Source of the DNA: an uncultured Fretibacterium sp.
Lineage (GTDB): Bacteria > Synergistota > Synergistia > Synergistales > Aminobacteriaceae
Reading direction: 5' to 3'
DNA length: 64,000 nt
NCBI GenBank assembly: GCA_946183145.1
Contig: CAMGZM010000007.1
Location: forward strand, 33,412 to 97,411
Within the stretch, counting starts at the first letter, position 1. The number at the start of each line of letters is the position of its first letter. Positions 1 to 64,000 of this stretch are shown here, piece by piece. Under the pieces are notes generated by a model. The model did not search any database. It was not told the origin of the DNA and worked only from the letters and a program-made list of their open reading frames with translations. The translations under genes and the position numbers were made by a program.

Positions 1-512
1 TAGGAGTCTGCAACCGTTCCGGGCTTCTTGACGAGAACGGGAATCTTCCCCGCGCTAAAGGTGCGTTGATGGCCGATGCAGTTGCAACTATGGCGGGCGC
101 GGCTCTGGGTACGTCAACCGTAACAAGCTACGTAGAGTCGTCATCAGGAGTTGCGCAGGGAGGCAGAACGGGCTTAACGTCAATCGTAACGGCACTGCTG
201 TTCATCGGCGCGATATTCTTTACACCTCTCGTTAAGATGGTACCGGGCTATGCTACTGCACCCGCGTTAATCATTGTCGGCGTGTATATGATGATGAGCC
301 TTAGGGATCTTAATTTTGACGACTGGACAGAGTTAATACCGTCAATCGTAGGATTCTTCATGATGCCGTTTGCTTACAGTATCGCAATAGGTATCGAGTT
401 CGCAATAGTCCTCTATGTCGCGATAAAGATTCTCACGGGAAAATTCAAGGATATATCGTTCCTTATGGTAGTGCTTTCTGCATTGTTCATCGCAAAGGAG
501 TTTTTAGCGTAA
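1..512 (+). CDS. NCS2/AzgA-family purine permease, C-terminal fragment (5' end outside the window)
   Basis: Frame 3 is open from nt 3. The translation ...GLLDENGNLPRAKGALMADAVATMAGAALGTSTVTSYVESSSGV... plus hydrophobic helices resembles the C-terminal half of guanine/hypoxanthine permeases. Confidence 0.75.
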   Translation, partial: GVCNRSGLLDENGNLPRAKGALMADAVATMAGAALGTSTVTSYVESSSGVAQGGRTGLTSIVTALLFIGAIFFTPLVKMVPGYATAPALIIVGVYMMMSLRDLNFDDWTELIPSIVGFFMMPFAYSIAIGIEFAIVLYVAIKILTGKFKDISFLMVVLSALFIAKEFLA

Positions 513-533
513 CATTGCGAGGATAATCACAAG

Positions 534-566
534 TCCCCCGGCAAAAAACTGCTTGGGGGATTTTTT
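534..566 (+). terminator. Rho-independent terminator after the permease gene
   Basis: Stem TCCCCC (534-539) pairs with GGGGGA (555-560), followed by T6 (561-566). Confidence 0.7.
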
Positions 567-578
567 CATGGCCGGAAA

Positions 579-607
579 TTGACACTCAAATATTCATAGG
601 CTAGAAT
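579..607 (+). promoter_or_regulatory. sigma70-type promoter for glnN
   Basis: TTGACA (579-584), a 17-nt spacer, then TAGAAT (602-607), about 64 nt upstream of the glnN ATG. Confidence 0.55.
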
Positions 608-670
608 ATCTCACGCATTAAGCATAAATTCTCGTAACATTTACTGCTTAACGAGGAAGGAGATTAACAT

Positions 671-2788
671 ATGCCGGAAGTAAAAACTGTTCACGAAATA
701 TTCGGCTCAATGATATTTGACCGCCGTGTTATGCGTGAAAAGCTCAACCCCGATATATATTCGCAGGTAATTGACGCGATGGAGGGAAGGCAGCACTTAT
801 CAGCAGAAGCCGCCGATATCGTAGCAAACGCTATGAAAGACTGGGCAGTCTCAAAAGGCGCGACTCACTGGTCTCACTGGTTCCAGCCTCAGACGGAATT
901 AACCGCCGAAAAGCATTTAGCGTTCACAGTCCCCGATGAAAACGGAAATCCCATAGAGACATTCAGGGGTCATAACCTCGTGCAGGGTGAGCCTGATGCT
1001 TCAAGTTTTCCGTCAGCAGGAACACGCTCAACATTCGAGGCCCGCGGATATTCTGCGTGGGACATCTCAAGCCCCGCATTTATCGTGAAGACTCCTAAGG
1101 GCGGAACTCTCTTTATCCCGACGGTGTTTCTTTCGTTTGACGGAACGCCGTTAGACCTCAAGACTCCGTTATTGCGTGCGCTTGACGCTGTAGAGAGTCG
1201 TGCGTTTAAGCTGCTTCGTACATTAGGCCAGAGGGGTATACGCTACGTGAAAATGACTGTCGGAGCGGAACAGGAATACTTTTTGCTTGACAGACCCCGC
1301 GCACAATTACGGCCTGACATAAGATTTTGCGGGCGGACTCTAATCGGTGCACAGCCTGCAAAAGACCAGAAGTTAGACCATCATTATATGGGTGCGATTC
1401 ATAATCGTGTATTGCGCTACATGGAAGACGTTGAACGCGATTTAGCCCGGCTCGGTGTCTGCGTAATGACTCGTCATAATGAGGTTGCAAGATGCCAGTT
1501 TGAATTTGCTCATCTATATTCTGACGCTAACAGGGCATGTGATCAGAATCAAATCTTGATGGAAACAATGAGGAAATTAGCCCGTCAGCATGAGTTGAGA
1601 TTATTATTCCATGAGAAGCCTTTTGCGGGCATGAACGGAAGCGGGAAGCACACAAACATTTCACTTGTTGACAGCGAGGGAAGAAACCTTCTGAAGCCGT
1701 CAAACTCTCACCGCCGGAATGTTGTATTTCTCACGTTCCTTTCGGCTGTAGTATTGGGAGTGTCGAAATTTCACAGCCTTCTTCAAGCGTCAGTTGCAAC
1801 AGCGGGAAATTTATTCCGTCTCGGCGGCCATGAAGCTCCCCCCTCAATCATAAGCGTGTATTTAGGCTCTGCGTTGACGGACTTAATCAGGCGGCTTGAT
1901 GACTCTGATGTCTCACTCCCTGAGAAAAGAGTCATGGATTTGGGACTCGCTAAACTTCCTGACATAATACCGTTTGACTCAGACAGAAACCGCACGAGTC
2001 CTGTAGCGTTTACGGGCGACAAGTTCGAGTTCCGCGCACCGGGGGCAAGCCAGAGCATTGCGCTTCCTGTAACAATGTTCGCAAGTTTATGGGCGTGGGG
2101 AATCGAACAGGTAACGGGAATAATCGAGGCAAAAATCGCTGAGGGAAAAGATCCTATTGACGCTTCACTTGAGGCAGCGCGTGAGGCATTCAGGATGGGA
2201 AGCAGCATACTCTTTGAGGGCGACGCATATTCACAGGAATGGCAGAACGAAGCGAGGCAGCGCGGGCTTGTTGAGGCTGAGACTATGCCCGACAGAATAG
2301 ACTTGCTCATGAAGCCGGAGAACAAAGAGATGTTAGAGTCGCTTGGCGTTTACCGTTCGCATGAGCTGGAGAATTTGCGCTCCGTGAGAATGGAGAGTTT
2401 TGCGACCGGGCTTGAGGTTGAAGCGGCTGTGCTTTACGATATGTTATGGGAGGGAGTTTTGCCGGCAATCTCGAAGCAGCTGACGTTAGAGCGTGAGTCA
2501 ATGCTGTACTTTGAGAATGTAGATTTCGGCGACATGACTCCGTGGCGTGATTACGTTGGCGGATTGGGACGCGCTAAGAATGCGTTGATCCGGGACGCGA
2601 ATCACCTTTACGAGCTTAAAGGCCGTCTCTCCGGGATGAATGCCCGCGAACGTTCTGACTTCCTCACAGGAACAATCATTCCGCTGATGGATGAGATTCG
2701 AGCGAAATGCGACATGGCCGAGCTGACTATCGCGGCTGATATTTGGCCTTATCCCATCTACAGAAATCTTCTCTCACTCTCTGCGTAA
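671..2788 (+). CDS. glnN: glutamine synthetase, type III
   Basis: 705 aa, the typical GSIII length. The N-terminus MPEVKTVHEIFGSMIFDRRVM...KDWAVSKGATHWSHWFQP and the central catalytic region fit GlnN. RBS is GGAAGGAG. Confidence 0.9.
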   Translation: MPEVKTVHEIFGSMIFDRRVMREKLNPDIYSQVIDAMEGRQHLSAEAADIVANAMKDWAVSKGATHWSHWFQPQTELTAEKHLAFTVPDENGNPIETFRGHNLVQGEPDASSFPSAGTRSTFEARGYSAWDISSPAFIVKTPKGGTLFIPTVFLSFDGTPLDLKTPLLRALDAVESRAFKLLRTLGQRGIRYVKMTVGAEQEYFLLDRPRAQLRPDIRFCGRTLIGAQPAKDQKLDHHYMGAIHNRVLRYMEDVERDLARLGVCVMTRHNEVARCQFEFAHLYSDANRACDQNQILMETMRKLARQHELRLLFHEKPFAGMNGSGKHTNISLVDSEGRNLLKPSNSHRRNVVFLTFLSAVVLGVSKFHSLLQASVATAGNLFRLGGHEAPPSIISVYLGSALTDLIRRLDDSDVSLPEKRVMDLGLAKLPDIIPFDSDRNRTSPVAFTGDKFEFRAPGASQSIALPVTMFASLWAWGIEQVTGIIEAKIAEGKDPIDASLEAAREAFRMGSSILFEGDAYSQEWQNEARQRGLVEAETMPDRIDLLMKPENKEMLESLGVYRSHELENLRSVRMESFATGLEVEAAVLYDMLWEGVLPAISKQLTLERESMLYFENVDFGDMTPWRDYVGGLGRAKNALIRDANHLYELKGRLSGMNARERSDFLTGTIIPLMDEIRAKCDMAELTIAADIWPYPIYRNLLSLSA

Positions 2789-2800
2789 AACTGCAAAAAA

Positions 2801-2831
2801 TTTCCCCCAGTCGTAAAAGGCCGGGGGATTT
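2801..2831. terminator. bidirectional terminator between convergent glnN and the antiporter gene
   Basis: CCCCC (2804-2808) pairs with GGGGG (2823-2827), flanked by A/T runs on both sides. Confidence 0.6.
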
Positions 2832-2833
2832 CT

Positions 2834-4123
2834 TTATGCTTTCTGAAATCTTGCGCGGTTTACATGTTCAGGCTGTTTAGTCTCAATTTCTCCCGCGTTC
2901 GTCAATGCTATTCTCGTGAGCATAGGCCCGACAATCTCATACACAAGCACGCTGAATAGTATTATGTTGCGAATCATTCCGCCCATTTCAGAGCCTAAAC
3001 TCTGCGCGCTTACTACCATTCCCAAAGCAACGCCCGCCTGAGGAAACAGCGTTATTCCCAAATACTTTTTGACGTTCTCAGGGCATTTCATGATTGACGA
3101 GCTTATACCCGCGCCGAAATATTTTCCCGCACAACGAACAAGAATATACACAGCTCCGATCAACATCACGGAGAAATTCTGCATCACGGACAATTCGAGC
3201 CTCGCGCCGCTTATCACGAAAAACACAGCGTAAAGAGGCGCAGACCATCTTGTAGAACGCGCCATAATATCACTTGAGTATTCGCTCATGTTGCAGAAAA
3301 TTGTTCCTAATGTCATGCAGACTAGAAGAGATGAAAACGCTATTTTTACCTGCCCGATGTAAAACTCTCTTGATGAAAGTGATATTGTCATTAACACAAA
3401 CGCTATTGTCATTGAAAGCCTGTTAGAGTTCGAGAAGAATAATTTTTCAAGCAGCGTTAATATATATCCCATAATTGAGCCGAGTATTACGGAGCAAATT
3501 ATTTCGATGATGGGATTTATGACGATTGAGACGAGATTTATTGCTCCTCCCGTCATGGCCTGAGCGATTCCCATTGAGACGGCGAATATCACCAATCCGG
3601 CAGCGTCATCAAGCGCGACAATAGGCAGAAGCAGATCCGTTACGGGGCCTTTTGCCTTGAACTGACGCACTACCATTAACGTAGCAGCAGGAGCAGTAGC
3701 AGACGCAATAGCACCAAGAGTTATGGCTACAGGAAGAGGGAGAATATCAGCACCGAGTTTCAGACTCAGGAGGATTAACGCTCCGTCAACAAAAACTGTT
3801 GCTGTTACGGCCTGAAATATTCCGATGAATAATGCGGATTTTCCCATCTCTTTGAGGCTCGCGGCTCTGAACTCGCTCCCAATGTCGAACGCTATGAATC
3901 CTAATGCTATGCTTGAGAGTATGCTCACGGCTGAAAGCTCATTCTGTGATGTGAAGCCTATACCGAGATTGCCCAAAACGTATGGCCCTACGATAATTCC
4001 TGCGATGAGAAACGCTGTTACGTCGGGAAGCATTATGCCTCTTTTGCCGATTGTGTACTTGAATGCGCGGGTCATAATGAGACCTGCAAAAAGTGAGAAC
4101 GCTGTACTAAGCAGTAATGACAA
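2834..4123 (-). CDS. cation:proton antiporter (Na+/H+ exchanger / Kef-like membrane domain)
   Basis: 429 aa, polytopic membrane protein with about 11-12 hydrophobic helices and CPA-family-like sequence. Confidence 0.65.
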   Translation of the reverse strand: MSLLLSTAFSLFAGLIMTRAFKYTIGKRGIMLPDVTAFLIAGIIVGPYVLGNLGIGFTSQNELSAVSILSSIALGFIAFDIGSEFRAASLKEMGKSALFIGIFQAVTATVFVDGALILLSLKLGADILPLPVAITLGAIASATAPAATLMVVRQFKAKGPVTDLLLPIVALDDAAGLVIFAVSMGIAQAMTGGAINLVSIVINPIIEIICSVILGSIMGYILTLLEKLFFSNSNRLSMTIAFVLMTISLSSREFYIGQVKIAFSSLLVCMTLGTIFCNMSEYSSDIMARSTRWSAPLYAVFFVISGARLELSVMQNFSVMLIGAVYILVRCAGKYFGAGISSSIMKCPENVKKYLGITLFPQAGVALGMVVSAQSLGSEMGGMIRNIILFSVLVYEIVGPMLTRIALTNAGEIETKQPEHVNRARFQKA

Positions 4124-4159
4124 GTAAATTGCCTCTTTTCGTGAATTTTCAGCGCGGAA

Positions 4160-5188
4160 TTATAGCACAGTCAGATAATATTTCTCCGTCTTTGTCGTCA
4201 TTTCGTCAGCAGTAAAAATATCTGCGTTGATCCTGCTCGCTTCTCCCGTAAGAATGAATCTCTCAATAGCTTTCTGCCATTCGTCAACATCTCCGGCCAT
4301 GACTAGATTCCTGTTTTTGCCCGGTGCAATCTCCCTCATTGCGTCAATATCACTTGCGATAACAGGAAGCCCCGCGCTTAAAGCCTCGTAAACGACAAGC
4401 CCGGCACCCTCGCTTTTTGACGTGAAGAGAATGCACGAGCTTTGAGCCATGAACTTGTCGACATCAGGCTTGCTCATATCACCGTGAAATTTCACACGCT
4501 CAGAGATTCCCAATTTTGCCGAAAGTGCTTCAAGATTCTTGCGTTCGTCCCCTTCGCCCAAAATATCAAGCGTCCATGAATAGCCCGTGAGTTTTGCCAG
4601 CGCGCTCAAAGCAACGTCAACAGCTTTTAGCCTCGTCAATCGTCCAACAATGAGAAATTTTGTCGTTCCCTCGTGCATAAAATCTCTGTGATGAAACTCC
4701 GCCGGGGTTATTCCGTTCGGGATTATTGTTGCGTTTGATGGCAGTCGGCCTTCAAGGTGAGTCATAACAGGGTGTGAAATACATATTGCGCCGTCAGCGT
4801 GTGAATAGGGGATTAATCCTGCGTTGAGCGAGTAAAGAGAATGAGCCGTAACGATGAATTTTGCGCCCGTGAGTTTTGACGCGAGCCACGAGACCCAAGC
4901 CGGAACACGTGAATGAGCGTGAATTATGTCCCAGTGAAATTTACGGTTAAGGATTGCGAGTTTTACAGCGCAGTATATTATTGTGATTGGGTTCTTTATG
5001 TGAGCGGGCATGTGAAGAATTTTTGCTGACGGGGGCAAATCTTTTTCGAGCCTTCCTCCTGATGAAGCAAGCGTTACTTCATGGCCGTTGCGACTCATTC
5101 CGCGTATGAGGCTGAGTACGTGAACTTCTGCTCCGCCCTCGTCAAAACCCGGCATTACGTAGAGTATCTTCAATTGTGCAAAATCCAT
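4160..5188 (-). CDS. glycosyltransferase family 4 (GT-B, LPS core-type)
   Basis: 342 aa. N-terminal GGAEVHV motif and a C-terminal ...SEGAGLVVYEALSAGLPVIASD... E-x7-E region typical of GT4. Confidence 0.8.
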   Translation of the reverse strand: MDFAQLKILYVMPGFDEGGAEVHVLSLIRGMSRNGHEVTLASSGGRLEKDLPPSAKILHMPAHIKNPITIIYCAVKLAILNRKFHWDIIHAHSRVPAWVSWLASKLTGAKFIVTAHSLYSLNAGLIPYSHADGAICISHPVMTHLEGRLPSNATIIPNGITPAEFHHRDFMHEGTTKFLIVGRLTRLKAVDVALSALAKLTGYSWTLDILGEGDERKNLEALSAKLGISERVKFHGDMSKPDVDKFMAQSSCILFTSKSEGAGLVVYEALSAGLPVIASDIDAMREIAPGKNRNLVMAGDVDEWQKAIERFILTGEASRINADIFTADEMTTKTEKYYLTVL

Positions 5189-6240
5189 TCCGCCGCGCGC
5201 TTGGCCTCGTTGAAGTTCTTGTAGTGATATTGCTCCGGGGCTTCAAGAAATTTCTGCATGTCCCAATCATCGCGGAAATCCTGAATCAATCCCATCTCCG
5301 AAAATCTCGCGAACATGTCATCAAACCTTCTTGCGCCGAATCCTAACATGTGCTTAATCTTCCCTGTTGTTCTTGGGACTCGTATTAATCCGACCTTGAA
5401 ACCCGCCGTAACAGCCTCAGATACCATTGACACGGAGTCTTCCGTAACAAGAACGTGTGTAGCAGCTCCTAAAATGGCCGTGATTGAGTTCTGGTTCGGA
5501 GTGCGTGAATACAGGAAAATATATTCAGCGTTGGGATTTCCTGAGAATATTTCCTCAACCGTATTTTCTACTGATGTCCCTGTCCTGCGTGAAGTTGTTA
5601 CAAGAAATTTTGCGTCCTTTATCGACAGCATTGGCGTTAACATATCCCGCGCCCATCTTGATGTGATTTTGTAGTTTGCATCACTTCCGCCGATTAATAT
5701 TGCGATAACCTTTTGGCCGATGAGATTCCTTCCTGAGAAAAATTTTTCGGCAATCGCTTTAAGTGTCGGCATGTAGATATGATTCGGCGCGCCTAATGTT
5801 GTTATAACGTTTCCCTGCTTGGGATTGGGCTTGTCATGCTCAGGGACTATAGCATACGTGAAAGATTTTGTGCCTAATACTGAAGGTGTCATCAATACGG
5901 CTGATTTGTTATGCGTTGCTTTTGCGAGAGCCAGGCAGAACGGGGCGGCTTTGCTTCCTGCTGAGATGAAAAGCGTTGTTTCAGGCTCGTATTTGCTGTA
6001 ACGTATTCCTGCAGATTTCAGCCATTCGCGCGAGTATGATCCGCCGTGAACTTCAAGGCCATGCACAAACAATTTCAGTTTCATTACGCGGTCAAAAATT
6101 GACATTTCGGGAATTGTTATCACTGACGGGTCTAATGTCGTGCCTGATAATCTTTCCATCCATTCGGCAACTCCTAATGACTGGTGATAATGTCCTCTTA
6201 TGCCGTCGCTTATTATTACTGTTCGCTTAAAATTAGGCAT
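5170..6240 (-). CDS. ELM1/DUF1022-family putative glycosyltransferase
   Basis: 356 aa. The N-terminal ISDGIRGHYHQSLGVAEW motif resembles the bacterial ELM1 family found in LPS loci. Overlaps the downstream GT4 gene by 19 nt. Confidence 0.55.
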   Translation of the reverse strand: MPNFKRTVIISDGIRGHYHQSLGVAEWMERLSGTTLDPSVITIPEMSIFDRVMKLKLFVHGLEVHGGSYSREWLKSAGIRYSKYEPETTLFISAGSKAAPFCLALAKATHNKSAVLMTPSVLGTKSFTYAIVPEHDKPNPKQGNVITTLGAPNHIYMPTLKAIAEKFFSGRNLIGQKVIAILIGGSDANYKITSRWARDMLTPMLSIKDAKFLVTTSRRTGTSVENTVEEIFSGNPNAEYIFLYSRTPNQNSITAILGAATHVLVTEDSVSMVSEAVTAGFKVGLIRVPRTTGKIKHMLGFGARRFDDMFARFSEMGLIQDFRDDWDMQKFLEAPEQYHYKNFNEAKRAAEWILHN

Positions 6241-6955
6241 TCTCTATTATCATTCTCACTTTCTCTAAATCTTCGGGAGTGTCTACACCTACAATATCAT
6301 TCCTGCTTGACGTTGCTTTTATCCTTATCCTGTAACCGTTCTCAAGAATCTTCAGCTGCTCTAAACTTTCGGCCATGCTTAAAGGGGTATCATTCATTCC
6401 CACGTACTTGCGCAGAAATTCAGACTTATAGCCGTAAATCCCTATATGCTGGTAAACGGGAATGTTTATCCCTGTTCTGTTGTAAGGAATCAGCGAGCGC
6501 GAGAAATACAGCGCGTAACCAGTCTGAGACATAACTACTTTCACGGTGTTGGGATTGCTCACATCATCATGAATTTCACGGCACAACGTAGCGCAGTCAT
6601 CATCAGCTAACATTTCAGCAACCTCATCAATCATTACTGGGTCAAGCAATGGCTCATCACCCTGAATGTTTATCACCGAGTCAAAATTTCCTCCGAAAAT
6701 CCTCAATGCTTCCTCACATCTTGCTGTTCCGTTTGGCAGATTTTCACCCGTCATTACAGGGAGGCCGCCGAAACTTTTCACGCAGTCAAAAATTCTCCCG
6801 TCATCAGTCGCAACAATCACATCATGAAGAGACTCTGACATTTTCGCCCGCTCGTAAACACGCTGAATCATAGTTTTACCGCAAATATCAGCAAGAGGCT
6901 TCCCCGGGAATCTTGTTGACTTGTAACGCGCCGGAATTACTCCCAAAATTTTCAT
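6233..6955 (-). CDS. kdsB: 3-deoxy-manno-octulosonate cytidylyltransferase (CMP-KDO synthetase)
   Basis: 240 aa beginning MKILGVIPARYKSTRFPGKPLADICGKTMIQ, the canonical KdsB N-terminus. Confidence 0.9.
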   Translation of the reverse strand: MKILGVIPARYKSTRFPGKPLADICGKTMIQRVYERAKMSESLHDVIVATDDGRIFDCVKSFGGLPVMTGENLPNGTARCEEALRIFGGNFDSVINIQGDEPLLDPVMIDEVAEMLADDDCATLCREIHDDVSNPNTVKVVMSQTGYALYFSRSLIPYNRTGINIPVYQHIGIYGYKSEFLRKYVGMNDTPLSMAESLEQLKILENGYRIRIKATSSRNDIVGVDTPEDLEKVRMIIENA

Positions 6956-7908
6956 GCTATCCCTGCTTTCAGTAAATCGTGAATGTGTATTATTCCCACA
7001 GGCTTTTGGCCTTCAACCGCAATCAACACGCTGATCTCGCTGCGCTCCATGATTCTTACGGCTTCCGTTGCTAATGCGTCAGGGCTGATAGTTTTCGGAT
7101 TGTGAGTCATTGCGTCAGTGATTCTTGTCGTGAATGCGTCATTTCCGGCCTTCTCCATCAATCTCCGCAAATCTCCGTCCGTGAATATCCCCGTCAAATT
7201 CCCGTCATCATCAAGAATGCAGGCCGCTCCGTAACCTTTTCCCGTAATCACAAAGAGGGCTTCTTTCACCGTAACTTTCTCAGACACAGCCGGAAGATTA
7301 TCCCCCGTTGCCATGACATCACGAACCCGCGTCAAAAGTCTGCGCCCCAAAGCCCCGCCCGGGTGGAGCTGCGCGAAATCCTCACGCCTTACCCCCCGCA
7401 GAAGCGTAACCATTGTCGCAAGCGCGTCGCCTAATACAAGCTCAAGAGTCGTGCTGCTCATTGGCGCGAGCTGCAAAGGATCTCCCTCGTTATCGACATG
7501 GGCATTAATCACGATGTCGGCAAATTCGGCCAGAGGTGAAGAGAGAGAGCCTGTTACAGCAATAAGCCCCGCCCCCGTTCGTTTGACATGCGGGAGAAGG
7601 GCTGTAATCTCTTGCGATGAGCCGGAATTTGAGATGAATATTGCGGTGTCCTCAGATCGAATCATGCCTAAATCGCCGTGCAATGCTTCAGCGGCATGAA
7701 GAAAGAATGACGGAGTTCCCAATGATGCGAGTGTTGCGGAAATTTTGCGCCCGACATGGCCGGATTTCCCTAATCCTACGACTACTACACGGCCTTTGCA
7801 GGTATATATTTTCCGCGCTGCCCTCACCATTTCGACACTGAGATTTTTCGCGCTGTTCAGTATTTCGTCCGCCTCCGTTACCATTAACTTTTTGGCGGCG
7901 TTAAGCAA
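6952..7908 (-). CDS. kdsD: arabinose-5-phosphate isomerase (KpsF/GutQ family; SIS + tandem CBS)
   Basis: 318 aa. SIS motif VVVVGLGKSGHVGRKISATLASLGTPSFFLH and a C-terminal CBS pair. 4-nt overlap with kdsB. Confidence 0.85.
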   Translation of the reverse strand: MLNAAKKLMVTEADEILNSAKNLSVEMVRAARKIYTCKGRVVVVGLGKSGHVGRKISATLASLGTPSFFLHAAEALHGDLGMIRSEDTAIFISNSGSSQEITALLPHVKRTGAGLIAVTGSLSSPLAEFADIVINAHVDNEGDPLQLAPMSSTTLELVLGDALATMVTLLRGVRREDFAQLHPGGALGRRLLTRVRDVMATGDNLPAVSEKVTVKEALFVITGKGYGAACILDDDGNLTGIFTDGDLRRLMEKAGNDAFTTRITDAMTHNPKTISPDALATEAVRIMERSEISVLIAVEGQKPVGIIHIHDLLKAGIA

Positions 7909-7939
7909 ATCGCTGTCTGTTATTTCAGTAATCCCCTTT

Positions 7940-9259
7940 CTAGCTGAGAATTAACTCGTCATAAAGAGCTTTCACGGAACTGTCATAATCAGCGTCAGAA
8001 ACTCCGATAAGAATATTCTGCTGGTCTGCTCCCTGCTCTATCATTTTTGCTTTTACCCCTGCTTTCACAAGCGCGTCAAAGATTCTTCTGAATGTTCCTT
8101 TTACCGTTCCCATTCCTTCACCGATTATCACAATTACGGACAATCCTTTTTCGACTGTTACGGATTCGGGGGATAATTCATTCTGTATTTCGCCGATTAT
8201 GAGATTCCTGCGTATGTCAAAAACTGGTGCTTTCAGGATTACTGACATCTGATGAATCCCCGATAAACTTAACTGGCACGGTATGCGCTGACGGGCAAAT
8301 ATGGCAAATAATTTCTCGTTGAACGCGTAATCTTTGTTGAGTCCGTATTTCCGTATGTGTACTGTCGTGTAGTTCCTGCTTCCTGATATGCACGCTGTGA
8401 GTTTGCGCTGTGAGTTTTCCGGCAATGCTGAAGATATGAGCATTCCTTCATCATCAGGAGTGTGAGTGCTTGCGATTCTCATTGGTATACCAACAGTATT
8501 AAGCATCAGTATCACATTGTCCGTAACAAGATTTATGCCCGTGTAATTCAGCTCTAACGCTTCAGCATAAGTTATGTTGCGGATTACTTCAGGATTTGGG
8601 ATGACGGAAGTATCTGCGCTGAAGACTTTTGCGGACTCGCTCCATTTCTCGTAGACATCCGCGCCGACACTGCACGCTATCAAAGCTCCCGCGCTGTCGC
8701 AGTCTCCTCTTACGAATGTATGAATATCACCGTTATCCGCAGTCCCGTAAAAACTCGGTATCACCGCATGTATCATTGACTTCAATCTTTGGCCCGCAAC
8801 GGAAAATGTTTTCTCTTTGTCGGGTGTTCCGTCTTTGTTGAAGAATATCAATCCGAAAGCGTCAACGAACGGCCAGCCTATATATTCAGATACTATTCTT
8901 GCTGTTATGTATTCACCCCTGCTTGCTATGTAGTCGAGGCTCATTCCCATATCAATATCACGCTTCAGGCTTTCAATTTCTGCTTTAAGGTTGAAATTTA
9001 TTCCTAATCCTGTAACTATTTCTCTGAAACGCTCATAAATTTTTGTGAGAATGTCATCATAATTTTCATGCGAAACGAAGCGCGAATGACAAAGGTATAA
9101 CATATCCGTAACGCCTACACTTTCAGGCGTTGAACCTGGAGCGGAGATTACTGCATAACGGCGTGAAGGGTCTGACATGAGGACATTTGCGGCCTTGATT
9201 ATTTCCTGAGAGTTTGAGGCTTCATCTCCTCCGAACCTCGCTACTATAACCCTGCTCAT
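7940..9259 (-). CDS. aspartate kinase
   Basis: 439 aa. Amino-acid-kinase N-terminus (ARFGG...VISAPG...VTDML) and C-terminal ACT-like repeats (VIVIIGEGMGTVKG...). Confidence 0.75.
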   Translation of the reverse strand: MSRVIVARFGGDEASNSQEIIKAANVLMSDPSRRYAVISAPGSTPESVGVTDMLYLCHSRFVSHENYDDILTKIYERFREIVTGLGINFNLKAEIESLKRDIDMGMSLDYIASRGEYITARIVSEYIGWPFVDAFGLIFFNKDGTPDKEKTFSVAGQRLKSMIHAVIPSFYGTADNGDIHTFVRGDCDSAGALIACSVGADVYEKWSESAKVFSADTSVIPNPEVIRNITYAEALELNYTGINLVTDNVILMLNTVGIPMRIASTHTPDDEGMLISSALPENSQRKLTACISGSRNYTTVHIRKYGLNKDYAFNEKLFAIFARQRIPCQLSLSGIHQMSVILKAPVFDIRRNLIIGEIQNELSPESVTVEKGLSVIVIIGEGMGTVKGTFRRIFDALVKAGVKAKMIEQGADQQNILIGVSDADYDSSVKALYDELILS

Positions 9260-9317
9260 ATTTTCACCAGCTCTCTTAATATGACATTACAGCGGGCGCA
9301 AGTTCCCCAGTCTGTAT

Positions 9318-10157
9318 TTACTGCTCAAAAGTTACGCGCAATTTGTGAACGGCTGAAACCTCATCGAGAAATTTCGCCATCTGGTCAATCGGTATCATGT
9401 TCGGGCCGTCTGATAATGCTTCTTTCGGGGACGGGTGAGTCTCAGCGAACACCGCGTCAATTCCCACGCTTGCGGCTGCCCTTGCGAGAGGAAAAGCGAG
9501 CCTGTAATCCCCTCCGCTTGAACCTCCTAGTCCGCCCGGCCTCTGTACGCTGTGTGTTGCGTCAAATACAACGGGATAACCGAACTCACGCATTACTACA
9601 AGCCCGGCCATGTCGACAACGAGTCTGTGATAGCCCATAGTAGTGCCTCGTTCGCAGAGCATGACACGATCATTCCCGGCCTCACGGCATTTAGCGGCGG
9701 CATAAATCATGTCTTCAGGGGCGAGAAACTGAGCTTTCTTGATGTTGATGATTCGTCCTGTCTTTGCGGCTGAAACAAGAAGATCCGTCTGACGGCACAA
9801 AAACGCCGGAATCTGTATCACGTCAGCAACTTCACCGACCGGGGCGGCTTGATATGATTCGTGAATGTCCGTGAGAATTGGCACGTTAACTTTTGCTTTG
9901 ATTTCGGCTAATTGTTCGAGGCCTTTTTCGAGTCCCGGCCCGCGCCACGCATGAACGGAAGTACGGTTTGCCTTGTCGAAAGAAGCCTTGAAGATATAGA
10001 GCAGCCCGCGTTCATCACAAAGACGCTTCATATACTTTGCGATTCTGAGTCCAAGCTCTAAACTTTCGAGGGAGCAAGGCCCCGCAATAACCGCGAGACC
10101 TCCATCCCCTATGAATTTTCCGCTGTCAGGTGTGATTTCGTAGATTTTTCCGCTCAA
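9318..10157 (-). CDS. kdsA: 3-deoxy-8-phosphooctulonate synthase
   Basis: 279 aa. GPCSLES...IFKASFDKANRTS...VPILTDIHE...KKAQFLAP motifs. Confidence 0.9.
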   Translation of the reverse strand: MSGKIYEITPDSGKFIGDGGLAVIAGPCSLESLELGLRIAKYMKRLCDERGLLYIFKASFDKANRTSVHAWRGPGLEKGLEQLAEIKAKVNVPILTDIHESYQAAPVGEVADVIQIPAFLCRQTDLLVSAAKTGRIINIKKAQFLAPEDMIYAAAKCREAGNDRVMLCERGTTMGYHRLVVDMAGLVVMREFGYPVVFDATHSVQRPGGLGGSSGGDYRLAFPLARAAASVGIDAVFAETHPSPKEALSDGPNMIPIDQMAKFLDEVSAVHKLRVTFEQ

Positions 10158-10160
10158 TGT

Positions 10161-11024
10161 TTATGCTTTCCCGTCTGAACCGAACAGCCTGATTTTTTCC
10201 CTTATTGTTTCCTTGATTGCCTCAACTCCGGGTGCTAAGAGCTTGCGGGGGTCGTAGCCTTTGCCTTCGTTGTCTTTTCCGGCCTCAATGTACTTGCGTG
10301 TTGCCGCCGCGAATGAGAGCTGGCACTCTGTATTTACGTTGACTTTTGACACGCCGAGGGTTATTGCTTTCTTGACCATCTCATCGGGAATCCCTGAGCC
10401 GCCATGAAGCACGAGGGGCATAATTCCGGTTTTCTCCTGAACTTTTGCGAGCGTCTCAAATGAAAGTCCCTTCCAGTTCGCAGGATATTTCCCGTGAATG
10501 TTACCGATACCGGCCGCAAGCATATCGACTCCGAGATCCGCAATCCTCTTGCACTCGTCAGGATCAGCGCATTCGCCCATGCCTACAACGCCGTCCTCTT
10601 CACCGCCGATTGCGCCGACTTCAGCCTCAATTGTGAGTCCGAGCATATGAGCCGCGTGGGTAAGCTCTACAGTTTTCGCTACGTTCTCTTCAATCGGGAA
10701 ATGCGAGCCGTCGAACATTATTGACGTGAAGCCCGCCTTTATGCACTTGTACGCGCCTTCATACGTTCCGTGATCGAGATGTGTGCAAACGGGGACTGTG
10801 ATTCCAAGCTCGTGATCCATCGCCTCAACCATAGCCTGCACTGTTCTGAATCCGCCCATGTATTTCCCTGCGCCTTCAGAGACTCCGAGAATTACGGGAG
10901 CTTTCATTTCCTGCGCTACCTGAAGGACTGCCTTTGTCCATTCAAGATTGTTGATGTTGAACTGGCCTACAGCATAATGACCGGCCTTTGCGGCTGTGAG
11001 CATTTCTTTTGCGTTTACTAACAT
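10161..11024 (-). CDS. fba: class II fructose-1,6-bisphosphate aldolase
   Basis: 287 aa. MLVNAKEMLTAAKAGHYAVGQFNINNLEW...HLDHG...LHGGSG motifs. Confidence 0.9.
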   Translation of the reverse strand: MLVNAKEMLTAAKAGHYAVGQFNINNLEWTKAVLQVAQEMKAPVILGVSEGAGKYMGGFRTVQAMVEAMDHELGITVPVCTHLDHGTYEGAYKCIKAGFTSIMFDGSHFPIEENVAKTVELTHAAHMLGLTIEAEVGAIGGEEDGVVGMGECADPDECKRIADLGVDMLAAGIGNIHGKYPANWKGLSFETLAKVQEKTGIMPLVLHGGSGIPDEMVKKAITLGVSKVNVNTECQLSFAAATRKYIEAGKDNEGKGYDPRKLLAPGVEAIKETIREKIRLFGSDGKA

Positions 11025-11174
11025 GCTTAATTAAACCTCCTGAATAAATTTTTGTGGATAAACTAATTATATATCACTTCATTGATTTAACGGCTACGAA
11101 TAAATGAGCGAAAAAAACGCAACAAAAATCCCCCGCCATATTTCAGACGAGGGACAAAATATTTTTCGTGTAAC

Positions 11175-11558
11175 TTACGCGATAACCATCAATACATCGC
11201 CGGTGTTCACGGTGTCTCCGCTCTTGACGGGAATCTGAACAACTTTTCCCGTTGCGCTGGCAAAAACTTCATTCTCCATCTTCATGGCCTCAAGCAAAAG
11301 CACTAAATCTCCCTCGTTCACCGAGTCGCCAACATTGACTTTCACGTTGAGGATTTTTCCGGGCATCGGTGCTGTTACCTGTGAGCCTTCTGCAGGTGCT
11401 GCCGGGGCTGCTGCGGGCGTGGGTGCTGCGGGTGCTGCAGGTGCTGAAGGTGCCGAGGCTGCGGCGGGCATTGCGGGCATTGCTGCTCCTGCTCCGAGAC
11501 TCTCTACTTCTACGGTGTACGCTGTTCCGTCTACTACTACTCTGTATTTATTGCTCAC
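11175..11558 (-). CDS. biotin carboxyl-carrier subunit of a Na+-translocating decarboxylase / carboxyltransferase complex
   Basis: 127 aa. Ala/Pro linker followed by the biotinyl motif EAMKMENE. Confidence 0.8.
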   Translation of the reverse strand: MSNKYRVVVDGTAYTVEVESLGAGAAMPAMPAAASAPSAPAAPAAPTPAAAPAAPAEGSQVTAPMPGKILNVKVNVGDSVNEGDLVLLLEAMKMENEVFASATGKVVQIPVKSGDTVNTGDVLMVIA

Positions 11559-11582
11559 GATTTTATTCTCCTTCCGTTAATC

Positions 11583-11990
11583 TTAATGCCATTTGCGGTT
11601 AAGCCTGTTTGCGTTAAGCCCTATCATTCCGGCCGTCTTCCATCTCGCTGTCCAGTAATCCATCGGGATTCCGTTCGTGCCTGCTTCAGCCTGAACCGAA
11701 ACAACACGGAAATCACTGCTCCCGGTGAACTCCACAATCGCCGCCGTTATTGCCGCGATAATCTTTGCTTTATCCGCTGACGGTGCTGAAACTTTTGCGA
11801 CTGGCGCGGGTGAAGCGGGTTTTGCTGACGGTGTATGTGATACGGGCTTTACATCATTTTTTTTTTCCGGCGAACCTGCAAACAGCCTCATTGCGAATAT
11901 TACTCCCGTAAGCACAAGCAATACCCCGAATACTATCGAGAATGCTACTACGCTCACGTTCACAGCTCCTGCGAGTCCTTCAAAGTGCAT
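11583..11990 (-). CDS. OadG/MmdD-type small membrane-anchor subunit of the decarboxylase
   Basis: 135 aa. One N-terminal TM helix, an Ala/Pro-rich linker and a conserved C-terminal tail. Lies between the carboxyltransferase and biotin-carrier genes. Confidence 0.55.
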   Translation of the reverse strand: MHFEGLAGAVNVSVVAFSIVFGVLLVLTGVIFAMRLFAGSPEKKNDVKPVSHTPSAKPASPAPVAKVSAPSADKAKIIAAITAAIVEFTGSSDFRVVSVQAEAGTNGIPMDYWTARWKTAGMIGLNANRLNRKWH

Positions 11991-12013
11991 TGTCCTTCCT
12001 CCTTCTGTATATG

Positions 12014-13573
12014 CTAGTGAGGGATTACCCCGTGTTTTTTGGCGGGACGTTCCTCGCGCTTGCTCTCCATCGCGTCAAGTGCCTGGCATACTACCATGCG
12101 GGTCTCTTCCGGCATAATTACGCGGTCAACATATCCACGTTCCGCCGCCCTGTAGGGATTCGCAAATTCTTCCCTGTACGCGTCAATCTTTTCGAGTCTC
12201 TTTGCTGACGGATCAGAATCACCCTCAATTTCTTTCTTGAAGACGATACTTGCCGCGCCTTCCGCGCCCATTACGGCAATTTCAGCCTGAGGCCACGCGA
12301 ATACAGCATCAGCTCCGAGTGATTTGCTTGACATGGCCAGATATGCCCCGCCGTAAGCCTTCCTCATTATGACGGTGATTAATGGCACGCTTGCTTCACT
12401 GTACGCATAGAGGAGCTTCGCGCCCTTGCGTATAATTCCGCCGTATTCCTGCTCTTTTCCGGGCAAATATCCGGGAACGTCAACAAACGTAACTATAGGA
12501 ATGTTGAAAGCGTCGCAGTGTCTCACGAATCTTGAGGCTTTGTCGGAAGCGTTAATATCGAGGCATCCGGCCATTACATCGGCGTTGTTCGCTACGATTC
12601 CTACAGGGCGGTTGCCGATATGGGCATAACCTGTAACGATATTTTTCGCGAATCCGGCCTGAACCTCTACAAATTCTCCGTCATCAACTACCCTGCGTAT
12701 TACCTCGTGGACATCATAGCCCTTGTTGGGGTTTACGGGGACAATTCCGCGAAGCTCAATATCGGCTCTCTGAGGGTCATCGTTCGTAGCCTTTAACGGT
12801 GCTTCATCGAGATTATTCAGCGGCAGATATGACAGCACTTTGCGAATCTGTGAGAAGCATTCAGCCTCATCCTTAGCGCAGAAGTGTGCATCTCCCGTTA
12901 TCGTGTTGTGCGTTGCTGCTCCGCCAAGTTCCTCGCTTGTTACTGACTCGCCTGTTACAGCGCGGATTACTTCAGGGCCGGTGATGTGCATTACGCTTTC
13001 TTTGTCGACCATGAATATATAGTCCGTCAATGCAGGGCTGTATACTGCTCCTCCTGCTGTAGGCCCCATTATCACGGAGAATTGCGGAATTACACCGCTT
13101 GCCAGAGTGTTGCGCCTGAAAATTTTTCCGTAACCGTTGAGCGCGTCTGTTCCTTCCTGTATTCTTGCGCCGCCTGAGTCGTTAATGCCTATGACGGGGC
13201 AGCCGTTCTGCATGGCCATATCGATAACTTTGCAGATTTTATCCGCGTGTTTCTCGCCTAACGACCCGCCGAACACCGTAAAATCCTGGCTGTAGATGAA
13301 AACTTTTCTGCCTTCAATTGTCCCCCAGCCTGTTACAACTCCGTCACCCGGAATTTTCCGCTCTTCAAGTCCGAAATTATTGCACCTGTGAGTCACAAAC
13401 TCATCAAGCTCAACGAACGAACCCGGATCAAGCAATGCGGCTATGCGTTCGCGGGCTGTTCCTTTGCCTTTGGACTTCTGCTTTGATACGGCTTCTTCAC
13501 CGCCGCCGGCAAGTGATGACCTGCGTTTGGCTTCGAGATCCGCGCAAAGCTCTTCGATAGTACGAAATCCCAT
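12014..13573 (-). CDS. methylmalonyl-CoA decarboxylase alpha / propionyl-CoA carboxylase beta-type carboxyltransferase
   Basis: Carboxyl_trans family throughout. Start moved to ATG 13573 (MGFRTIEEL...), preceded by GGAGGA; the track's upstream extension lacks an RBS. Confidence 0.9.
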   Translation of the reverse strand: MGFRTIEELCADLEAKRRSSLAGGGEEAVSKQKSKGKGTARERIAALLDPGSFVELDEFVTHRCNNFGLEERKIPGDGVVTGWGTIEGRKVFIYSQDFTVFGGSLGEKHADKICKVIDMAMQNGCPVIGINDSGGARIQEGTDALNGYGKIFRRNTLASGVIPQFSVIMGPTAGGAVYSPALTDYIFMVDKESVMHITGPEVIRAVTGESVTSEELGGAATHNTITGDAHFCAKDEAECFSQIRKVLSYLPLNNLDEAPLKATNDDPQRADIELRGIVPVNPNKGYDVHEVIRRVVDDGEFVEVQAGFAKNIVTGYAHIGNRPVGIVANNADVMAGCLDINASDKASRFVRHCDAFNIPIVTFVDVPGYLPGKEQEYGGIIRKGAKLLYAYSEASVPLITVIMRKAYGGAYLAMSSKSLGADAVFAWPQAEIAVMGAEGAASIVFKKEIEGDSDPSAKRLEKIDAYREEFANPYRAAERGYVDRVIMPEETRMVVCQALDAMESKREERPAKKHGVIPH

Positions 13574-13922
13574 ATTCAGCCAAAGTCCTCCTTCTTGTGA
13601 ATTGTGATATTGATTCATTTTGATGTGAATTTGAACGTAGAATATCATAGAAATTTATTCATTGCAAAATTTCAGCTTCACACGTAAATTTGTCTATTTC
13701 ATAATTGATTCTGCGGGAAAAAATTTCAGTCTCAAACCTGCAAAAAAATTCTCACATACTCAATTGAAAGATGACAAAAAAATTCTCACGCATTAACTTT
13801 CAGACAAGGTGCTAAATTCTGGACATGAAAAAAACATGTTGTATAATACTCGCAAAATTCCAGCTCATAAAATGCAGTTCCGTCGATAATATTCACACAT
13901 TCCAATGTAAGGAGATAAACAT

Positions 13923-14675
13923 ATGCTGATACGGAAATTTACAGCGTCATTGATACTCATATTCGCGATGTGCATACCGTCATATTCAGCGCAGACAGAA
14001 GACCCCGCGCTCAAAGCATGGTCTCACGAAACGCGCGCGCAGAACAGGGAAGGCGATGAAGAGATCAGAATCAAGGCGACGTATTACTCAAATGAATATG
14101 TTGAAGCCCTCGTAACGTCAGAAGCAGAGAAAAATTTGTGGACTGCTGACGAAATGGAGAACTACAAGTACACAGTCCTGAAAAACATAAATCTTTCTGA
14201 GACAATCCCGTTCCACATTGATATGTATGTACGCGGAGTGCCTATGTACGCACAGCCTTTTGACAAGCACATAACATTGATGGTGCGCGGTAAAAAATAT
14301 CAGCCTGTGGATTATGACAAACGCTTCAACTTCAAGATACTCGGAGCGCGTGACGGAATGGTATATTTCCCCCGTTATGACGAGAAGACCGGAAAAGATA
14401 TTCTCTCTGACGCAAAAGAATTAAGGCTCATATTCGACAGCACGATAAGCCATGCGCTTGCGGGACGCGGCGACGTGATATGGATTTGGGACTTGACGAA
14501 AGACCGGGGCAAAATCGCAGGAGGCCGGGCGGCGGACAGGTTAGAGGCTGACAGGCTGATAAAGCGTTCAAGAAAGATTGACGACGAAAGAGCAGCTTTG
14601 CAGAAGAAACTTGACGAGCTCAACAAAGAGTACAATGAAGTAAACACAAGAATAGACGAATTACAGTCAGAATAG
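13923..14675 (+). CDS. exported hypothetical protein with C-terminal coiled coil
   Basis: 250 aa. Signal peptide MLIRKFTASLILIFAMCIPSYSA, RBS AAGGAG. No family recognised. Confidence 0.5.
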   Translation: MLIRKFTASLILIFAMCIPSYSAQTEDPALKAWSHETRAQNREGDEEIRIKATYYSNEYVEALVTSEAEKNLWTADEMENYKYTVLKNINLSETIPFHIDMYVRGVPMYAQPFDKHITLMVRGKKYQPVDYDKRFNFKILGARDGMVYFPRYDEKTGKDILSDAKELRLIFDSTISHALAGRGDVIWIWDLTKDRGKIAGGRAADRLEADRLIKRSRKIDDERAALQKKLDELNKEYNEVNTRIDELQSE

Positions 14676-14713
14676 CATCAATCTCACAAAAATACGAAAG
14701 GAAGATAATAGTT

Positions 14714-15679
14714 ATGGTAAAGATGGACCGTATCGCAGTGCTAACCAGCGGGGGCGACTCTCCCGGCATGAATGCGGCGGTAAGAGCAGTAGCTCGTACG
14801 TGCATGTTCAACGAGAAAGAGTGCATCGGAGTCCGCAGAGGCTATGAGGGACTCATTGAGGGAGATTTCGTTACGCTGGATCACGCTGCTGTAGGCGGAA
14901 TAATTCACAGCGGAGGAACAATCCTCAAGACAGCAAGAAGCGAGCGATTCAAGACACCTGAAGGCCGCGAGGAAGCATTAGAGCAGATGAAGAAAGCCGG
15001 AATTGACGGGCTTGTAGTAATCGGCGGGGACGGATCATTTCACGGAGCGAAAGCACTTCATGACATGGGATTTCCGACAATAGGAATCCCCGGAACAATC
15101 GACAACGACATCACAGGAACTGATGAGACAATAGGATTTGACACAGCGGTCAACACAGCCCTTGAAGCAATCATGAAATTACGCGACACAGCTACGAGCC
15201 ATGAAAGACTCTTTGTGGTTGAAGTAATGGGACGGAACGCGGGATTTCTCGCTCTTGAGGTTGCTGTTGCTACTGGTGCGGAGTATGTTGTTGTGCCTGA
15301 ATTGCCGTTAAGCATCGGGGATTTGACGAAACGACTCAAGAGTTCATACCGTGAAGGACGGAGTCATACGCTGATAATTCTCGCTGAAGGTGTCATGACT
15401 GCTGCGGAAATGCGTGAACAGCTCCAGGACTCCGGCGGATATGATGCGCGTGTTACAGTTCTGGGATATATTCAGCGCGGAGGTCATCCGACATCGTTCG
15501 ACGTAGTACTTGCCACGAGAATGGGAGCATTCGCAACAGAGAATCTCATGATCGGGAAATCGGGAATGATGGTAGGCAATATCAATCACAAGCTCGTATT
15601 AAGCCCCCTCGAAAGAGCATGGAGCGAGCATAAATCATTAAGCCCCGAAATGTTGAGCCTAATGAACAAAATGAACTAG
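14714..15679 (+). CDS. pfkA: ATP-dependent 6-phosphofructokinase
   Basis: 321 aa. IAVLTSGGDSPGMNAA...GGDGS...PGTIDND...MGR motifs. Confidence 0.9.
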   Translation: MVKMDRIAVLTSGGDSPGMNAAVRAVARTCMFNEKECIGVRRGYEGLIEGDFVTLDHAAVGGIIHSGGTILKTARSERFKTPEGREEALEQMKKAGIDGLVVIGGDGSFHGAKALHDMGFPTIGIPGTIDNDITGTDETIGFDTAVNTALEAIMKLRDTATSHERLFVVEVMGRNAGFLALEVAVATGAEYVVVPELPLSIGDLTKRLKSSYREGRSHTLIILAEGVMTAAEMREQLQDSGGYDARVTVLGYIQRGGHPTSFDVVLATRMGAFATENLMIGKSGMMVGNINHKLVLSPLERAWSEHKSLSPEMLSLMNKMN

Positions 15680-15752
15680 CAGTAAAAACGGGGAGTGATG
15701 AAAAAATTTGCTCCCCTTTTCTCCCATCACTTTATATGTAAGGAAAATTTCA

Positions 15753-17429
15753 ATGCCGAGAAAAGCAAAATCACAGGAAGAATTATCACAGGAACAATCA
15801 CAGGAAACGCCGAAAAGAAAACGTACAGTAACAAGAAAAGCAACCGTGCGAAGAAAGAAGGAAGACATGACAGAGGAATTATTCCCCAGTCCTGAATTAA
15901 CCCCTGAAGAACTCACAGAAGAAGTGCGAGAAATACAAGAAGAATCTCATGACGAACCGCCGTTTGAAGCTCCTGAAGACTTTATGCCGGAAGAATCAGC
16001 AGAGATTCCTTACGAGGATTTAGAGCCGTCAGAACCTGAGCCGCAAGAGTCTGAGCAGGAGCCGCAAGAGACGGAGCAGGAGCCGCAAGAGACGGAGCAG
16101 GAGACAGAAGATTTTGACGCGCCCCAGCACGAATTTACACGCACAAGGGGAAGAAGGCAGCTTATTCAGCACCCGAAACCGAAATACACATATGCTATGC
16201 TGTCGTCAAAAAATCTCGCTGACCTCAAAAAGCTCGCAAAGGAAATCAACATCAACATACCCGTATCAATCCGCAAAGATGACCTGATAATCTTAATCCT
16301 GAAAACGCAGGCCGAAAGCATGAATTACCGTTTCGGAGGAGGAACGCTTGAGATATTGCCGGAAAATTTCGGGTTCTTGCGCCCTAAAGGAATGCTGCCG
16401 ACAGACAGCGATGTATATTTGTCGTCCTCGCAGATTCGGAGATTCGGACTCAGGAACGGCGATGTGATTTGGGGACTGATACGCCCGCCGCGGGATCAGG
16501 AGCATTACGAGGCGTTATTGCGTGTTGAGACTGTGAATTTCTCTGACCCTGAACACTCACGGAAGCGTCCCATGTTCGCGCAGTTGACTCCGATTTTCCC
16601 CGATCACCGTTTGAGCCTCGAATATGATCCTTCTGACCTCGCGACAAGACTCGTTGACATGTTCGCCCCGATTGGACTCGGACAAAGGGCATTAATCGTA
16701 TCACCCCCGAAAGCCGGAAAAACTACACTCCTCAAGCGTATAGCCTCTGCGATAACTGCAAATTCTCCTGATGTCATACTCATGGCGCTTTTGATTGACG
16801 AACGCCCCGAAGAGGTTACGGACTTTTCACGCTCAATTGACGGTGAAGTTATTGCGTCAACTTTTGACCGCCCGGCCGATGAACATATACGTGTTGCGAA
16901 TCTTGCGCTTGAGAAGGCGAAAAGGCTCGTCGAGGCAAAACGTGATGTTGTGATTCTTCTTGACAGTATAACGAGATTAGCGCGTGCTTCAAACCTTACT
17001 GTGCCGCCGTCAGGGAGGACTCTTTCAGGCGGTCTTGATCCTTCAGGCTTGTATTTCCCCAAGAGATTTTTCGGAGCTGCACGGAATTTCGAGGAAGGCG
17101 GGAGCTTGACGATAATCGGAACGGCGTTGACTGATACAGGCTCGCGAATGGATGACGTAATCTATGAAGAGTTCAAAGGCACGGGGAATATGGAGCTTCA
17201 TTTGTCGCGTAAACTTTCGGAGCAGAGAATTTTCCCGGCAATCGACATAACGAAATCAGGAACACGGCGCGAAGAGTTATTGATACCTGATGACGAACTC
17301 AAACGCTTATGGATTTTGCGCAAAAGAATCGCGGGAGTCGATGAGGCTGGAGCATTGAATCTCATCATGGACAAACTGCGCCAGACAGATAACAACAGCG
17401 AGTTTCTTAACTCAATAAAGCTGCAATAA
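15753..17429 (+). CDS. rho: transcription termination factor Rho with a ~148-aa charged N-terminal extension
   Basis: The C-terminal ~410 aa carry Rho_N, cold-shock-like and RecA-type domains (PPKAGKTTLL, DSITRLARA). Start placed at ATG 15753 after AAGGAAAA. Confidence 0.9.
   Translation: MPRKAKSQEELSQEQSQETPKRKRTVTRKATVRRKKEDMTEELFPSPELTPEELTEEVREIQEESHDEPPFEAPEDFMPEESAEIPYEDLEPSEPEPQESEQEPQETEQEPQETEQETEDFDAPQHEFTRTRGRRQLIQHPKPKYTYAMLSSKNLADLKKLAKEININIPVSIRKDDLIILILKTQAESMNYRFGGGTLEILPENFGFLRPKGMLPTDSDVYLSSSQIRRFGLRNGDVIWGLIRPPRDQEHYEALLRVETVNFSDPEHSRKRPMFAQLTPIFPDHRLSLEYDPSDLATRLVDMFAPIGLGQRALIVSPPKAGKTTLLKRIASAITANSPDVILMALLIDERPEEVTDFSRSIDGEVIASTFDRPADEHIRVANLALEKAKRLVEAKRDVVILLDSITRLARASNLTVPPSGRTLSGGLDPSGLYFPKRFFGAARNFEEGGSLTIIGTALTDTGSRMDDVIYEEFKGTGNMELHLSRKLSEQRIFPAIDITKSGTRREELLIPDDELKRLWILRKRIAGVDEAGALNLIMDKLRQTDNNSEFLNSIKLQ
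16038..16100 (+). repeat. in-frame 21-nt tandem repeat x3 (EPQE[S/T]EQ) within the rho extension
   Basis: gagccgcaagagWCKgagcag repeated three times back to back. Confidence 0.9.
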
Positions 17430-17442
17430 AGGAGTGTAAAAC

Positions 17443-18417
17443 ATGGCCGAAAAAGAGCGTTTCTTGTGGCATCTCCGCCGCATAATGAAGAAAAATCCGT
17501 TGATCTACAAGATATATCACACACTCAATAATTTTCTCTACTGGAAAATACTGGTTGTAATTAAGACGTTCATATACAAGAACTTTCTGAAATTCCCCTC
17601 AGACGGACTCAACACGTCAGAAAAACGTACGGAAAAAATAATAGTATCATTGACGAGTTACCCCGCAAGAATTGATGATGTGCCTTACGCAATACTTTCA
17701 ATGCTGCGCCAGACAATGAAGCCCGACAAAATAATCTTGTGGCTTGGGACTGGGAAATTTCCTGATGACAAGCTGCCGGAAATTTTTGACCGTGTGAAAG
17801 CGTCAGGCGTTGAGATAAAATTTCGCGAAGATTTAGGGCCTCACACGAAATATTTTTACGCGGTCCAGGAATATCCCGATGACATTGTGATAACGGTTGA
17901 TGACGATCATATTTACGACAGAAATTTGATCGAGCGTCTATACAAGTCGTACAAGAATCACCCAGGCTGTGTTCAGGCATTGACAGTATCACGCATAACA
18001 TTTGACGATAACGGGAACATGAATAAGTATGTTGACTGGGAATATGCTTACGCGGGCAATCCGGGTAGCACCAGCCATGAGTATATAGCGTTCGGCATTG
18101 GAGGTGTTCTTTATCCGCCTCATTCTTTGCCGCCTGAAACATTCAATCTTGAAGCAATGAAGCGTTTAAGCCCCAGAAACGACGACATATGGCTGAAATT
18201 CATGGAGATAATGAACGGCACAAAAGTTACAGCAGCCGCCTCGAGTACCCAATTAGCAGGCTCATATATTTATGGCTGTTCAGCGGAATTTGCTTTGAGA
18301 AATACTAATGACAGACAGGGAGAAAATCAGATTCAGCTTGACGCGATACTTAACGAATATCCCGCATTAGCTGACATAATCAGAAAGGATTCAGGAGTGA
18401 TAAAAGTTGCACAGTAA
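17443..18417 (+). CDS. putative glycosyltransferase (family unassigned)
   Basis: 324 aa. VSLTSYPARI...ITVDDDHIY pattern, as in capsule/LPS-associated glycosyltransferases. Confidence 0.55.
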   Translation: MAEKERFLWHLRRIMKKNPLIYKIYHTLNNFLYWKILVVIKTFIYKNFLKFPSDGLNTSEKRTEKIIVSLTSYPARIDDVPYAILSMLRQTMKPDKIILWLGTGKFPDDKLPEIFDRVKASGVEIKFREDLGPHTKYFYAVQEYPDDIVITVDDDHIYDRNLIERLYKSYKNHPGCVQALTVSRITFDDNGNMNKYVDWEYAYAGNPGSTSHEYIAFGIGGVLYPPHSLPPETFNLEAMKRLSPRNDDIWLKFMEIMNGTKVTAAASSTQLAGSYIYGCSAEFALRNTNDRQGENQIQLDAILNEYPALADIIRKDSGVIKVAQ

Positions 18418-19633
18418 AATATTATCCTCAGCAGAAAAACTTGAAGGCTCAATGGTGAAAACGCTCGCGAGATTGTGCAGCATTCCGGCAGTTTCACCGC
18501 ACAACGGCGGAACAGGCGAGGACGCAAAAATTCTTGAACTCGCAAAAATCATTGATGAGTTAGGGCTGAAAGATATTGCGCTCAAAGTTGAACATGTTGA
18601 CGATGAAAAAGCGCAGTCAGGCCGCAGACCTTCATTATTTCTCGAATATCCCGGGAAAAAGCCGCAGAGACTTTGCATTCTCTCACACATTGATGTTGTC
18701 CCTGAGGGCGATAAATCAGCGTGGACTCTTGACCCCTTCAAGCCTGAAGTAAGAGGCACGAGATTATACGGGCGCGGAGTCAGCGATAACGGCATGTGCC
18801 TTGTGTCATCACTCTTTGCGCTCAAAGCTCTTCAGGACGCGGGAATTACGCCGGAATACTCTATCTTGCTCGCGTTCGTCTGCGATGAAGAGATGGGAAG
18901 CCATTACGGACTCGAACAGTTAATAGAGCGCGACATTTTCAGGGCTGATGATTTAGTTGTCGTTCCTGATTCGGGAAATGACGCTGGGGATTTCATCGAG
19001 ATAGCCGAAAAATCTATGCTCAAGATGAAGTTCACCGTAACAGGAAAGCAGGTGCACGCCGCATACCCGACTCACGGAATAAACGCCTGCAGAGCCGCAA
19101 ACATTCTCGCTCATGAAGTTGATGAAGCACTGCACAAGAAATTCACGCAGGAAAATCCGCTGTTTGACGTTCCTTTTTCGACATTTGAGCCGACAAGAAG
19201 AGCCGCTAATGTCCCGGCCGTGAATATTGTTCCGGGGCGTGAAGTCTTTGAATTTGACTGCCGTATTCTGCCGGAAATTTCGCTTGATGATGTTATTGCA
19301 GCTGTGAATGAAGTTGTTTCTGACGTTGAGAAGAGGACGGGCGCAAAAATTTCTGTTGACTTTGAAGGTTCAAACGCTGCCGAGCCTACAAGAAAAGATT
19401 CTGAGGTTTGCAGGCTGTTGATGAAGAGCGTGAAAGAAGTCCTGAATATTGAGCCTCTTGCAGGGGGAATCGGCGGTGGAACGTTCGCGGCATTCTTCAG
19501 GAAGAAAGGTATCCCGGCTGTAGTCTGGTCTCAGGAATGCGACGGAGTAGCGCATCAGCCGGATGAGTACACAGAAATATCTTACATCGTCAACAATGCA
19601 AAAGTTTTCGCGCTCATGATGGCAGGAGAATAA
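18407..19633 (+). CDS. M20-family metallopeptidase (ArgE/DapE-type deacylase)
   Basis: 408 aa. LSHIDVVPEG...GRGVSDNG...DEE motifs. TTG start 9 nt after AGGAG. Confidence 0.8.
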   Translation: MHSKILSSAEKLEGSMVKTLARLCSIPAVSPHNGGTGEDAKILELAKIIDELGLKDIALKVEHVDDEKAQSGRRPSLFLEYPGKKPQRLCILSHIDVVPEGDKSAWTLDPFKPEVRGTRLYGRGVSDNGMCLVSSLFALKALQDAGITPEYSILLAFVCDEEMGSHYGLEQLIERDIFRADDLVVVPDSGNDAGDFIEIAEKSMLKMKFTVTGKQVHAAYPTHGINACRAANILAHEVDEALHKKFTQENPLFDVPFSTFEPTRRAANVPAVNIVPGREVFEFDCRILPEISLDDVIAAVNEVVSDVEKRTGAKISVDFEGSNAAEPTRKDSEVCRLLMKSVKEVLNIEPLAGGIGGGTFAAFFRKKGIPAVVWSQECDGVAHQPDEYTEISYIVNNAKVFALMMAGE

Positions 19634-19672
19634 TTTTCCCCCCGTCAAAAAATCATCGGCGGGGGTTTTCTG

Positions 19673-20338
19673 TTACTTTGAGGGCTGCTGAATCCAAATC
19701 GTAGCGGCCTCGTTCAGCGGCAAGTTTACACTCTCATGTGAAATAACGCAGGTGAAAATATCATTGTCGTTGTCGATTAATTTCACTTCCGCGCCAATCA
19801 CAAAACCTTTTTTCGCAAGATTTTTCCTCAAAGGCTCATCAGCGGTAATCCTCAGAATTGCGCCCTCCGAATCTGAGTCGCATATCGTCAAAGGCACAGG
19901 CACAATCAGCACAGGCTTCTCAATCGCAAGAAATATCTCGTCAACCCACGGCTGATGTTCCGCCCTCGCTTTCCTGAAATACTCAAGAAGCGCGTACAAT
20001 CTTTCCTCCGTAACAGGGTCAATATAGTGTTCCATTGAGCAGGCCATTTCTGACGAGTGATCGCGGTCAAGCCCTAACAGTTCGTGAAAGAATGCCCGAA
20101 AGCCCTCGTGCCTGTGAAAAACTGTCATGCCTCTTCTGCGTCCTGCGTCGGTCAAATGCAAATTCCCGTAACGTTCGTGCTTCACGAGTTCAAGCTCAAC
20201 AAGTTTCTGTACTGTTGCGGTTACGGTGCCTTTTGTGATTTTGAGACGGTCTGCGAGATCTGTTACTGTGATTTTCCGGCCTGTGCTTTCAAGCAGGAAT
20301 AACTCCTCTAAATAGTCTTCAATGCGCGGGGACAACAT
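19673..20338 (-). CDS. DtxR/MntR-family metal-dependent repressor with C-terminal FeoA/SH3-like domain
   Basis: 221 aa. N-terminal MLSPRIEDYLEELFLLE...VTVTDLADRL wHTH plus a dimerisation/metal domain. Confidence 0.85.
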   Translation of the reverse strand: MLSPRIEDYLEELFLLESTGRKITVTDLADRLKITKGTVTATVQKLVELELVKHERYGNLHLTDAGRRRGMTVFHRHEGFRAFFHELLGLDRDHSSEMACSMEHYIDPVTEERLYALLEYFRKARAEHQPWVDEIFLAIEKPVLIVPVPLTICDSDSEGAILRITADEPLRKNLAKKGFVIGAEVKLIDNDNDIFTCVISHESVNLPLNEAATIWIQQPSK

Positions 20339-20391
20339 AAATTTTTCACCTCAAATTTTCGTGAATGCCAACATTATATCAACAATATTTT

Positions 20392-21324
20392 CTATAGCAT
20401 TATGGGATTAGGGAGAGTCGTTTTTCCTTCAAGAGTGAGAGCCGCTGAAGTCCTAAGCTCAAGCATGTTTTCTTCAAGCCTGAATGACGGCATAAAGTCC
20501 CGTATGATGTCGAGGCCGTGAAGAGTCATGCGCGTGTTTCGTGATGTGATTCCTGAGAGAGCAAACATTTTCTTGATGCGGTGATTGCGAGTCGTTCCCC
20601 GGATTGTTCCGGGATTGTCGGCAAAAATTTTCGGCGGGTTTGACGTGATGAAAAAATTTATGTGATTGTCGCAATTGTAATCAGAATGCAAAAGCGAATT
20701 GATGAACATTTCCCGGAATGCCTCAGCGCATTTTGACGACAGAGGCGCAAGGAGTCTCGGAAGAATTTTCACGCATGAGTCCCAAATGTTTACGGCTTCA
20801 ACCTCTGCATGTCCCCCGGAATAATCGAGAACAGCGCGGACTCTCAGAATATCACCGAACATTAACGCCCCCGCGAACGTCAGAAATTTTCCCGAAAAGA
20901 TTCCCGCCCTCATCATAAACTCTTCACGCGATAATCTCCTCATTCCCTCGTTGAGAGTTGTAACCTTCACGCGAAACTGATTCAGCGACTCTTCATTGAG
21001 CGATATATTTTTGACGGGGAAATCATCCCGCGAAAAGTCATGCGAGTCTCCGGCCATGATGATTTTTGCCTTTCGTCCTGAGATTACGTTCTGGCCTTCT
21101 ATCCTTCTGTAGACTCTTCCTCTGAAAAGCGCGGGCTTCCTGTGCCACACTAACGGAGGAACATACACGCCGTAATCCTCAATGACATACGGAATGTTAT
21201 CGGGAATCATTTTCACGGGGTCAAAGCCATCACCGACAATCACGCCGCCCGATGAATTAGCGAACGCACATACAGTTTCAGGAACTTTATACGATTCTTC
21301 TCTGCTGATTATCTGTGTGTCCAA
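20392..21324 (-). CDS. AlbA_2/Schlafen-like DNA-binding domain protein (RecG-like putative regulator family)
   Basis: 310 aa. The N-terminal ...VCAFANSSGGVIV... motif and overall layout resemble 'putative DNA binding / divergent AAA' proteins. Weak call. Confidence 0.4.
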   Translation of the reverse strand: MDTQIISREESYKVPETVCAFANSSGGVIVGDGFDPVKMIPDNIPYVIEDYGVYVPPLVWHRKPALFRGRVYRRIEGQNVISGRKAKIIMAGDSHDFSRDDFPVKNISLNEESLNQFRVKVTTLNEGMRRLSREEFMMRAGIFSGKFLTFAGALMFGDILRVRAVLDYSGGHAEVEAVNIWDSCVKILPRLLAPLSSKCAEAFREMFINSLLHSDYNCDNHINFFITSNPPKIFADNPGTIRGTTRNHRIKKMFALSGITSRNTRMTLHGLDIIRDFMPSFRLEENMLELRTSAALTLEGKTTLPNPIML

Positions 21325-21391
21325 GAGATTATGCCCCGTTCAAAAAATTTTTCAGATATTATAATTTACCCAATTCAAAGAGGTGATTAAT

Positions 21392-23755
21392 GTGAAAACG
21401 TTTCTGATTGTTGACGGACACAGCCTCGCTCACAGGGGATTTCACGCGATAAACGCAAACTTGACCGCGCCCGACGGGACTCCGACATCAACAATCGTAG
21501 GATTCATGAATATGCTTTACAGAGTCCAGGATGAATTATTGCCTGATTTCACCGTTGCAGTTTTTGACACAAAGGGAAAAACTTTCAGGCACAAAATTTA
21601 CGCGGAATACAAAGAAGGGAGGCCGCCTCTTTCTGATGACTTGCGTATTCAGCTTCCCATATTGCAGGAATTATTGAGCCTCTGCGGAATTAGGGTTGTT
21701 ACTCGTGATGGAGTCGAAGCGGACGACACAGCAGCATCAATCGCCAAACTTGCGCGCAATGAAGGCTATGAAGTCGTAATACTCTCGTCGGACAAAGACC
21801 TTTTCCAGATTATCGGCGAGGGAGTAAGGATAATGCGTCCCGTTAAAGGCGGCGTATCAGGAGCAGAAATTTACGATGAAAAATCTTTTGTGAAGGAGTA
21901 CGGATTTCACCCGGCCTCAATGCCCGATTACCTCGCAATCATGGGAGACTCTTCCGACAACATTAAGGGCGTTCAAGGAATCGGCGATAAGGGCGCGAAG
22001 AAACTTCTCTCACAATTTCCCACAATCGAGGTCATATACTCATCACTGAAGGCACTTCCGAAAACACAGCGCGATAAACTTTCAGCAGCAGGAGAAGAGT
22101 CAGTGATATGGACTCGCGACAATTTGACGTTATTGCGTGATGATATTTTTGACGGTGATTCGGACTTCATCAATGACTGCATAAACACGAGACTTGATTT
22201 TGACGGCGCAGAAAAGTTAGCGTTAAGGCTGGGACTTTCACGAGTACTCAAACGCATAGGCAGCACTAAAACGCCATTGCCCCGCGAATTTTTCCCGAAA
22301 AGTGAATCCGTAACACCTCAATGTGAAATCATGACTTTCGACTACAAAAAAGAACTCAGAGACTCGCCCGGAAAGTTTACGCATTCCGCAAAAATTTGGG
22401 ACTTGAAGACCGCGTATTACCTCCTTCACCCTGACGAGGCCGCAAGAAATTTCCCCGCATTAGCCGAAGCCGCGAAAAACAGCGGCAGCCTCTCCGAATC
22501 TCTCAGGATTGCCGCCGGAAATATCGAGGCAGAAATAGAGTCATATGACGGATTATTGCACGTCATGAATGATATTGACCTGCCTATAATCCCGGTGCTG
22601 AACAGGATGGAGGATCACGGAATCAGAATCGACACGGAAATATTTTCGTCCGTTCAGTCTGAATTGTCGCAGAGAATCGCGGAGATTGAGCAGAGGTTAG
22701 CAAATATTACGGGAGTCAGGATAAACATAAATTCATCGGCGCAAGTTTCGTGGCTTTTGTTCGAGAAGCTGAAATTTGAACCGTCAGGAAAAACGAAAGG
22801 CAAAACTTCGTACTCAACTGAAGCGGGAGTCCTTGAGAAGCTCGCAAAATCTCCCAACAGTGAGCCGCCTTCATTAATCCTTGAACACCGTGAACTCTCG
22901 AAAATGCTGACAAGTTTTGTGATACCGTTCCAGAAATTTGCGGACAAAGACGGAATAATTCACACAACATTTGATCCGGCCATGACAGGCACAGGGCGTT
23001 TAAGCTCACGAGACCCGAATATACAGAATATACCGGCTTTCGGTGAATGGGCTGTGAAAATAAAATCCGGAATGATTCCCGTGAACCCTGAAAACATTTT
23101 TGTGTCGGCTGACTATTCACAGGTAGAATTGCGTGTGCTTGCGTATATGTCGAAAGAAGAAAGATTGATTGACGCGTTCACACATGGCCGGGATATTCAC
23201 AGCGAGACAGCGTCATGGGTATTCAGCGTTATGCCTGAGCTAGTTACGCCGGAAATGAGACGGGCCGCAAAGATGATAAATTTCGGACTCCTTTACGGCA
23301 TGAGTTCATTCGGACTCGCTGAAAGGCTGAATATTTCACGCAAAGAAGCAGACGGAATAATGACACGGTATTTTGACGCATTGCCGAACATACAGAGCTT
23401 CATTGACAGCCTGATAAATGACGCAAAGGAACGGGGATATTCACGGACACTTGCAGGAAGAATACGCCCGATGAAAGAGATTCCCGCAAAAGGTGCAGCA
23501 CTTGACCGGGCGTTAATCAACATGCCGATTCAGGGTACAGCGGCGGATATAGCGCGAAAGGCCGTAACAGCTTTTGACGCTTCAGGGACGGCAGAATTAT
23601 TCCTTCAGGTTCACGACTCTTTAGTGTGCGAATGCCCCGCGAATCATGCCGATGAAGTTGCAGAAACTTTGCGTGAAATTATGGTTAAGGCGGGCGGTGA
23701 AGTTTCGTTGCTTAGTGCTGAGTCAAAAACGGGTAAAAATTTGGCGAATGTGTGA
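21392..23755 (+). CDS. polA: DNA polymerase I (5'-nuclease + polymerase domains, short middle domain)
   Basis: N-terminus MKTFLIVDGHSLAHRGFHA and pol motifs (DYSQVELRVLA, QVHDS). Start set at GTG 21392, 6 nt after AAAGAGGTG. Confidence 0.9.
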   Translation: MKTFLIVDGHSLAHRGFHAINANLTAPDGTPTSTIVGFMNMLYRVQDELLPDFTVAVFDTKGKTFRHKIYAEYKEGRPPLSDDLRIQLPILQELLSLCGIRVVTRDGVEADDTAASIAKLARNEGYEVVILSSDKDLFQIIGEGVRIMRPVKGGVSGAEIYDEKSFVKEYGFHPASMPDYLAIMGDSSDNIKGVQGIGDKGAKKLLSQFPTIEVIYSSLKALPKTQRDKLSAAGEESVIWTRDNLTLLRDDIFDGDSDFINDCINTRLDFDGAEKLALRLGLSRVLKRIGSTKTPLPREFFPKSESVTPQCEIMTFDYKKELRDSPGKFTHSAKIWDLKTAYYLLHPDEAARNFPALAEAAKNSGSLSESLRIAAGNIEAEIESYDGLLHVMNDIDLPIIPVLNRMEDHGIRIDTEIFSSVQSELSQRIAEIEQRLANITGVRININSSAQVSWLLFEKLKFEPSGKTKGKTSYSTEAGVLEKLAKSPNSEPPSLILEHRELSKMLTSFVIPFQKFADKDGIIHTTFDPAMTGTGRLSSRDPNIQNIPAFGEWAVKIKSGMIPVNPENIFVSADYSQVELRVLAYMSKEERLIDAFTHGRDIHSETASWVFSVMPELVTPEMRRAAKMINFGLLYGMSSFGLAERLNISRKEADGIMTRYFDALPNIQSFIDSLINDAKERGYSRTLAGRIRPMKEIPAKGAALDRALINMPIQGTAADIARKAVTAFDASGTAELFLQVHDSLVCECPANHADEVAETLREIMVKAGGEVSLLSAESKTGKNLANV

Positions 23756-23837
23756 AATTGCTTAGTCTGTGCTAAAATTTCAAAATCATGTAAATTACTT
23801 ACTGAAAAATTTATAGAAAGAGGGTTTTTATCCCATC

Positions 23838-25382
23838 ATGATGAAATTCCTGCGCACGCAAATGAAATGGATAATGGCAATAATTGTTGTGGCATTCCTG
23901 CTTTCTACGTTCTTGATGTATGAAGGCAGAGGCACAAGAAGGACTCCAGGCCGCAACCCTGACGGAACAATGACGGATTACGAGGTGGCGCAGATAAACG
24001 GACGCTCGTTAATGCGCTCGGAGCTTGAGCAGAGACTCCGCAATTATCTCAGCCAGTACAGCACAAGAAGTATGGCATCTATCGACATGCCGGCAATATA
24101 CAGATCAGTGCTTGACCAGGCAATATTAGAGTCGCAGTTGGCGAAAGAAGTAGAAGACAAGGGAATACGTGTAAGCGATGCAGAGGCAGAAATAGCGATG
24201 AAGAATTACGCTGATACATATTTCCCGACAAGAGAGGCATTCTATCAGGTGCTGGCAAATTCAGGGATAAAAGTTGACGACTACAAGAAGAGTCTAGCGC
24301 GTCAGATGGCATCAGAGAGATTAATACGTGATGCAGTAGGGGAAGTAACAATCAGCGACGACAAAGTTTCAGAGTTCTACGACACAATGAAGGCGATACT
24401 TTACTCACAGCCGGAAGGATTCATGGTACACATGGCCGATTTCGGGACGAGTGCGGACGCAGAATATTTCCGCGCAGAAATCGCAGGGGGCGCAAGCTGG
24501 GACGTATTAGCATCGGGCGAATTAGCCTCACATGACGTAATCAACATCACAAAATCACCCGTGAGACTCCCTGCCAGCACATTTAGATCTGGAATACTGA
24601 GCGTGCTTGCTTCTGTTGACGTGGGAACGGTGAGTCCAGTTTTCGCGGTCTCAAGCAAGGATTACGGAGTCGCGCTGAAAGTCTCACATGTTGACGCGGG
24701 AAATATTCCTTATGATGAAGTGAGCGGTGATATTCGCACACTTTTGACACAGCAGGAGGAACGGAGCAGATTAACGGCCTATGAAGAATCATTACGCAGC
24801 AAAGCAAATGTAGTGATTAACGACAATGAATTATTCGCAAGCCCTGTTGTTTCAGGGGACAATACGCAGTCAGCAGACATTCTCCCGATAATGACTCTTG
24901 ATGATGCCAGCAAAGACGAATCAGCCGAGACTCCCGCAACTGTAGCAAGTGCTGACGAACCCGCAGAGACTTCCGCACCTGTAACGAGCGTTGACGAGAA
25001 CCCCGCAGAGACTCCCACTCCTGTAGCAAGCGTTGACGAAAAGCCCGCAGAGACTCCCGCAACTGTAACAAGCGTTGACGTGAAACTCACCGAGACTCCC
25101 GCGCCCGTAGCAAGTGCTGACGAAAAGCCCGCAGAGACTCCCGCAACTGTAACAAGCGTTGACGTGAAACTCACCGAGACTCCCGCGCCCGTAGCAAGTG
25201 CTGACGTGAAACCCTCAGAGACTCCCGAATCTGTAGCAAGCGTTGACGAAAAACCCGCAGAGACTCCCGAACCCGTCGCAAGTACTGACGTAATCACCGA
25301 GACTCCCGCAACCGAATCAGCCGACGCAGTAACAGAAGCAAAACCCGAAGTATCACAGGATATTTCAGCCGACAAAGAATAG
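23838..25382 (+). CDS. PpiD/SurA-like periplasmic chaperone with N-terminal anchor and repetitive acidic C-terminal tail
   Basis: 514 aa. N-terminal TM helix, SurA_N-like region, then a ~150-aa tail of 14-aa repeats. Confidence 0.6.
   Translation: MMKFLRTQMKWIMAIIVVAFLLSTFLMYEGRGTRRTPGRNPDGTMTDYEVAQINGRSLMRSELEQRLRNYLSQYSTRSMASIDMPAIYRSVLDQAILESQLAKEVEDKGIRVSDAEAEIAMKNYADTYFPTREAFYQVLANSGIKVDDYKKSLARQMASERLIRDAVGEVTISDDKVSEFYDTMKAILYSQPEGFMVHMADFGTSADAEYFRAEIAGGASWDVLASGELASHDVINITKSPVRLPASTFRSGILSVLASVDVGTVSPVFAVSSKDYGVALKVSHVDAGNIPYDEVSGDIRTLLTQQEERSRLTAYEESLRSKANVVINDNELFASPVVSGDNTQSADILPIMTLDDASKDESAETPATVASADEPAETSAPVTSVDENPAETPTPVASVDEKPAETPATVTSVDVKLTETPAPVASADEKPAETPATVTSVDVKLTETPAPVASADVKPSETPESVASVDEKPAETPEPVASTDVITETPATESADAVTEAKPEVSQDISADKE
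24924..25322 (+). repeat. in-frame 42-nt (14-aa) tandem repeats, about 9 units, including a perfect ~84-bp duplication
   Basis: Units of the type AETPATV(A/T)S(V/A)DEKP. The segment starting at 25050 is repeated exactly from 25134 (period 84). Confidence 0.9.
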
Positions 25383-25411
25383 TAACACTCAGCAGGAAGT
25401 GAGATTTATAC

Positions 25412-28400
25412 ATGGCATCACCGCTCCAGCAAAAACGTAGCGACATTCACAAAATATTGATCATCGGCTCCGGGCCTATAGTGATCGGTCAGGCCTGCGA
25501 GTTCGATTACTCAGGGACTCAGGCTTGCAAGGCTCTGCGCTCATTGGGCTATGAAGTTGTGCTTGTGAACTCAAACCCCGCAACGATCATGACAGATCCC
25601 GAAATGGCTGACATAACATACATTGAGCCGCTGAACCCCGAAAGACTCGAAGCGATAATAGCCCGTGAACGGCCTGACGCATTACTGCCGAATTTGGGCG
25701 GGCAGTCAGGACTGAATTTATGCGCTGAACTCCACAAGGCCGGGATTCTCACAAAGTACAACGTTGAAGTAATTGGTGTTCAGGCTGACGCAATAGAGCG
25801 GGGCGAGGACAGAATAGAGTTCAAGAACACAATGAACGCCCTGAATATCGACATGGCACGCTCACAGGTAGCATACTCAGTTGACGAGGCTTTGAGCATT
25901 GCGGAGACTCTCGGCTACCCTGTTGTTTTGCGTCCTGCTTACACAATGGGCGGCGCGGGCGGCGGATTAGTCTACAACCGGGACGAACTGCGCACAGTCT
26001 GCGAACGCGGGTTACAGGCCAGCATTGTCCATCAAGTTTTGGTTGAAGAGTCCGTTTTGGGCTGGGAAGAATTAGAGCTTGAAGTTGTGCGCGACAAGAA
26101 CAACAACATGATAACAGTATGCTTTATCGAGAATGTTGACCCTATGGGCGTTCACACTGGGGACTCTTTCTGCGTTGCTCCGATGCTTACGATTTCAACC
26201 GAATTGCAGACACGTCTTCAGGAAATGGCGTATAAAATCGTCGAACATATTGGCGTGATTGGCGGAACAAATGTACAGTTCGCGCATGATCCTAAAACTG
26301 ACCGCGTTATAGTGATTGAGATTAACCCTCGTACGTCTCGTTCATCTGCTTTAGCGTCAAAGGCTACAGGCTTCCCGATTGCGCTAATATCGGCGAAACT
26401 TGCGGCAGGTCTAACGCTTTCTGACATTTCATGCGGGAAATATGGCACGCTCGACAAATACAAGCCTGACGGAGATTATGTAGTTGTGAAGTTTGCTCGC
26501 TGGGCGTTTGAGAAATTCAAGGGAGTACAGGACAAACTTGGGACTCAAATGCGGGCGGTCGGTGAAGTTATGAGCATCGGCAAAAATTTCCGCGAGGCAT
26601 TGCAGAAGGCAGTGCGCTCACTTGAGAAAGACCGTTACGGACTCGGCCATGTGAAGAATTTTGATACCCTCACAAAGTCGGAGCTTCTGAAATTGCTTGA
26701 ATATCCCACGAGTGAGAGATATTTTGTGATGTACGAGGCATTGAGGAAAGGCGCGACAGTTGACGAGATTCACGCATTAACAAACGTCAAGGCATATTTC
26801 ATTGAGGAGATAAAATCTCTTGTTGACGAGGAAGAACACATACTGACATTCAGGGGGAAAAATCTTCCTGATGACGTATTAATTCAGGCCAAACGCGATG
26901 GATTTTCCGACAGATATTTAGCCGGGATTCTCAACGTCAGCGAGCAGAGCATAAGAGAACGCCGCGAATCCCTGAATGTGATTGAGCATTGGGACAGTGT
27001 GCACGTAAGCGGTACAGAAAACGGAGCATACTATTACAGCTCATACAGCACATCAGGCAGCAACAAAGTATCACGCAATCGCAAAATCATGATACTAGGA
27101 GGCGGCCCGAACAGAATCGGACAGGGAATCGAGTTCGATTACTGCTGTGTACATGCCGCGCAGAGTCTCCGCAAATTAGGCTTTGAGACAATCATCGTCA
27201 ACTGCAACCCCGAAACAGTTTCAACGGATTACGACACTTCCGACAAACTATATTTTGAGCCTCTCACGCTTGAGGACGTATTGAGCATTTACCGGGAGGA
27301 GAAGCCCGCCGGAGTCATAGCGCAGTTCGGAGGGCAGACACCGCTGAATCTTGCATCAGAGTTAGAGCGCAACGGCGTGAAAATTCTCGGAACATCGCCG
27401 GAAATCATAGACCTTGCGGAAGACCGGGGACGATTCAAATCCGTAATGGACTCTCTGAATATTCCCATGCCTGAGTCGGGAATGGCGGCAACTCTTGATG
27501 AAGCCCGTGAAGTTGTTGCGAGAATAGGTTATCCCGTGATGGTGAGGCCGTCTTACGTTTTGGGCGGGCGCGGAATGGAAATAGTGTACGATGAAGAGAG
27601 CCTTGCGAATTACGTTAAAGCGGCAAAGGGCGTAACACCTGACAGGCCGATACTGATAGACAGATTCCTGAATCACGCGCTTGAATGTGAAGCTGATGCG
27701 ATTTGCGACGGAACTCACGCTTACGTCCCCGCCGTAATGGAGCATATAGAATTAGCCGGGATTCATTCGGGCGACTCTGCATGTTTCCTCCCTTCAAGGC
27801 ACATTTCACCCGAAGCACTTTCAACCATCAAAGAATACACGCGTAAAATTGCTGAAGCCATGCACGTTGTAGGGCTGATGAACATACAATACGCAATCGA
27901 GGCGGGAAAAGTTTTTGTGCTTGAAGCGAATCCGCGTGCCTCTCGTACAGTTCCGTTAGTGTCAAAAGTCTGCGGTATTCGGATGGTGCCTCTTGCAGTC
28001 GAGGCGATAACACGCGAGCTTACGGGGAAATCATCACCGCTTGAAACATTAGGCGAGAGAGTCATACCCTATTACGGCGTGAAAGAGTCAGTATTTCCGT
28101 TTAACATGTTCCAGGAGGTTGACCCTGTATTAGGACCTGAAATGCGTTCAACGGGCGAGGTTTTGGGACTCGCGTCGATTCCTGGCGAGGCGTTTTTCAA
28201 GGCAGAAGAGGCAGCCGGGGGAAAATTGCCGCTGTCAGGGACTGTGCTTTTTGCCGTGAGCGATTCCGACAAGAAGGACATTATCCCGATCGCGCAGAAA
28301 TTCAGCTATGCGGGCTTCAAGATTCTTGCGACTGAAGGAACGTATGAGGCTCTGAAAAATTCCGGCGTTGACTGCGAATGTGTAGGACACGGACGGCCTG

Positions 28401-28639
28401 ACACGCTCGATCACGTAATTAACGGCCACGTTCAGATGATAATCAACACTCCGCGCGAAAAGGCACTTACGAAATCAGGAAGCCTTCTGAGGCGCGGAGC
28501 TGTGAAGATGGGAATCCCCTACGTAACGACAATAGCGGCGGCAGATGCGGCAATCGAGGGAATAATGACAGTGAAAGCAAAGGGAACGAACACGCAATCC
28601 CTTAAATCGATAAAAGAATGGCATAACATGATTCACTAG
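25412..28639 (+). CDS. carB: carbamoyl-phosphate synthase large subunit
   Basis: 1075 aa. Duplicated ATP-grasp halves plus an MGS-like C-terminus. N-terminus ...KILIIGSGPIVIGQACEFDYSGTQACKAL. Confidence 0.95.
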   Translation: MASPLQQKRSDIHKILIIGSGPIVIGQACEFDYSGTQACKALRSLGYEVVLVNSNPATIMTDPEMADITYIEPLNPERLEAIIARERPDALLPNLGGQSGLNLCAELHKAGILTKYNVEVIGVQADAIERGEDRIEFKNTMNALNIDMARSQVAYSVDEALSIAETLGYPVVLRPAYTMGGAGGGLVYNRDELRTVCERGLQASIVHQVLVEESVLGWEELELEVVRDKNNNMITVCFIENVDPMGVHTGDSFCVAPMLTISTELQTRLQEMAYKIVEHIGVIGGTNVQFAHDPKTDRVIVIEINPRTSRSSALASKATGFPIALISAKLAAGLTLSDISCGKYGTLDKYKPDGDYVVVKFARWAFEKFKGVQDKLGTQMRAVGEVMSIGKNFREALQKAVRSLEKDRYGLGHVKNFDTLTKSELLKLLEYPTSERYFVMYEALRKGATVDEIHALTNVKAYFIEEIKSLVDEEEHILTFRGKNLPDDVLIQAKRDGFSDRYLAGILNVSEQSIRERRESLNVIEHWDSVHVSGTENGAYYYSSYSTSGSNKVSRNRKIMILGGGPNRIGQGIEFDYCCVHAAQSLRKLGFETIIVNCNPETVSTDYDTSDKLYFEPLTLEDVLSIYREEKPAGVIAQFGGQTPLNLASELERNGVKILGTSPEIIDLAEDRGRFKSVMDSLNIPMPESGMAATLDEAREVVARIGYPVMVRPSYVLGGRGMEIVYDEESLANYVKAAKGVTPDRPILIDRFLNHALECEADAICDGTHAYVPAVMEHIELAGIHSGDSACFLPSRHISPEALSTIKEYTRKIAEAMHVVGLMNIQYAIEAGKVFVLEANPRASRTVPLVSKVCGIRMVPLAVEAITRELTGKSSPLETLGERVIPYYGVKESVFPFNMFQEVDPVLGPEMRSTGEVLGLASIPGEAFFKAEEAAGGKLPLSGTVLFAVSDSDKKDIIPIAQKFSYAGFKILATEGTYEALKNSGVDCECVGHGRPDTLDHVINGHVQMIINTPREKALTKSGSLLRRGAVKMGIPYVTTIAAADAAIEGIMTVKAKGTNTQSLKSIKEWHNMIH

Positions 28640-28670
28640 GACGAGCTTTCAACAGTCCGAATTGATTTTG

Positions 28671-28705
28671 CACCTCCTGTATTGCGGCAGGGGGTGTATT
28701 TTTTT
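28671..28705 (+). terminator. Rho-independent terminator after carB
   Basis: 9-bp stem 28671-28679 / 28688-28696, followed by a T run 28699-28705. Confidence 0.7.
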
Positions 28706-28821
28706 GCGCTGAAACTTGCATTGAAAGTGAGAGTTTTTGACGTGAGATTTTTTGCTGACTGTGCTTTTTGCTGACGGGATATATTTTCCTCGTGAAGTTT
28801 TTGCTGACGGTGAAAGGGTAA

Positions 28822-28851
28822 CAAAAAAGACCCGCATTTGTGTGCAGGTCT
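28822..28851 (-). terminator. Rho-independent terminator after the tRNA cluster
   Basis: On the minus strand: AGACCTGC-acacaaat-GCGGGTCT, followed by TTTTTTGT. Confidence 0.7.
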
Positions 28852-28867
28852 CATTATGATTTATGAA

Positions 28868-28940
<73 letters not shown>

Positions 28941-28958
28941 GTAAATGGAACAGATAGA

Positions 28959-29032
28959 CGCGCCCGGCAGGATTTGAACCCGCTGCCTGAAGATCCGAAG
29001 TCTTCCGCTCTATCCAGATGAGCTACGAACGC
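28959..29032 (-). tRNA. tRNA-Arg (UCG)
   Basis: Starts GCGTTCGTAGCTCATCTGGATAGAGC. Anticodon loop CUUCGGA, T-loop TTCAAAT. No encoded CCA. Confidence 0.9.
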
Positions 29033-29038
29033 ATAAAG

Positions 29039-29113
29039 GGTGAGTGAAGGGACTTGAACCCTCAACCGCCGGAACCACAATCCGAAGCTCTAACCAATTG
29101 CGCTACACTCACC
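29039..29113 (-). tRNA. tRNA-His (GUG)
   Basis: An extra 5' G(-1) pairs with C73. Anticodon loop UUGUGGU, T-loop TTCAAGT. No encoded CCA. Confidence 0.9.
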
Positions 29114-29123
29114 ATGTTATTTA

Positions 29124-29200
29124 TGGCGCGCCCTGCAGGATTCGAACCCGCGGCCTACGGCTTAGAAGGCCGTTGCTCTATCCAGCTGAGCTAAGAGCGC
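29124..29200 (-). tRNA. tRNA-Arg (UCU)
   Basis: Acceptor GCGCTCT/AGGGCGC, anticodon loop CUUCUAA. 3' CCA is encoded (tgg at 29124-29126 on plus). Confidence 0.9.
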
Positions 29201-29215
29201 GTATTAACTTTTCAG

Positions 29216-29289
29216 AGCGGGAAACGGGATTCGAACCCGCGACCTACGGCTTGGAAGGCCATCGCTCTAGCCAACTGAGCTATTCCCGC
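29216..29289 (-). tRNA. tRNA-Gly (UCC)
   Basis: Starts GCGGGAATAGCTCAGTTGGCTAGAGC. Anticodon loop CUUCCAA, discriminator U. No encoded CCA. Confidence 0.9.
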
Positions 29290-29308
29290 ATACTTTTTTC
29301 ACTGGGTA

Positions 29309-29383
29309 TCGGGGCGAGAAGATTCGAACTTCCGACCCCCTGCTCCCAAAGCAGGTGCGCTAACCAGACTGCGCTACACCCCG
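29309..29383 (-). tRNA. tRNA-Pro (UGG)
   Basis: Starts CGGGGTGTAGCGCAGTCTGGTTAGCGC. Anticodon loop UUUGGGA. No encoded CCA. Confidence 0.9.
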
Positions 29384-29422
29384 GTTGTTGCGTATCACAA
29401 TGCGTAATTATATCCCCAACGC

Positions 29423-29686
29423 TTATTTTGTCAAGATTGCCTCTTCGAGTTTTGCACGTTCTTCACGTTCGGCCTGTACTCTGAGATTGTGCGCGCGCAT
29501 TGCGTCAAAGTGAGATTTTCCCCGCACAAAGTGTGAGAAGTCTGTTACTTCCGGTATGTCGGACGTGTCTGGCTCTCCGAACAGCTTTCTTTTCTCGTCC
29601 ATGCGCCTCAGAAAGTCCCTGCGTATTGCTTCGCGTTCTTCAGGGTCTACCACTGCCGCAAGTATGTCATGCAAGCCCATAAGCAT
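29423..29686 (-). CDS. putative BrnA-position antitoxin
   Basis: 87 aa, directly downstream of and overlapping brnT by 20 nt, matching the toxin-first brnTA order. The sequence itself was not recognised. Confidence 0.45.
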   Translation of the reverse strand: MLMGLHDILAAVVDPEEREAIRRDFLRRMDEKRKLFGEPDTSDIPEVTDFSHFVRGKSHFDAMRAHNLRVQAEREERAKLEEAILTK

Positions 29687-30005
29687 AATATCTTTCTTCC
29701 TCCTTTGTTGCGTGTCGTGCTGATATTATACGGATAATGTCATTGTTGTCCACAGTTATGCGCTCAACGTAAACCATGTACATTATATCGCCGTATACCA
29801 TTCCGACAGCCTGCAAACGTTCCTCGCCTGTATATTCATCAACAGAATTTATTTCTATCGATATATTGTCATCAAGAAATATTGCCGCTGCCTCTGAGAA
29901 TCTTACGCCGTGTTTCTTGAGATTGCTTGCTGCTTTCCTGTCATCCCATGTGAAAAGCATTCCCCCTGAAGTCCATTTCACTCTCTCATGTTCTGTGAAG
30001 CGCAA
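29667..30005 (-). CDS. brnT: BrnT-family (DUF497) ribonuclease toxin
   Basis: 112 aa. ...FTWDDRKAASNLKKHGVRFSEAAAIFLD...RIISARHATKEE matches the DUF497 pattern. Confidence 0.8.
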   Translation of the reverse strand: MRFTEHERVKWTSGGMLFTWDDRKAASNLKKHGVRFSEAAAIFLDDNISIEINSVDEYTGEERLQAVGMVYGDIMYMVYVERITVDNNDIIRIISARHATKEEERYYAYGLA

Positions 30006-30029
30006 AATATTTCACTCCCTTTGACGCTA

Positions 30030-30338
30030 TTATACATTCAGGATTTCACGTTCACGGATTAATCCGGCCATGTCGTCAAGAATTTCCCGGTTGTCGCTCA
30101 ACAAATCATACACGGCATCTTCACTTAATACTCCGCGTTTGAGGTCAGCGGGGAGTCTTCCGGCTTCGTCATCGGCAAAATCTTTGCGCCATTCTTCACC
30201 GCCGTAATACGATGAAAGCTCGCGTAATTTTCCCTGAACATTACGGTACATTTCGAGGGAATGTGCGAGTGAGGCGATTGCTTTGCGGGAGTCGTTGAGG
30301 CAATTTTCCATGTGTGAGATTCTTTCGGTCTGAGTCAT
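30030..30338 (-). CDS. DUF4298-like small helical protein
   Basis: 102 aa. ...LRELSSYYGGEEWRKDFADDEAGRLPADLKRGVLSEDAVYDLL... pattern. Confidence 0.55.
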   Translation of the reverse strand: MTQTERISHMENCLNDSRKAIASLAHSLEMYRNVQGKLRELSSYYGGEEWRKDFADDEAGRLPADLKRGVLSEDAVYDLLSDNREILDDMAGLIREREILNV

Positions 30339-30391
30339 TTTGAGTCCTCCGTGAAAATTTTATGAAAGCATAACAAAAAGACAAGGTTTTG

Positions 30392-30400
30392 TGCTATAAT
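30392..30400 (+). promoter_or_regulatory. extended -10 promoter element (TGcTATAAT) upstream of the prepilin gene
   Basis: tgctataat at 30392-30400. It implies a ~200-nt leader before ATG 30611. Confidence 0.35.
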
Positions 30401-30610
30401 TTCTTTGACGTAAAAATTAAATCTGCACATGGCCGAATAAATCGGTCTCCTTGTCTCATACTCATTATATCACAAGACAGGGCGGGGCGTTAAGGTTGTG
30501 TGCAAAAAATTTTTGATTGCGTTGTGGGTTTATAGGAGCGCAAACGGAACAAACACGGCAGTAACAAGCATTCAGGAACACGAAGAGAAAACACAAGGAG
30601 GAAAAAAATC

Positions 30611-31141
30611 ATGAGAAATACGCGCAAAGGATTCACACTCGTAGAATTATTGATCGTCGTGGCAATACTCGCAACGCTCACAGCGGCAATGACAACGAGC
30701 ATCAGCGGGGCAACGGCGAAGGCAAAAGCATCAACAATAGCTTCAAACGTTAATGCATGCATCAGTGCGGCGAGGCTTTATGCGGTAAACAATGCAAGTG
30801 ATGGACTTGACGACCTGACAGCGGATGAGGTGCTTTTCGCAAGTTTGCCTACATGGAAAGATTTTAAGCTGGAAACTGATGCTAAGGGTGTAAGCTATGA
30901 GGCAACCACAGATAAAGGCGAATCAAAATGGGCAATCAAAGTAGATTTCAGCTCAGACCCGGAAAAAGACGCAATAAGAACCGCGCTTATTGGCATGAAA
31001 GGTTACGGAAACTCCTATGCTCAATCCGAGTCCAGTGGAACATACACATATACACCGACTCCAGTATTAGGAGCAACAGGCTCTGAAAGCTATAAATTCA
31101 AGGTAACTTTGATCAGCGGAAAAATAGAAGCTGACAGCTAA
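30611..31141 (+). CDS. prepilin-type N-terminal cleavage/methylation domain protein (type IV pilin / pseudopilin-like)
   Basis: 176 aa. MRNTRKGFTLVELLIVVAILATL is the class III signal (G/F cleavage site, E+5). RBS AAGGAGG. Confidence 0.8.
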   Translation: MRNTRKGFTLVELLIVVAILATLTAAMTTSISGATAKAKASTIASNVNACISAARLYAVNNASDGLDDLTADEVLFASLPTWKDFKLETDAKGVSYEATTDKGESKWAIKVDFSSDPEKDAIRTALIGMKGYGNSYAQSESSGTYTYTPTPVLGATGSESYKFKVTLISGKIEADS

Positions 31142-31245
31142 CATTCACACGACAAACCTATAACCAAACAACACAATATAAATCGAGTCCCCCAACGCCT
31201 ACTCCGTAAGGAGCGCGCAGCATTGAGGGACTCATTCTTTTATCT

Positions 31246-32193
31246 TTATCGCAGAATCTCACGAATCATTCCCACAAGATTCTCCGGGCTGTCGTTCTCG
31301 TAAAATATTCTCCCGTTCCCCGCAAGTTTCACAAACTCTTCTGCGTTCTTCGCCTGATGATTGTCCATCGCTCCCGGCCATGGAATTGTTATCGCCGGGA
31401 TTTTCCACTTCATGACCTCTGCGAGCGTTGAGCCTCCTGACCTGCACACAAGCAAATCACACGCGGAGTAAAACGGATTCATGTCCCATTGAGGCGGGAT
31501 AAAATGCGCGTTTCCCTCATTGCGTCTCTCTTTTGCCAACAGGAACACAAACTCATACTCAGGGCATAATTTCGCGGCTTTCATCAAAATTTCACTTAAT
31601 GGCCCGCTCCCTAATGACCCTCCCGCAACACCGACAATTTTCGCGCCCTCACGGACATTCACGCCCAAAGTTTTCAGCGCGTCATCTCTTGCCATTCTCA
31701 CAGGCTCACGAGCTGGAGTCCCCGTGTACGTGAATGACTTTATCCCCTCGCACACTGGCCAGCCCGTTATGATTCTCGCGCCAATCTTCGCGGCAAATCT
31801 CGCGACTCGCCCTGCTACGGTGTTCTGTTCGTGCAAAGTTACGGGAATTTTCTTCAGCCTCGCAACTATCAGCGGCGCAAATGATATATACCCTCCGAAC
31901 AAATATATCTCGTCAGGCTTGAAGCCGTTAATGTATTTCGCTGTCATTGAGATTGACTTGAACACGTCAAAAATTCGCGTGAAAATTTTTGTTACCGAGC
32001 GTGTACCCATAGGAGACCCGGCTAAAGGCAATATTACCGGGTCAATTCCTGCTGAATGATATATTGTCTCCTCAAGTTTCCGCGAACCGCACAGCCACGA
32101 CACCACATCACCGTTACCCTGACGATTTTTACCGAATACTATTGCGGGGAATATATGACCGCCCGTCCCGCCTGAAGCTATTAATACTCTCAT
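31246..32193 (-). CDS. murG: UDP-GlcNAc:lipid I N-acetylglucosaminyltransferase
   Basis: MRVLIASGGTGGHIFPA N-terminus and a C-terminal GGSTLAEVM... motif. ATG 32193 lies 9 nt after AAGGAG. Confidence 0.85.
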   Translation of the reverse strand: MRVLIASGGTGGHIFPAIVFGKNRQGNGDVVSWLCGSRKLEETIYHSAGIDPVILPLAGSPMGTRSVTKIFTRIFDVFKSISMTAKYINGFKPDEIYLFGGYISFAPLIVARLKKIPVTLHEQNTVAGRVARFAAKIGARIITGWPVCEGIKSFTYTGTPAREPVRMARDDALKTLGVNVREGAKIVGVAGGSLGSGPLSEILMKAAKLCPEYEFVFLLAKERRNEGNAHFIPPQWDMNPFYSACDLLVCRSGGSTLAEVMKWKIPAITIPWPGAMDNHQAKNAEEFVKLAGNGRIFYENDSPENLVGMIREILR

Positions 32194-32221
32194 CAAAATT
32201 GTCTCCTTTTTTTAGTATAAT

Positions 32222-32507
32222 CTCTTAGCCTTTAATGAGTTAAGGTTTGGAGATTGGACGGACAAAACGCTCTGTCTGTAAAATCTTAAGCGACTTAAGG
32301 CAAAACAGTTAGCCGTTCTGTAAAAACGATTGCACACATTGTGCTTTACAACGTAACCCGGTGAACTTTCACGTTCTACGGTTTAGAGGCTGAAGTAAGC
32401 CAGCCCCGGCGAATAAGGGTACTCTGAGGCGTAAACATTCGAGGCTCAGACGTTTAGACCATGTGCCAGACTTTTCCGAAAGCCACCGCCTTTAAGTGTG
32501 TGGATGT
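32222..32507 (+). other. anomalous ~290-nt hairpin-rich spacer between ftsW and murG; candidate structured RNA or mini-element distantly related to the 58.2/62.0-kb repeats
   Basis: TAGTATAAT box at 32213-32221 on the plus strand (antisense to dcw). Hairpin ACAG-TTAGCCGTT-CTGT at 32305-32321. Block CCACCGCCTTTAAG..GGATG at 32483-32506. GAGGCTCAGA at 32441-32450. Confidence 0.3.
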
Positions 32508-33581
32508 TTACTTCTCTTTGTTCTCCTGCTTTATTGACATGAGTAATCCTATCTTTGCCCACATGAACATCATCGAGCTTCCTCCCGCGCTCAAAAACGG
32601 CATCGGGATTCCTGACAGTGGCATTAACTTTGTTACGCCCGCAACGTTCACGAACATCGGAAATATCACCGACGCTGTGAGACCTAATGCAAGCGATTTC
32701 GTGAAAGGAGTCTTTGCGTTCTTGTATATGTAGTACACACGCCACGTCCATAACGCATAGAGTATCAGCAAAAACATTGTACCCATTAACCCAAACTCCT
32801 CACCTATCGCAGGGAAAATATAATCAGTCTCAGCTTCCGGCAAATATCTCTGTTCCTGAAGTCCCTTACCGATTCCGACTCCTGTTAATGAACCGTTTGC
32901 GAATGCTACGAGGCCCTGAATAATCTGGAAGCCCGTATCAGTAGGATCTGACCACGGATCCCAGAAGGCGTTGAAGCGTCTCATCCTGTAAGGCGCAATC
33001 ATAATCAGCACAACTACCGCCGCAATTCCCAGTATCACGCCCCATATAGGATATTTCCAGCCGCGCCGCTCTATGTGCATGACGAAACATATAGCTGTGA
33101 TGATTAACGTTCCGCCCAAATTCGGCTGAAGCATTAACGGTATACCCATCATCGCAATCACTATTAGAGTCGGACGGACGAATGAGTGAAAATTTCCGCG
33201 CTTCGTGAGGCTGTCTTCATCGGTGAGTCTGTCGGCCATGAAAATCGGTACCGCGAACAATGCAAGCTCAAGAGGCTGAAACCGAATCACTACGAGGCTT
33301 AACCATCGGCGTGCGCCCCCGACTTTGATTCCGATTCCGGGAATTGCCGTTATCACAAGAAGAAAGAATGCGAGTGTGAATAATTTTCCGCTGTGCTTCC
33401 TCACTGACGGACTCGTCCACGCAAAGCATATCATCATCAGAGTCAATCCCACGCCTATAAACTGGAACTGCCTTAACGGTGCTGCGTATGGATTCCCTCC
33501 GGCCATGCTGTTACGCAGTGAGAGGGACGAAATCATCACGAGGCCGCACCCGCTTATTATCAACGGTATCAATATCTCCAT
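32508..33581 (-). CDS. ftsW: FtsW/RodA/SpoVE-family (SEDS) peptidoglycan polymerase
   Basis: 357 aa, ~10 TM helices, conserved ...LPEAETDYIFPAIGEEFG... motif. dcw context between murD and murG. Confidence 0.85.
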   Translation of the reverse strand: MEILIPLIISGCGLVMISSLSLRNSMAGGNPYAAPLRQFQFIGVGLTLMMICFAWTSPSVRKHSGKLFTLAFFLLVITAIPGIGIKVGGARRWLSLVVIRFQPLELALFAVPIFMADRLTDEDSLTKRGNFHSFVRPTLIVIAMMGIPLMLQPNLGGTLIITAICFVMHIERRGWKYPIWGVILGIAAVVVLIMIAPYRMRRFNAFWDPWSDPTDTGFQIIQGLVAFANGSLTGVGIGKGLQEQRYLPEAETDYIFPAIGEEFGLMGTMFLLILYALWTWRVYYIYKNAKTPFTKSLALGLTASVIFPMFVNVAGVTKLMPLSGIPMPFLSAGGSSMMFMWAKIGLLMSIKQENKEK

Positions 33582-33582
33582 T

Positions 33583-34929
33583 TTATGACGCTGACTCTAT
33601 TTTTGACTTGACGATTTTGCAGAAATGCTCGCCGCGTGCCTTGTAGGATTTGTACATGTCCCAGCTTGTGCAGGCGGGCGACAATAATACTACCATTCCA
33701 GGAGACGCTAATGACTGTGAGACGTTTACGGCTTCTTCCATGTCATTAACCCGGCGGAAATTCGCATAGCCTTCACGCTCTAATGCCTCCTGAATCTTTT
33801 GCGCCTCTTCTCCCATCAACACCGCGTAATCGCATTCACTCTTCACAGCTTTTGCGAGAGGGGTATAGTCCTCGCCTTTTCCCTGACCGCCGAGAATGAT
33901 TATCTTGCGTCCATGTATGCACGTCATCGCCGTAATTGTCGCTGCTACGTTCGTCCCTTTCGAGTCATCGATATACTGAACGCCGTCAAGAGTCCCTGCG
34001 TCCTCGCACCTGTGCGGTAACGGTTTGAATCCTTCAAGCAAAAATTTCGCCCTGTCAGCAACATCAACGCCCAAAAGTTTCACAGCGCAGAGAGTCATTG
34101 CTGCGTTTTCGAGATTGTGAGAGCCGATTAGCGTTGTGTCATTGTACGTGAAAAGTGTTGATGTTTTGCCGCCAATCGTGAGAGTCGCTTTGTCTTTTGA
34201 CATGAATATATGCCCGTCAGTTTTGTGATTGGGAGTCTCATTCCACGAAAGCACTATGATTTTTCCCGACGGTTTGAGAATGTCATAATCCCTGTCCTGA
34301 ATTATTCCCCATCCGTCTGCGTCCCTGAGAGTCAATACGCGTGATTTTGCCTCAACGTATGACTCATAGCTTCCGTGCCAGTCGATATGATCCGGCGCAA
34401 GGTTGGTGATGATTGATACTTTTGCGTGAAGATTCTTTGTCGCCCTCGCAAGCTGGAAGCTCGACAACTCAAGCACAACTGCGTCAAAATCTTCCTGCGT
34501 GAATTTCGCCGATGACGTTCCGAGATTGCCGCCAGTCCCGGCTTTGAGTCCCGCACGGTTCAATACATGGCCGATGAGTGATGTTACTGTGCTTTTTCCG
34601 TTGCTCCCTGTAACACACAAAAGATTTTCCGTCCTTATGTGAGGGATGACAAAATCAAGCTCCCCCGTTAATTTCGCCCCGCGTTTATGTGCTTCAAGCA
34701 AAATTTCTGACTGAGGGGGGATTCCTGAGCTTATTAGAATCATATCGCTGTCAAAAACTTTTTCTGAATGTCCTTCCTCGAAAGCTATATTATTCTGCGT
34801 GAAAAGTGATTTTGCGTCAGGCGTTATTGATTTCTTTTCCGACACAAGAACTTCATAGCCGAGATTATGAGCAAGAAGCGCGAGTCCTTGTCCGCTTACG
34901 CCCGCGCCGATAACTGTAACTTTCTGCAA
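33583..34929 (-). CDS. murD: UDP-N-acetylmuramoylalanine--D-glutamate ligase
   Basis: VTVIGAGVSGQGLA Rossmann start and GSNGKSTV P-loop. Start moved to TTG 34929, 7 nt after AGGAGG. Confidence 0.9.
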   Translation of the reverse strand: MQKVTVIGAGVSGQGLALLAHNLGYEVLVSEKKSITPDAKSLFTQNNIAFEEGHSEKVFDSDMILISSGIPPQSEILLEAHKRGAKLTGELDFVIPHIRTENLLCVTGSNGKSTVTSLIGHVLNRAGLKAGTGGNLGTSSAKFTQEDFDAVVLELSSFQLARATKNLHAKVSIITNLAPDHIDWHGSYESYVEAKSRVLTLRDADGWGIIQDRDYDILKPSGKIIVLSWNETPNHKTDGHIFMSKDKATLTIGGKTSTLFTYNDTTLIGSHNLENAAMTLCAVKLLGVDVADRAKFLLEGFKPLPHRCEDAGTLDGVQYIDDSKGTNVAATITAMTCIHGRKIIILGGQGKGEDYTPLAKAVKSECDYAVLMGEEAQKIQEALEREGYANFRRVNDMEEAVNVSQSLASPGMVVLLSPACTSWDMYKSYKARGEHFCKIVKSKIESAS

Positions 34930-35045
34930 CTTTCTTCCTCCTGTAAATTTTCTCGTGGATTGTCGCAAATATTATAGTGCAAGAAAAAAGCCCTGCCCCC
35001 GTTTTTGAGAGCAGAGCTTGAAATTTTTGCGTGTGATTTTTGCGT

Positions 35046-35612
35046 TTACCTGAAAAGCGGTGCTAATGCTTTCTCTGATCCTGCCCTGTCATTCTGTGCT
35101 GTTGTTCCTCGTACAGCAATAACAGTTTTCACATTCGCGCCCTTCATCGCTGCCCTTAATGTCCGGTCTGTGCGTCCTGCTCCTGATCCTTCATGAGTGC
35201 AGAAAGGGATTACAGTTTTCCCCGTCCAGTCATGAGCCTCAACGAACGTATAAAGCGGCATCGGTATATCTCCCCACCAAATAGGATAGCCGAAATATAT
35301 CGTGTCATACCCGGATATGTCTTTGTCCTCAAGAATCGCCGGGCGTGCGTTAGCGTTCTGTTCTTTCTTCGCAACGTCAATACATGAGTCGTAATCGGCG
35401 GGATATTCTTTTGCGGGCTTGACCTCGAAAAGGTCCGAGGCTGTTTTCTCCGCGATAATCTGCGCGAGCTTCATTGTGTTTCCTGTTGTGATTGTTCCGA
35501 CGTTGTAATTCTCATCAGCGCGCGAATAAACGATAACGATACTTTTTGCTTCTGCTGACGAAACGAAAGACATCATCATTACGGCTAATGACGCAAGAAT
35601 AATTTTGAACAT
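35046..35612 (-). CDS. flavodoxin-like protein with a cleavable signal peptide
   Basis: 188 aa. MFKIILASLAVMMMSFVSSAEA signal, then a flavodoxin fold pattern (IVIVYS...GYPIWWG...FCTHEGSG). Confidence 0.7.
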   Translation of the reverse strand: MFKIILASLAVMMMSFVSSAEAKSIVIVYSRADENYNVGTITTGNTMKLAQIIAEKTASDLFEVKPAKEYPADYDSCIDVAKKEQNANARPAILEDKDISGYDTIYFGYPIWWGDIPMPLYTFVEAHDWTGKTVIPFCTHEGSGAGRTDRTLRAAMKGANVKTVIAVRGTTAQNDRAGSEKALAPLFR

Positions 35613-35654
35613 GTGAATTTCTCCCTTTATGGATTTTGTGAAAAGTATAATCGC

Positions 35655-36989
35655 TTAACCTTTGCTTGAAGTCAACAGTTTCAGGAAATTTTCAGCAAGT
35701 CTTTCATTCCCGTAAAAGTTTACATGAAGGTATGACGCTAAAATATTTCCGTTCACGTACCCGCCGTAATGTGATTGTTGTGTGTTGCGCCTCGTAAGCT
35801 CAAACGCGCATGTATCACCATAATATTCAGGCTCAACCCGCGAGTAATGGAACTCATGACCGCGAACAACATCGCCCCTTTTGCAGATGATATTATCCCT
35901 CAATGCGCGAGCCGTCATATATCCCATAACAGCGCGTTCACTCATGTATGACTCAAACGGTATCACCCCGGCCATGTCGTATTTGCGTCCGTCAACACCA
36001 CTGAGATTTCTGCACAAGTACATCATTCCGCCGCATTCAGCGAGAAAAGGTTTGCGGCAATTCCTCACGCTCTCAAGCATTGGGACATTGTCGGCGAGTC
36101 TCTCAGCGAAAATTTCAGGATAACCCCCGCAGAATATATATCCGTCAGCAAATGGCAATTCTGAATTATTAAGAGGGCTGAACGGGATAATCTCTGCTCC
36201 GAATCTCTCAAGTGTATTCATGCTTTCAGGGTAAATGAATGTGAATGCCTCATCACGCGCAACAGCAACACGAACAGAATATTTTTTTGACGGGATAAAT
36301 TTCTCACATGGCCGAAATGTTTTCACGCTTTCATTTTCAGACAGCTTCAGAATATCATCAACATTAATTGACGACTCAAATTTTTTTCTGAGAGACTCAA
36401 TGTCAAACTTGCTGTTTTCTCCCGCGCTCATCAATCCTAAATGACGTTCGGGAATCTTGAGACTCTCATCACGTTTCAATGCTCCGAGAAATTTTATGCC
36501 CTTATCGTTTAACGCTGATGATATTATTTCGGAATGGTAATCTGATCCCGTGAAATTCAGAATCACCCCGGCCATGTTAATACCGCTGTCAAATTCACGG
36601 AAGCCCAATGCAACGGCGGCGGCACTTTCACCCATTGAGCGCACGTTAATCACAAGCAGAACGGGAGCATCAAGAAGCCTCGCTATACTTGCTGTGCTGT
36701 TAATGCCCCCGTCAAAGAGTCCCATTGCGCCCTCGATTACTGCGATGTCATGACCTGATGAATATTCCGTGAAAAGCCTGCGTGTGTTCTCCTCACTCAT
36801 AAGCCACATGTCGAGATTGTATGACGCACAACAACCGGCACGCCTCAAATATTCCGTGTCAATGTAATCCGGCCCTGTCTTGAAGGCTATAACGTTAAGC
36901 CCCCGTTTTCTGAGAGAAGCGAGAAGCCCGCAAGCTGTTAAAGTTTTTCCCGAATGGCTTGAAGCTCCCGCGATGATAATTTTTCTCAC
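35655..36989 (-). CDS. cbiA: cobyrinate a,c-diamide synthase
   Basis: 444 aa. N-terminal IIAGASSHSGKTLTACGL (CobQ/CobB/MinD-type) and a C-terminal GATase domain (ECGGMMYL). Confidence 0.85.
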   Translation of the reverse strand: MRKIIIAGASSHSGKTLTACGLLASLRKRGLNVIAFKTGPDYIDTEYLRRAGCCASYNLDMWLMSEENTRRLFTEYSSGHDIAVIEGAMGLFDGGINSTASIARLLDAPVLLVINVRSMGESAAAVALGFREFDSGINMAGVILNFTGSDYHSEIISSALNDKGIKFLGALKRDESLKIPERHLGLMSAGENSKFDIESLRKKFESSINVDDILKLSENESVKTFRPCEKFIPSKKYSVRVAVARDEAFTFIYPESMNTLERFGAEIIPFSPLNNSELPFADGYIFCGGYPEIFAERLADNVPMLESVRNCRKPFLAECGGMMYLCRNLSGVDGRKYDMAGVIPFESYMSERAVMGYMTARALRDNIICKRGDVVRGHEFHYSRVEPEYYGDTCAFELTRRNTQQSHYGGYVNGNILASYLHVNFYGNERLAENFLKLLTSSKG

Positions 36990-37495
36990 AAGGCTAATTC
37001 ACGCTCGAGAATTTTCCACAGAAGAAACGCCGCAATACCTGAGAGAATATATTTTGCGCCCAGAACAGGAGCGTTGTAGAAGAAGGAATAAACCCAGGGG
37101 CTTTGTCCTTCAGGGGCGTATTGTGCGAAAAATATTGCGCCAGACACTACGCTTGAAGCTGTCTGACCTGCCCACGCTGCAATGAGTCCGAGCCACCAAG
37201 GATGAAGATCAGCAAGTCCGACAAACGCATATGCAAGAGGATAATCAAGAATGACTTGAACGGGCGTGTAGAAATGCGAGCCGAGAATTATACGCATTAA
37301 CCCTGTGAGTATTCCTGCGTTGACTCCCCATTTCCAGCCGCGGCGGTAAGCGAATAATATCAATGGTACAAGCTCGAAATCTACGGAGCCTCCCTGCGGC
37401 ATGGTGAAGAGATTGATTTTTGACATGACGAATGACAGCGCAACGCACAAAGCGCACTCAGTCATTGCGGCAATGCGTGTGTGTCGTGAAGACAT
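36986..37495 (-). CDS. thiT: ECF-transporter S component for thiamine
   Basis: 169 aa, 6 TM helices. ...PQGGSVDFELVPLILFAYRRGWKWG... matches ThiT. Lies directly downstream of a TPP riboswitch. Confidence 0.8.
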   Translation of the reverse strand: MSSRHTRIAAMTECALCVALSFVMSKINLFTMPQGGSVDFELVPLILFAYRRGWKWGVNAGILTGLMRIILGSHFYTPVQVILDYPLAYAFVGLADLHPWWLGLIAAWAGQTASSVVSGAIFFAQYAPEGQSPWVYSFFYNAPVLGAKYILSGIAAFLLWKILERELAL

Positions 37496-37542
37496 GAATA
37501 TTCCTCCCGGTGTGAAAAGATTTTCAGGGTAAGTATAGATTT

Positions 37543-37627
37543 GACTCCCTGCGGCAGAATTATCTGCTTCAGGTTCAAAGGGTCGGTGAAAAAAATCACC
37601 CTCTCAGCAAATATAAGCTCCCCTGAA
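37543..37627 (-). promoter_or_regulatory. TPP (THI-box) riboswitch
   Basis: Minus-strand sense reads ...CAGGGGAGC..GCTGAGAGGGTG...CACCGACCCTTTGAACCTGAAGCAGATAATTCTGCCGCAGGGAGTC. It contains the CUGAGA and ACCUGA..GAUAAU..GC..AGGGA signatures. Confidence 0.85.
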
Positions 37628-37707
37628 TGTTAATCATATATTATACGCTGTAAGTAATTTATGTTAAAATTCGGTCAGTAAAAATTCTTTCAAAGGGGTA
37701 ATGTGTA

Positions 37708-39999
37708 ATGAAAAAATTTAGCGCAACAGTTTATCTTTTCGCACTTGCATTGTTGGTGTTCGCAATGTCAGGATGCGGAGGTAGCGGCGGCACTATCAGC
37801 GTCAACAATCAGACTCAGACTCAATCATCGCAGAGCAGGAGAATGATAATCTCATCGCCAGCACTCACGAGGGGAGAAACGTACCGCCTTTATCGCGGGA
37901 ACACTGTCGGCGTAGCAGGAACAACAGCGAAATATTACGCGGCTCCTATATCAAGCAACAGCGAAAATATCGTTATGAACCTCGAATACGCAAACGCAGT
38001 GAATGAGGATCTTCCGTTCATCATCACAGACTCAGACGGCGTAAACGTGCTTTTCTCGTACAATCCCAAAGGCACAACAGAAACAGACACTACGACAGCT
38101 TACGGGAGCGTAATACGCAACGGGGGAGCATCACAGCAGCTCAGGTACACGAACTTGAATCTTTCAGCGTCATCAATAGAGCTTGACGACACGGACGCAA
38201 TAGACATCGTGTTAAGCTCAAACGGAACAGCAACAGCAGGAGGCTCAACAGTGCCGAGCTACGAATACATTTGGCACGCAGACCCCCAGCACCCCGCAGA
38301 ATATTGGACTCTCAGCGGTGATTCAACGGAGCTTGACTCAGACGCATACGAGGCCGCAATAGAGTCAGCCGGAACAGTAAACGGAGTCTACATCGCGCAT
38401 GATGTCCGCTACACGTCAAACACTCTCGACTTCAGCACGTCAAAGACAGCAAAGAAAGACGAAGACACAGAATATGTTGTGTATTACGATTTCACGTCAT
38501 CAGCGGTCAGAGAAGGACTCGCGGCAAATCTCGCAAAGTATAATCTTGGGAGCGCATACAGCACAGATCAATACATTTTCGCGACTCTCCCAATGAGCAA
38601 TGGCGGTATGCCCGGAGGCGGAACAATGCCCGGAAGTGGAGATTTTCCCGGCGGCGGAACAATGCCCAGCGGAGACAGGCCGACTCCCGGAAATGATACG
38701 AGACTCCCCGTCATAACGACTTCAGTAAACGCGGCGGACTCAACTGCAAGCAACATCGCGACATTCTCGACAATGACTCATTCAGCGTCAGAAGCATACG
38801 CGAATCCCGTGCTTCACATCACAGAACCCGGAACATACAGACTTTCAGGGACATGGAACGGGCAAATCTGGGTAGAAGTCGGCGCAAAATCACAGCATCA
38901 GGTTGCATTGATCCTTAACGGCGTTACGGTTACTTGCGACGTAGCTCCCGCGCTCGTGTTCTACAAAATCTACAAATGGGCGGAAGATAACGGCTATGAC
39001 TCTCAGTCAGTGCTTGCGGCTAATGACTTGTGGAAGAATATCGGCGACAAAATGCTGAGTACAGACGGGTATTATGACGTTGGCGCGATTGTTGAAATTG
39101 CTGACGGAACAACTAACACATTCACAGGCGCAAACACGTACAGGATTCTTGAGTTATGCCCGAAACTTGACGATGACGACAAACCGAAATACACAGGCTC
39201 AGGAATCGGAACGGACATTAGCGAGCAGGAGAAAATGTACAAGTTTGATGCCGCTTTCCAGTCAAGGCGCACGATAGTTATCGGCGGAGGCTCTGAAGGA
39301 ACAGGCAAGCTCAATATAACATCAAGCACGTATGAAGGTCTCGGCTCAGAAATGCACATGCTTGTAACAGGCGGAAATATCACCGTAACAGCTCCCGATG
39401 ACGCAATCAACGTTAATGAAGATTATGTTTCAGTCTTCCAGATGGACGAAGGAACAATGACAATCTCATCAACGAATGCTGACGGAATAGACTCGAATGG
39501 CTGGGTATCAATCAACGGCGGAACACTCAACATCACAGCAGGCACGGCCAGCACAGGCGCGGCAGGCGAGGCAGGAATTGACGCGGAAAATGACGTGTAC
39601 ATTTCCAGCAACGCTACGTACAACTGGACAGCAGCAGGCACAAGCGGCGGCGGTGAACAGGCTCCCAGCGGCGGCGGCACTACAAGCGGTGATCAGAGCG
39701 GCACAAGCACAGGTACAGGCACAAGCACGGGTACAGGCACAGGCACAAGTACAGGCACCGATACAGGTACAGGCACGGGCACAGGTACAGGCACAGGCAC
39801 CGATACAGGCACAACAACGGTTACGCTTCCTGTAACGCAGACGGTGATGACTCTCAATGACGGCACAGTGTTCACGCTTTTCCCGAATGACAGCACTGTT
39901 GAAACTGACACTGAAGGCACGAGGAATATTCCTTCAAGCGGAAACACATTCCAGATTGTTCACAGGGTCAATGATTTCGCGGGACTGACTACGAACTAG
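37708..39999 (+). CDS. large lipoprotein with carbohydrate-binding beta-helix (Cthe_2159-like) core and Gly/Thr linker
   Basis: 763 aa. Lipobox LLVFAMSGCGG. The central ...HITEPGTYRLSGTWNGQIWVEVG...LNGVTV... resembles Cthe_2159-family proteins. Confidence 0.6.
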   Translation: MKKFSATVYLFALALLVFAMSGCGGSGGTISVNNQTQTQSSQSRRMIISSPALTRGETYRLYRGNTVGVAGTTAKYYAAPISSNSENIVMNLEYANAVNEDLPFIITDSDGVNVLFSYNPKGTTETDTTTAYGSVIRNGGASQQLRYTNLNLSASSIELDDTDAIDIVLSSNGTATAGGSTVPSYEYIWHADPQHPAEYWTLSGDSTELDSDAYEAAIESAGTVNGVYIAHDVRYTSNTLDFSTSKTAKKDEDTEYVVYYDFTSSAVREGLAANLAKYNLGSAYSTDQYIFATLPMSNGGMPGGGTMPGSGDFPGGGTMPSGDRPTPGNDTRLPVITTSVNAADSTASNIATFSTMTHSASEAYANPVLHITEPGTYRLSGTWNGQIWVEVGAKSQHQVALILNGVTVTCDVAPALVFYKIYKWAEDNGYDSQSVLAANDLWKNIGDKMLSTDGYYDVGAIVEIADGTTNTFTGANTYRILELCPKLDDDDKPKYTGSGIGTDISEQEKMYKFDAAFQSRRTIVIGGGSEGTGKLNITSSTYEGLGSEMHMLVTGGNITVTAPDDAINVNEDYVSVFQMDEGTMTISSTNADGIDSNGWVSINGGTLNITAGTASTGAAGEAGIDAENDVYISSNATYNWTAAGTSGGGEQAPSGGGTTSGDQSGTSTGTGTSTGTGTGTSTGTDTGTGTGTGTGTGTDTGTTTVTLPVTQTVMTLNDGTVFTLFPNDSTVETDTEGTRNIPSSGNTFQIVHRVNDFAGLTTN
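39700..39818 (+). repeat. in-frame (GGYACR)n hexanucleotide repeat encoding a (GT)n/(GTS) linker
   Basis: ggcaca/ggtaca units repeated about 19 times, translating to GTSTGTGTSTGTGTGTSTGTDTGTGTGTGTGTGTDTGTTT. Confidence 0.9.
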
Positions 40000-40117
40000 C
40001 AGAAAGTTTTTCACAGGAGGGTATCTCGTAATGAGGTACTCTCTTTTTTGTTGGCAATTTCAGTGTAGAATTATCGCATCACATTTTCATTTCATAAACT
40101 ACTGGAGGCTGTTTTCA

Positions 40118-40822
40118 GTGAAGAAATTTTATTTTGCGCTGATGGCGTTTACTGTATTCATCATTTCAGGGTGCGGAGGAGGAAGCAGCGGCGGATCAGA
40201 TCCTGCTGTTGGCAGACGTAAGCAGATAAGCCCGGACGTTAAGCAGGTCGCAGTAATCACATCACACGCGCTTGAACGCAACAAGAGATACAGAATCTAC
40301 AAAGGCGCAGCACTCTCAGGCATGAACGGCGCAAGATATTACATCTCAAACACAGGAAGCGAGCAAGTAGAGTCGACACTTAACTTAGGCTTCAGCGAAG
40401 AACTCAGCGCGAATGAATCATTCATCATCACAAATTACGCGCCAGACTCAGAACCTCATTCAGGAAGCGTAGTATTTGCGTATGATCCTTCAGCACTCAA
40501 CAACACATTCACTTCCGGGGGAAATGTCGCGTTCACTGGCGGGAGTCTCATGCACTACAGAACGTTAAGCCTTGAAGAGAACACATCAACCGCTGAGGGC
40601 GATACAACAGGGCATTACACCATTAGGCCGATTGACGCGGAAATTTACGCGCAACATGAATCAGAAAGAGGCGTAACAACATTCGCAATGGGCAGCGGAA
40701 CTTCATTGACATTTATCGCAGATGATGAAGACAGCACGACTCCCCGCAATATTCCGTCATCAGGAGATATATTGCAGCTCGTAAGGAAGGTAAATACATT
40801 TTCGGGAATCATAAGCAGGTAA
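40118..40822 (+). CDS. small lipoprotein paralogous to the N- and C-terminal modules of the upstream 763-aa lipoprotein
   Basis: GTG 40118 lies 9 nt after GGAGG. Lipobox FIISGCGG. The shared C-terminal motif is RNIPSSG..Q.V..VN.F.G. Confidence 0.55.
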   Translation: MKKFYFALMAFTVFIISGCGGGSSGGSDPAVGRRKQISPDVKQVAVITSHALERNKRYRIYKGAALSGMNGARYYISNTGSEQVESTLNLGFSEELSANESFIITNYAPDSEPHSGSVVFAYDPSALNNTFTSGGNVAFTGGSLMHYRTLSLEENTSTAEGDTTGHYTIRPIDAEIYAQHESERGVTTFAMGSGTSLTFIADDEDSTTPRNIPSSGDILQLVRKVNTFSGIISR

Positions 40823-40890
40823 CAAGTACATGATTTTTCAGGGAGGCAGGATTTTACACCGCTTCCCTTTTTCGCAAGGAGTGATAATTT

Positions 40891-41262
40891 ATGAGGCTTC
40901 CGCACAATCACGACAAGAATATTAATACGGTGCTTGAGAGAATGCCGGAAGGTGAGAAATTTTCACAGGCCGCAGAAGTTTTCTCACAGCTCGGAGACGG
41001 TACGAGGCTCAAAATTTTGTGGATACTCTGCCACAGCCGCGAATGTGTTTCAGACATCGCCGCCGCAATCGGTGCAAGCAACGCCGTTGTATCACATCAT
41101 CTTCAGCTTTTGCGGAGAAGCGGACTCGTTAAGGCTGAAAGGCAGGGACAGGAGATTCACTACTCGCTGAATGACACGAAAGAAGCAAAATTACTTCACT
41201 CAACAATAGAAGCAATGTTCAAAATCACATGCCCCGTCAAAAACATTGACTCACAAAATTAA
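40891..41262 (+). CDS. ArsR/SmtB-family metalloregulator
   Basis: 123 aa. ...FSQLGDGTRLKILWILCHS.ECVSDIAAAIGASNAVVSHHLQLLRRSGLV... wHTH. Confidence 0.85.
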   Translation: MRLPHNHDKNINTVLERMPEGEKFSQAAEVFSQLGDGTRLKILWILCHSRECVSDIAAAIGASNAVVSHHLQLLRRSGLVKAERQGQEIHYSLNDTKEAKLLHSTIEAMFKITCPVKNIDSQN

Positions 41263-41327
41263 CGCAGTATAATTCCCCGCAGTTATCCAACAGTCAAACG
41301 AATATTTGAATACGAGGTGCATAAACG

Positions 41328-43163
41328 ATGAATGAGCGCATGAAAATTGTGCTGCGTATTGTCATGGCCGGATTGATTCTCGCGGGGGTAAAATTTTTTG
41401 ACGCTGGGAATTTTGCGGGAGTCTTTTACTTTGCGGCGTATCTTATTGCGGGATATGACGTGATACTTGAGGCAATTGACGGAATAAGAGAGGGAGAAAT
41501 TTTTGACGAGCATTTTCTGATGAGCGTTGCGACAATAGGGGCGTTGATTCTCGGCGAGAACTTTGAGGCCTGTGCGGTTATGATGTTCTATCAGGTCGGT
41601 GAATTGTTCTCTGATTACGCTTCAGACAGAACGCGTGAAAATGTTTCGGCGTTAATGGACTTGAGGCCGGATTACGCGAATATTGAGTCAGGAGACGGAA
41701 TTTCACAGCGCGTTGACCCTTCAACAGTAGCAGAAGGAAGCGTGATAATCATAAAGCCCGGCGAGAAGATACCCATTGACGGAATAATTATCGGCGGGCA
41801 TTCGGCAATAGACACAAGCGCATTGACGGGTGAGAGCGTTCCGAAAAACGTTAATGCTGGCGATGAGATATTGAGCGGTGCTGTAAACGTTTCGGGAGTG
41901 CTGAGAGTCCGAACGACAAAGACATTCACGCAGTCAACAGCGTCAAAGATACTCGCATTGATTCAGGATTCTGACGGCGGGAAATCACATTCAGAGAGAT
42001 TCATTACGCGTTTTGCGAGAATATATACTCCTGCTGTATGTGTGTCAGCGTTAATCATCGCGTTAGTTCCTCCGATATTCGCGGGAAATTTCCGGGCATG
42101 GGTTTACAGGGCGTTAACGTTTCTTGTTGTGAGCTGTCCATGCGCGTTAGTTGTGAGCGTTCCGTTAGCATTTTTTGCGGCTGTAGGCGGTGCTGGCAAA
42201 CGCAAAATCCTCATCAAGGGCGGAATTTTCATCGAACGGCTCGCGAATCTCTCAGCGGTAATTTTCGACAAGACAGGGACATTAACACGTGGAGTCTTTG
42301 AGGTCTCATCAGTTCACAGCGACTCAATGACGGAGAACGAATTACTGCACATTGCCGCTCATGCTGAAAGATTTTCATCACATCCTGCTGCTGTTGCGCT
42401 GAGAAAAGCATACCCGAATGAGTCGGATAACTGCACGGTTGAAGACTCAGAAGAGATTGCCGGAAATGGAGTCCGCGCTAAAGTCAACGGCTCTGAAGTC
42501 TGCGCGGGAAATCTGAGCTTCCTGGCCGGGGTTGTAGGTGATGACATACGGCCATGTGATGAAGCCGGGACTGTCGTACATGTATCATCATGCGGAAATT
42601 ATGCGGGTCATGTCGTGATTTCGGACAAAGTGAAGGACAACGCAAAATCCGTAGTCGAGTCTCTCAGGTCAGAAGGCATAAATCAAATCATAATGCTTAC
42701 GGGAGACTCTGAGCCGTCAGCAAAAGACACAGCGAACGCAACCGGCATAACAGAATATTACAGCGGGTTGTTGCCTGCGGACAAAGTGAAGAGAGTCGAA
42801 AGCGTGAAGGGAGTCCATGCGTTTGTGGGCGACGGGATAAATGACGCTCCTGTTCTTGCGTGCGCTGATGTGGGAATCGCGATGGGCTGTCTTGGGAGCG
42901 ATGCCGCGATTGAAGCTGCTGACGTTGTGATTATGGACGACGATTTAGCGAGAATCCCGGAGGCCGTGAGAATTTCCCGCAAGTGTATGCGTATCGTTTA
43001 CGAGAATGTTATCGGCTCAATAGGCGTAAAGATTGCGTGCCTTGCGCTTGGTGCGTTCGGTCTTGCTGGAATGAGGGCTGCTGTTTTTGCTGACGTAGGA
43101 GTGTTGATTCTCGCTGTGCTAAATTCCGTGCGTGCTATGCTTGCGGCTGAACGTTCTGCGTGA
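41328..43163 (+). CDS. heavy-metal (Cd/Zn/Co-type) P1B-ATPase lacking an N-terminal HMA domain
   Basis: 611 aa. SCPCALV (CPC), DKTGTLT, TGD and VGDGINDAP motifs. Confidence 0.9.
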   Translation: MNERMKIVLRIVMAGLILAGVKFFDAGNFAGVFYFAAYLIAGYDVILEAIDGIREGEIFDEHFLMSVATIGALILGENFEACAVMMFYQVGELFSDYASDRTRENVSALMDLRPDYANIESGDGISQRVDPSTVAEGSVIIIKPGEKIPIDGIIIGGHSAIDTSALTGESVPKNVNAGDEILSGAVNVSGVLRVRTTKTFTQSTASKILALIQDSDGGKSHSERFITRFARIYTPAVCVSALIIALVPPIFAGNFRAWVYRALTFLVVSCPCALVVSVPLAFFAAVGGAGKRKILIKGGIFIERLANLSAVIFDKTGTLTRGVFEVSSVHSDSMTENELLHIAAHAERFSSHPAAVALRKAYPNESDNCTVEDSEEIAGNGVRAKVNGSEVCAGNLSFLAGVVGDDIRPCDEAGTVVHVSSCGNYAGHVVISDKVKDNAKSVVESLRSEGINQIIMLTGDSEPSAKDTANATGITEYYSGLLPADKVKRVESVKGVHAFVGDGINDAPVLACADVGIAMGCLGSDAAIEAADVVIMDDDLARIPEAVRISRKCMRIVYENVIGSIGVKIACLALGAFGLAGMRAAVFADVGVLILAVLNSVRAMLAAERSA

Positions 43164-44052
43164 TTGAGCGTTTGAAGACCTGAAGAAATTTCTGCGCTGC
43201 TTTCGAGAGAATAGACTCTTTCTTCCACGCTAAAATGAGTTCGGCTTTCATCTCAGGCATTAACGGTATGAACTTGAGTCCGCTGTCATTGCTTGTGTCT
43301 ATTATGCCGTCAATCGTGATCAGGACTCCGAGTCCCTCGCGAACCATAACGGAAGCATTGTACGCAAGATTGTGAGTTCCTGTGATGTTGAGGGAGTCAG
43401 CGCGGAATCCTAACCATTCGGAGAACTCGCCGTGCGCCTGCGCCTGATGTGAGAAAAGCAGTTCGCGGCCTTTAATGTCGTCAGGGGTGATTGATTCTTT
43501 TGCGGCTAAAGGGTCATCGCTCCTTACGATTAAACCCCAAGTATCACACTCAGGAAGCGTAATGCAGTCGTAATCTTTGAGGCTGACTTTTCCGACAAAA
43601 AGCCCGAAATCGATTAATCCCCGTGTCAATTTCTCCGCAACGTCTTCATAGTCCCCGCTGATCATTCTGTAGTTTATGCTGGGAAATTCTGCGCGTATCT
43701 TCCTGATTACCCGCCCGATGTGTTTAACGCCGTCTGTTTCTCCTGCGCCTATATATACGGTGCCTGTTATGATCTCTGTGTTTTCGTCTGCAAATTCAGC
43801 GCGAGTTTTTGCTTCAAGGTCAACGATTTCCTGAGCGCGTTTCCTGAAAAGTATTCCGTCATTAGTGAGTCGTATTCCGTAATTTTCGCGGACGTATAAT
43901 TTGCGGCCTAATTCGCGTTCGAGTTTTCCGAGCTGCTTCGACAATGACGGCTGAGTCATGTGAAGTTTCTGTGATGCGCGTGTTATGTGGAGTTCGTTTG
44001 CGGCTTCGAGAAAATATTTCAGCAATCGTATTTCCATTTTGTTACCTGCCAA
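43135..44052 (-). CDS. LysR-family transcriptional regulator
   Basis: 305 aa. N-terminal ...LKYFLEAANELHITRASQKLHMTQPSLSKQLGKLE... HTH plus a substrate-binding domain. Confidence 0.9.
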   Translation of the reverse strand: MAGNKMEIRLLKYFLEAANELHITRASQKLHMTQPSLSKQLGKLERELGRKLYVRENYGIRLTNDGILFRKRAQEIVDLEAKTRAEFADENTEIITGTVYIGAGETDGVKHIGRVIRKIRAEFPSINYRMISGDYEDVAEKLTRGLIDFGLFVGKVSLKDYDCITLPECDTWGLIVRSDDPLAAKESITPDDIKGRELLFSHQAQAHGEFSEWLGFRADSLNITGTHNLAYNASVMVREGLGVLITIDGIIDTSNDSGLKFIPLMPEMKAELILAWKKESILSKAAQKFLQVFKRSITQNVQPQA

Positions 44053-44392
44053 AAATTTCAGAATGTGTAGCTATACGCGAGAACACAAGAAGTTCAAACT
44101 TTGAGCCTTCAATTACCTGATATACCAGCAAAAGATCTCCCTTTACGTGGCATTCTCTGTAGCCTTCAAATTCGCCTGTAAGTTCGTGGTCTTTCCATTC
44201 CGTGGGCATAGGGCCGTCATTAATCGCAAGAATCGACATTGCTTCTTTTACTCTGTGCATGTCATGTTTCCCGGAGGCTTCAATACGCTTCCAGTCTTTG
44301 TCAAAATCTTTCGTCTGATTAACATCCCGGAAGCGTCTTGCGCGTTTTCTGTTTACGGAATCGTTCTTGCTAGTCATCTTCGTCTTCTTCAT
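44042..44392 (-). CDS. YafQ/RelE-superfamily mRNA interferase toxin
   Basis: 116 aa. ...KDFDKDWKRI...WKDHELTGEFEGYRECHVKGDLLLVYQV... matches the YafQ core. Confidence 0.7.
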   Translation of the reverse strand: MKKTKMTSKNDSVNRKRARRFRDVNQTKDFDKDWKRIEASGKHDMHRVKEAMSILAINDGPMPTEWKDHELTGEFEGYRECHVKGDLLLVYQVIEGSKFELLVFSRIATHSEIFGR

Positions 44393-44594
44393 GATACTTC
44401 AGCCAGTTCGCAATTAGCTGCTCTGTATCCTGCATCGCTCTTCTTGTTGCAAGCGGCAATTCCTCAAAGGGTATTTCTACATAGTCCCTGCGCCACTGTT
44501 TTCTGAGCTTTCGTATGTCCCTGCTGATTTTCTGCGTGTGTCTTCTCGCCGGATGAAAGTTATTTCTGACTCTCTGCATGATTACGCACCTCAT
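44370..44594 (-). CDS. small basic/acidic protein in the antitoxin position (unrecognised family)
   Basis: 74 aa, immediately upstream of and overlapping the yafQ-like gene by 23 nt. No DinJ/RelB-like RHH recognisable. Confidence 0.35.
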   Translation of the reverse strand: MRCVIMQRVRNNFHPARRHTQKISRDIRKLRKQWRRDYVEIPFEELPLATRRAMQDTEQLIANWLKYHEEDEDD

Positions 44595-44691
44595 ATTTTT
44601 TCTGGAATGTCGAATATTTTACCATAACTATTAGACATTCAAAGCACTGACTGCAATAATACATTCATCACAAAAACAGGAGGAAAAATTT

Positions 44692-45714
44692 ATGTTCAGA
44701 GCGTTCATACTTTCAGCAATAATTTTGTGCATGGCCTCTTCAGCCTTTGCGCTTGAGAATGACTCGCGTGTCTTCAAGATTGACCCCGAAATCAAAGCCG
44801 GGAAAGTTCACTTTCACAACCGTTACGGAATCGATCTCACAGGAGATATATATTTCCCGAAAAATTTTGACCCTGCGAAGAAATATGCGGGAATCGCTGT
44901 ATGCGGCCCGTTCGGAGCGGTGAAAGAACAGGTGTCGGGACTCTATGCTCAGGAGATGGCGAAAGCTGGTTACGTTGCTGTAGCGTTTGACCCTTCATTC
45001 ACAGGCGAGAGCGGCCCGGCAAATATGCGTTATGTTCCTTCACCCGAAATCAATACCGATGACTTTTCAGCGGCGGTAGACTTCCTCAGCGTTCAGGATT
45101 ACATTGACCCCGAAAGAATCGGTATAATCGGCGTATGCGGCTGGGGTGGAATCGGACTCAATGCGGCTGCGGCTGACACGAGAATAAAAGCCTCTGTTAT
45201 CTCGACAATGTACGACATGAGCAGAGTCGCACGAAACGGATATTTTGACTCAGCTGACTCAGATGATGCGCGTTACAACGCAAAGAAAGCCTTGAACGAT
45301 CAGCGCACAAGAGACTACAAGGCCGGAACAAACGCACGCGCCGGGGGAGTTGTTGACCCATTGCCGGAAGACGCTCCCCAGTTCGTGAAGGATTACTACG
45401 CTTACTACAAGACACCGAGAGGCTATCACGCACGGAGTCTTAACTCAAACGAGGGATGGACGGTAACAGGCTCGCTCGCAATGATAAATATGCCGATGCT
45501 TGTGGACATTTCCGACATTAGGAGCGCGGTTTTCATCATTCACGGCGAAAAAGCTCACTCCAGATATTTGGGCGAGGACGCATTCAAGAAGCTCAAGGGC
45601 GACAACAAGAAGCTGATGATTATTCCCGGAGCTTCACACGTTGATTTGTACGACAACATGGAGAAAATTCCGTTTGCTGAGATTGAGAAGTTCTTTGCGG
45701 AATATCTGAAGTAA
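44692..45714 (+). CDS. secreted alpha/beta hydrolase
   Basis: 340 aa. Signal MFRAFILSAIILCMASSAFA. Nucleophile elbow GVCGWGG. RBS AGGAGG. Confidence 0.7.
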   Translation: MFRAFILSAIILCMASSAFALENDSRVFKIDPEIKAGKVHFHNRYGIDLTGDIYFPKNFDPAKKYAGIAVCGPFGAVKEQVSGLYAQEMAKAGYVAVAFDPSFTGESGPANMRYVPSPEINTDDFSAAVDFLSVQDYIDPERIGIIGVCGWGGIGLNAAAADTRIKASVISTMYDMSRVARNGYFDSADSDDARYNAKKALNDQRTRDYKAGTNARAGGVVDPLPEDAPQFVKDYYAYYKTPRGYHARSLNSNEGWTVTGSLAMINMPMLVDISDIRSAVFIIHGEKAHSRYLGEDAFKKLKGDNKKLMIIPGASHVDLYDNMEKIPFAEIEKFFAEYLK

Positions 45715-45734
45715 AATAGGGATTGCGACATTTG

Positions 45735-45767
45735 CCCCGTTGGTGAAAAGCTGACGGGGTAATTTTT
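45735..45767 (+). terminator. Rho-independent terminator
   Basis: CCCCGT (45735-45740) pairs with ACGGGG (45754-45759), then a T run at 45763-45767. Confidence 0.65.
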
Positions 45768-45784
45768 ATAGGGAGGAATAATTG

Positions 45785-46690
45785 ATGAAGAGACTCATAA
45801 TTTTTGCGATGATTCTATCGGCCATGACAGCAGGATGTTCAAGCGGCTCAAGTGAAAATGTGGTGAATGATTCTGACGTGCCATATGTAACTCTCAACAG
45901 CGGGTACAAAATGCCAATGTTAGGACTCGGAACGTGGACTCAGGACAACAACACAGCAGAAGAGTCTGTATACACAGCAATACGCGAGGGCTATCGGCTC
46001 ATTGACACAGCGAGGTATTACGGGAATGAGTCAGGAGTCGGAAAAGGAGTCCGCCGCGCAATCAATGAAGGGATAATAACGCGGGAAAATATTTTCATCA
46101 CGACAAAGATTATGCCGGGGAATTATTCAGACCCGGACTCAGCGATTGACGACTCACTTAACGCATTAGGACTCGGATATATAGATCTCATGTTGATACA
46201 TCAGCCCGGCTATAATGACGAGGGAGTCTACAAGGCACTTGAACGCGGAGTCATGGCCGGGAAAATTCGCAGCATAGGAATATCAAACTACTACACGCCT
46301 TCAGACTTTGAGCGCATAACACGCAGCGCAAAAATTATCCCCGCAGTCGTCCAGAATGAGAATCACATCTACTATCAGAACGCAGACTTGCAGAAATATC
46401 TTTCACGTTACGGCGTAATAATTGAGTCGTGGTATCCTTTCGGCGGAAGGGGAAATACTCAGGAGATTTTCAGCAATGAGAGTATAAAGCGAATCGCACA
46501 GTCTCACGGAAAAACGCCCGCGCAGATAATTTTGCGGTGGCACATTCAGGCAGGATATATCACAATTCCCGGCTCAAAGAATCCTTCACACATTCGCGAG
46601 AACATGAATATTTTTGACTTCACGCTGACTGATTTAGAGATGGAAATCATCAGGGGGCTTGACCGTCAGCAAAGATTCGAGATGTGGTAA
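45785..46690 (+). CDS. aldo/keto reductase carrying a lipoprotein signal peptide
   Basis: AKR motifs (LGTW..., IDTARYYGNE, LMLIHQP, IPGSKNPSHIREN) preceded by MKRLIIFAMILSAMTAGCSSG. ATG lies 8 nt after GGGAGG. Confidence 0.85.
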   Translation: MKRLIIFAMILSAMTAGCSSGSSENVVNDSDVPYVTLNSGYKMPMLGLGTWTQDNNTAEESVYTAIREGYRLIDTARYYGNESGVGKGVRRAINEGIITRENIFITTKIMPGNYSDPDSAIDDSLNALGLGYIDLMLIHQPGYNDEGVYKALERGVMAGKIRSIGISNYYTPSDFERITRSAKIIPAVVQNENHIYYQNADLQKYLSRYGVIIESWYPFGGRGNTQEIFSNESIKRIAQSHGKTPAQIILRWHIQAGYITIPGSKNPSHIRENMNIFDFTLTDLEMEIIRGLDRQQRFEMW

Positions 46691-46732
46691 GTATGCTATA
46701 ATTTCTACATTTATATCCCAACAAAGAAAGGG

Positions 46733-46760
46733 TTGACATTCATGCAAAGCCGTGTAAAAT
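46733..46760 (+). promoter_or_regulatory. near-consensus sigma70 promoter upstream of the gtrB-like gene
   Basis: TTGACA (46733-46738), a 16-nt spacer, then TAAAAT (46755-46760). A second extended -10 (TGcTATAAT) lies at 46694-46702. Confidence 0.5.
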
Positions 46761-46809
46761 CGGTTATCGGTTATCGGTTATCGGTTATCGGTTATCGGTT
46801 ATCGGTATC
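46761..46809 (+). repeat. heptanucleotide tandem repeat (CGGTTAT) x6 plus one degenerate unit
   Basis: cggttat repeated at 46761, 46768, 46775, 46782, 46789 and 46796, then cggtatc. Confidence 0.95.
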
Positions 46810-46856
46810 ACATGCTCTGATGTAGTTTCAAGTAATGTCTTCGTGTGGCGGATAAA

Positions 46857-47783
46857 ATGATCTCAATACTTTGTCCGTGCTACAACGAGGAAAAAGCCCT
46901 CCCGATATTCATTCAGCGAATCACAGAAACAATCAGCAAAATCCCGGAAGAGTTCGAGATTGTTTTTGTCAACGATGGAAGCACAGACTCGACTCTTGAT
47001 CTTCTCACGTCATATTCATCAAAAGATTCACGCGTAAAGGTTGTAGACTTCTCGCGCAATTTCGGAAAAGAAGCAGCACTTACAGCCGCGCTTGATTACG
47101 CTTCAGGAGACGCGGTTATACCGATTGACGCGGATCTTCAAGACCCCCCGGAGCTTATTGCGGAGATGATAGCGAAATGGCACGAGGGTTATGATGTCGT
47201 ATTAGCCCGCCGCGCTGACCGTTCATCTGATTCATGGCCGAAAAGATTTACCGCAAAGATGTTCTACAAAGTTCATAACGCAATCTCAAATCCTCATATC
47301 CCGGAAAATGTCGGCGACTTCAGGCTGATGGACCGCGCAGTGATTGAGGCATTGAAGCAGTGCAGGGAGTCTTACAGGTACATGAAGGGGCTTTTTGCGT
47401 GGGCGGGATTCAGAACTTTCACTCTTGATTACGCTAGGAGGCCGCGCACTGAAGGCACAACGAAATTCAACGGCTGGCGTTTGTGGAATGACGCTATCAA
47501 CTCTATAACATCATTCAGCATAGCACCATTAACAATATGGCTTTATGTCGGAACGTTAATATTATCGCTCGCATTCATGTACCTTGCGTTTATTTTCCTT
47601 AGGCAGCTTATTACAGCCCAGACCGCTCCAGGTTATGCGTCAATTGTCTGCATGATACTTTTTTTCGGAGGGCTCAATCTTATCGGAATAGGACTACTCG
47701 GTCAGTATTTGGGACGTACATATATAGAGAGCAAGCAGAGACCTGTATATATTGTGAGAAAGGTTTACGGTGATACAAAATGA
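46857..47783 (+). CDS. GT2 polyprenyl-phosphate glycosyltransferase (GtrB/ArnC-like)
   Basis: MISILCPCYNEE..., DGSTD, ID(A)DLQDPPE, and two C-terminal TM helices. ATG 46857 preferred over the track's GTG 46845. Confidence 0.85.
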   Translation: MISILCPCYNEEKALPIFIQRITETISKIPEEFEIVFVNDGSTDSTLDLLTSYSSKDSRVKVVDFSRNFGKEAALTAALDYASGDAVIPIDADLQDPPELIAEMIAKWHEGYDVVLARRADRSSDSWPKRFTAKMFYKVHNAISNPHIPENVGDFRLMDRAVIEALKQCRESYRYMKGLFAWAGFRTFTLDYARRPRTEGTTKFNGWRLWNDAINSITSFSIAPLTIWLYVGTLILSLAFMYLAFIFLRQLITAQTAPGYASIVCMILFFGGLNLIGIGLLGQYLGRTYIESKQRPVYIVRKVYGDTK

Positions 47784-49444
47784 AACACAGCAAAAGCATA
47801 TTTATTCTTTCAGCAATAATTATCGCGCTGTTCTGCGTTCTCGGACTTTTCAGCAGACCATACCCGGCAGATGATTTCGGTTTCTATAATGCTGTAGCAG
47901 AAGAAGGTTTCATTCAGGCTCAAATCTTAATGTATACTCAATGGGCAGGAAGAATTTTCAACACATTTCTAGTCTATTCGGCAGCACTTTTCCCGCTCGA
48001 GAAAGTTCAGCCGTTCATAGCGTTATTTGACTCTGTAATATATACGCTTGCTTGTTTGGTTCTTGTCTCTGTTATTTTCCCGGCATTGACTCTTTTCGCA
48101 AAATTATCGCTCTCACTCATGGTATGTGCATTGACCCTCTGCTTCACGTACTCGCTTAATGAGACATTCTACTGGCTTGCTGGCGGAATGACATACTTTG
48201 TTGCACAAGTTATGATTGTTCTTGCGCTGGCTCTCGCAATAAAAGCATACAGGGGGTCGCGTTCATCGTTCATTCTCTGCATGATTGTTTTGTTCCTGAA
48301 TGCTACGAATCTTGAACAGCCCTGCGTGTTTCAGGGAGTAATCGCTTTTGCGGCCATGATATATTTCTTTGCACGCGTGAACAAGAGAGCCGCTTTAATG
48401 TCCGGGGCATACTGGCTCGTCTCAGTCGCGGGGTTCTGCATCATGTATTTCGCTCCCGGCACCGCCGTAAGAATGGGTGCAGGCACTCTCAAATCTCCGT
48501 CAGTATTTGCTATGATACGTAACGGACTCATTTTGGCTTTCTCAATGGGAGTCATGAATATATTTCAGTTCTTCTTCAAGCCTCTGACTTATACCATGCT
48601 GTTATTCCTTCCGGCAATCGCTGAGAAAATCCCTCCTGCTGACGAAAAATTATCCCGCAGACTCAGAGCGTGGCACATTATAGCGGCAGTGTCAGCTGTC
48701 AGCATGTCGATGCAGTTTATTGTAGGCGCGGTAATGTACAGAGGACTTCCTCCAAGAGGTGTGAGCCTGTCTTTATGGCTGATGTATTTCACGTGGAATA
48801 CGTTATTGATATTCTTTTACAGGGGCAGACTAATTCATTCTAAAGGATTCAAAAATTTCTGTGCTAAGTTCAGGTGGCCGGTGCTGATTTTGTCCGTTCT
48901 TGTCAGCGCAAACTTCAGGGATTGCGTGAACAATCTGCGAATCGCTCCAGAATATGCAGCCGAATATGACTCAATCACCGAATCAATGAAGGCTCAAAGC
49001 AGAAGAGGCGAAAAAATTCTCACAGCCCCGCGAATCAAGGCAAGGCCGAATTTGCTGTACTGGAATATAGAATACATGTCAGCACACGAGAACATTGCAA
49101 AATATTACGGAGGAGAAAAATTTTACATCATTCCCGAAGAGCTTTCACAAAATCCGGAGGCCGTGAAAAAATTAACATCAGGAAATCTTGAGCCTTTTGC
49201 TGAACTAGCAGATAAAGGAGACACAGAAGCAGCCAGAATTATAGGGAACTACAGAGATCCCAGAAATAACGCACGAAACCCGGCAGCTTGGAATCCTGAA
49301 GAGGCAGAAAAATATTACAGGATAGGTGCGGAGAATGGAAATGCCTTTTGTATGAGGCCGCTTGCGAGAATGGTATACACTAAGAATCTTCCCGAAGGTA
49401 TTTATTGGCTTGTTAAGGCACATATAAAGTGGTTCAGATTATAG
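47780..49444 (+). CDS. polytopic membrane protein (GtrC-position, possible GT-C-like) with C-terminal Sel1-like repeat
   Basis: 554 aa, >10 TM helices. The C-terminal soluble tail has AEKYYRIGAENGNAFCM (Sel1-like). 4-nt overlap with the GT2 gene. Confidence 0.5.
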   Translation: MKHSKSIFILSAIIIALFCVLGLFSRPYPADDFGFYNAVAEEGFIQAQILMYTQWAGRIFNTFLVYSAALFPLEKVQPFIALFDSVIYTLACLVLVSVIFPALTLFAKLSLSLMVCALTLCFTYSLNETFYWLAGGMTYFVAQVMIVLALALAIKAYRGSRSSFILCMIVLFLNATNLEQPCVFQGVIAFAAMIYFFARVNKRAALMSGAYWLVSVAGFCIMYFAPGTAVRMGAGTLKSPSVFAMIRNGLILAFSMGVMNIFQFFFKPLTYTMLLFLPAIAEKIPPADEKLSRRLRAWHIIAAVSAVSMSMQFIVGAVMYRGLPPRGVSLSLWLMYFTWNTLLIFFYRGRLIHSKGFKNFCAKFRWPVLILSVLVSANFRDCVNNLRIAPEYAAEYDSITESMKAQSRRGEKILTAPRIKARPNLLYWNIEYMSAHENIAKYYGGEKFYIIPEELSQNPEAVKKLTSGNLEPFAELADKGDTEAARIIGNYRDPRNNARNPAAWNPEEAEKYYRIGAENGNAFCMRPLARMVYTKNLPEGIYWLVKAHIKWFRL

Positions 49445-49460
49445 AACTTATGAAATGCTG

Positions 49461-49493
49461 CCCCGTAAGTTTATGCTTGCGGGGTATTTTTTT
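49461..49493 (+). terminator. Rho-independent terminator
   Basis: 9-bp stem CCCCGTAAG / CTTGCGGGG, followed by T7. Confidence 0.75.
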
Positions 49494-49622
49494 GCGGATT
49501 CGCTTCTGCTATCAAAAATGAAAAAATAAATCTTATTTCGTGTCTTGACTGTGAACAAAGATTTAGAAGTCTGGTAATTTTCCGCCTTCAAAAGGGTATA
49601 ATATTCTATAGAGGTGTTAATC

Positions 49623-50219
49623 ATGGACAATATATTTATTCCCGAAAAACTAGAGTCTGAAGAAAAGTTCACCGACACAGAAGAGATGACCCGCACAATA
49701 GGCATAAATCTTAAGCGCGCAAGACAGAGGCGGGGACTCTCACTCGACGAAGTATCATCACGAAGCACCGTAAGCAAAAGCATGCTGAGCGACATAGAAC
49801 GCGGTAGGAAATGCCCCACAATAGCCGTGCTCTATAAAATATGCGAGGGGATTCACGTTTCATTGCCCTCATTGCTCAAGAAACCAGACAAATTAGTTGA
49901 AGTCGTAAACAATCAGGAGCTTGCACCACATGACGGAGTCGAATTGCAGCAAATGTTCAAGTACGATGTTAATACGTCAATGGAGATCAACAAGTTCAAG
50001 ATTGCCCCGAACAGCGAAATCAAAGCAGAGTCACACAGCGAAAGAGTCTGGGAATACATTATGGTTGCTGACGGAATATTCACGCTCATACTTGACGATG
50101 ACGAGTACGAGATCGGAAAAGGCGAGGCAGTCCGTTTCCTCGCAAACAGAAAGCATACTTACGCAAACAGAACGGACAAAGATTTACTCATCTACAACAT
50201 CGTGTATTACGGCGGCTAA
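49623..50219 (+). CDS. XRE-family HTH + cupin-domain transcriptional regulator
   Basis: HTH ...RRGLSLDEVSSRSTVSKSMLSDIERGRKCPTIAVLYKICEG... plus a C-terminal cupin. ATG lies 7 nt after GAGGTG. Confidence 0.8.
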   Translation: MDNIFIPEKLESEEKFTDTEEMTRTIGINLKRARQRRGLSLDEVSSRSTVSKSMLSDIERGRKCPTIAVLYKICEGIHVSLPSLLKKPDKLVEVVNNQELAPHDGVELQQMFKYDVNTSMEINKFKIAPNSEIKAESHSERVWEYIMVADGIFTLILDDDEYEIGKGEAVRFLANRKHTYANRTDKDLLIYNIVYYGG

Positions 50220-50385
50220 ATGTTTCACAGTGCGTTAATCAACAAGGCCAGAAGGATAAAACCGGACGGCCTTCTTTTGTATGCAAAAAAAGTACGAACA
50301 TGCGCGGGATTTACTGACGCAATAATCAACATATTTGCGGTAATATGTATATCTCAAAAATTTTTTGCAAAGGAGCTGTAGCGTT

Positions 50386-50856
50386 ATGGGATCATATTCA
50401 GAAGAAATTGTAAGCGTGATCAGAGATTTTCTTGTCGGCGATGACTGGAAATTTGACTTTGACGAGGAACACGGCGTTTTCCGTTTCGGCGTTGGCATTG
50501 AGAGCAAGTTGAAGCACCTGAGATACTTGATACCGGTCAGGGATGACTCCTATGTCGTATACGCTATATCGCCTATGGACGCGGACTGCGACGACAAAAG
50601 CGTCATGAAAGAGATGGCTGACTTCATTTGCCGCGCGAATTACGGCCTCAGGAACGGGAATTTCGAGCTTGACATGACAGACGGCGAAATACGCTACAAG
50701 ATTTTTGTCGACTGCGACGGAATTATCCCATCAGAAGAAATCATCAAGGGCAGTATCATTATCCCGTCGGTGATGTTCGACCGTTACGCCGCCGGAATAC
50801 TTGATATTATGTTCAAAGGGTCAACAGCAGAAGAAGCAATAGCAAAGTGTGAGTGA
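50386..50856 (+). CDS. YbjN-domain (T3SS-chaperone-like) protein
   Basis: About 156 aa. The ...FRFGVGIESKLKHLRYLIPVRDDSYVVYAISP...RANYGLRNGNFELDMTDGEIRYK... pattern fits the YbjN family. Confidence 0.55.
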   Translation: MGSYSEEIVSVIRDFLVGDDWKFDFDEEHGVFRFGVGIESKLKHLRYLIPVRDDSYVVYAISPMDADCDDKSVMKEMADFICRANYGLRNGNFELDMTDGEIRYKIFVDCDGIIPSEEIIKGSIIIPSVMFDRYAAGILDIMFKGSTAEEAIAKCE

Positions 50857-50877
50857 AAAGCAAAAGAGCAAAAATTT

Positions 50878-50910
50878 CCCCTCTTGGTGAAAATGCCGGG
50901 AGGGGTTTTT
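50878..50910. terminator. bidirectional terminator between convergent ybjN-like and acyltransferase genes
   Basis: CCCCTC (50878-50883) pairs with GAGGGG (50900-50905), flanked by A5 and T5. Confidence 0.65.
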
Positions 50911-50919
50911 CTTATGCGC

Positions 50920-52025
50920 TTATTTCCGCATTAACTTGCCGGGATAAAATATGTATTCGATCCATCGCAGGCACTTCACATTTTTGTACAGCCATATTAC
51001 AGCAATAGGAAGCAATACCCCCGCTGAACATACAATCAGAAAAGCCAATGCCGGGCTACTTGAAACATACGCAGGCTGATAACGGCAGATAATATTCACC
51101 ATTACAAGCACATAATGATGAAGAGTAAATATTACCATGCTGTAAACTCCGCAGGTAACGAGTAAAGAGTTTCCTACATTCCAAGCGTAAAACATAATAA
51201 ACATTGCGAGGCTCGTAAATGTTGCAGCAGCAGCCACAGTGAAAACATTTCTCTGCCCGTAAAAGTATGACACTGAGAAAAATATCATTCCCGCAAGAAG
51301 AAATATTATTCCGTATAACGCTTTAGGATGACATGCTGACGTTACAATATTCTCGCGCCTTATGACAAAGCCTGCATAAAAATAAAGGCCGTAATACAGA
51401 AATACAGGGGCATTGTCCCAGAACAGCGGAGCATTCTCCAAAAGCAGTTGATAGGAAAAAAACGTGATTATCCATAGCAATGCCTGAAAATATCTGCTGA
51501 TATTCAAGTGTTCAAGCATAATGTGAATGACTTTGACGAAGAATAAAGCACTGAGAAACCAGCAATGATTGAAGCCGTAAAACGGGATTTTGAACAGTCT
51601 GCTTAATGACACATGATCAAAAATATTTGCACTGCCTAAATTGAGATTCTGCAAAATAAACTTTGGAAGCCACATTGCCAGAGAAAAGTAAATACACGGC
51701 AGGTATAAATCAACAACACACTTCTTCAGGCGAAAAAGTGTACCGGGAACTTTGCTCTTTATGCCTTCAGCGTACCCCGCTATTATAAACATAAACGGCA
51801 TATGAAAACTGTATATATACCCGTTAATCATGGCACTTACTTTTAACTCCAGTCCATAATCCGCTAATCTCATAATTACATGGCCGATTACAACAAGAAT
51901 TATCGCAAGCCCTCTCAGCGAATCAAGGACAGAATCCCGCCCATCGCCCTGAAGCCCTGAAGCCCTGAAGCCCTGAAGCCCTGAAGCCCTGAAGCCCTGA
52001 AGCCATTATGAGCCGTTAAACTCAT
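50920..52025 (-). pseudogene. acyltransferase family 3 (O-acetylase-type) membrane protein, frame-disrupted by an 8-nt repeat tract (phase-OFF in this sequence)
   Basis: The body ORF 50920-51873 is AT3-like with ~10 TM helices. The same frame continues upstream as GDGRDSVLDSLRGLAIILVVIGHVI (canonical AT3 N-terminus) into the repeat. The only RBS-linked ATG (52025) is out of frame with 7 units. Confidence 0.75.
51947..52004 (-). repeat. octanucleotide tandem repeat (plus strand CCCTGAAG; gene strand CTTCAGGG) x7
   Basis: Seven perfect units at 51947-52002 plus a partial cc. Confidence 0.95.
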
Positions 52026-52074
52026 TTGTCAACCGTTCCTTTCATGAAATTTTGCTTATGATTTTAGCATATAT

Positions 52075-53544
52075 TTATCGCGGGACTGCTCCGAGTCCAT
52101 ATGATATTCTCCGTTCGTAGCCGTCTGAAGGAATGTTGTAGATTTTCCCGTCAATGATGATTTCCGTTGAGCCGCCTCCGTCAAGATTGAGCGCGTAAAT
52201 CATTCCCTGACCCCGCAATATTTCCGTAAGCTCGCTTATTGTTGCGCCCGATGAGTGCATACCGTTGCGCCCGTCAACAGCAAGAAACACCCATGAGCCT
52301 TCAGCGTTTAGTCCCACAGCGGAACGCGGATGTCTCGCAGAAATTATCCCGCCCGTGAAGCTCTCTTCATAGCGTGCTGTTTCTCCGTCATCGATCAGCA
52401 TCGGCCCGGCCTGTATTACGTTCGTCATCTCAGGCCAGTAATTTGTATCTTCTGTAGCTTCTGCAACCGCGAAAATTGCTTCATCGTCTTCATTCCACGC
52501 AAGGCACCCCCGCATGTCATGAGGCAGAGTGAAATTCCTCCCGTTTACACGCAATGCGCCGATAGGGAATCCCTTTCCGCCTTTCAGAATCCCAAAGAAC
52601 CCCGCGTTTATTGCAGCCCGGATATTATTCTGTCTGTAAATCGCTGAGAGTGTACGCAGTTCCGTAGGGCCTTCACTTGACGCAACAGGAGCAATACGGA
52701 AATAGCTCGGATCTATCTTCAGCATTACCCAGAATCTAGGCACGACTCGTGTGTTAGGGTTGCTCATTGATGGGAGGACTCGTGTTGTGAGGCCGCGTGC
52801 TTTTGCGATCGATTCGAGCCTGCGTATGTCGTTGTAGTCTTCAAGTTTCTGGCTCCTCACGCTGTAGCTTCCGTTTACACCTGCTATGCTCACATCGTAG
52901 CCTTCTGATTTCAACGACGCTTTGAAGTAATCAGCCGCCGCTTTCGTCCTTATTCCGTCAGCAAAAAATCTCCATGTCGGAATCCCGGAAGGAACTCCCT
53001 CGCGGTGAATGTGAACTTGAAGCCCCTTCAAAGGATTGCGGATAACATCAAGCGTGAAATTTCTTGACGCATTTCCCAGACGCTGAAGAATTGTCCTCGC
53101 CTCGTCAATTGTGAGTTTGCTCGCGCCGGAAAATCTTTCGCCCTTGAAGTCTGCTGTGCTGAATATTTGCGGGTTCATCCGGGACGCTACAACTAAGCAA
53201 CCGCGATCGAACGGAGTCAGCTTCTTGTCGTCCGCAAAGCCTGAAGGGTAATCCGAAAAGAGTCCCGCCTCAAACGTAAGTCCGAGACTCTCAACGCACC
53301 ATCGCAGAGCATCACGCCTCGTTACAGGGCCGTCAAGTTTCGTGATTGTATCTGACACATAGCCCGTACGAAGCAAGAATCCGGGAGCGTCATTGTATGA
53401 TGCTTCGGGTGATTCGTCCCAGTTTATTCCGCGAGCAAGCAATAAGCCCGTGAGAAATTCATATTTCGTTACAGCTTGTGATGATGATGGTATGAGAATG
53501 ATTATTATGATTGTGATGATGAAACGCCTGAAAGTTTTTGACAT
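52075..53544 (-). CDS. exported phosphodiester glycosidase (DUF2233/NAGPA-like) family protein with a central SPOR-like segment
   Basis: 489 aa. Signal peptide. C-terminal ...ALNLDGGGSTEIII... motif. The middle region resembles a SPOR repeat (tentative). Confidence 0.65.
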   Translation of the reverse strand: MSKTFRRFIITIIIIILIPSSSQAVTKYEFLTGLLLARGINWDESPEASYNDAPGFLLRTGYVSDTITKLDGPVTRRDALRWCVESLGLTFEAGLFSDYPSGFADDKKLTPFDRGCLVVASRMNPQIFSTADFKGERFSGASKLTIDEARTILQRLGNASRNFTLDVIRNPLKGLQVHIHREGVPSGIPTWRFFADGIRTKAAADYFKASLKSEGYDVSIAGVNGSYSVRSQKLEDYNDIRRLESIAKARGLTTRVLPSMSNPNTRVVPRFWVMLKIDPSYFRIAPVASSEGPTELRTLSAIYRQNNIRAAINAGFFGILKGGKGFPIGALRVNGRNFTLPHDMRGCLAWNEDDEAIFAVAEATEDTNYWPEMTNVIQAGPMLIDDGETARYEESFTGGIISARHPRSAVGLNAEGSWVFLAVDGRNGMHSSGATISELTEILRGQGMIYALNLDGGGSTEIIIDGKIYNIPSDGYERRISYGLGAVPR

Positions 53545-53597
53545 TAAGATTTATCCCTCGCAATTATATTTTTCGTGAAACCTGTTATAATTCTCTC

Positions 53598-53740
53598 ATG
53601 CCCCTGCGGGTTCTCGTGATAATGATTACGTTCTGAGCCAACACTCGATTCTATTCAGGCAAAAGCCGCAGACTCAAATGTCTTAATTAGGACGGGTCAG
53701 AACACTCACTACACGGTTCTTGCGGAGGCATTTTTATTTT
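53598..53740 (+). ncRNA. candidate small structured RNA (rod-like; identity unknown, possibly 6S-like)
   Basis: Extended -10 TGtTATAAT at 53583-53591. 5' arm 53598-53618 pairs with 3' arm 53712-53731. Inner helix GTTCTGAGCC/GGGTCAGAAC. TTTTTATTTT follows immediately. Confidence 0.3.
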
Positions 53741-53822
53741 CATGATATTATATTCCCATTCACAAAATTAAAGATTAAAGACTGCATGATTATGATTCTA
53801 TACAGGGAGGTATAAATCGTTA

Positions 53823-54257
53823 ATGGCAAAAGCACAAAGAGTCCGCCGGATGAATGCGGATGATTTTGCTGATTTCTGTTTGAGTGCTACGGCGAGGGAA
53901 GTACAAAGCGCGTTAGAGGCCGGATCAGATTGGGACTCAAGAGCATTGATTTACGCAGCGTCAACAAACACAGACCCTAATGTGATATGGGCAATCCTCA
54001 GAGAAGCAACCGAATCAGGAGTCAGACTCATCAACGCACGCTCAAAAGACAGCAGGCAGACCGCTCTTCACTGGGCAGCAGGACACAACGACAACCCCGA
54101 TGTAGTGAGAGTGTTGATCTCAGCAGGAGCGGACGTGAACGCAAAGGATATTTACGGACAAACGCCGCTCGCAGAAGCCGAGTCAGTTCACCGAATGCGC
54201 TGGAAAGAAAACAGGCTGCAAGTTATCGAGATGCTGAAAAGAGCCGGAGCAAGATAG
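53823..54257 (+). CDS. ankyrin-repeat protein
   Basis: 144 aa. ...TALHWAAGHNDNPDVVRVLISAGADVNAKDIYGQTPLAEA... is canonical ANK. Confidence 0.8.
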   Translation: MAKAQRVRRMNADDFADFCLSATAREVQSALEAGSDWDSRALIYAASTNTDPNVIWAILREATESGVRLINARSKDSRQTALHWAAGHNDNPDVVRVLISAGADVNAKDIYGQTPLAEAESVHRMRWKENRLQVIEMLKRAGAR

Positions 54258-54278
54258 CAAAAACGATGGGGGGAATCT

Positions 54279-55049
54279 TCATATCAGTCCCAAATATCTG
54301 CAAGCCTTCAGGATTCCGCCCTCGTCAATGTCTTCACACACATAACTTGCCGCGATCCTCGCTTCCTCTGAACATACACCTACAGCGACTCCGATTCCCG
54401 CGTTCCTCAGCATGTCCGCATCATTTGGGCCGTCCCCGAACGTGATTACGTCAGAAATTTTTGCGCCGAGAGCCTGTATCATCATTTCGATTCCCCGCCA
54501 TTTCGTAGAGCCTGCGAATCTCGCCTCTGTGAAGCCGTGCATGATTTCGAGTCTTACGCCCTCAGGAGCTGAAAAGAATATCCCGTGCGACTCGTCAAGC
54601 ATACTATGAGGCCGCATTATGTAGCACATTGTTACGCGCTCAAGTTCACGCATTGGCCTTATGCAGTCATATCCCGCCTGATTGTTGAAGTATTCACGGA
54701 ATGAGTCAAAATCGTTGTCAGCGTACAAATATTTATCGCCAGCAGCCGCCGTTATGTCAGGAAATTTTGACGCTGTTTCACGGAATGAGGGTAAATATTC
54801 ATCGGGAAAATATGCCGTGTGAATCTTTTTCCCGTCAACAAAAATCTCTGAGCCTCCAGCGCAAACAAGATAATCAATCCCGAATGCTTTTGCGGTTGTC
54901 ATTGTGAGGAAGCCGGCGCGCCCCGTAGCAATCGCAGGTACATGGCCGGACTCACGCAGGAGATTTATTGCCTCTAACGTTTCGGGGGGAATATGAGGTT
55001 TGTTCTTGTGGCTGACGAGTGTATTATCGATGTCGAAAAATATATACAT
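54279..55049 (-). CDS. Cof-type HAD-IIB phosphatase
   Basis: 256 aa. MYIFFDIDNTLV (DxD), ...TGR..., and GDGPNDADM motifs. Confidence 0.85.
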   Translation of the reverse strand: MYIFFDIDNTLVSHKNKPHIPPETLEAINLLRESGHVPAIATGRAGFLTMTTAKAFGIDYLVCAGGSEIFVDGKKIHTAYFPDEYLPSFRETASKFPDITAAAGDKYLYADNDFDSFREYFNNQAGYDCIRPMRELERVTMCYIMRPHSMLDESHGIFFSAPEGVRLEIMHGFTEARFAGSTKWRGIEMMIQALGAKISDVITFGDGPNDADMLRNAGIGVAVGVCSEEARIAASYVCEDIDEGGILKACRYLGLI

Positions 55050-55052
55050 GAG

Positions 55053-55427
55053 CTACCCTTTCAGCCTTAACGCAAGCCCGGCAAAAACACGGTCAACAAT
55101 TTCTGACTCACCCGCTAAATATTGATACAGTTTCCCCGTCTCATCACGCCATTTACGTTTGAACGCGTCAGCAGGTACAACGCCCCCGCAAATCTCATCG
55201 CCGATAATCACGCAATCACGCAAAATATCTATCCTGTCAGCAAAAAATTCCCTCGGATTAATCCCCCGCGCAAGAAGATTTTTCGCCCCCTCGTGAATGT
55301 TCGTCAAAAGTCCCGGCCTTATCACGTCAACATTTCGCGAAAGGTCATATGTATTCTCAAACGTTCCGTAAAGTTTCACCGCGTAATCTCTTTTTCCCAT
55401 GTAACGCCCGCCGATTATCAGATGCAA
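55053..55427 (-). CDS. short CobU/CobP-like protein (adenosylcobinamide kinase/guanylyltransferase family, degenerate P-loop)
   Basis: 124 aa. GGRYMGKR in place of GxxxxGKS, and a C-terminal ...GDEICGGVVPADAFKRKWRDETGKLYQYLA... like the CobU C-terminus. Overlaps cobS. Confidence 0.45.
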   Translation of the reverse strand: MHLIIGGRYMGKRDYAVKLYGTFENTYDLSRNVDVIRPGLLTNIHEGAKNLLARGINPREFFADRIDILRDCVIIGDEICGGVVPADAFKRKWRDETGKLYQYLAGESEIVDRVFAGLALRLKG

Positions 55428-56173
55428 ATTATCACCCCGAAAAGCATAATCACTTCAGAGGCTTCAACGAACGCTCCGAGCAAATCGCCCGTTATGCCCC
55501 CGAAAATTTTTACGCATATTATCACGTGAATTGTTACGCACAAAATCATCATGGCCGGAATAATCTTTATGCTTACGACTGAGAGCAGCACGAACATCAT
55601 CAACAGTAAAATATTGTCGCGCTTGTTACGTGATGAGCCTAAAATCACCGCGAGGCCGTTTGATTTCGCAAATGGAAGATTATTGAGTATCATTGCCATT
55701 CCGAGCCGTGAATATACAGGTATAGTGAATAGTGTGAAGTGTGAAGTGTGAAGTGCAAAGAGTTCGGAGAATAATAACGTTTTGGCCATAAGGATTATCA
55801 CGCACGACATCACCGCAAAAGATCCCGCGTAAGTGTCGGATAAAATTTTGAGTCTCGTCTCCCTGTCCCTGTGCGAAAATATTGCGTCGCATGTGTCCAT
55901 TAAGCCGTCAAGGTGAAGCCCTCCCGTTAATGCGAGAGTCAGAATCATCATCATGAATCCGCGCAATAACAGCGAGAGTCCCGGCCATGAGAGAACACTC
56001 CACAACGCCGCCCATAACGCACCAAATATCACGCCGACAATCGGAAGCATTACGCAGAACCATCGCAGATTTTTGGGAGTCCATTCGGGAATCGGAGCAG
56101 GTATTATAGATATGAAGGATAACACTATGAGGAATGAATTTATTATCTTAAGCATAATGCTATACTCTATCAC
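55418..56173 (-). CDS. cobS: adenosylcobinamide-GDP ribazoletransferase (cobalamin synthase)
   Basis: 251 aa membrane protein with the ...GGLHLDGLMDTCDAIFS... motif. Confidence 0.85.
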   Translation of the reverse strand: MIEYSIMLKIINSFLIVLSFISIIPAPIPEWTPKNLRWFCVMLPIVGVIFGALWAALWSVLSWPGLSLLLRGFMMMILTLALTGGLHLDGLMDTCDAIFSHRDRETRLKILSDTYAGSFAVMSCVIILMAKTLLFSELFALHTSHFTLFTIPVYSRLGMAMILNNLPFAKSNGLAVILGSSRNKRDNILLLMMFVLLSVVSIKIIPAMMILCVTIHVIICVKIFGGITGDLLGAFVEASEVIMLFGVIICI

Positions 56174-56202
56174 TAATTCACATTGACGGGGGATTTAACG
56201 AC

Positions 56203-57312
56203 ATGGAACAAAGAGAGAAGCAAATAATCCGGGTCAGCATAATCGGAATCATTGCGAATGTATTTCTTGCGGGATTCAAATTCGCTGTGGGATTCTTTGC
56301 GCGTTCAGTCGCGATTATGGCGGACGCTCTGAACAATGCGAGCGATGTTTTGTCGTCAGTCGTAACGATAATCGGCACGAAATTAGCCGGGAGACCTGCG
56401 GACAAGGCTCATCCTTTCGGACATGGCCGTGTAGAGTACATTACGGCGGCTGTGATTTCTGGGATCATACTTTACGCGGGAATAACTGCGCTCATTGAGT
56501 CGGTGAATAGAATCATCTGGCCTGTTGCGCCTGAACATAACGCTGTGAGTCTCGGTGTTGTTGCGGCTGGCGTAATCGTGAAAATAGTGTTAGGGCGTTA
56601 CGTGAAATCGCAGGGTGAAAAATTATCGTCCGACTCACTGAAAAATTCGGGGGCTGACGCTCTCATGGACTCGGCTGTATCATCAACGACTCTAATCGGC
56701 GCGCTTGCGTTTATGTTCGCGGGGGTAAATCTTGAGGCGTGGCTCGGAGTGTTCATCTCATTCATGATAATCAAGGCTGCTGTTGATATGTTCATGGAGA
56801 CGACAAGCAAAATTTTGGGCGAACGTGAAGACAGCGAATTAACGAAAGCGATAAAGGAGACAATCTGCGAAACTGAAGGCGTTTACGGAGCGTATGATTT
56901 AGTCCTGACGAACTACGGCCCCGACAAGCTGATAGGCTCAGTGCATATTGAGGTTCCTGACACATGGACGGCGGGAAAAATTGACGAGACAAGCCGGAAA
57001 ATCATGCACAGAGTCGCAATGAAGAATCATATCGCGCTTGCGGCAATCGGGGTATACTCGCACAACACTACGGACAAGAGAGCCTCAGAGATTCGCGAGA
57101 ATGTTACGAGGGCGGCCATGTCGCAGAAATATGTATTGCAGGTTCACGGGTTCTATTTCAGCGCGGACGAGAAGACAATACGGTTTGACGTTGTTGCGGA
57201 TTTCTCTGCGCCTGATGCTGAGACTGTACACAAAGAAGTTACTCATGCTGTGAAGAAGCTGTACCCGGAATATAAATTAATGGTGCAGGTTGATTCGGAC
57301 TTTTCGGACTAA
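56203..57312 (+). CDS. cation diffusion facilitator (CDF) family transporter
   Basis: 369 aa. 6 TM helices with ...DALNNASDV... and ...HPFGHGRVEY... motifs, plus a C-terminal cytoplasmic domain. Confidence 0.85.
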   Translation: MEQREKQIIRVSIIGIIANVFLAGFKFAVGFFARSVAIMADALNNASDVLSSVVTIIGTKLAGRPADKAHPFGHGRVEYITAAVISGIILYAGITALIESVNRIIWPVAPEHNAVSLGVVAAGVIVKIVLGRYVKSQGEKLSSDSLKNSGADALMDSAVSSTTLIGALAFMFAGVNLEAWLGVFISFMIIKAAVDMFMETTSKILGEREDSELTKAIKETICETEGVYGAYDLVLTNYGPDKLIGSVHIEVPDTWTAGKIDETSRKIMHRVAMKNHIALAAIGVYSHNTTDKRASEIRENVTRAAMSQKYVLQVHGFYFSADEKTIRFDVVADFSAPDAETVHKEVTHAVKKLYPEYKLMVQVDSDFSD

Positions 57313-57328
57313 AGAAGGAGGAATAATT

Positions 57329-58154
57329 TTGCCGTATATAGCGATGAAGGATAACACGAAGATTTACTACGAGGAACGCGGAGAAGGTCAGACAGTATTA
57401 TTTTTGCACGGACTCAGCTCATCACATTTTGAGTTAAGGCCGTTCATGAAGAATTTTGAGGGCGAATATCATTGTGTCTGCTACGATCACCGGGGACATG
57501 CCGCTTCTGAGAGGACTCACAAGCACATGAACATTCACACGCTCGGGTCAGGACTTGCGCGAAATCATAGAGTATCTTAACCTGAAAGATATTCACATAA
57601 TCGGTCATTCGATGGGAGCAGCAACAATTTTCAGCTACGTGAATCAATTCGGCTGTGAGAGGCTCAAGACAATAACGGCGGTTGACATGACTCCGTATAT
57701 GCGTAATACAGTCTGGGAGGGCGGAATAGGACTCGGAAAATGGACGGATGAAGACTTCCTGACGGATATAGATATGATGTTTGACGACATTGGCGCGGCG
57801 AACTGGCGAATAATGACTCACCTAATGACCCCGGCAATGTCAGCGACCCCGAAAGAATATACGCCTGCAATGATGTCAATGTGCCGTGAAAATCTTGACC
57901 CGTTCACCGTCGCGGCCATGTGGTACTCACTTTTCAGGACAGACCAGCGTGAGGCAGTCAGCAAAATCACAGTGCCTTTTCTGTATCTCATGCCTGAAAC
58001 GCCGCTATACTCAATGACAACGGTTAATTTTTACCGCGATAACGTGAAGAATAAATTTGTGCTTGAGAATAATTTTCCCGGAACGACTCATTTATTGCTC
58101 ATGGAAAAACCGAATGAGTCCGCCGAATGCGTGAAAAAATTTCTGAGGTCATAA
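57329..58154 (+). pseudogene. alpha/beta hydrolase split by a +1 frameshift near 57545-57548
   Basis: ORF 57290-57580 carries the N-terminal part (VLFLHGLSSS...). ORF 57555-58154 carries the rest (IIGHSMGA nucleophile elbow). The frames join as ...NIHTLG|QDLREIIEYL at a GGG run. Confidence 0.7.
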
Positions 58155-58227
58155 CATGCACTACACAGAGCCATGACTGAAATGTGGCGTAATACTCCTA
58201 GCTTCAACAATATAGTATAATAATTTT

Positions 58228-58412
58228 GCGGTTAGCCGTTCCGCGTTACCAAAAATGTATAAAGTAATGTTGTGTCCTATTTAGGGTTATACAGTCCCTT
58301 ACGGGGCGTTGCTAGGGGCGGACTGACCACGCCTTTAAGAATAAGGATGCCTGTGTAAACGGGTGGAGACTTAAAATTATACTTCTTAAGAATCCCGCTT
58401 GGGAGGTTCAGA
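58228..58412 (+). repeat. copy A of a ~185-nt structured repeat (candidate ncRNA or mini-element)
   Basis: About 90% identical to the reverse complement of 61949-62134. TAGTATAAT box at 58213-58221, 7 nt upstream. Hairpin GCGG-TTAGCCGTT-CCGC at the 5' end. Confidence 0.8.
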
Positions 58413-58453
58413 CAGGAGTCCTTACTGGCCTATGCTACTATTGTGAAAAATAA

Positions 58454-58759
58454 TGCAAGAGTGTAAGCACAAACAGGGGGACTTATTTTTTTTGTAGTAC
58501 AGAGCTGAAAGAGGAAGCAGAACGCGGAGAATTTGACCCTTGCACCGAGTTTGAATTGATGACTGAGCTGAAAACGTTTATTGAGAACTTAACGATTGAC
58601 TTTGAGAGATTCATAACACATCATACTGTATCAGCTAATCTCAACTGCCGTAACTTTCAGGCAAGCAAGCACGAAATATTAGAGGAGCTTCAATACGCGA
58701 TTGACAACACAGACCTTGACGAATTAGCCCGACTCAGAGCCGCAAAGAAGAGGCTGTAA
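58454..58759 (+). pseudogene. C-terminal remnant of a radical-SAM-type protein
   Basis: The frame is open from 58454 but has no credible start or RBS. ...GEFDPCTEFELMTELKTFIENLTIDFERFITHHTVSANL... resembles the C-terminal tail of B12-binding/radical SAM proteins. No N-terminal part is present. Confidence 0.4.
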
Positions 58760-58772
58760 CAACAAAAATTTT

Positions 58773-58804
58773 TCCCCTTCATGAGAACGTGAGGGGGATT
58801 TTTT
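58773..58804 (+). terminator. Rho-independent terminator
   Basis: 8-bp stem TCCCCTTC / GAGGGGGA, followed by T6. Confidence 0.7.
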
Positions 58805-58857
58805 CTGCGTATGCTAATATATCTCACATCACTTTTTCCACAAAGGAATGATTTTTC

Positions 58858-59127
58858 ATGAAAGCCGTAATGACCGTAACAGCTCAGGACAGAGTCGGAA
58901 TTATCGCGGGCGTTTGCTCGTTGCTTGCCGGAATGGGCGTGAATATTCTCGACCTGAGTCAGACAGTAATGCAGGGAATCTTCACGATGACTCTTCTTGT
59001 CGACACATCAACATCATCACATACATTTGACGAAATTCGGACGGCGTTAATGACTCGCGGCGAAAAAGAATCGCTCAACATTCACATACAGCGGGCGGAT
59101 ATTTTCGAGGCTATGCACAGGGTGTAA
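58858..59127 (+). CDS. ACT-domain protein (UPF0237 family)
   Basis: 89 aa. [36 protein letters not shown]... Conserved partner of the DUF711 gene. Confidence 0.8.
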
Positions 59128-59129
59128 AC

Positions 59130-60488
59130 ATGCTTAACATATCTGACATAATGCAGACGGTCAACATGATCGATCATCAGCATTTAGACATACGGACAAT
59201 AACGCTCGGAATATCTTTGTACGATTGCGCAAGCTCTGACATTCACAAATGCGCCCGTAAGATTCGCGAAAAGATTTGCAGGAAGGCCGAAAATCTCGTG
59301 AAAGTCGGCTGTGAAATCGAGAATGAGTACGGTATTCCCATCGTCAACAAAAGAATCTCCGTTACGCCAATCGCCGAAATTGCCGCGTCATGTGAAAGTG
59401 ATGATTATTCGGTGATCGGCCATGCCCTGAATGATGCCGCGTCAGAATGCGGAGTAAATTTCATCGGGGGATTCTCTGCGTTAGTGCATAAAGGCTTCAC
59501 TGAGTCCGACAAAAGATTAATCGCCTCAATTCCCCGCACGCTCGCAGAAACTGAGCTTGTATGCTCATCCGTCAACGTAGCCACAACGAAAGCCGGAATC
59601 AACATGGACGCAGTTGCGATGATGGGACGAATCATAAAGGAGACTGCGAATCTTACGGCGGACAAAAACGGACTCGGCTGTGCAAAGCTCGTAATATTTG
59701 CGAACGCTGTAGAAGATAATCCCTTCATGGCCGGAGCGTTTCACGGAGCTGGCGAGCCTGAATGCGTGATTAATGTCGGAGTGTCAGGGCCGGGAGTTGT
59801 GTGGCGCGCATTGCAGGACGTAAAGGGCGAAAGTTTTGACGTTGTAGCAGAGACTGTAAAGCGTACAGCATTCCGCATAACTCGTATGGGTCAGGTTGTG
59901 GCTAATGCAGCGTCTGAAAGATTAGGGATTCCGTTCGGGATTGTCGATTTGTCATTGGCACCGACTCCGGCAAAGGGCGACTCAGTTGCGAGGATTCTTG
60001 AGGAGATGGGACTCAAAGTCTGCGGGACTCACGGAACAACGGCGGCACTTGCTTTGCTGAATGATGCTGTGAAGAAAGGCGGCGTGATGGCATCCGGCCA
60101 TGTCGGGGGATTATCGGGCGCATTTATCCCGGTGAGCGAGGACGAAGGAATGATTCACGCGGTGAAGTCCGGGGCATTGAGCATAGAGAAATTAGAGGCT
60201 ATGACGTGCGTATGCTCTGTAGGTCTCGACATGATAGCAGTTCCGGGGGACACGAGCGCACAGACTATAGCGGCGATAATTGCGGACGAGTCAGCGATCG
60301 GAGTCATCAACAACAAGACTACAGCCGTAAGAGTCATACCTGCGCCGGGGAAAAGTGTCGGCGATTCTGTGGAGTTCGGCGGGTTATTGGGGAATGCTCC
60401 CGTAATGCGCGTGAATAATGCGGGAAGTGATGAATTTGTAGCAAGAGGAGGAAGAATCCCGGCTCCGATTCACAGCCTGAGGAATTAA
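59130..60488 (+). CDS. UPF0210/DUF711 ('PFL-like') family protein
   Basis: 452 aa. ...[11 protein letters not shown]...GGFSALV...VDLSLAPTP... pattern of the DUF711 family. Confidence 0.85.
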
Positions 60489-60525
60489 TTACTGATTATG
60501 CGCTAAGTAATTTGGATAATGCATA

Positions 60526-60552
60526 TTGACCCCCCCCCCTATAAGTTAGAAT
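60526..60552 (+). promoter_or_regulatory. putative promoter with a poly-C tract in the spacer
   Basis: TTGACC (60526-60531), a 15-nt spacer dominated by the C run, then TAGAAT (60547-60552). Confidence 0.4.
60530..60539 (+). repeat. homopolymeric C10 tract
   Basis: Ten consecutive C at 60530-60539, the longest G/C homopolymer I saw in the window. Confidence 0.95.
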
Positions 60553-60625
60553 ACATCAATCAAACACATTCGACTCTATGAATATCCCGGCATTAGTATA
60601 TTCATTGAAAGGGGGACAAAAGATT

Positions 60626-61045
60626 ATGCCGCGTCAGGCACATCACGGAGATATTATCAAAGTCAATCATGCTTTATACGCTCATTACGGCGTTTATGTT
60701 GACGGCGGGAGAGTCATTCATTACACCGACACAAGCGGAGGAGACTTCAAAGGCGTTGTGCAGGAGACATCATTGTTGTCATCATTCCTTAACGGTGAAA
60801 GCAGCTATTCAGTGTGCGAATTTGACCCCAGGGATTACCCGCATATATATTTGCCTGAAGAGACTGTGAGACGCGCAAGAAGCAAAATCAACGAGGGAGG
60901 CTACAACTTCTTCACGCATAACTGTGAACATTTTGCGGTTTGGTGCAAGACAGGCAAATACGAATCATCGCAGGTATCAGGCTACAAACCTATAAAAATT
61001 GCGGACGGTGTATTTTCGGCAATCGAGGACTTGTTCTCATTCTAA
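60626..61045 (+). CDS. LRAT/NlpC-P60 superfamily (NC-domain) protein
   Basis: H...C catalytic pattern: HYGVYVDGGRVIHY and NCEHFAVWCKTG. ATG 60626 lies after an AAGGGGGA RBS. Confidence 0.7.
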   Translation: MPRQAHHGDIIKVNHALYAHYGVYVDGGRVIHYTDTSGGDFKGVVQETSLLSSFLNGESSYSVCEFDPRDYPHIYLPEETVRRARSKINEGGYNFFTHNCEHFAVWCKTGKYESSQVSGYKPIKIADGVFSAIEDLFSF

Positions 61046-61069
61046 TAATTTTACAGGGGGGCTATCATT

Positions 61070-61441
61070 ATGACGGATTCACAAAATTCAAAGTGTCATG
61101 GAATAATTCACACGGCATCACTTGCAGCTGCGGCGGCGGGCGGAGGAATGGCACAGCTTCCCGGCTCTGACGCAATCCCGATAACGGCGGCGCAGATCAC
61201 TATGATTATTTCTCTCGGCGCGGTGTTTGATATTCCTGTGAGCAGGTCAGCGGCTCAAGCGATTCTCAAAGGGCTTGCGGGTGCTGCGGGGGGAAGATTT
61301 GTTTCACAACTTCTTGTAGGATGGATTCTCGGACTGGGCAATGTCATAAACGCTTCAACAGCTGCGGCAATAACAGAGAAGCTCGGCTGGAAAGCTGCTG
61401 AGAAATTCGACAGGGAATCACGTCAGAGAATAACAGCATAA
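61070..61441 (+). CDS. small Gly/Ala-rich hypothetical protein (possibly membrane-associated)
   Basis: 123 aa. AAAAAGGG and GLAGAAGG segments. Starts 25 nt after the LRAT-like gene. Family not recognised. Confidence 0.45.
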   Translation: MTDSQNSKCHGIIHTASLAAAAAGGGMAQLPGSDAIPITAAQITMIISLGAVFDIPVSRSAAQAILKGLAGAAGGRFVSQLLVGWILGLGNVINASTAAAITEKLGWKAAEKFDRESRQRITA

Positions 61442-61497
61442 TAACATCACCGAAAATTCACGGGGCTGTCTGAAATATGGCGGCCTCGTTTTGTGTT

Positions 61498-61911
61498 TCA
61501 TATCCGTGAAATAATGTCGCTGAGTTTTACGGCATTCAAATTTTCCTCGAATGACTCTTGAATCTCATCAAGATACAATCCCAGCGCATTACGAATATTT
61601 TTCCCGACCGGGCATTTCGGATTAGGATTCGGATGGAAGCGGAACAATTTTCCCTTCACGCTTTCGACAGCAACATAGACATCATAGAGTGTAATATTTT
61701 CGGGCAGCCTTGAGAGTCTCATACCGCTTACACCCCGCGAGACATCAACAAGTCCGGCAGCTTTGAGCCGTGATATTATCTGCCTTATGATTACGGGGTT
61801 AGTGTTTACGCTTGACGCTACGAACTCGCTTGTTACGTTTTGTGAGTCCTGAAAGTAATCTATGCACGTGAGAATGTGAACAGCAACGGCGAATCGTCCT
61901 GAGATCTGCAA
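61498..61911 (-). CDS. Rrf2-family transcriptional regulator
   Basis: 137 aa. MQISGRFAVAVHILTCI... wHTH. TTG start 7 nt after GAGGGG. Confidence 0.85.
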   Translation of the reverse strand: MQISGRFAVAVHILTCIDYFQDSQNVTSEFVASSVNTNPVIIRQIISRLKAAGLVDVSRGVSGMRLSRLPENITLYDVYVAVESVKGKLFRFHPNPNPKCPVGKNIRNALGLYLDEIQESFEENLNAVKLSDIISRI

Positions 61912-61948
61912 AATTTATCCCCTCAATAAAAAAAGACTTCCGGCCATT

Positions 61949-62134
61949 CTGAGCCTCCCCAAGCGGGGTTTGTAAGAAGTTTGATTTTAAGTCTCCACCC
62001 GTTTACACAGGCATCCTTATTCTTAAAGGCGTGGCCAGTCCGCCCCTAGCAACGCCCCGTAAGGGACTGTATAGCCCTTGAAAGGACACAACATTACTTT
62101 ATACATTTTTGGTAACGCGGAATGACTAACCGCG
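61949..62134 (-). repeat. copy B of the ~185-nt structured repeat (inverted relative to copy A)
   Basis: Its reverse complement aligns end to end with 58228-58412. On the minus strand it is followed by a T7 run (61928-61934) and then the Rrf2 start. Confidence 0.8.
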
Positions 62135-62176
62135 AAAATATAACCGAAAGTCTTTGTAATTCGCTGTTTTCTGTGA

Positions 62177-63034
62177 TTACTCGCTGAACAATGCGCCCGC
62201 GCTCATCTCAAGATATGCTTCTCCGTTGTAATCCGGGAATGCTTTTTTGACCGCTGAAATAAATTCTGCCCTGTTCTTTGATGTCTTTGCAGTCTCAAGC
62301 ACTTTCTCAAGATACGCTATTTTCTCGTCAACGGCTGTCTTTCCTTCCGGCGCGTTATGGCTCGTGAGGATTAATGAGTAGCCTTTGTCCTTGTAGCCTT
62401 TAAGCTCTGATATTTCGGCCTCAATGTAGGGAATCGCCGGGAGAATGTTATGAGTCTTTGAACCCATCATATGACGGTACACTGCGTTAATCGCAGGAAC
62501 ATATACACCGTAGCCCTCGCCGTCAGACTCGTGAAGAATCACGAAATCCATTCCCGCAAGTTTCAGTGTGTCGCCCTCCTTGATGATTTCAGCCTTGACG
62601 GGCAAATCTTCCGCAACTTTATCGCCCGCAGCCTGAATGAAGCTCTGAGTCAGATTCCAGACGCTTCCGCCTTCAGCCCAGCTTTTGAGGGCAGTTTCTG
62701 TCGCGTAAATCTTCACATCGCCGTATGACTTGTAGCCGTTGGGATGATACGAGAAAAGTGCGCCCGCTACAGGTTTTCCCAATGACGCAATATATTCCGC
62801 AAACGCTTTGACGTTCTCACGGTACGCAGTTGACTCTATCAGCACGAGTCCTTCAGGCGATTCAACAACGTAGCAGTAATCATTCATGTTGTCGCCCGTT
62901 CCGTAAGCATGAAGTTTCACGCCGCCGTCAAAATCCGTAACGCTCATGTTCCCGACGCTGACTCCCGCCGCGAATCCTGAACCCGCAAGCACCGCAACAG
63001 CCAATAATGCCGCAAAAATTTTCCTCATCATCAA
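62177..63034 (-). CDS. exported hypothetical protein (possibly MBL-fold-like)
   Basis: 285 aa. Signal MMMRKIFAALLAVAVLAGSGFA. No clean HxHxDH motif seen, so the family call is weak. Confidence 0.4.
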   Translation of the reverse strand: MMMRKIFAALLAVAVLAGSGFAAGVSVGNMSVTDFDGGVKLHAYGTGDNMNDYCYVVESPEGLVLIESTAYRENVKAFAEYIASLGKPVAGALFSYHPNGYKSYGDVKIYATETALKSWAEGGSVWNLTQSFIQAAGDKVAEDLPVKAEIIKEGDTLKLAGMDFVILHESDGEGYGVYVPAINAVYRHMMGSKTHNILPAIPYIEAEISELKGYKDKGYSLILTSHNAPEGKTAVDEKIAYLEKVLETAKTSKNRAEFISAVKKAFPDYNGEAYLEMSAGALFSE

Positions 63035-63670
63035 TTACTCCTTCACAACTGAAATTCTCTGCCTGATATGTTTTCCGCTGACAGCCTCATCAATCATAGC
63101 GATTGCGTAATCTGCATAGCTTATGACACTTTCACCCTTTGCGTTTAACGTAAGCTCCTCGCCCGCAAGAATATATTTCCCGGTCCGTTCTCCTTCTGCC
63201 TGAAAATCTGACGCGGGACTAACGTACGTCCATTTCACATCATCACGTTTGCGTAACTCGCCCAATGCTTTTGCCGCTGCTGTTGCTACTGGCATATACG
63301 ATTCGGGGAAGCCTTCTGCCTGGAAATACTGCTTTGTGTGTTCCTTGTTGACGTAGAGACTTCCTGCGCCGCCAATAATCAGTAGTCTTGTCTCACTCCC
63401 TGAAAGAGCATCGCACAAAACCTTCTGTGTGTCGCTGTAAAGGTGAAGTGTTGAAGGCTCCCAAGCTCCGAAAGCGTCAATCACAACATCAAATCCCTTG
63501 AGATCTTCCGCCGTTATGTCAAGAATGTCTCTCTTGATTGTGTGAGGGGCGTTAGTCTTGTTTTCACCGCGCACTACAGCCGTAACATCAAGCCCGCGCT
63601 TTAACGCCTCGTCAACAATAAGCCTTCCTGCTTTGCCGTTCGCGCATACTACTGCAACTTTCATCCGCAA
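63035..63670 (-). CDS. NAD(P)H-binding (NmrA/atypical SDR-like) protein
   Basis: 211 aa. MKVAVVCANGKAGRLIV Rossmann start. Confidence 0.75.
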   Translation of the reverse strand: MRMKVAVVCANGKAGRLIVDEALKRGLDVTAVVRGENKTNAPHTIKRDILDITAEDLKGFDVVIDAFGAWEPSTLHLYSDTQKVLCDALSGSETRLLIIGGAGSLYVNKEHTKQYFQAEGFPESYMPVATAAAKALGELRKRDDVKWTYVSPASDFQAEGERTGKYILAGEELTLNAKGESVISYADYAIAMIDEAVSGKHIRQRISVVKE

Positions 63671-63740
63671 AATTCCTCCTGTAAATGTTATTGTTACACC
63701 GAAAATTTTACAGCGTAAAAGTGTAATGTCAACTGTTACA

Positions 63741-64000
63741 TTAAAATCTCAGCTCGTCAAAAATTTCTCCGTCAAGAGTCTTCCATTGCATTCCCCATTC
63801 GTTAAGCATAATGTAGCCTCGTTTGCTTCCGTTTCGTGGCAATGATACAGAGCCGGGATTAGCGTAGATGATTCCTCCGTCAAGTTTCACACATGAAGGT
63901 GTATGCGTATGACCCTGAAGAATTATATCGGCTTTAGGGTGATTGTTGATGCCGTATTTATGTCCGTGTGTCGCAAAAATCACTTTATCCCCGACAAGCA
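63741..64000 (-). CDS. YfcE/MJ0936-family metallophosphoesterase, C-terminal part (5' end outside the window)
   Basis: ...ATHGHKYG...ILQGHTHTPS...NPGSVSLPR... motifs. The ORF stays open to the window edge. Confidence 0.75.
   Translation of the reverse strand, partial: LVGDKVIFATHGHKYGINNHPKADIILQGHTHTPSCVKLDGGIIYANPGSVSLPRNGSKRGYIMLNEWGMQWKTLDGEIFDELRF

Follow-up and report, generated by a model that had tools for sequence, protein, structure and literature searches.

A polymorphic octanucleotide repeat as a probable translational switch of a membrane acyltransferase gene in Synergistota

How is a membrane acyltransferase made from a gene whose intact coding body is out of frame with both of the start codons that precede it? 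This question is posed by a locus in a 64-kb stretch of DNA from an uncultured Fretibacterium species (64,000 nucleotides, hereafter the window), in which seven copies of the 8-nt unit CTTCAGGG separate two candidate start codons from a gene of the Acyl_transf_3 (AT3) family. We conclude that the arrangement is very probably a simple sequence repeat (SSR) contingency locus, serving as a translational on/off switch for a stand-alone AT3 O-acyltransferase. SSR contingency loci are textbook features of a few host-adapted pathogens, namely Haemophilus, Neisseria, Campylobacter and Helicobacter. The literature searched yielded no account of such switching in Synergistota. Slippage-driven phase switching is a known mechanism, and it is to this mechanism that a locus in Synergistota is now added.

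Start codons, repeat tract and enzyme

The slippage-prone tract comprises exactly seven perfect CTTCAGGG units on the minus strand (52002 to 51947), as read from the sequence and checked for frame, and is called by TRF at 51946-52004 with a period of 8, 7.4 copies, 100% matches and a score of 118. Only two perfect arrays with a period of 4-9 and at least four copies are present in the window, this tract and (ATCGGTT)6 at 46759-46800, and 200 simulations of the window under a first-order Markov model produced none. A shorter stretch, (AGTGTGA)x3.6 at 55731-55755, lies inside the coding sequence of CobS, is an imperfect repeat in the related strain L001, and was set aside as ordinary coding sequence. 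The CTTCAGGG tract forms no stable hairpin or other secondary structure, and its predicted fold is no better than those of shuffled sequences. Its G3N5 spacing on the non-template strand, beside a promoter, would resemble the G-quadruplex of Neisseria pilE, but such a structure was dropped as a general explanation because the tract of a paralogue, (GCAGACC)11, has no G-runs.

Two start codons precede the tract on the same strand. The first, ATG1 (52023-52025), follows a Shine-Dalgarno (SD)-like AAAGGAA (52036-52042) that is AAGGAG or AGGAGG in homologous cassettes. The second, ATG2 (52004-52006), is in a different frame and has no recognisable SD. The frame of the enzyme is closed directly 5′ of the tract by a TAA (52008-52006), and no ATG, GTG or TTG occurs in this frame from there to Met-51873; downstream of the tract it reads ...GDGRDSVLDSLRGLAIILVVIGHVIMRLADYG. 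With seven units, translation from ATG1 ends at a TGA (51915-51917) after 36 residues (...AMGGILSLIR*). Unit numbers of 0, 3, 6, 9 or 12 (0 mod 3) bring ATG1 into the enzyme frame, and those of 2, 5, 8 or 11 (2 mod 3) bring ATG2 into it; seven units leave the enzyme out of frame for both. A cassette of the window type therefore probably offers two ON frames and one OFF frame (n = 1 mod 3). A preliminary description of this DNA had proposed seven perfect units between an SD-linked ATG and the AT3 body, a stop after about 36 codons, and a body frame with a TAA before the tract and no start upstream, all of which are borne out. Its arithmetic stands for six or nine units, which restore ATG1, and for seven, which do not, but eight units are not necessarily OFF because ATG2 then comes into frame.

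Both starts are represented among homologous proteins. Specifically, some begin with MS(L/F)(T/K)AHNG... or MKLTAHNG..., as expected from ATG1 (P0008, P0048, P0063, P0076 and P0082), and others with MASGLQG..., as expected from ATG2 (P0002, P0004, P0006, P0011, P0013 and P0049). Gene calls place the start of many full-length homologues at the equivalent of ATG2, and in the DNA of L002, L128 and L015 the enzyme is in frame from ATG2. ATG2 is therefore a probable second start.

The 317-aa body ORF (50920-51873, minus strand, stop included) is the intact body of an AT3 membrane acyltransferase but is incomplete at the N-terminus. The Pfam profile Acyl_transf_3 (PF01757, gathering threshold 31 bits) matches it with 56.3 bits over profile positions 36-325 only, whereas the conceptual protein of a six-unit allele scores 83.3 bits over positions 4-325 of 326. 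The missing segment, DGRDSVLDSLRGLAIILVVIGHVI (51874-51946, minus strand), has no start codon of its own and contains the R-X10-H motif RGLAIILVVIGH, which corresponds to residues 35-46 of the conceptual ON protein and is encoded at 51915-51880 (Arg 51915-51913, His 51882-51880), upstream of Met-51873. This motif is reported to be absolutely conserved in transmembrane helix 1 (TMH1) of AT3 enzymes, with R14 and H25, its residues in OafB, being essential (PMC9833829). Thus, the proposal that the canonical N-terminus with its TM1 histidine lies in the segment cut off from the body is upheld by the profile alignment and by the motif. Full-length homologues, likewise, do not begin at the equivalent of Met-51873 and carry the RD..DSLRG...H segment. 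A candidate for the RXXR motif on the cytoplasmic face of TMH3 is R-L-K-K (residues 96-99); almost all aligned members of the subfamily share K99, which is not so for R96.

The upstream neighbour of the cassette is a NAGPA gene. Beyond the other end of the AT3 gene, a GC-rich hairpin with T-runs on both strands (50878-50905) lies between it and a convergent 163-aa ORF and is likely a bidirectional terminator. Exact-product database look-ups for the NAGPA protein, the 317-aa ORF and a HAD hydrolase of the window returned no further record.

A promoter-like element beside every tract

Two candidate promoters precede the tract on the minus strand. P1, an extended -10 element (TGCTAAAAT, 52061-52069), is located 6 nt past the stop codon of the NAGPA gene, and a transcript begun there would contain the SD, ATG1 and ATG2. 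Of the 12 cassettes scanned, 11 have a TGnTAnn(A/C)T element of this kind, whose 5′ end precedes TTGACA by 36-40 nt. P2 is a sigma-70-like TTGACA-N16-CATAAT (52005-52032), with its -35 placed between the SD and ATG1 and its -10 overlapping ATG2 and abutting the tract. With 11 of 12 consensus matches it shares the top rank among sigma-70-like sites in 11 kb, and its exact pattern occurs four times in the window versus 0.04 expected; two of these copies, elsewhere in the window, occupy the promoter positions of a tRNA operon and of a gene.

All of the repeat-bearing cassettes that were examined contain P2, and they comprise six unit types of 7-8 nt and two gene families. The conserved order is an extended -10 promoter, an SD, TTGACA-N16-TAnAAT overlapping both ATGs, and the tract, which starts 0-3 nt after the -10. 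The spacer is 16 nt in all AT3 cassettes and in two of three species with the GT2 cassette described below, and 18 nt in the GT2 cassette of the P0092 species. Because the -35/-10 spacing is constant across the alleles of each cassette whatever the unit number, the number of units cannot tune promoter geometry, in the manner of SSR switches that alter this spacing. The sole repeat-free homologue (L016), which begins directly at MKRDAVSDALRG, keeps TTGAC-ATG and has no -10.

Other AT3 paralogues are preceded by this cassette too, but with different non-triplet units of 7 nt at the same position, such as GTATCAG in Fretibacterium L017 and GCAGACC x11 in L126. So, again with a 7-nt unit, is a GtrB/GtrC-like operon 5 kb away in the window. 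This sister cassette (46694-46860, plus strand), read from the sequence and by TRF, has a P1 (TGCTATAAT, 46694-46702), an SD (AAAGGG), a P2 (TTGACA-N16-TAAAAT, 46733-46760), a leader ATG at 46742 and the tract (ATCGGTT)6+ATCGGT (46759-46806), followed by a TAA in the GT2 frame at 46833 and the GT2 start ATG at 46857. The gene it precedes encodes a GT2 polyisoprenyl-phosphate glycosyltransferase (46857-47783; Pfam Glycos_transf_2, 125 bits), and next comes a 554-aa GT_STM0557_N (GtrC-like) protein (47780-49444) whose orthologous downstream gene carries PF19528. This order, a GT2 gene and then a membrane glycosyltransferase of the GtrC family, is that of a GtrB/GtrC-type module, and 46857-49444 is a putative glycan-glycosylation operon under the control of the sister cassette. 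Here the tract is outside the GT2 coding sequence and sits in an SD-led leader ORF, only one of whose three frames terminates on an ATGA that overlaps the GT2 start. As a tentative reading, phase variation would occur here by translational coupling and not by frameshifting the enzyme. Pairing of the repeat with the SD region of the GT2 gene was also considered; inspection by eye showed UCGGCU and GGCCGG to be complementary in one species, but neither the window nor a third species has such a match, and this candidate was rejected.

The strength of P2 raises the possibility that it is a real promoter and the tract a transcribed 5′ leader, such that repeat number acts through leader length or structure or through promoter-proximal events. 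Its 11/12 consensus matches, the same pattern at the tRNA-operon and gene promoter positions, its recurrence with every unit type and the placement of the GT2 tract outside coding sequence are all in keeping with a leader. We nevertheless consider this improbable for the AT3 gene: the AT3 frame provides no ATG, GTG or TTG from the tract to Met-51873, and the R-X10-H codons are upstream of that Met. The upstream SD and ATG1 are conserved, as is the extended -10 at a fixed distance, and full-length alleles in frame from ATG1 or ATG2 are common. Finally, the repeat-free homologue retains TTGAC-ATG yet has no -10, and the tract is devoid of stable secondary structure.

The simple frame-switch model leaves unaccounted for the conservation of P2, a promoter-like design feature of the cassette that is joined to every tract. 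An mRNA started at P2 would be without both start codons, such that part of the transcription may be non-productive. It is conceivable, though we hold this only tentatively, that the consensus promoter abutting the tract, rather than the repeat, is the constant part of the switch and a dedicated cis-acting piece of a portable cassette. Open complex formation or initial transcription at P2 might melt the first units and thereby favor slippage; alternatively, P2 might be a non-productive promoter that competes with the productive one upstream.

Unit numbers among relatives

Translational switching by an SSR calls for a non-triplet perfect repeat between the start and a conserved ORF, unit numbers that vary between conserved flanks, and in-frame as well as out-of-frame alleles of an intact gene within one lineage, and all three are found here. 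Among relatives the unit number ranges from 1 to 12, with the gene ON or OFF, a variation seen between samples and between strains in assembled sequences. The related strain L001 has four units versus seven in the window, with an AT3 body 99.5% identical and a region 95% identical. One species assembled from several metagenomes (L003-L010) has two units or one. Other counts in DNA are five (L002 and L128), eight (L014), four (L015) and seven (L126 and L127), the last two being out of frame while the in-frame alleles of their lineage have six and nine.

By lineage, the numbers are 6, 7 and 9 (P0022), 5 and 6 (P0013), 2 and 9 (P0011), and 5, 8 and 12 (P0002). P0013, with five units and the ATG2 start, and P0082, with six units and the ATG1 start, have identical bodies. 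Clusters of proteins of at least 90% identity contain, as judged from N-termini, alleles of 2/9, 5/6, 5/8/12, 5/12, 6/9 and 3 units in addition to truncated calls, which occur side by side with full-length ones in each of clusters 1, 2, 4, 6, 8 and 10; OFF alleles recognised in this way, through truncated protein calls, are ascertainment-biased. Thus, the variation in unit number across strains and MAGs that the preliminary description had predicted is observed, as are the 6-, 7-, 8- and 9-unit alleles that it had named, each in DNA or at an N-terminus. Its phase-switch reading gains support from this polymorphism and from lineages that hold ON as well as OFF alleles. Of 103 loci returned by a scan of JGI metagenomes for (CTTCAGGG)3, virtually all were unrelated arrays from soil or lakes and none was a Synergistaceae cassette, and a scan of viral contigs for the -10 plus tract gave no match.

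The AT3 gene is out of frame both in the window and in its nearest relative, which could reflect chance (about 1 in 3) or a lineage that keeps the gene silent. A decaying pseudogene might present the same picture, as might an assembly or sequencing error, with seven units being a fixed lesion or mis-assembly of no regulatory meaning. Loss does occur, in that a deletion in the L122-L125 lineage has removed the whole promoter, SD and ATG region and that allele is truly dead, and repeats can be miscounted by short-read assembly. Still, we regard decay or error as very unlikely at this locus. Both OFF strains keep the 342-codon body frame open (their five differences, one synonymous and four non-synonymous, are too few for dN/dS to show purifying selection), the cassette and tract are conserved before AT3 genes that are merely 32-54% identical, and in-frame and out-of-frame alleles share the same clusters. 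Moreover, AT3 tracts span 8-96 nt, below typical read length, and undecayed perfect units argue for ongoing slippage and selection for the tract. One contig (L011) begins inside the AT3 tract and four others (L136, L137, L141 and L142) also break inside tracts, which is only a hint of reversible clonal switching.

There is scant reason to believe that the 317-aa product from Met-51873 is itself the functional enzyme and the upstream region irrelevant. Such a product would pass the Pfam threshold (56 bits versus 31), and the annotated length of many homologues in databases is about 280-326 aa, but it would be without TMH1 and the R-X10-H motif, reported to be absolutely conserved and essential, and no SD precedes its Met. 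The short database entries begin at differing internal Met or alternative codons and fall in the same clusters as full-length alleles, and we therefore take them to be gene calls from OFF alleles. Least credible of all is restoration of the frame by programmed frameshifting or transcriptional slippage, so that the seven-unit allele is expressed, since polymerase slippage on repeats is possible in principle but nothing specific to it was found, CTTCAGGG has no slippery heptamer, homopolymer run or downstream stimulatory structure, and switching at the level of DNA would be expected to yield just such variable unit numbers, with both frames present.

A model of the switch and its known counterparts

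In the translational switch that we favor, an mRNA from the upstream extended -10 promoter, or from read-through of the NAGPA gene, would carry the SD, ATG1 and ATG2 and then (CTTCAGGG)n, and slipped-strand mispairing at replication, the presumed mutational mechanism, would add or remove 8-nt units. When n = 0 mod 3, ribosomes from ATG1 would translate the tract into (GFRASGLQ)n, a cytoplasmic tail that is tolerated and leads into TMH1, R-X10-H and the enzyme, and when n = 2 mod 3 those from ATG2 would likewise read through the tract into the enzyme. When n = 1 mod 3, as in the window, translation from either start would stop after 27-36 codons, and the cell would be left without active enzyme. 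The AT3 most likely acylates a surface glycan, and the population would then be a mix of modified and unmodified cells. The promoter in use, the substrate acylated and the selective agent, whether phage or host, are inferred, as are slippage and the use of ATG2.

If this model is correct, then a rumen-type Synergistaceae lineage has at least two such switches within 6 kb (the AT3 gene and the GtrB/GtrC-like operon), and its relatives have more, including tandem AT3 paralogues with independent tracts. The implied outcome is a gut commensal whose surface glycans vary stochastically and in combination, for which phage or host pressure is the most plausible cause. The switch would also account for many truncated AT3 annotations in these MAGs and for contig breaks at tracts, and the presence of an AT3 gene in a MAG would not predict phenotype.

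SSRs that are physically tied to a sigma-70-type promoter, as here, occur in the promoter-located switches of H. influenzae hif (TA repeats) and Neisseria opc and nadA, a class whose repeats are positioned between the -35 and -10 or farther upstream. The present tract differs in being immediately downstream of the -10, with a spacer that is fixed in each cassette.

Salmonella gtr and oafB are documented to vary in phase (PMC2909390, PMC9558356), and the window, like Salmonella and phage P22 with gtrABC and oafB, holds an AT3 module and a GtrB-like GT2 plus GtrC-like module, each behind a hypervariable element. In Salmonella gtr the element is an epigenetic Dam/OxyR promoter switch rather than a 7-8-nt SSR, and beside the GT2 gene of the window no gene for a gtrA-like flippase was recognised.

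The use of two start codons has its counterpart in H. influenzae licA (lic1), where start codons upstream of CAAT repeats occupy two of the three frames (PMC2212159), so that the repeat has two ON phases and a single OFF phase, as predicted for ATG1 and ATG2 in the window-type cassette. The genes (choline kinase versus AT3) and unit lengths differ, and Synergistaceae cassettes of the MKND..IMASG type differ further, with ATG1 and ATG2 in one frame and a single ON phase.

The closest parallel may be H. influenzae oafA, an AT3 O-acetyltransferase of LOS that is phase-variable via 5′-GCAA repeats (PMC10505976, PMC9558356). In oafA, and probably here, a non-triplet SSR in the 5′ part of an Acyl_transf_3 ORF toggles the frame and hence the acetylation of a surface glycan. 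The oafA unit is 4 nt, versus 8 nt here and 7 nt in the paralogues, and the present enzyme is a stand-alone AT3 of about 350 aa from rumen-type MAGs of Synergistota, known from sequence alone. Unlike the oafA repeats, its tract is set in a conserved cassette that combines two start codons with an embedded consensus promoter-like element.

An octanucleotide tract ahead of the AT3 enzyme frame

On the minus strand, the AT3 membrane acyltransferase gene reads AAAGGAACGGTTGACAAATGAGTTTAACGGCTCATAATGG(CTTCAGGG)7CGATGGGCGGGATTC..., in which all seven units of the tract (52002-51947) are perfect, as the preliminary description had counted. TRF likewise reports 51946-52004 with period 8, 7.4 copies, 100% matches and a score of 118. 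Among perfect arrays of period 4-9 and four or more copies, the 64-kb window has just one besides this tract; 200 Markov-1 simulations produced none.

The reading frames all bear out the preliminary description. The 7-unit allele read from the SD-linked ATG-52025 (ATG1) runs for 36 codons to TGA 51917-51915. Directly 5' of the tract, TAA 52008-52006 closes the enzyme frame, which contains no ATG, GTG or TTG from there to Met-51873, the start of the 317-aa body ORF (50920-51873). With 6 or 9 units, ATG1 returns to the AT3 frame. Overlooked in that description, and a reason why 8 units need not be OFF, a second start without an SD (ATG2, 52006-52004, CATA-ATG-G) occupies the remaining frame and is joined to AT3 at 5, 8 or 11 units. 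The gene is OFF in the window because it carries seven.

The 317-aa ORF matches Acyl_transf_3 with 56 bits, only from profile position 36. The conceptual 6-unit product scores 83 bits over positions 4-325/326. Between the tract and Met-51873, the sequence specifies RGLAIILVVIGH, which is the TMH1 motif R-X10-H. The literature describes this motif as absolutely conserved and both of its residues as essential in OafB (PMC9833829). Because the motif lies upstream, a protein begun at Met-51873 is predicted to be one that cannot be an active AT3 enzyme, and translation must begin 5' of the tract and proceed through it. A co-directional gene for a secreted NAGPA phosphodiester glycosidase lies upstream of AT3, and a hairpin, likely a terminator common to a convergent gene, lies downstream.

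Unit number among related loci

The nearest AT3 proteins all derive from Synergistaceae MAGs or metagenomes of the rumen of goats, deer and reindeer, or from Fretibacterium, and form one AT3 subfamily that keeps the C-terminus CLRWIEYIFYPGKL. The repeat-encoded peptide is found even in homologues of only 36-54% identity, with different unit numbers and start codons, as in the N-termini MASGLQGFRASGLQGDGRD (ATG2, 5 units) and MSFKAHNGFRASGLQGDGRD (ATG1, 3 units). A homologue at locus L016 has no tract and begins MKRDAVSDALRG.

Relatives carry from 1 to 12 units, the kind of variation on which the preliminary description had staked its reading. Read from DNA, ON alleles occur at L002 and L128 (5 units, via ATG2), L014 (8 units, via ATG1) and L015 (4 units, via ATG2). 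OFF alleles occur at L012 (1 unit), at L003-L010, which represent one species across several samples (2 or 1 units), and at L126 and L127 (7 units), for which protein alleles of the same cluster have 6 and 9. Among protein clusters at ≥90% identity, unit numbers are 5, 8 and 12 (P0002), 5 and 12 (P0006), 6 and 9 (P0022), 2 and 9 (P0011), and 5 versus 6 with identical bodies (P0013); P0003 holds one 3-unit and one degenerate-unit allele, and P0025 has 3 units. Truncated calls are present in six of these seven clusters, P0013 being the exception, and alleles reached via such products are biased towards OFF.

Members of the P0006 lineage (L122-L125, ~1440-1480) have lost the promoter, the SD, the two ATGs and all but 2 units of the tract to a deletion of ~100 nt. 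The result is a locked-off allele that is present in at least four samples, with the 5-unit ON allele kept in others (L002, L128).

At L001, CTTCAAGG plus three perfect units make four, and the gene is OFF. The AT3 body (50920-51946) is 99.5% identical between this locus and the window, within a 7-kb region of 95% identity (average of the surroundings, 95.3%), which may reflect recent gene or module exchange between lineages. The one synonymous and four non-synonymous substitutions are too few for dN/dS.

In other paralogues, different non-triplet units occupy the same place. An AT3 homologue of 32% identity in a Fretibacterium sp. MAG (L017, CALGHA010000089.1, 2519-2570) has (GTATCAG)3, out of frame and 3' of TTGACA-N16-CATAAT. 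Contig L126 (ENA ERZ27256811 k141_1003814, 2420-2560) carries a tandem AT3 pair with one tract per gene, namely (CTTCAGGG)7, which is OFF, and (GCAGACC)11 in the second gene, which is in frame. Both are preceded by an SD, TTGAC-ATG, N16 and TATAAT, and these adjacent paralogues would be independent switches.

Separately, three JGI metagenome contigs from an unrelated organism (L023, L077, L089) have AGGAGG, ATG and (CTTCAGGG) x6, x10 and x10 at an ORF start. It seems that this octamer was taken up there independently, likely as a contingency tract. Five contig ends (L011, L136, L137, L141, L142) begin within an AT3 or GT2 tract, which suggests that assemblers break at these tracts, as expected if reads differ in unit number.

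A sister cassette and the embedded promoter-like element

A second contingency-type cassette, of the same architecture (46694-46860, plus strand), precedes genes at 46857-47783 and 47780-49444, encoding a GT2 polyisoprenyl-phosphate glycosyltransferase (GtrB-like) and a GT_STM0557_N (GtrC-like) protein. Its parts are, in order, TGCTATAAT, AAAGGG, TTGACA-N16-TAAAAT, a spacer ATG and (ATCGGTT)6, a perfect tract 3' of the promoter-like element and leader ATG. In orthologous GT2 cassettes the 7-nt units are species-specific and their number varies freely, from 4 to 12, with identical flanks and GT2 protein: 12, 11, 11, 9, 9, 8 and 8 for TCGGCTG, 4, 6 and 6 for TCGGATG, and 4 for ATCGGTT versus 6 in the window. 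Because the GT2 protein is identical whatever the unit number, this allele sample is unbiased. Four contigs begin inside the GT2 tract.

The GT2 tract sits in an SD-led leader ORF, and TAA 46833 prevents leader-GT2 fusion in the window. The leader ends 24-39 nt 5' of GT2 or, at n = 1 mod 3, on a TGA overlapping the GT2 ATG (ATGA), and this three-frame layout is kept in three species. Because fusion is barred and the leader end depends on frame, translational coupling is a candidate mechanism for GT2 control. With six units, the window allele falls in a frame that would leave GT2 uncoupled.

A scan of 11 kb ranked two sigma-70-like sites highest, at 11/12 each, and they lie directly 5' of the two perfect window repeats. 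The window holds four exact copies of TTGACA-N16-YAWAAT versus 0.04 expected. Since the other two copies precede a six-tRNA operon (29407-29434, minus strand, 23 nt 5' of 29383-28868) and an AGGAGG+ATG gene (63705-63732, minus strand, just 5'), we read the motif as this organism's canonical strong promoter.

Within the AT3 cassette, the SD and ATG1 flank the -35, and the -10 overlaps ATG2 and abuts the repeats. All repeat-bearing cassettes examined carry the element, with spacers that differ in sequence and measure 16 nt in all AT3 cassettes and two of three GT2 species (18 nt in the third); repeat-free L016 lacks the -10. A transcript from this element would start in the first unit, without either ATG. 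Of the 12 cassettes reported by the script, 11 have an extended -10 (TGnTAnnAT; 52069-52061, minus strand, in the window) 36-40 nt 5' of the -35, and this is likely the productive promoter. Over the 50 nt 5' of the tract, AT3 genes of only ~42% protein identity barely differ, which points to DNA-level constraint or module exchange. Neither a hairpin nor a G-quadruplex explains the embedded element.

Elsewhere in the window, a perfect (AGTGTGA)x3.6 within the CobS coding sequence (55731-55755, minus strand), overlapped by a 10/12 promoter-like match, is not perfect in L001 and is probably ordinary coding sequence. Long in-frame repeats in large ORFs at 24925-25312, 39700-39813, 16038-16103 and 11390-11453, with periods of 42/84/126, 18, 21 and 9 nt, respectively, may belong to repetitive surface or linker proteins. 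A TPP riboswitch (Rfam RF00059, 63.7 bits) is located at 37531-37634 on the minus strand.

Probable phase switching and its known counterparts

The AT3 tract is probably an SSR translational switch. The tract, its frames, the dependence of the domain on the N-terminal segment, the polymorphism in unit number, and the occurrence of ON and OFF alleles within one lineage are all observed. Comparative alleles support the phase-switch interpretation originally offered, amended for ATG2. We infer replication slippage, which would alter the AT3 unit number, as well as the use of ATG2, the substrate and the selective agent. With starts in two of three frames, two phases would then be ON and one OFF.

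In the literature searched, SSR phase variation was nowhere reported for Synergistota; the switch mechanism itself is already known. Our data fit a licA-type translational switch. In licA, initiation codons fill two frames out of three, so that two phases are ON and one is OFF (PMC2212159), and those of the AT3 cassette are arranged likewise. H. influenzae oafA, an AT3 gene with GCAA repeats (PMC10505976; PMC9558356), shares both enzyme family and switching logic with the Synergistaceae AT3. The present system extends beyond this textbook picture in its 7-8-nt units, in the conserved consensus promoter fused to each tract, and in a family-wide portable cassette that places several independent switches on glycan-modifying genes.

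Follow-up and report, generated by a model that had tools for sequence, protein, structure and literature searches.

Two structured repeats of about 185 nt face each other across a 3.5-kb gene block in the analysed window (the whole stretch of DNA, 64 kb), and the question is what they are. The original prediction offered a conserved RNA (a small RNA or a cis leader), the ends of one non-autonomous element, or substrates for inversion of the block between them. It is very probable that the two repeats were inserted independently and that each is a gene-less IS200/IS605 element of the PATE type (palindrome-associated transposable element), carrying the scaffold of a TnpB omega RNA, also called reRNA. 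The repeats are very unlikely to be a new regulatory RNA or an inversion switch. They represent a known kind of selfish element and do not open a new mechanism.

An inverted repeat pair with homology to tnpB 3' ends

The inverted, roughly 90% identical repeats were found at the positions where they had been reported. A repeat search returned arms at 58220-58403 and 61958-62141 (184 nt, 92% complementary, 3554 nt between them), blastn aligned copy A with copy B at 91.8% over 194 nt (E 1.5e-76), and 176 of 193 columns were identical in a global alignment. They are the only two close copies in the 64-kb window according to blastn, and nhmmer yielded the same two. The differences between A and B also fall where they had been placed by eye. 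They are located in the loop of the 5' hairpin (58236, 58238), in the loop of the CCT/AGG hairpin (58279-58282) and at the closing pair of the latter, which is G:U in one copy and G:C in the other (58287). A single base differs in the GGCG...CGCC loop (58326), and further differences are clustered toward the 3' end (58378-58407). The central 90 nt of A and B are nearly identical, probably as a result of gene conversion, and the clustering of the differences is therefore a weaker sign of selection on an RNA than it appears.

Over their full length, A and B are homologous to the 3' end of tnpB together with the transposon right end (RE) in many Firmicutes. The region homologous to the scaffold covers the final ~125 nt of tnpB and continues from there to the right end. 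A same-strand blastn match extends across the stop codon of a TnpB gene from Butyrivibrio, and compensatory hairpin changes are seen in the full-length alignment to the Butyrivibrio tnpB region. More than 117 loci in genomes and 18 in viruses contain the motif CACGCCTNTAAGAATAAGGA. Of the 137 motif matches, 36 were shown by tblastn to follow closely on a complete 416-aa TnpB (65-91% identity), while many others are truncated at contig ends with the C-terminal part of TnpB still visible. The 416-aa TnpB linked to the motif contains the Pfam domains OrfB_IS605 and Cas12f1-like_TNB. No tnpB was found in the 64-kb window by tblastn with the cognate TnpB (best E 0.98), and both window copies are orphans, with no tnpB overlapping or immediately upstream. 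At the retrieved Synergistota copies, tnpB is absent in seven out of seven.

Element boundaries, target motif and guides

The true element ends (A 58178-58411; B 61949-62139 on the minus strand) were set by empty-site comparisons. The reported repeat is real, but the actual elements either extend beyond the shared repeat or are shifted relative to it. The features are as follows:

58156..58759, plus strand: radical-SAM pseudogene, from alignment to the intact 293-aa genes of L151 and L148
58178..58411, plus strand: element A, a gene-less IS200/IS605-type mini-element of 234 nt, from empty-site comparison; its parts are a left-end (LE) remnant, a -10-like box, the omega RNA scaffold and the RE
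58178..58212, plus strand: LE remnant of A, TGAAATGTGGCGTAATACTCCTAGCTTCAAC..., with ~19 nt deleted that correspond to the 3' arm of the LE hairpin
58213..58221, plus strand: -10-like box TAGTATAAT, conserved among Synergistota copies
58228..58244, plus strand: 5' hairpin GCGG-TTAGCCGTT-CCGC, which forms the first stem of the RNA
58260..58395, plus strand: core omega RNA scaffold of A, with helices P1, P2 and P3 and long-range helices
58394..58411, plus strand: RE of A, a shortened subterminal hairpin CCC-GCTT-GGG followed by AGGTTCAG up to the transposon boundary
58412..58431, plus strand: guide A, ACAGGAGTCCTTACTGGCCT, the 3' flank, equal to codons 8-14 of the disrupted radical-SAM gene
61929..61948, minus strand: guide B, AATGGCCGGAAGTCTTTTTT, the 3' flank, equal to the native Rrf2 gene leader
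61949..62139, minus strand: element B, a 191-nt mini-element that is almost only omega RNA scaffold and RE, without a left end
62140..62143, minus strand: TTAT target or transposon-adjacent motif (TAM), directly 5' of B, from empty-site alignment

Element A exceeds the shared repeat by 43 nt of left-end remnant. Compared to the intact radical-SAM alleles of L151 and L148, its right junction is GGTTCAG|ACAGGAGTCC and its left junction GAGCCATGAC|TGAAATG, the RE boundary being fixed by the empty site. The left end of A can be aligned to those of L022, L048 and L093. The LE hairpin CCCTAGCTTCAACTATGGGG of L022, L048 and L096 is similar to the RE hairpin of the same elements, and A is gapped at one arm. 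The adjoining box reads TAGTATAAT in L022 and L137, TAGTAAAAT in L048 and TATTATAAT in L096. Judged by its sequence, the TAGTATAAT box is presumed to be the promoter of the omega RNA, and the ancestral tnpB was probably transcribed from it as well. It is not accompanied by a good -35, and the box itself is missing from the listing of the consensus promoter scan. The 5' hairpin is found in all seven Synergistota copies. A divergent third element at 32.3 kb carries ACAG-TTAGCCGTT-CTGT, with compensatory changes in the stem and an unchanged loop. The spacing from the 5' hairpin of A to the core equals that of the RuvC-III coding region in Butyrivibrio tnpB. The scaffold of A includes an 18-nt insertion, TCCCTTACGGGGCGTTGC, at 58295-58312, and its RE is homologous both to the RE CCCCTGTCTTTAGGCATGGGGAGGCTCAG of L022 and to the tnpB-linked RE ...GGGAGGTTCAG of L002, L031 and L102.

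Element A interrupts a radical-SAM gene at codon 7/8. Relatives carry this gene intact, and the alignment with their copies demonstrates that the remnant suspected downstream of A is real. The pseudogene consists of the start codon and seven codons (58156-58177), element A and ~60 nt of 5' coding sequence, followed by a ~620-nt internal deletion and the 3' part. The latter includes a 67-aa ORF (58556-58759) that on its own gave no Pfam match. The gene was inactivated by the insertion of A in its 5' end, and the loss of ~620 nt came later. The guide of A equals the uninterrupted L148 allele (GCTAT|ACAGGAGTCCTTACTGGCCTAC), where the TAM-flanked empty site is CTAT|ACAGGAGTCCTTACTGGCC, and the 64-kb window holds no second match to it. 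The right junction is exact. The left flank of A is ATGAC and not TTAT, relatives having TTTGT or GCTAT there, which presupposes either a small deletion or two TAM substitutions.

Element B, 191 nt long, was inserted precisely 3' of TTAT in the spacer between MBL and Rrf2, and the target was not duplicated. The empty sites in L148, L151, L154 and L155 read GGTTAT|AAT(G/T)GCCGGAAGTC, and the window allele reads GGTTAT[ATTTTCGCGG...GGGGAGGCTCAG]AATGGCCGGAAGTC. In the uninterrupted spacer, this TTAT is part of a TATAAT box. The motif is also present at the left ends of L048 (GTTAT|TGAAAT) and L022 (ATTAT|CGAAAAT), and the gene-less copies of Firmicutes start after TTTAT. The guide B sequence is unaltered in the empty sites of the relatives, with TAM-flanked empty sites (TTAT|AATGGCCGGAAGTC) in L151 and L154. 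No further close match to it was found in the window, the next best having three mismatches. For A and B alike, the 3' flank (guide) equals the uninterrupted allele, which at the sequence level corresponds to the TnpB homing arrangement.

The RE hairpin is reduced to CCC(C)-GCTT-GGG(G) in both elements. TnpA requires a left-end hairpin. The left junction of B is exact despite the absent LE hairpin, which counts against the PATE reading.

Empty sites are found in close Synergistaceae relatives, and both copies are absent from the orthologous loci of relatives at 90-96% protein identity. Element A is also present in the 98% relative L138 and absent in L139, L144, L145, L147 and L148-L154, while B is shared with the 99% relative L156 and missing from L148-L155. 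The 18-nt indel is common to A and B but missing from B of L156. This pattern points to gene conversion between A and B, which still exchange sequence in this way. The 3.5 kb that separate them are ordinary chromosomal DNA, not cargo. The idea of a non-autonomous element was essentially right, but the repeats are not the two ends of one cargo element; each is whole.

Scaffold structure and proposed history

Folding of the single sequences fell short of significance (z = -1.4 and -1.9 for the proposed strand, +0.2 for the opposite one), and the structural case is made from homologues. RNAalifold on 47 scaffolds gave 40 pairs, 21 of which show compensatory changes. In the 22 tnpB-linked sequences, 95% of the cells are paired, compared to 33-44% with the partners slid, and 36 cells are changed on both sides, which was reached in none of 500 shuffles. 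Covariation is seen in helices P1 and P3; P2 and the long-range helices are invariant and hence uninformative on covariation.

The covariance model R1 was built only from tnpB-linked Firmicutes sequences and contains no Synergistota sequence. It matched copy A with 60.1 bits (E 4e-10) and copy B, at 61966-62101, with 68.2 bits (E 1e-11), and each match covers model positions 1-120 of 120. Scores of 59-103 bits were obtained for the remaining tnpB-less copies from Synergistota, and no match was obtained in the element-free relatives L148 and L151. The scaffold alignments A2 and A4 agree with the R1 match on copy A. The Rfam 15 covariance models gave no match at either locus (gathering score or E<=10), nor on a tnpB-linked homologue. 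The statement that no known RNA family is matched is accordingly correct for Rfam 15, although the RNA class (TnpB omega RNA) is known.

The elements very probably originate from a tnpB-only insertion sequence that lost nearly the whole tnpB ORF, leaving the omega RNA scaffold and the RE. By analogy with the published IS605 mechanism, they would move as single-stranded DNA through a Y1 transposase (TnpA) acting in trans. The RNA of A would be transcribed from the conserved TATAAT box and that of B from a rebuilt host -10 (TTATAT/TATATT). A putative TnpB encoded elsewhere may use these RNAs to cut empty sites composed of TTAT plus guide, after which recombination would restore the element. In this genome A and B look immobilised and fossil-like, because A is devoid of the 3' arm of the LE hairpin, B is devoid of the LE, and the RE hairpins are shortened. 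Similar LE and RE subterminal hairpins are found in L022, L048 and L093 and not in A and B. Given these damaged ends, A and B are derivatives of PATE elements and not intact ones, and they are probably no longer mobilisable.

An unannotated structured repeat can thereby be classified as an orphan TnpB guide-RNA element, which is a defined class. Three local features are explained in this way: the radical-SAM gene is dead, the Rrf2 leader is lengthened and has a rebuilt -10 box, and related metagenomes show assembly breaks. For work on TnpB, the gain is an omega RNA subtype missing from Rfam, a TAM (TTAT) observed directly from matched empty and occupied alleles, and guide-RNA-only derivatives in Synergistota with gene conversion between copies.

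Alternative readings and known systems

A and B could alternatively be domesticated guide RNAs that the host retains, with TnpB or a nuclease-dead TldR-type repressor encoded elsewhere using them in trans. They would then regulate or protect specific loci, and B in the leader would couple Rrf2 to the system. All seven Synergistota copies have no tnpB and yet keep the TATAAT box, the 5' hairpin and an intact scaffold, and this conserved -10 box and intact scaffold could stem from host use. A and B lost their mobility determinants and retained the RNA, their differences avoid breaking predicted pairs, and L048 is found just upstream of fliW, flagellar genes being known TldR targets. However, A and B are recent and lineage-specific, being absent from relatives at 93-96% identity, and their guides are merely insertion-flanking DNA, as in any selfish copy. 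Moreover, the window contains no second target for either guide, the near-identical centre is accounted for by gene conversion, and neither TnpB nor TldR was found in the window. Domestication is therefore improbable. There is likewise only a slim chance that Synergistaceae maintain tnpB-less, self-promoted omega RNA genes as trans guides for a TnpB/TldR-like protein elsewhere; if true, B as the Rrf2 5' leader would tie Rrf2 expression to RNA-guided processing or binding.

A stand-alone sRNA or riboswitch-like cis leader, controlling the ACT-DUF711 operon and Rrf2 independently of a transposon, is very hard to believe. Both copies are directed into downstream genes, each is followed by a T-run, and the homologues have a structured fold. 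Nevertheless, the ACT-DUF711 and Rrf2 orthologues of many relatives are entirely without the element. The T7 run and the GAGGGG ribosome-binding site after B are host sequence outside the element, also present in the empty sites, and the T8 run that follows A belongs to the decayed coding part of the radical-SAM gene. Otherwise, members of this sequence family are linked to tnpB genes, and no Rfam riboswitch was matched. Of the predicted conserved structured RNA, the scaffold with covariation in two helices stands; the sRNA or cis-leader role is largely refuted by the empty sites, as the copies are absent from the relatives' orthologous loci.

Programmed inversion of the 3.5-kb block, whose ACT-DUF711-LRAT-Rrf2 context is as originally described, is very unlikely: the copies offer 184 nt of inverted homology and do recombine (the 18-nt indel), but the block has the same orientation in relatives without the copies, a single orientation is seen in the assembly, the neighbouring ORFs bear out that no transposase or recombinase is nearby, and any inversion would happen by accident through a RecA-type event, not as a switch.

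As orphan PATE derivatives, A and B resemble the TnpB omega RNA of IS200/IS605 and IS1341-type tnpB-only insertion sequences in scaffold homology, conserved helices and P1/P3 covariation. They also share the guide directly 3' of the RE and the empty allele with a TAM (TTAT) 5' of the guide match. Unlike it, the window copies have no overlapping or adjacent tnpB ORF, possess their own short upstream region with a TATAAT box, contain an extra 18-nt hairpin and a shortened terminal hairpin, and belong to a subtype that is not in Rfam 15.

PATE-like elements that encode omega RNAs for a TnpB acting in trans are known from Geobacillus stearothermophilus (PMC10055086), and an IStron-derived PATE from C. 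difficile (bioRxiv 10.1101/2023.11.20.567912). These are likewise gene-less and a few hundred nt long with IS605-type ends, insert adjoining a short motif without target duplication, and need TnpA and TnpB in trans. Here, in contrast, the host phylum is Synergistota, the sequence family is another one, and the left ends of A and B are damaged or missing. The guide RNAs associated with TldR (nuclease-dead TnpB repressors; PMC10705468) are also omega RNA-type scaffolds outside an active transposon, and one copy related to A and B adjoins a flagellar gene. TldR guides are encoded beside tldR and match host promoters elsewhere (PMC10705468), whereas no protein gene is adjacent here and the guides are the element's own insertion flank.

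MITEs and REP-like repeats are similarly short, multi-copy, non-coding, structured and intergenic. As elements of the IS200/IS605 type have no terminal inverted repeats and generate no target-site duplication, the search for these two hallmarks, by which the original prediction proposed to recognise a MITE, is not applicable. The element here differs from MITEs and REP-like repeats in lacking both, in its asymmetric ends (the LE differs from the RE) and in its orientation-specific insertion 3' of TTAT.

The repeat pair and its homology to tnpB 3' ends

The inverted repeat pair proposed in the original prediction is real. A repeat search recovered two inverted arms of 184 nt (58220-58403 and 61958-62141) with 92% complementarity, and the copies match each other by blastn with an E value of 1.5e-76. 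No further close copy was found in the window by blastn. The elements considered here are the following.

58178-58411, plus strand: element A
61949-62139, minus strand: element B
32214-32511, plus strand: third, divergent omega-RNA-like mini-element

The claim that the repeat matches no known RNA family was borne out for Rfam 15, where neither A nor B gave a match at the gathering score or at E<=10; a tnpB-linked homologue had no Rfam match either. A phage collection likewise contained no match to the repeat. Minimum-free-energy folding of single copies was not significant (z = -1.4 and -1.9 for the proposed strand, +0.2 for the opposite strand). A and B by themselves permit no conclusion on the repeat. 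Elsewhere in the window, a TPP riboswitch scoring 63.7 bits (37531-37634, minus strand) and six clustered tRNA genes (28868-29383, minus strand) are unrelated to the repeats.

A sensitive blastn search of plasmids yielded one weak match (79% over 62 nt), which spans the stop codon of an annotated TnpB gene on the Butyrivibrio proteoclasticus plasmid pCY360, on the same strand. When this tnpB 3' end is aligned to A and B, the homology stretches over ~190 nt and the hairpins are preserved by compensatory changes (e.g. TCCT-ATTT-AGGG vs GGAT-CTTAGC-ATCC). A conserved 20-mer, CACGCCTNTAAGAATAAGGA, was located in 18 viral and more than 117 genome contigs. By tblastn, a complete 416-aa TnpB (65-91% identity) lies directly upstream in at least 36 of the 137 matches listed; many others sit at contig ends, where the C-terminal part of TnpB alone is visible. 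The hosts among the matches listed are mainly Lachnospiraceae, Erysipelotrichaceae and other Firmicutes. The 416-aa protein contains the Pfam domains OrfB_IS605 and Cas12f1-like_TNB. Full-length tnpB elements ending in the same GGGAGGTTCAG were found at three loci (L002, L031 and L102), and Firmicutes also carry gene-less derivatives with both a left and a right transposon end (LE and RE; e.g. loci L050, L036 and L073).

The position of the omega RNA at the tnpB 3' end and RE is established knowledge. It is these two parts that encode the guide RNA of TnpB, also called reRNA (PMC10055086). A and B are best described as derivatives of the TnpB omega RNAs of IS200/IS605-family elements, and would work like them. 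6S RNA, T-box, retron ncRNA and IscB/HEARO RNA were considered and dropped, as the repeat is homologous to tnpB 3' ends and has its guide on the 3' side. The 5' hairpin and AAAAATGTA were also considered as a tnpB 5' UTR and start codon. This reading was rejected, as the region aligns, at identical spacing, to tnpB sequence coding for RuvC-III, and as the divergent third copy retains the 5' hairpin through compensatory changes.

The RNA scaffold

RNAalifold analysis of 47 non-identical scaffolds gave 40 pairs, with compensatory changes in 21 of them. A six-helix structure was drawn by hand and counted on 22 tnpB-linked sequences. In these, 95% of the cells were paired, versus 33-44% with the partners slid, and both-sided changes occurred in 36 cells, a number reached by none of 500 shuffles. 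The covariation resides in helices P1 and P3; P2 and both long-range helices never vary in the 22 sequences and are therefore uninformative. A covariance model built from the same 22 sequences, none of them from Synergistota, recovered both copies over the full model, B with 68.2 bits (E 1e-11), A with 60.1 bits (E 4e-10). It also matches five further tnpB-less Synergistota copies and has no match in the relatives that lack the elements.

Insertion sites, decay and probable exchange

Exact-protein look-ups with the window's own Rrf2 and DUF711 returned no match, and relatives were reached via DUF711 and MBL-fold homologues. The ancestral order in these relatives is CDF transporter, alpha/beta hydrolase, radical SAM (293 aa), ACT, DUF711, further genes, Rrf2 (convergent) and MBL-fold protein. 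Gene order and orientation in the window are the same, so for the suggested inversion of the block nothing points to a programmed event.

Four relatives (L148, L151, L154 and L155) carry empty sites for copy B, which read GGTTAT followed by AAT(G/T)GCCGGAAGTCTTTTTTT. The occupied site reads GGTTAT, then the element (ATTTTCGCGG...GGGGAGGCTCAG), then AATGGCCGGAAGTC. Copy B is a precise insertion of 191 nt 3' of TTAT, without target duplication. The target TTAT is part of a TATAAT box ~40 nt upstream of the Rrf2 start, and the TATATT box previously noted near B is indeed present, having been rebuilt through the insertion. The T7 run noted after B is present as well but, like the ribosome-binding site there, is host sequence outside the element.

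Intact radical-SAM alleles read GAGCC(TTTGT or GCTAT) followed by ACAGGAGTCC at codons 6-8, whereas the occupied site reads GAGCCATGAC, then TGAAATG...GGTTCAG, then ACAGGAGTCCTTACTGGCC; it is these junctions that delimit element A. On its 3' side the radical-SAM gene has lost ~620 nt and decayed, and the T8 run found there (58484-58491) once belonged to the radical-SAM coding sequence. Among relatives without the element, ACT directly follows the hydrolase in L139, L144, L145 and L147, and the CDF gene in L140-L143. Copy A is common to the window and contig L138 (98% DUF711 identity), copy B to the window and contig L156 (99% MBL identity).

The guides, i.e. the 3' flanks, of A and B are identical to the allele without insertion, in which they adjoin a (T/C)TAT motif; such an arrangement enables TnpB to cut vacant sites (PMC10055086). 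No second target for either guide was found in the window.

Both copies look decayed. A lacks ~19 nt corresponding to the 3' arm of the LE hairpin, in B the LE is missing and the element starts 5 nt ahead of the first RNA hairpin, and both RE hairpins are cut down to CCC(C)-GCTT-GGG(G). We infer that neither is mobilisable any longer. Candidate explanations for the exact left junction of B despite its missing LE are an aberrant TnpA cleavage at an internal TTAT-like site and a microhomology deletion between the target TTATA and the element's TATAAT.

An 18-nt insertion, TCCCTTACGGGGCGTTGC, is shared by A (58295-58312), B (62048-62065) and the L138 copy of A (1977-2210). The P3 variant CCTGTGTAAACGGG is common to A and B in the window, while P3 of the L138 copy differs. 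The L156 copy of B (1160-1262) is identical to B over 92 nt save for the missing 18-nt insertion. From this distribution, gene conversion between the inverted copies in the window lineage is the simplest reading. It also explains why the 17 differing alignment columns (13 substitutions and 4 gap columns) lie at both repeat ends. The observation that the differences spare pairing held, as no predicted pair is broken, two differences are G:U/G:C changes, and the last stem is lengthened by one indel and one substitution; given gene conversion, however, the pattern is weak evidence for RNA-level selection.

Some further observations concern the surroundings. The alpha/beta-hydrolase gene upstream of A (57290-58154, plus strand) consists of two overlapping ORFs in different frames, of 96 aa with an HG motif and 199 aa with GHSMG, whereas relatives have one ORF of 269-277 aa; the frameshift marks a pseudogene or else stems from a sequencing error. 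A C10 homopolymer (60530-60539) in the DUF711-LRAT spacer, with TTGA just before and TATAAG after it, may be prone to slippage and lies close to a promoter-like stretch. For the MBL-fold gene, the closest homologues (P0121-P0125, 95-99% identity) lie on contigs of only 1.0-1.3 kb, and the one read among these, L156, stops inside copy B, which points to the repeat as a likely cause of assembly breaks in metagenomes of these strains.

Class of element and the Synergistota family

No match to a cognate TnpB was found in the 64-kb window by tblastn, and the ORFs around A and B include no transposase or recombinase, as originally stated. The nearest known systems are the PATE-like gene-less elements bearing omega RNA in Geobacillus (PMC10055086) and C. 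difficile (bioRxiv 10.1101/2023.11.20.567912). Unlike intact members, A and B have no tnpB attached, a damaged (A) or missing (B) LE hairpin and a shortened RE hairpin. The least ordinary reading, in which such orphan self-promoted guide RNAs serve a TnpB or TldR encoded elsewhere, acting in trans, is judged improbable. The proposed non-autonomous element stands as a gene-less IS200/IS605 derivative but not as a classical MITE, which is ruled out because terminal inverted repeats and a target duplication are missing. Of the conserved-RNA proposal, the structured scaffold with covarying P1 and P3 stands; a riboswitch or leader is rejected because the copies are absent from orthologous loci. What is new here is an omega RNA subtype outside Rfam, in Synergistota; the omega RNA class itself is already known.

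The nearest proteins to the host proteins are Synergistaceae MAG proteins, and a metagenome scan with the 5' module found a single locus. The tnpB-less copies are listed below.

Further tnpB-less copies in Synergistota and a metagenome
L096: Synergistaceae RGIG3196
L022 and L093: RGIG3256; long-form insertion at L022 3574-3690 and L093 2595-2735
L048: Fretibacterium, directly upstream of fliW; long-form insertion at 7150-7265
L137: metagenome contig, upstream of tadA

These copies share with A and B a TATAAT box, the hairpin GCGG-TTAGYCGTT-CCGC and the end GAGG(C/T)TCAG. The LE is retained in L022, L048 and L093, where its hairpin resembles that of the respective RE (CCCTAGCTTCAACTATGGGG vs CCCCTGTCTTTAGGCATGGGG). 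Such likeness is typical of IS200/IS605 ends. Inside the RNA, the same three copies contain an extra conserved insertion of ~120-140 nt (GCAACACTATCAAAAG...GAGAAAAGGTG), which separates the 5' hairpin from the scaffold core and is found neither in the window copies nor in Firmicutes tnpB-linked RNAs. The L048 copy (7040-7440), in a Fretibacterium MAG, has intact LE and RE and points into the adjoining fliW. As flagellar genes are known targets of TldR guide RNAs (PMC10705468), this copy would be the one of interest for domestication.

The third mini-element was matched at 32349-32484 by R1, the covariance model built from the 22 tnpB-linked Firmicutes sequences, with a score of 27.6 bits and E values of 0.0017 over all sources and 1e-5 locally. 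Its TAGTATAAT box occupies 32214-32222. The hairpin ACAG-TTAGCCGTT-CTGT has the loop of A and B, and its stem shows compensatory changes. An RE-like hairpin, GCCACCGCCTTTAAGTGTGTGGATGTTTAC, is also present, and the end of the element coincides with the stop codon of the convergent ORF 32508-33581.
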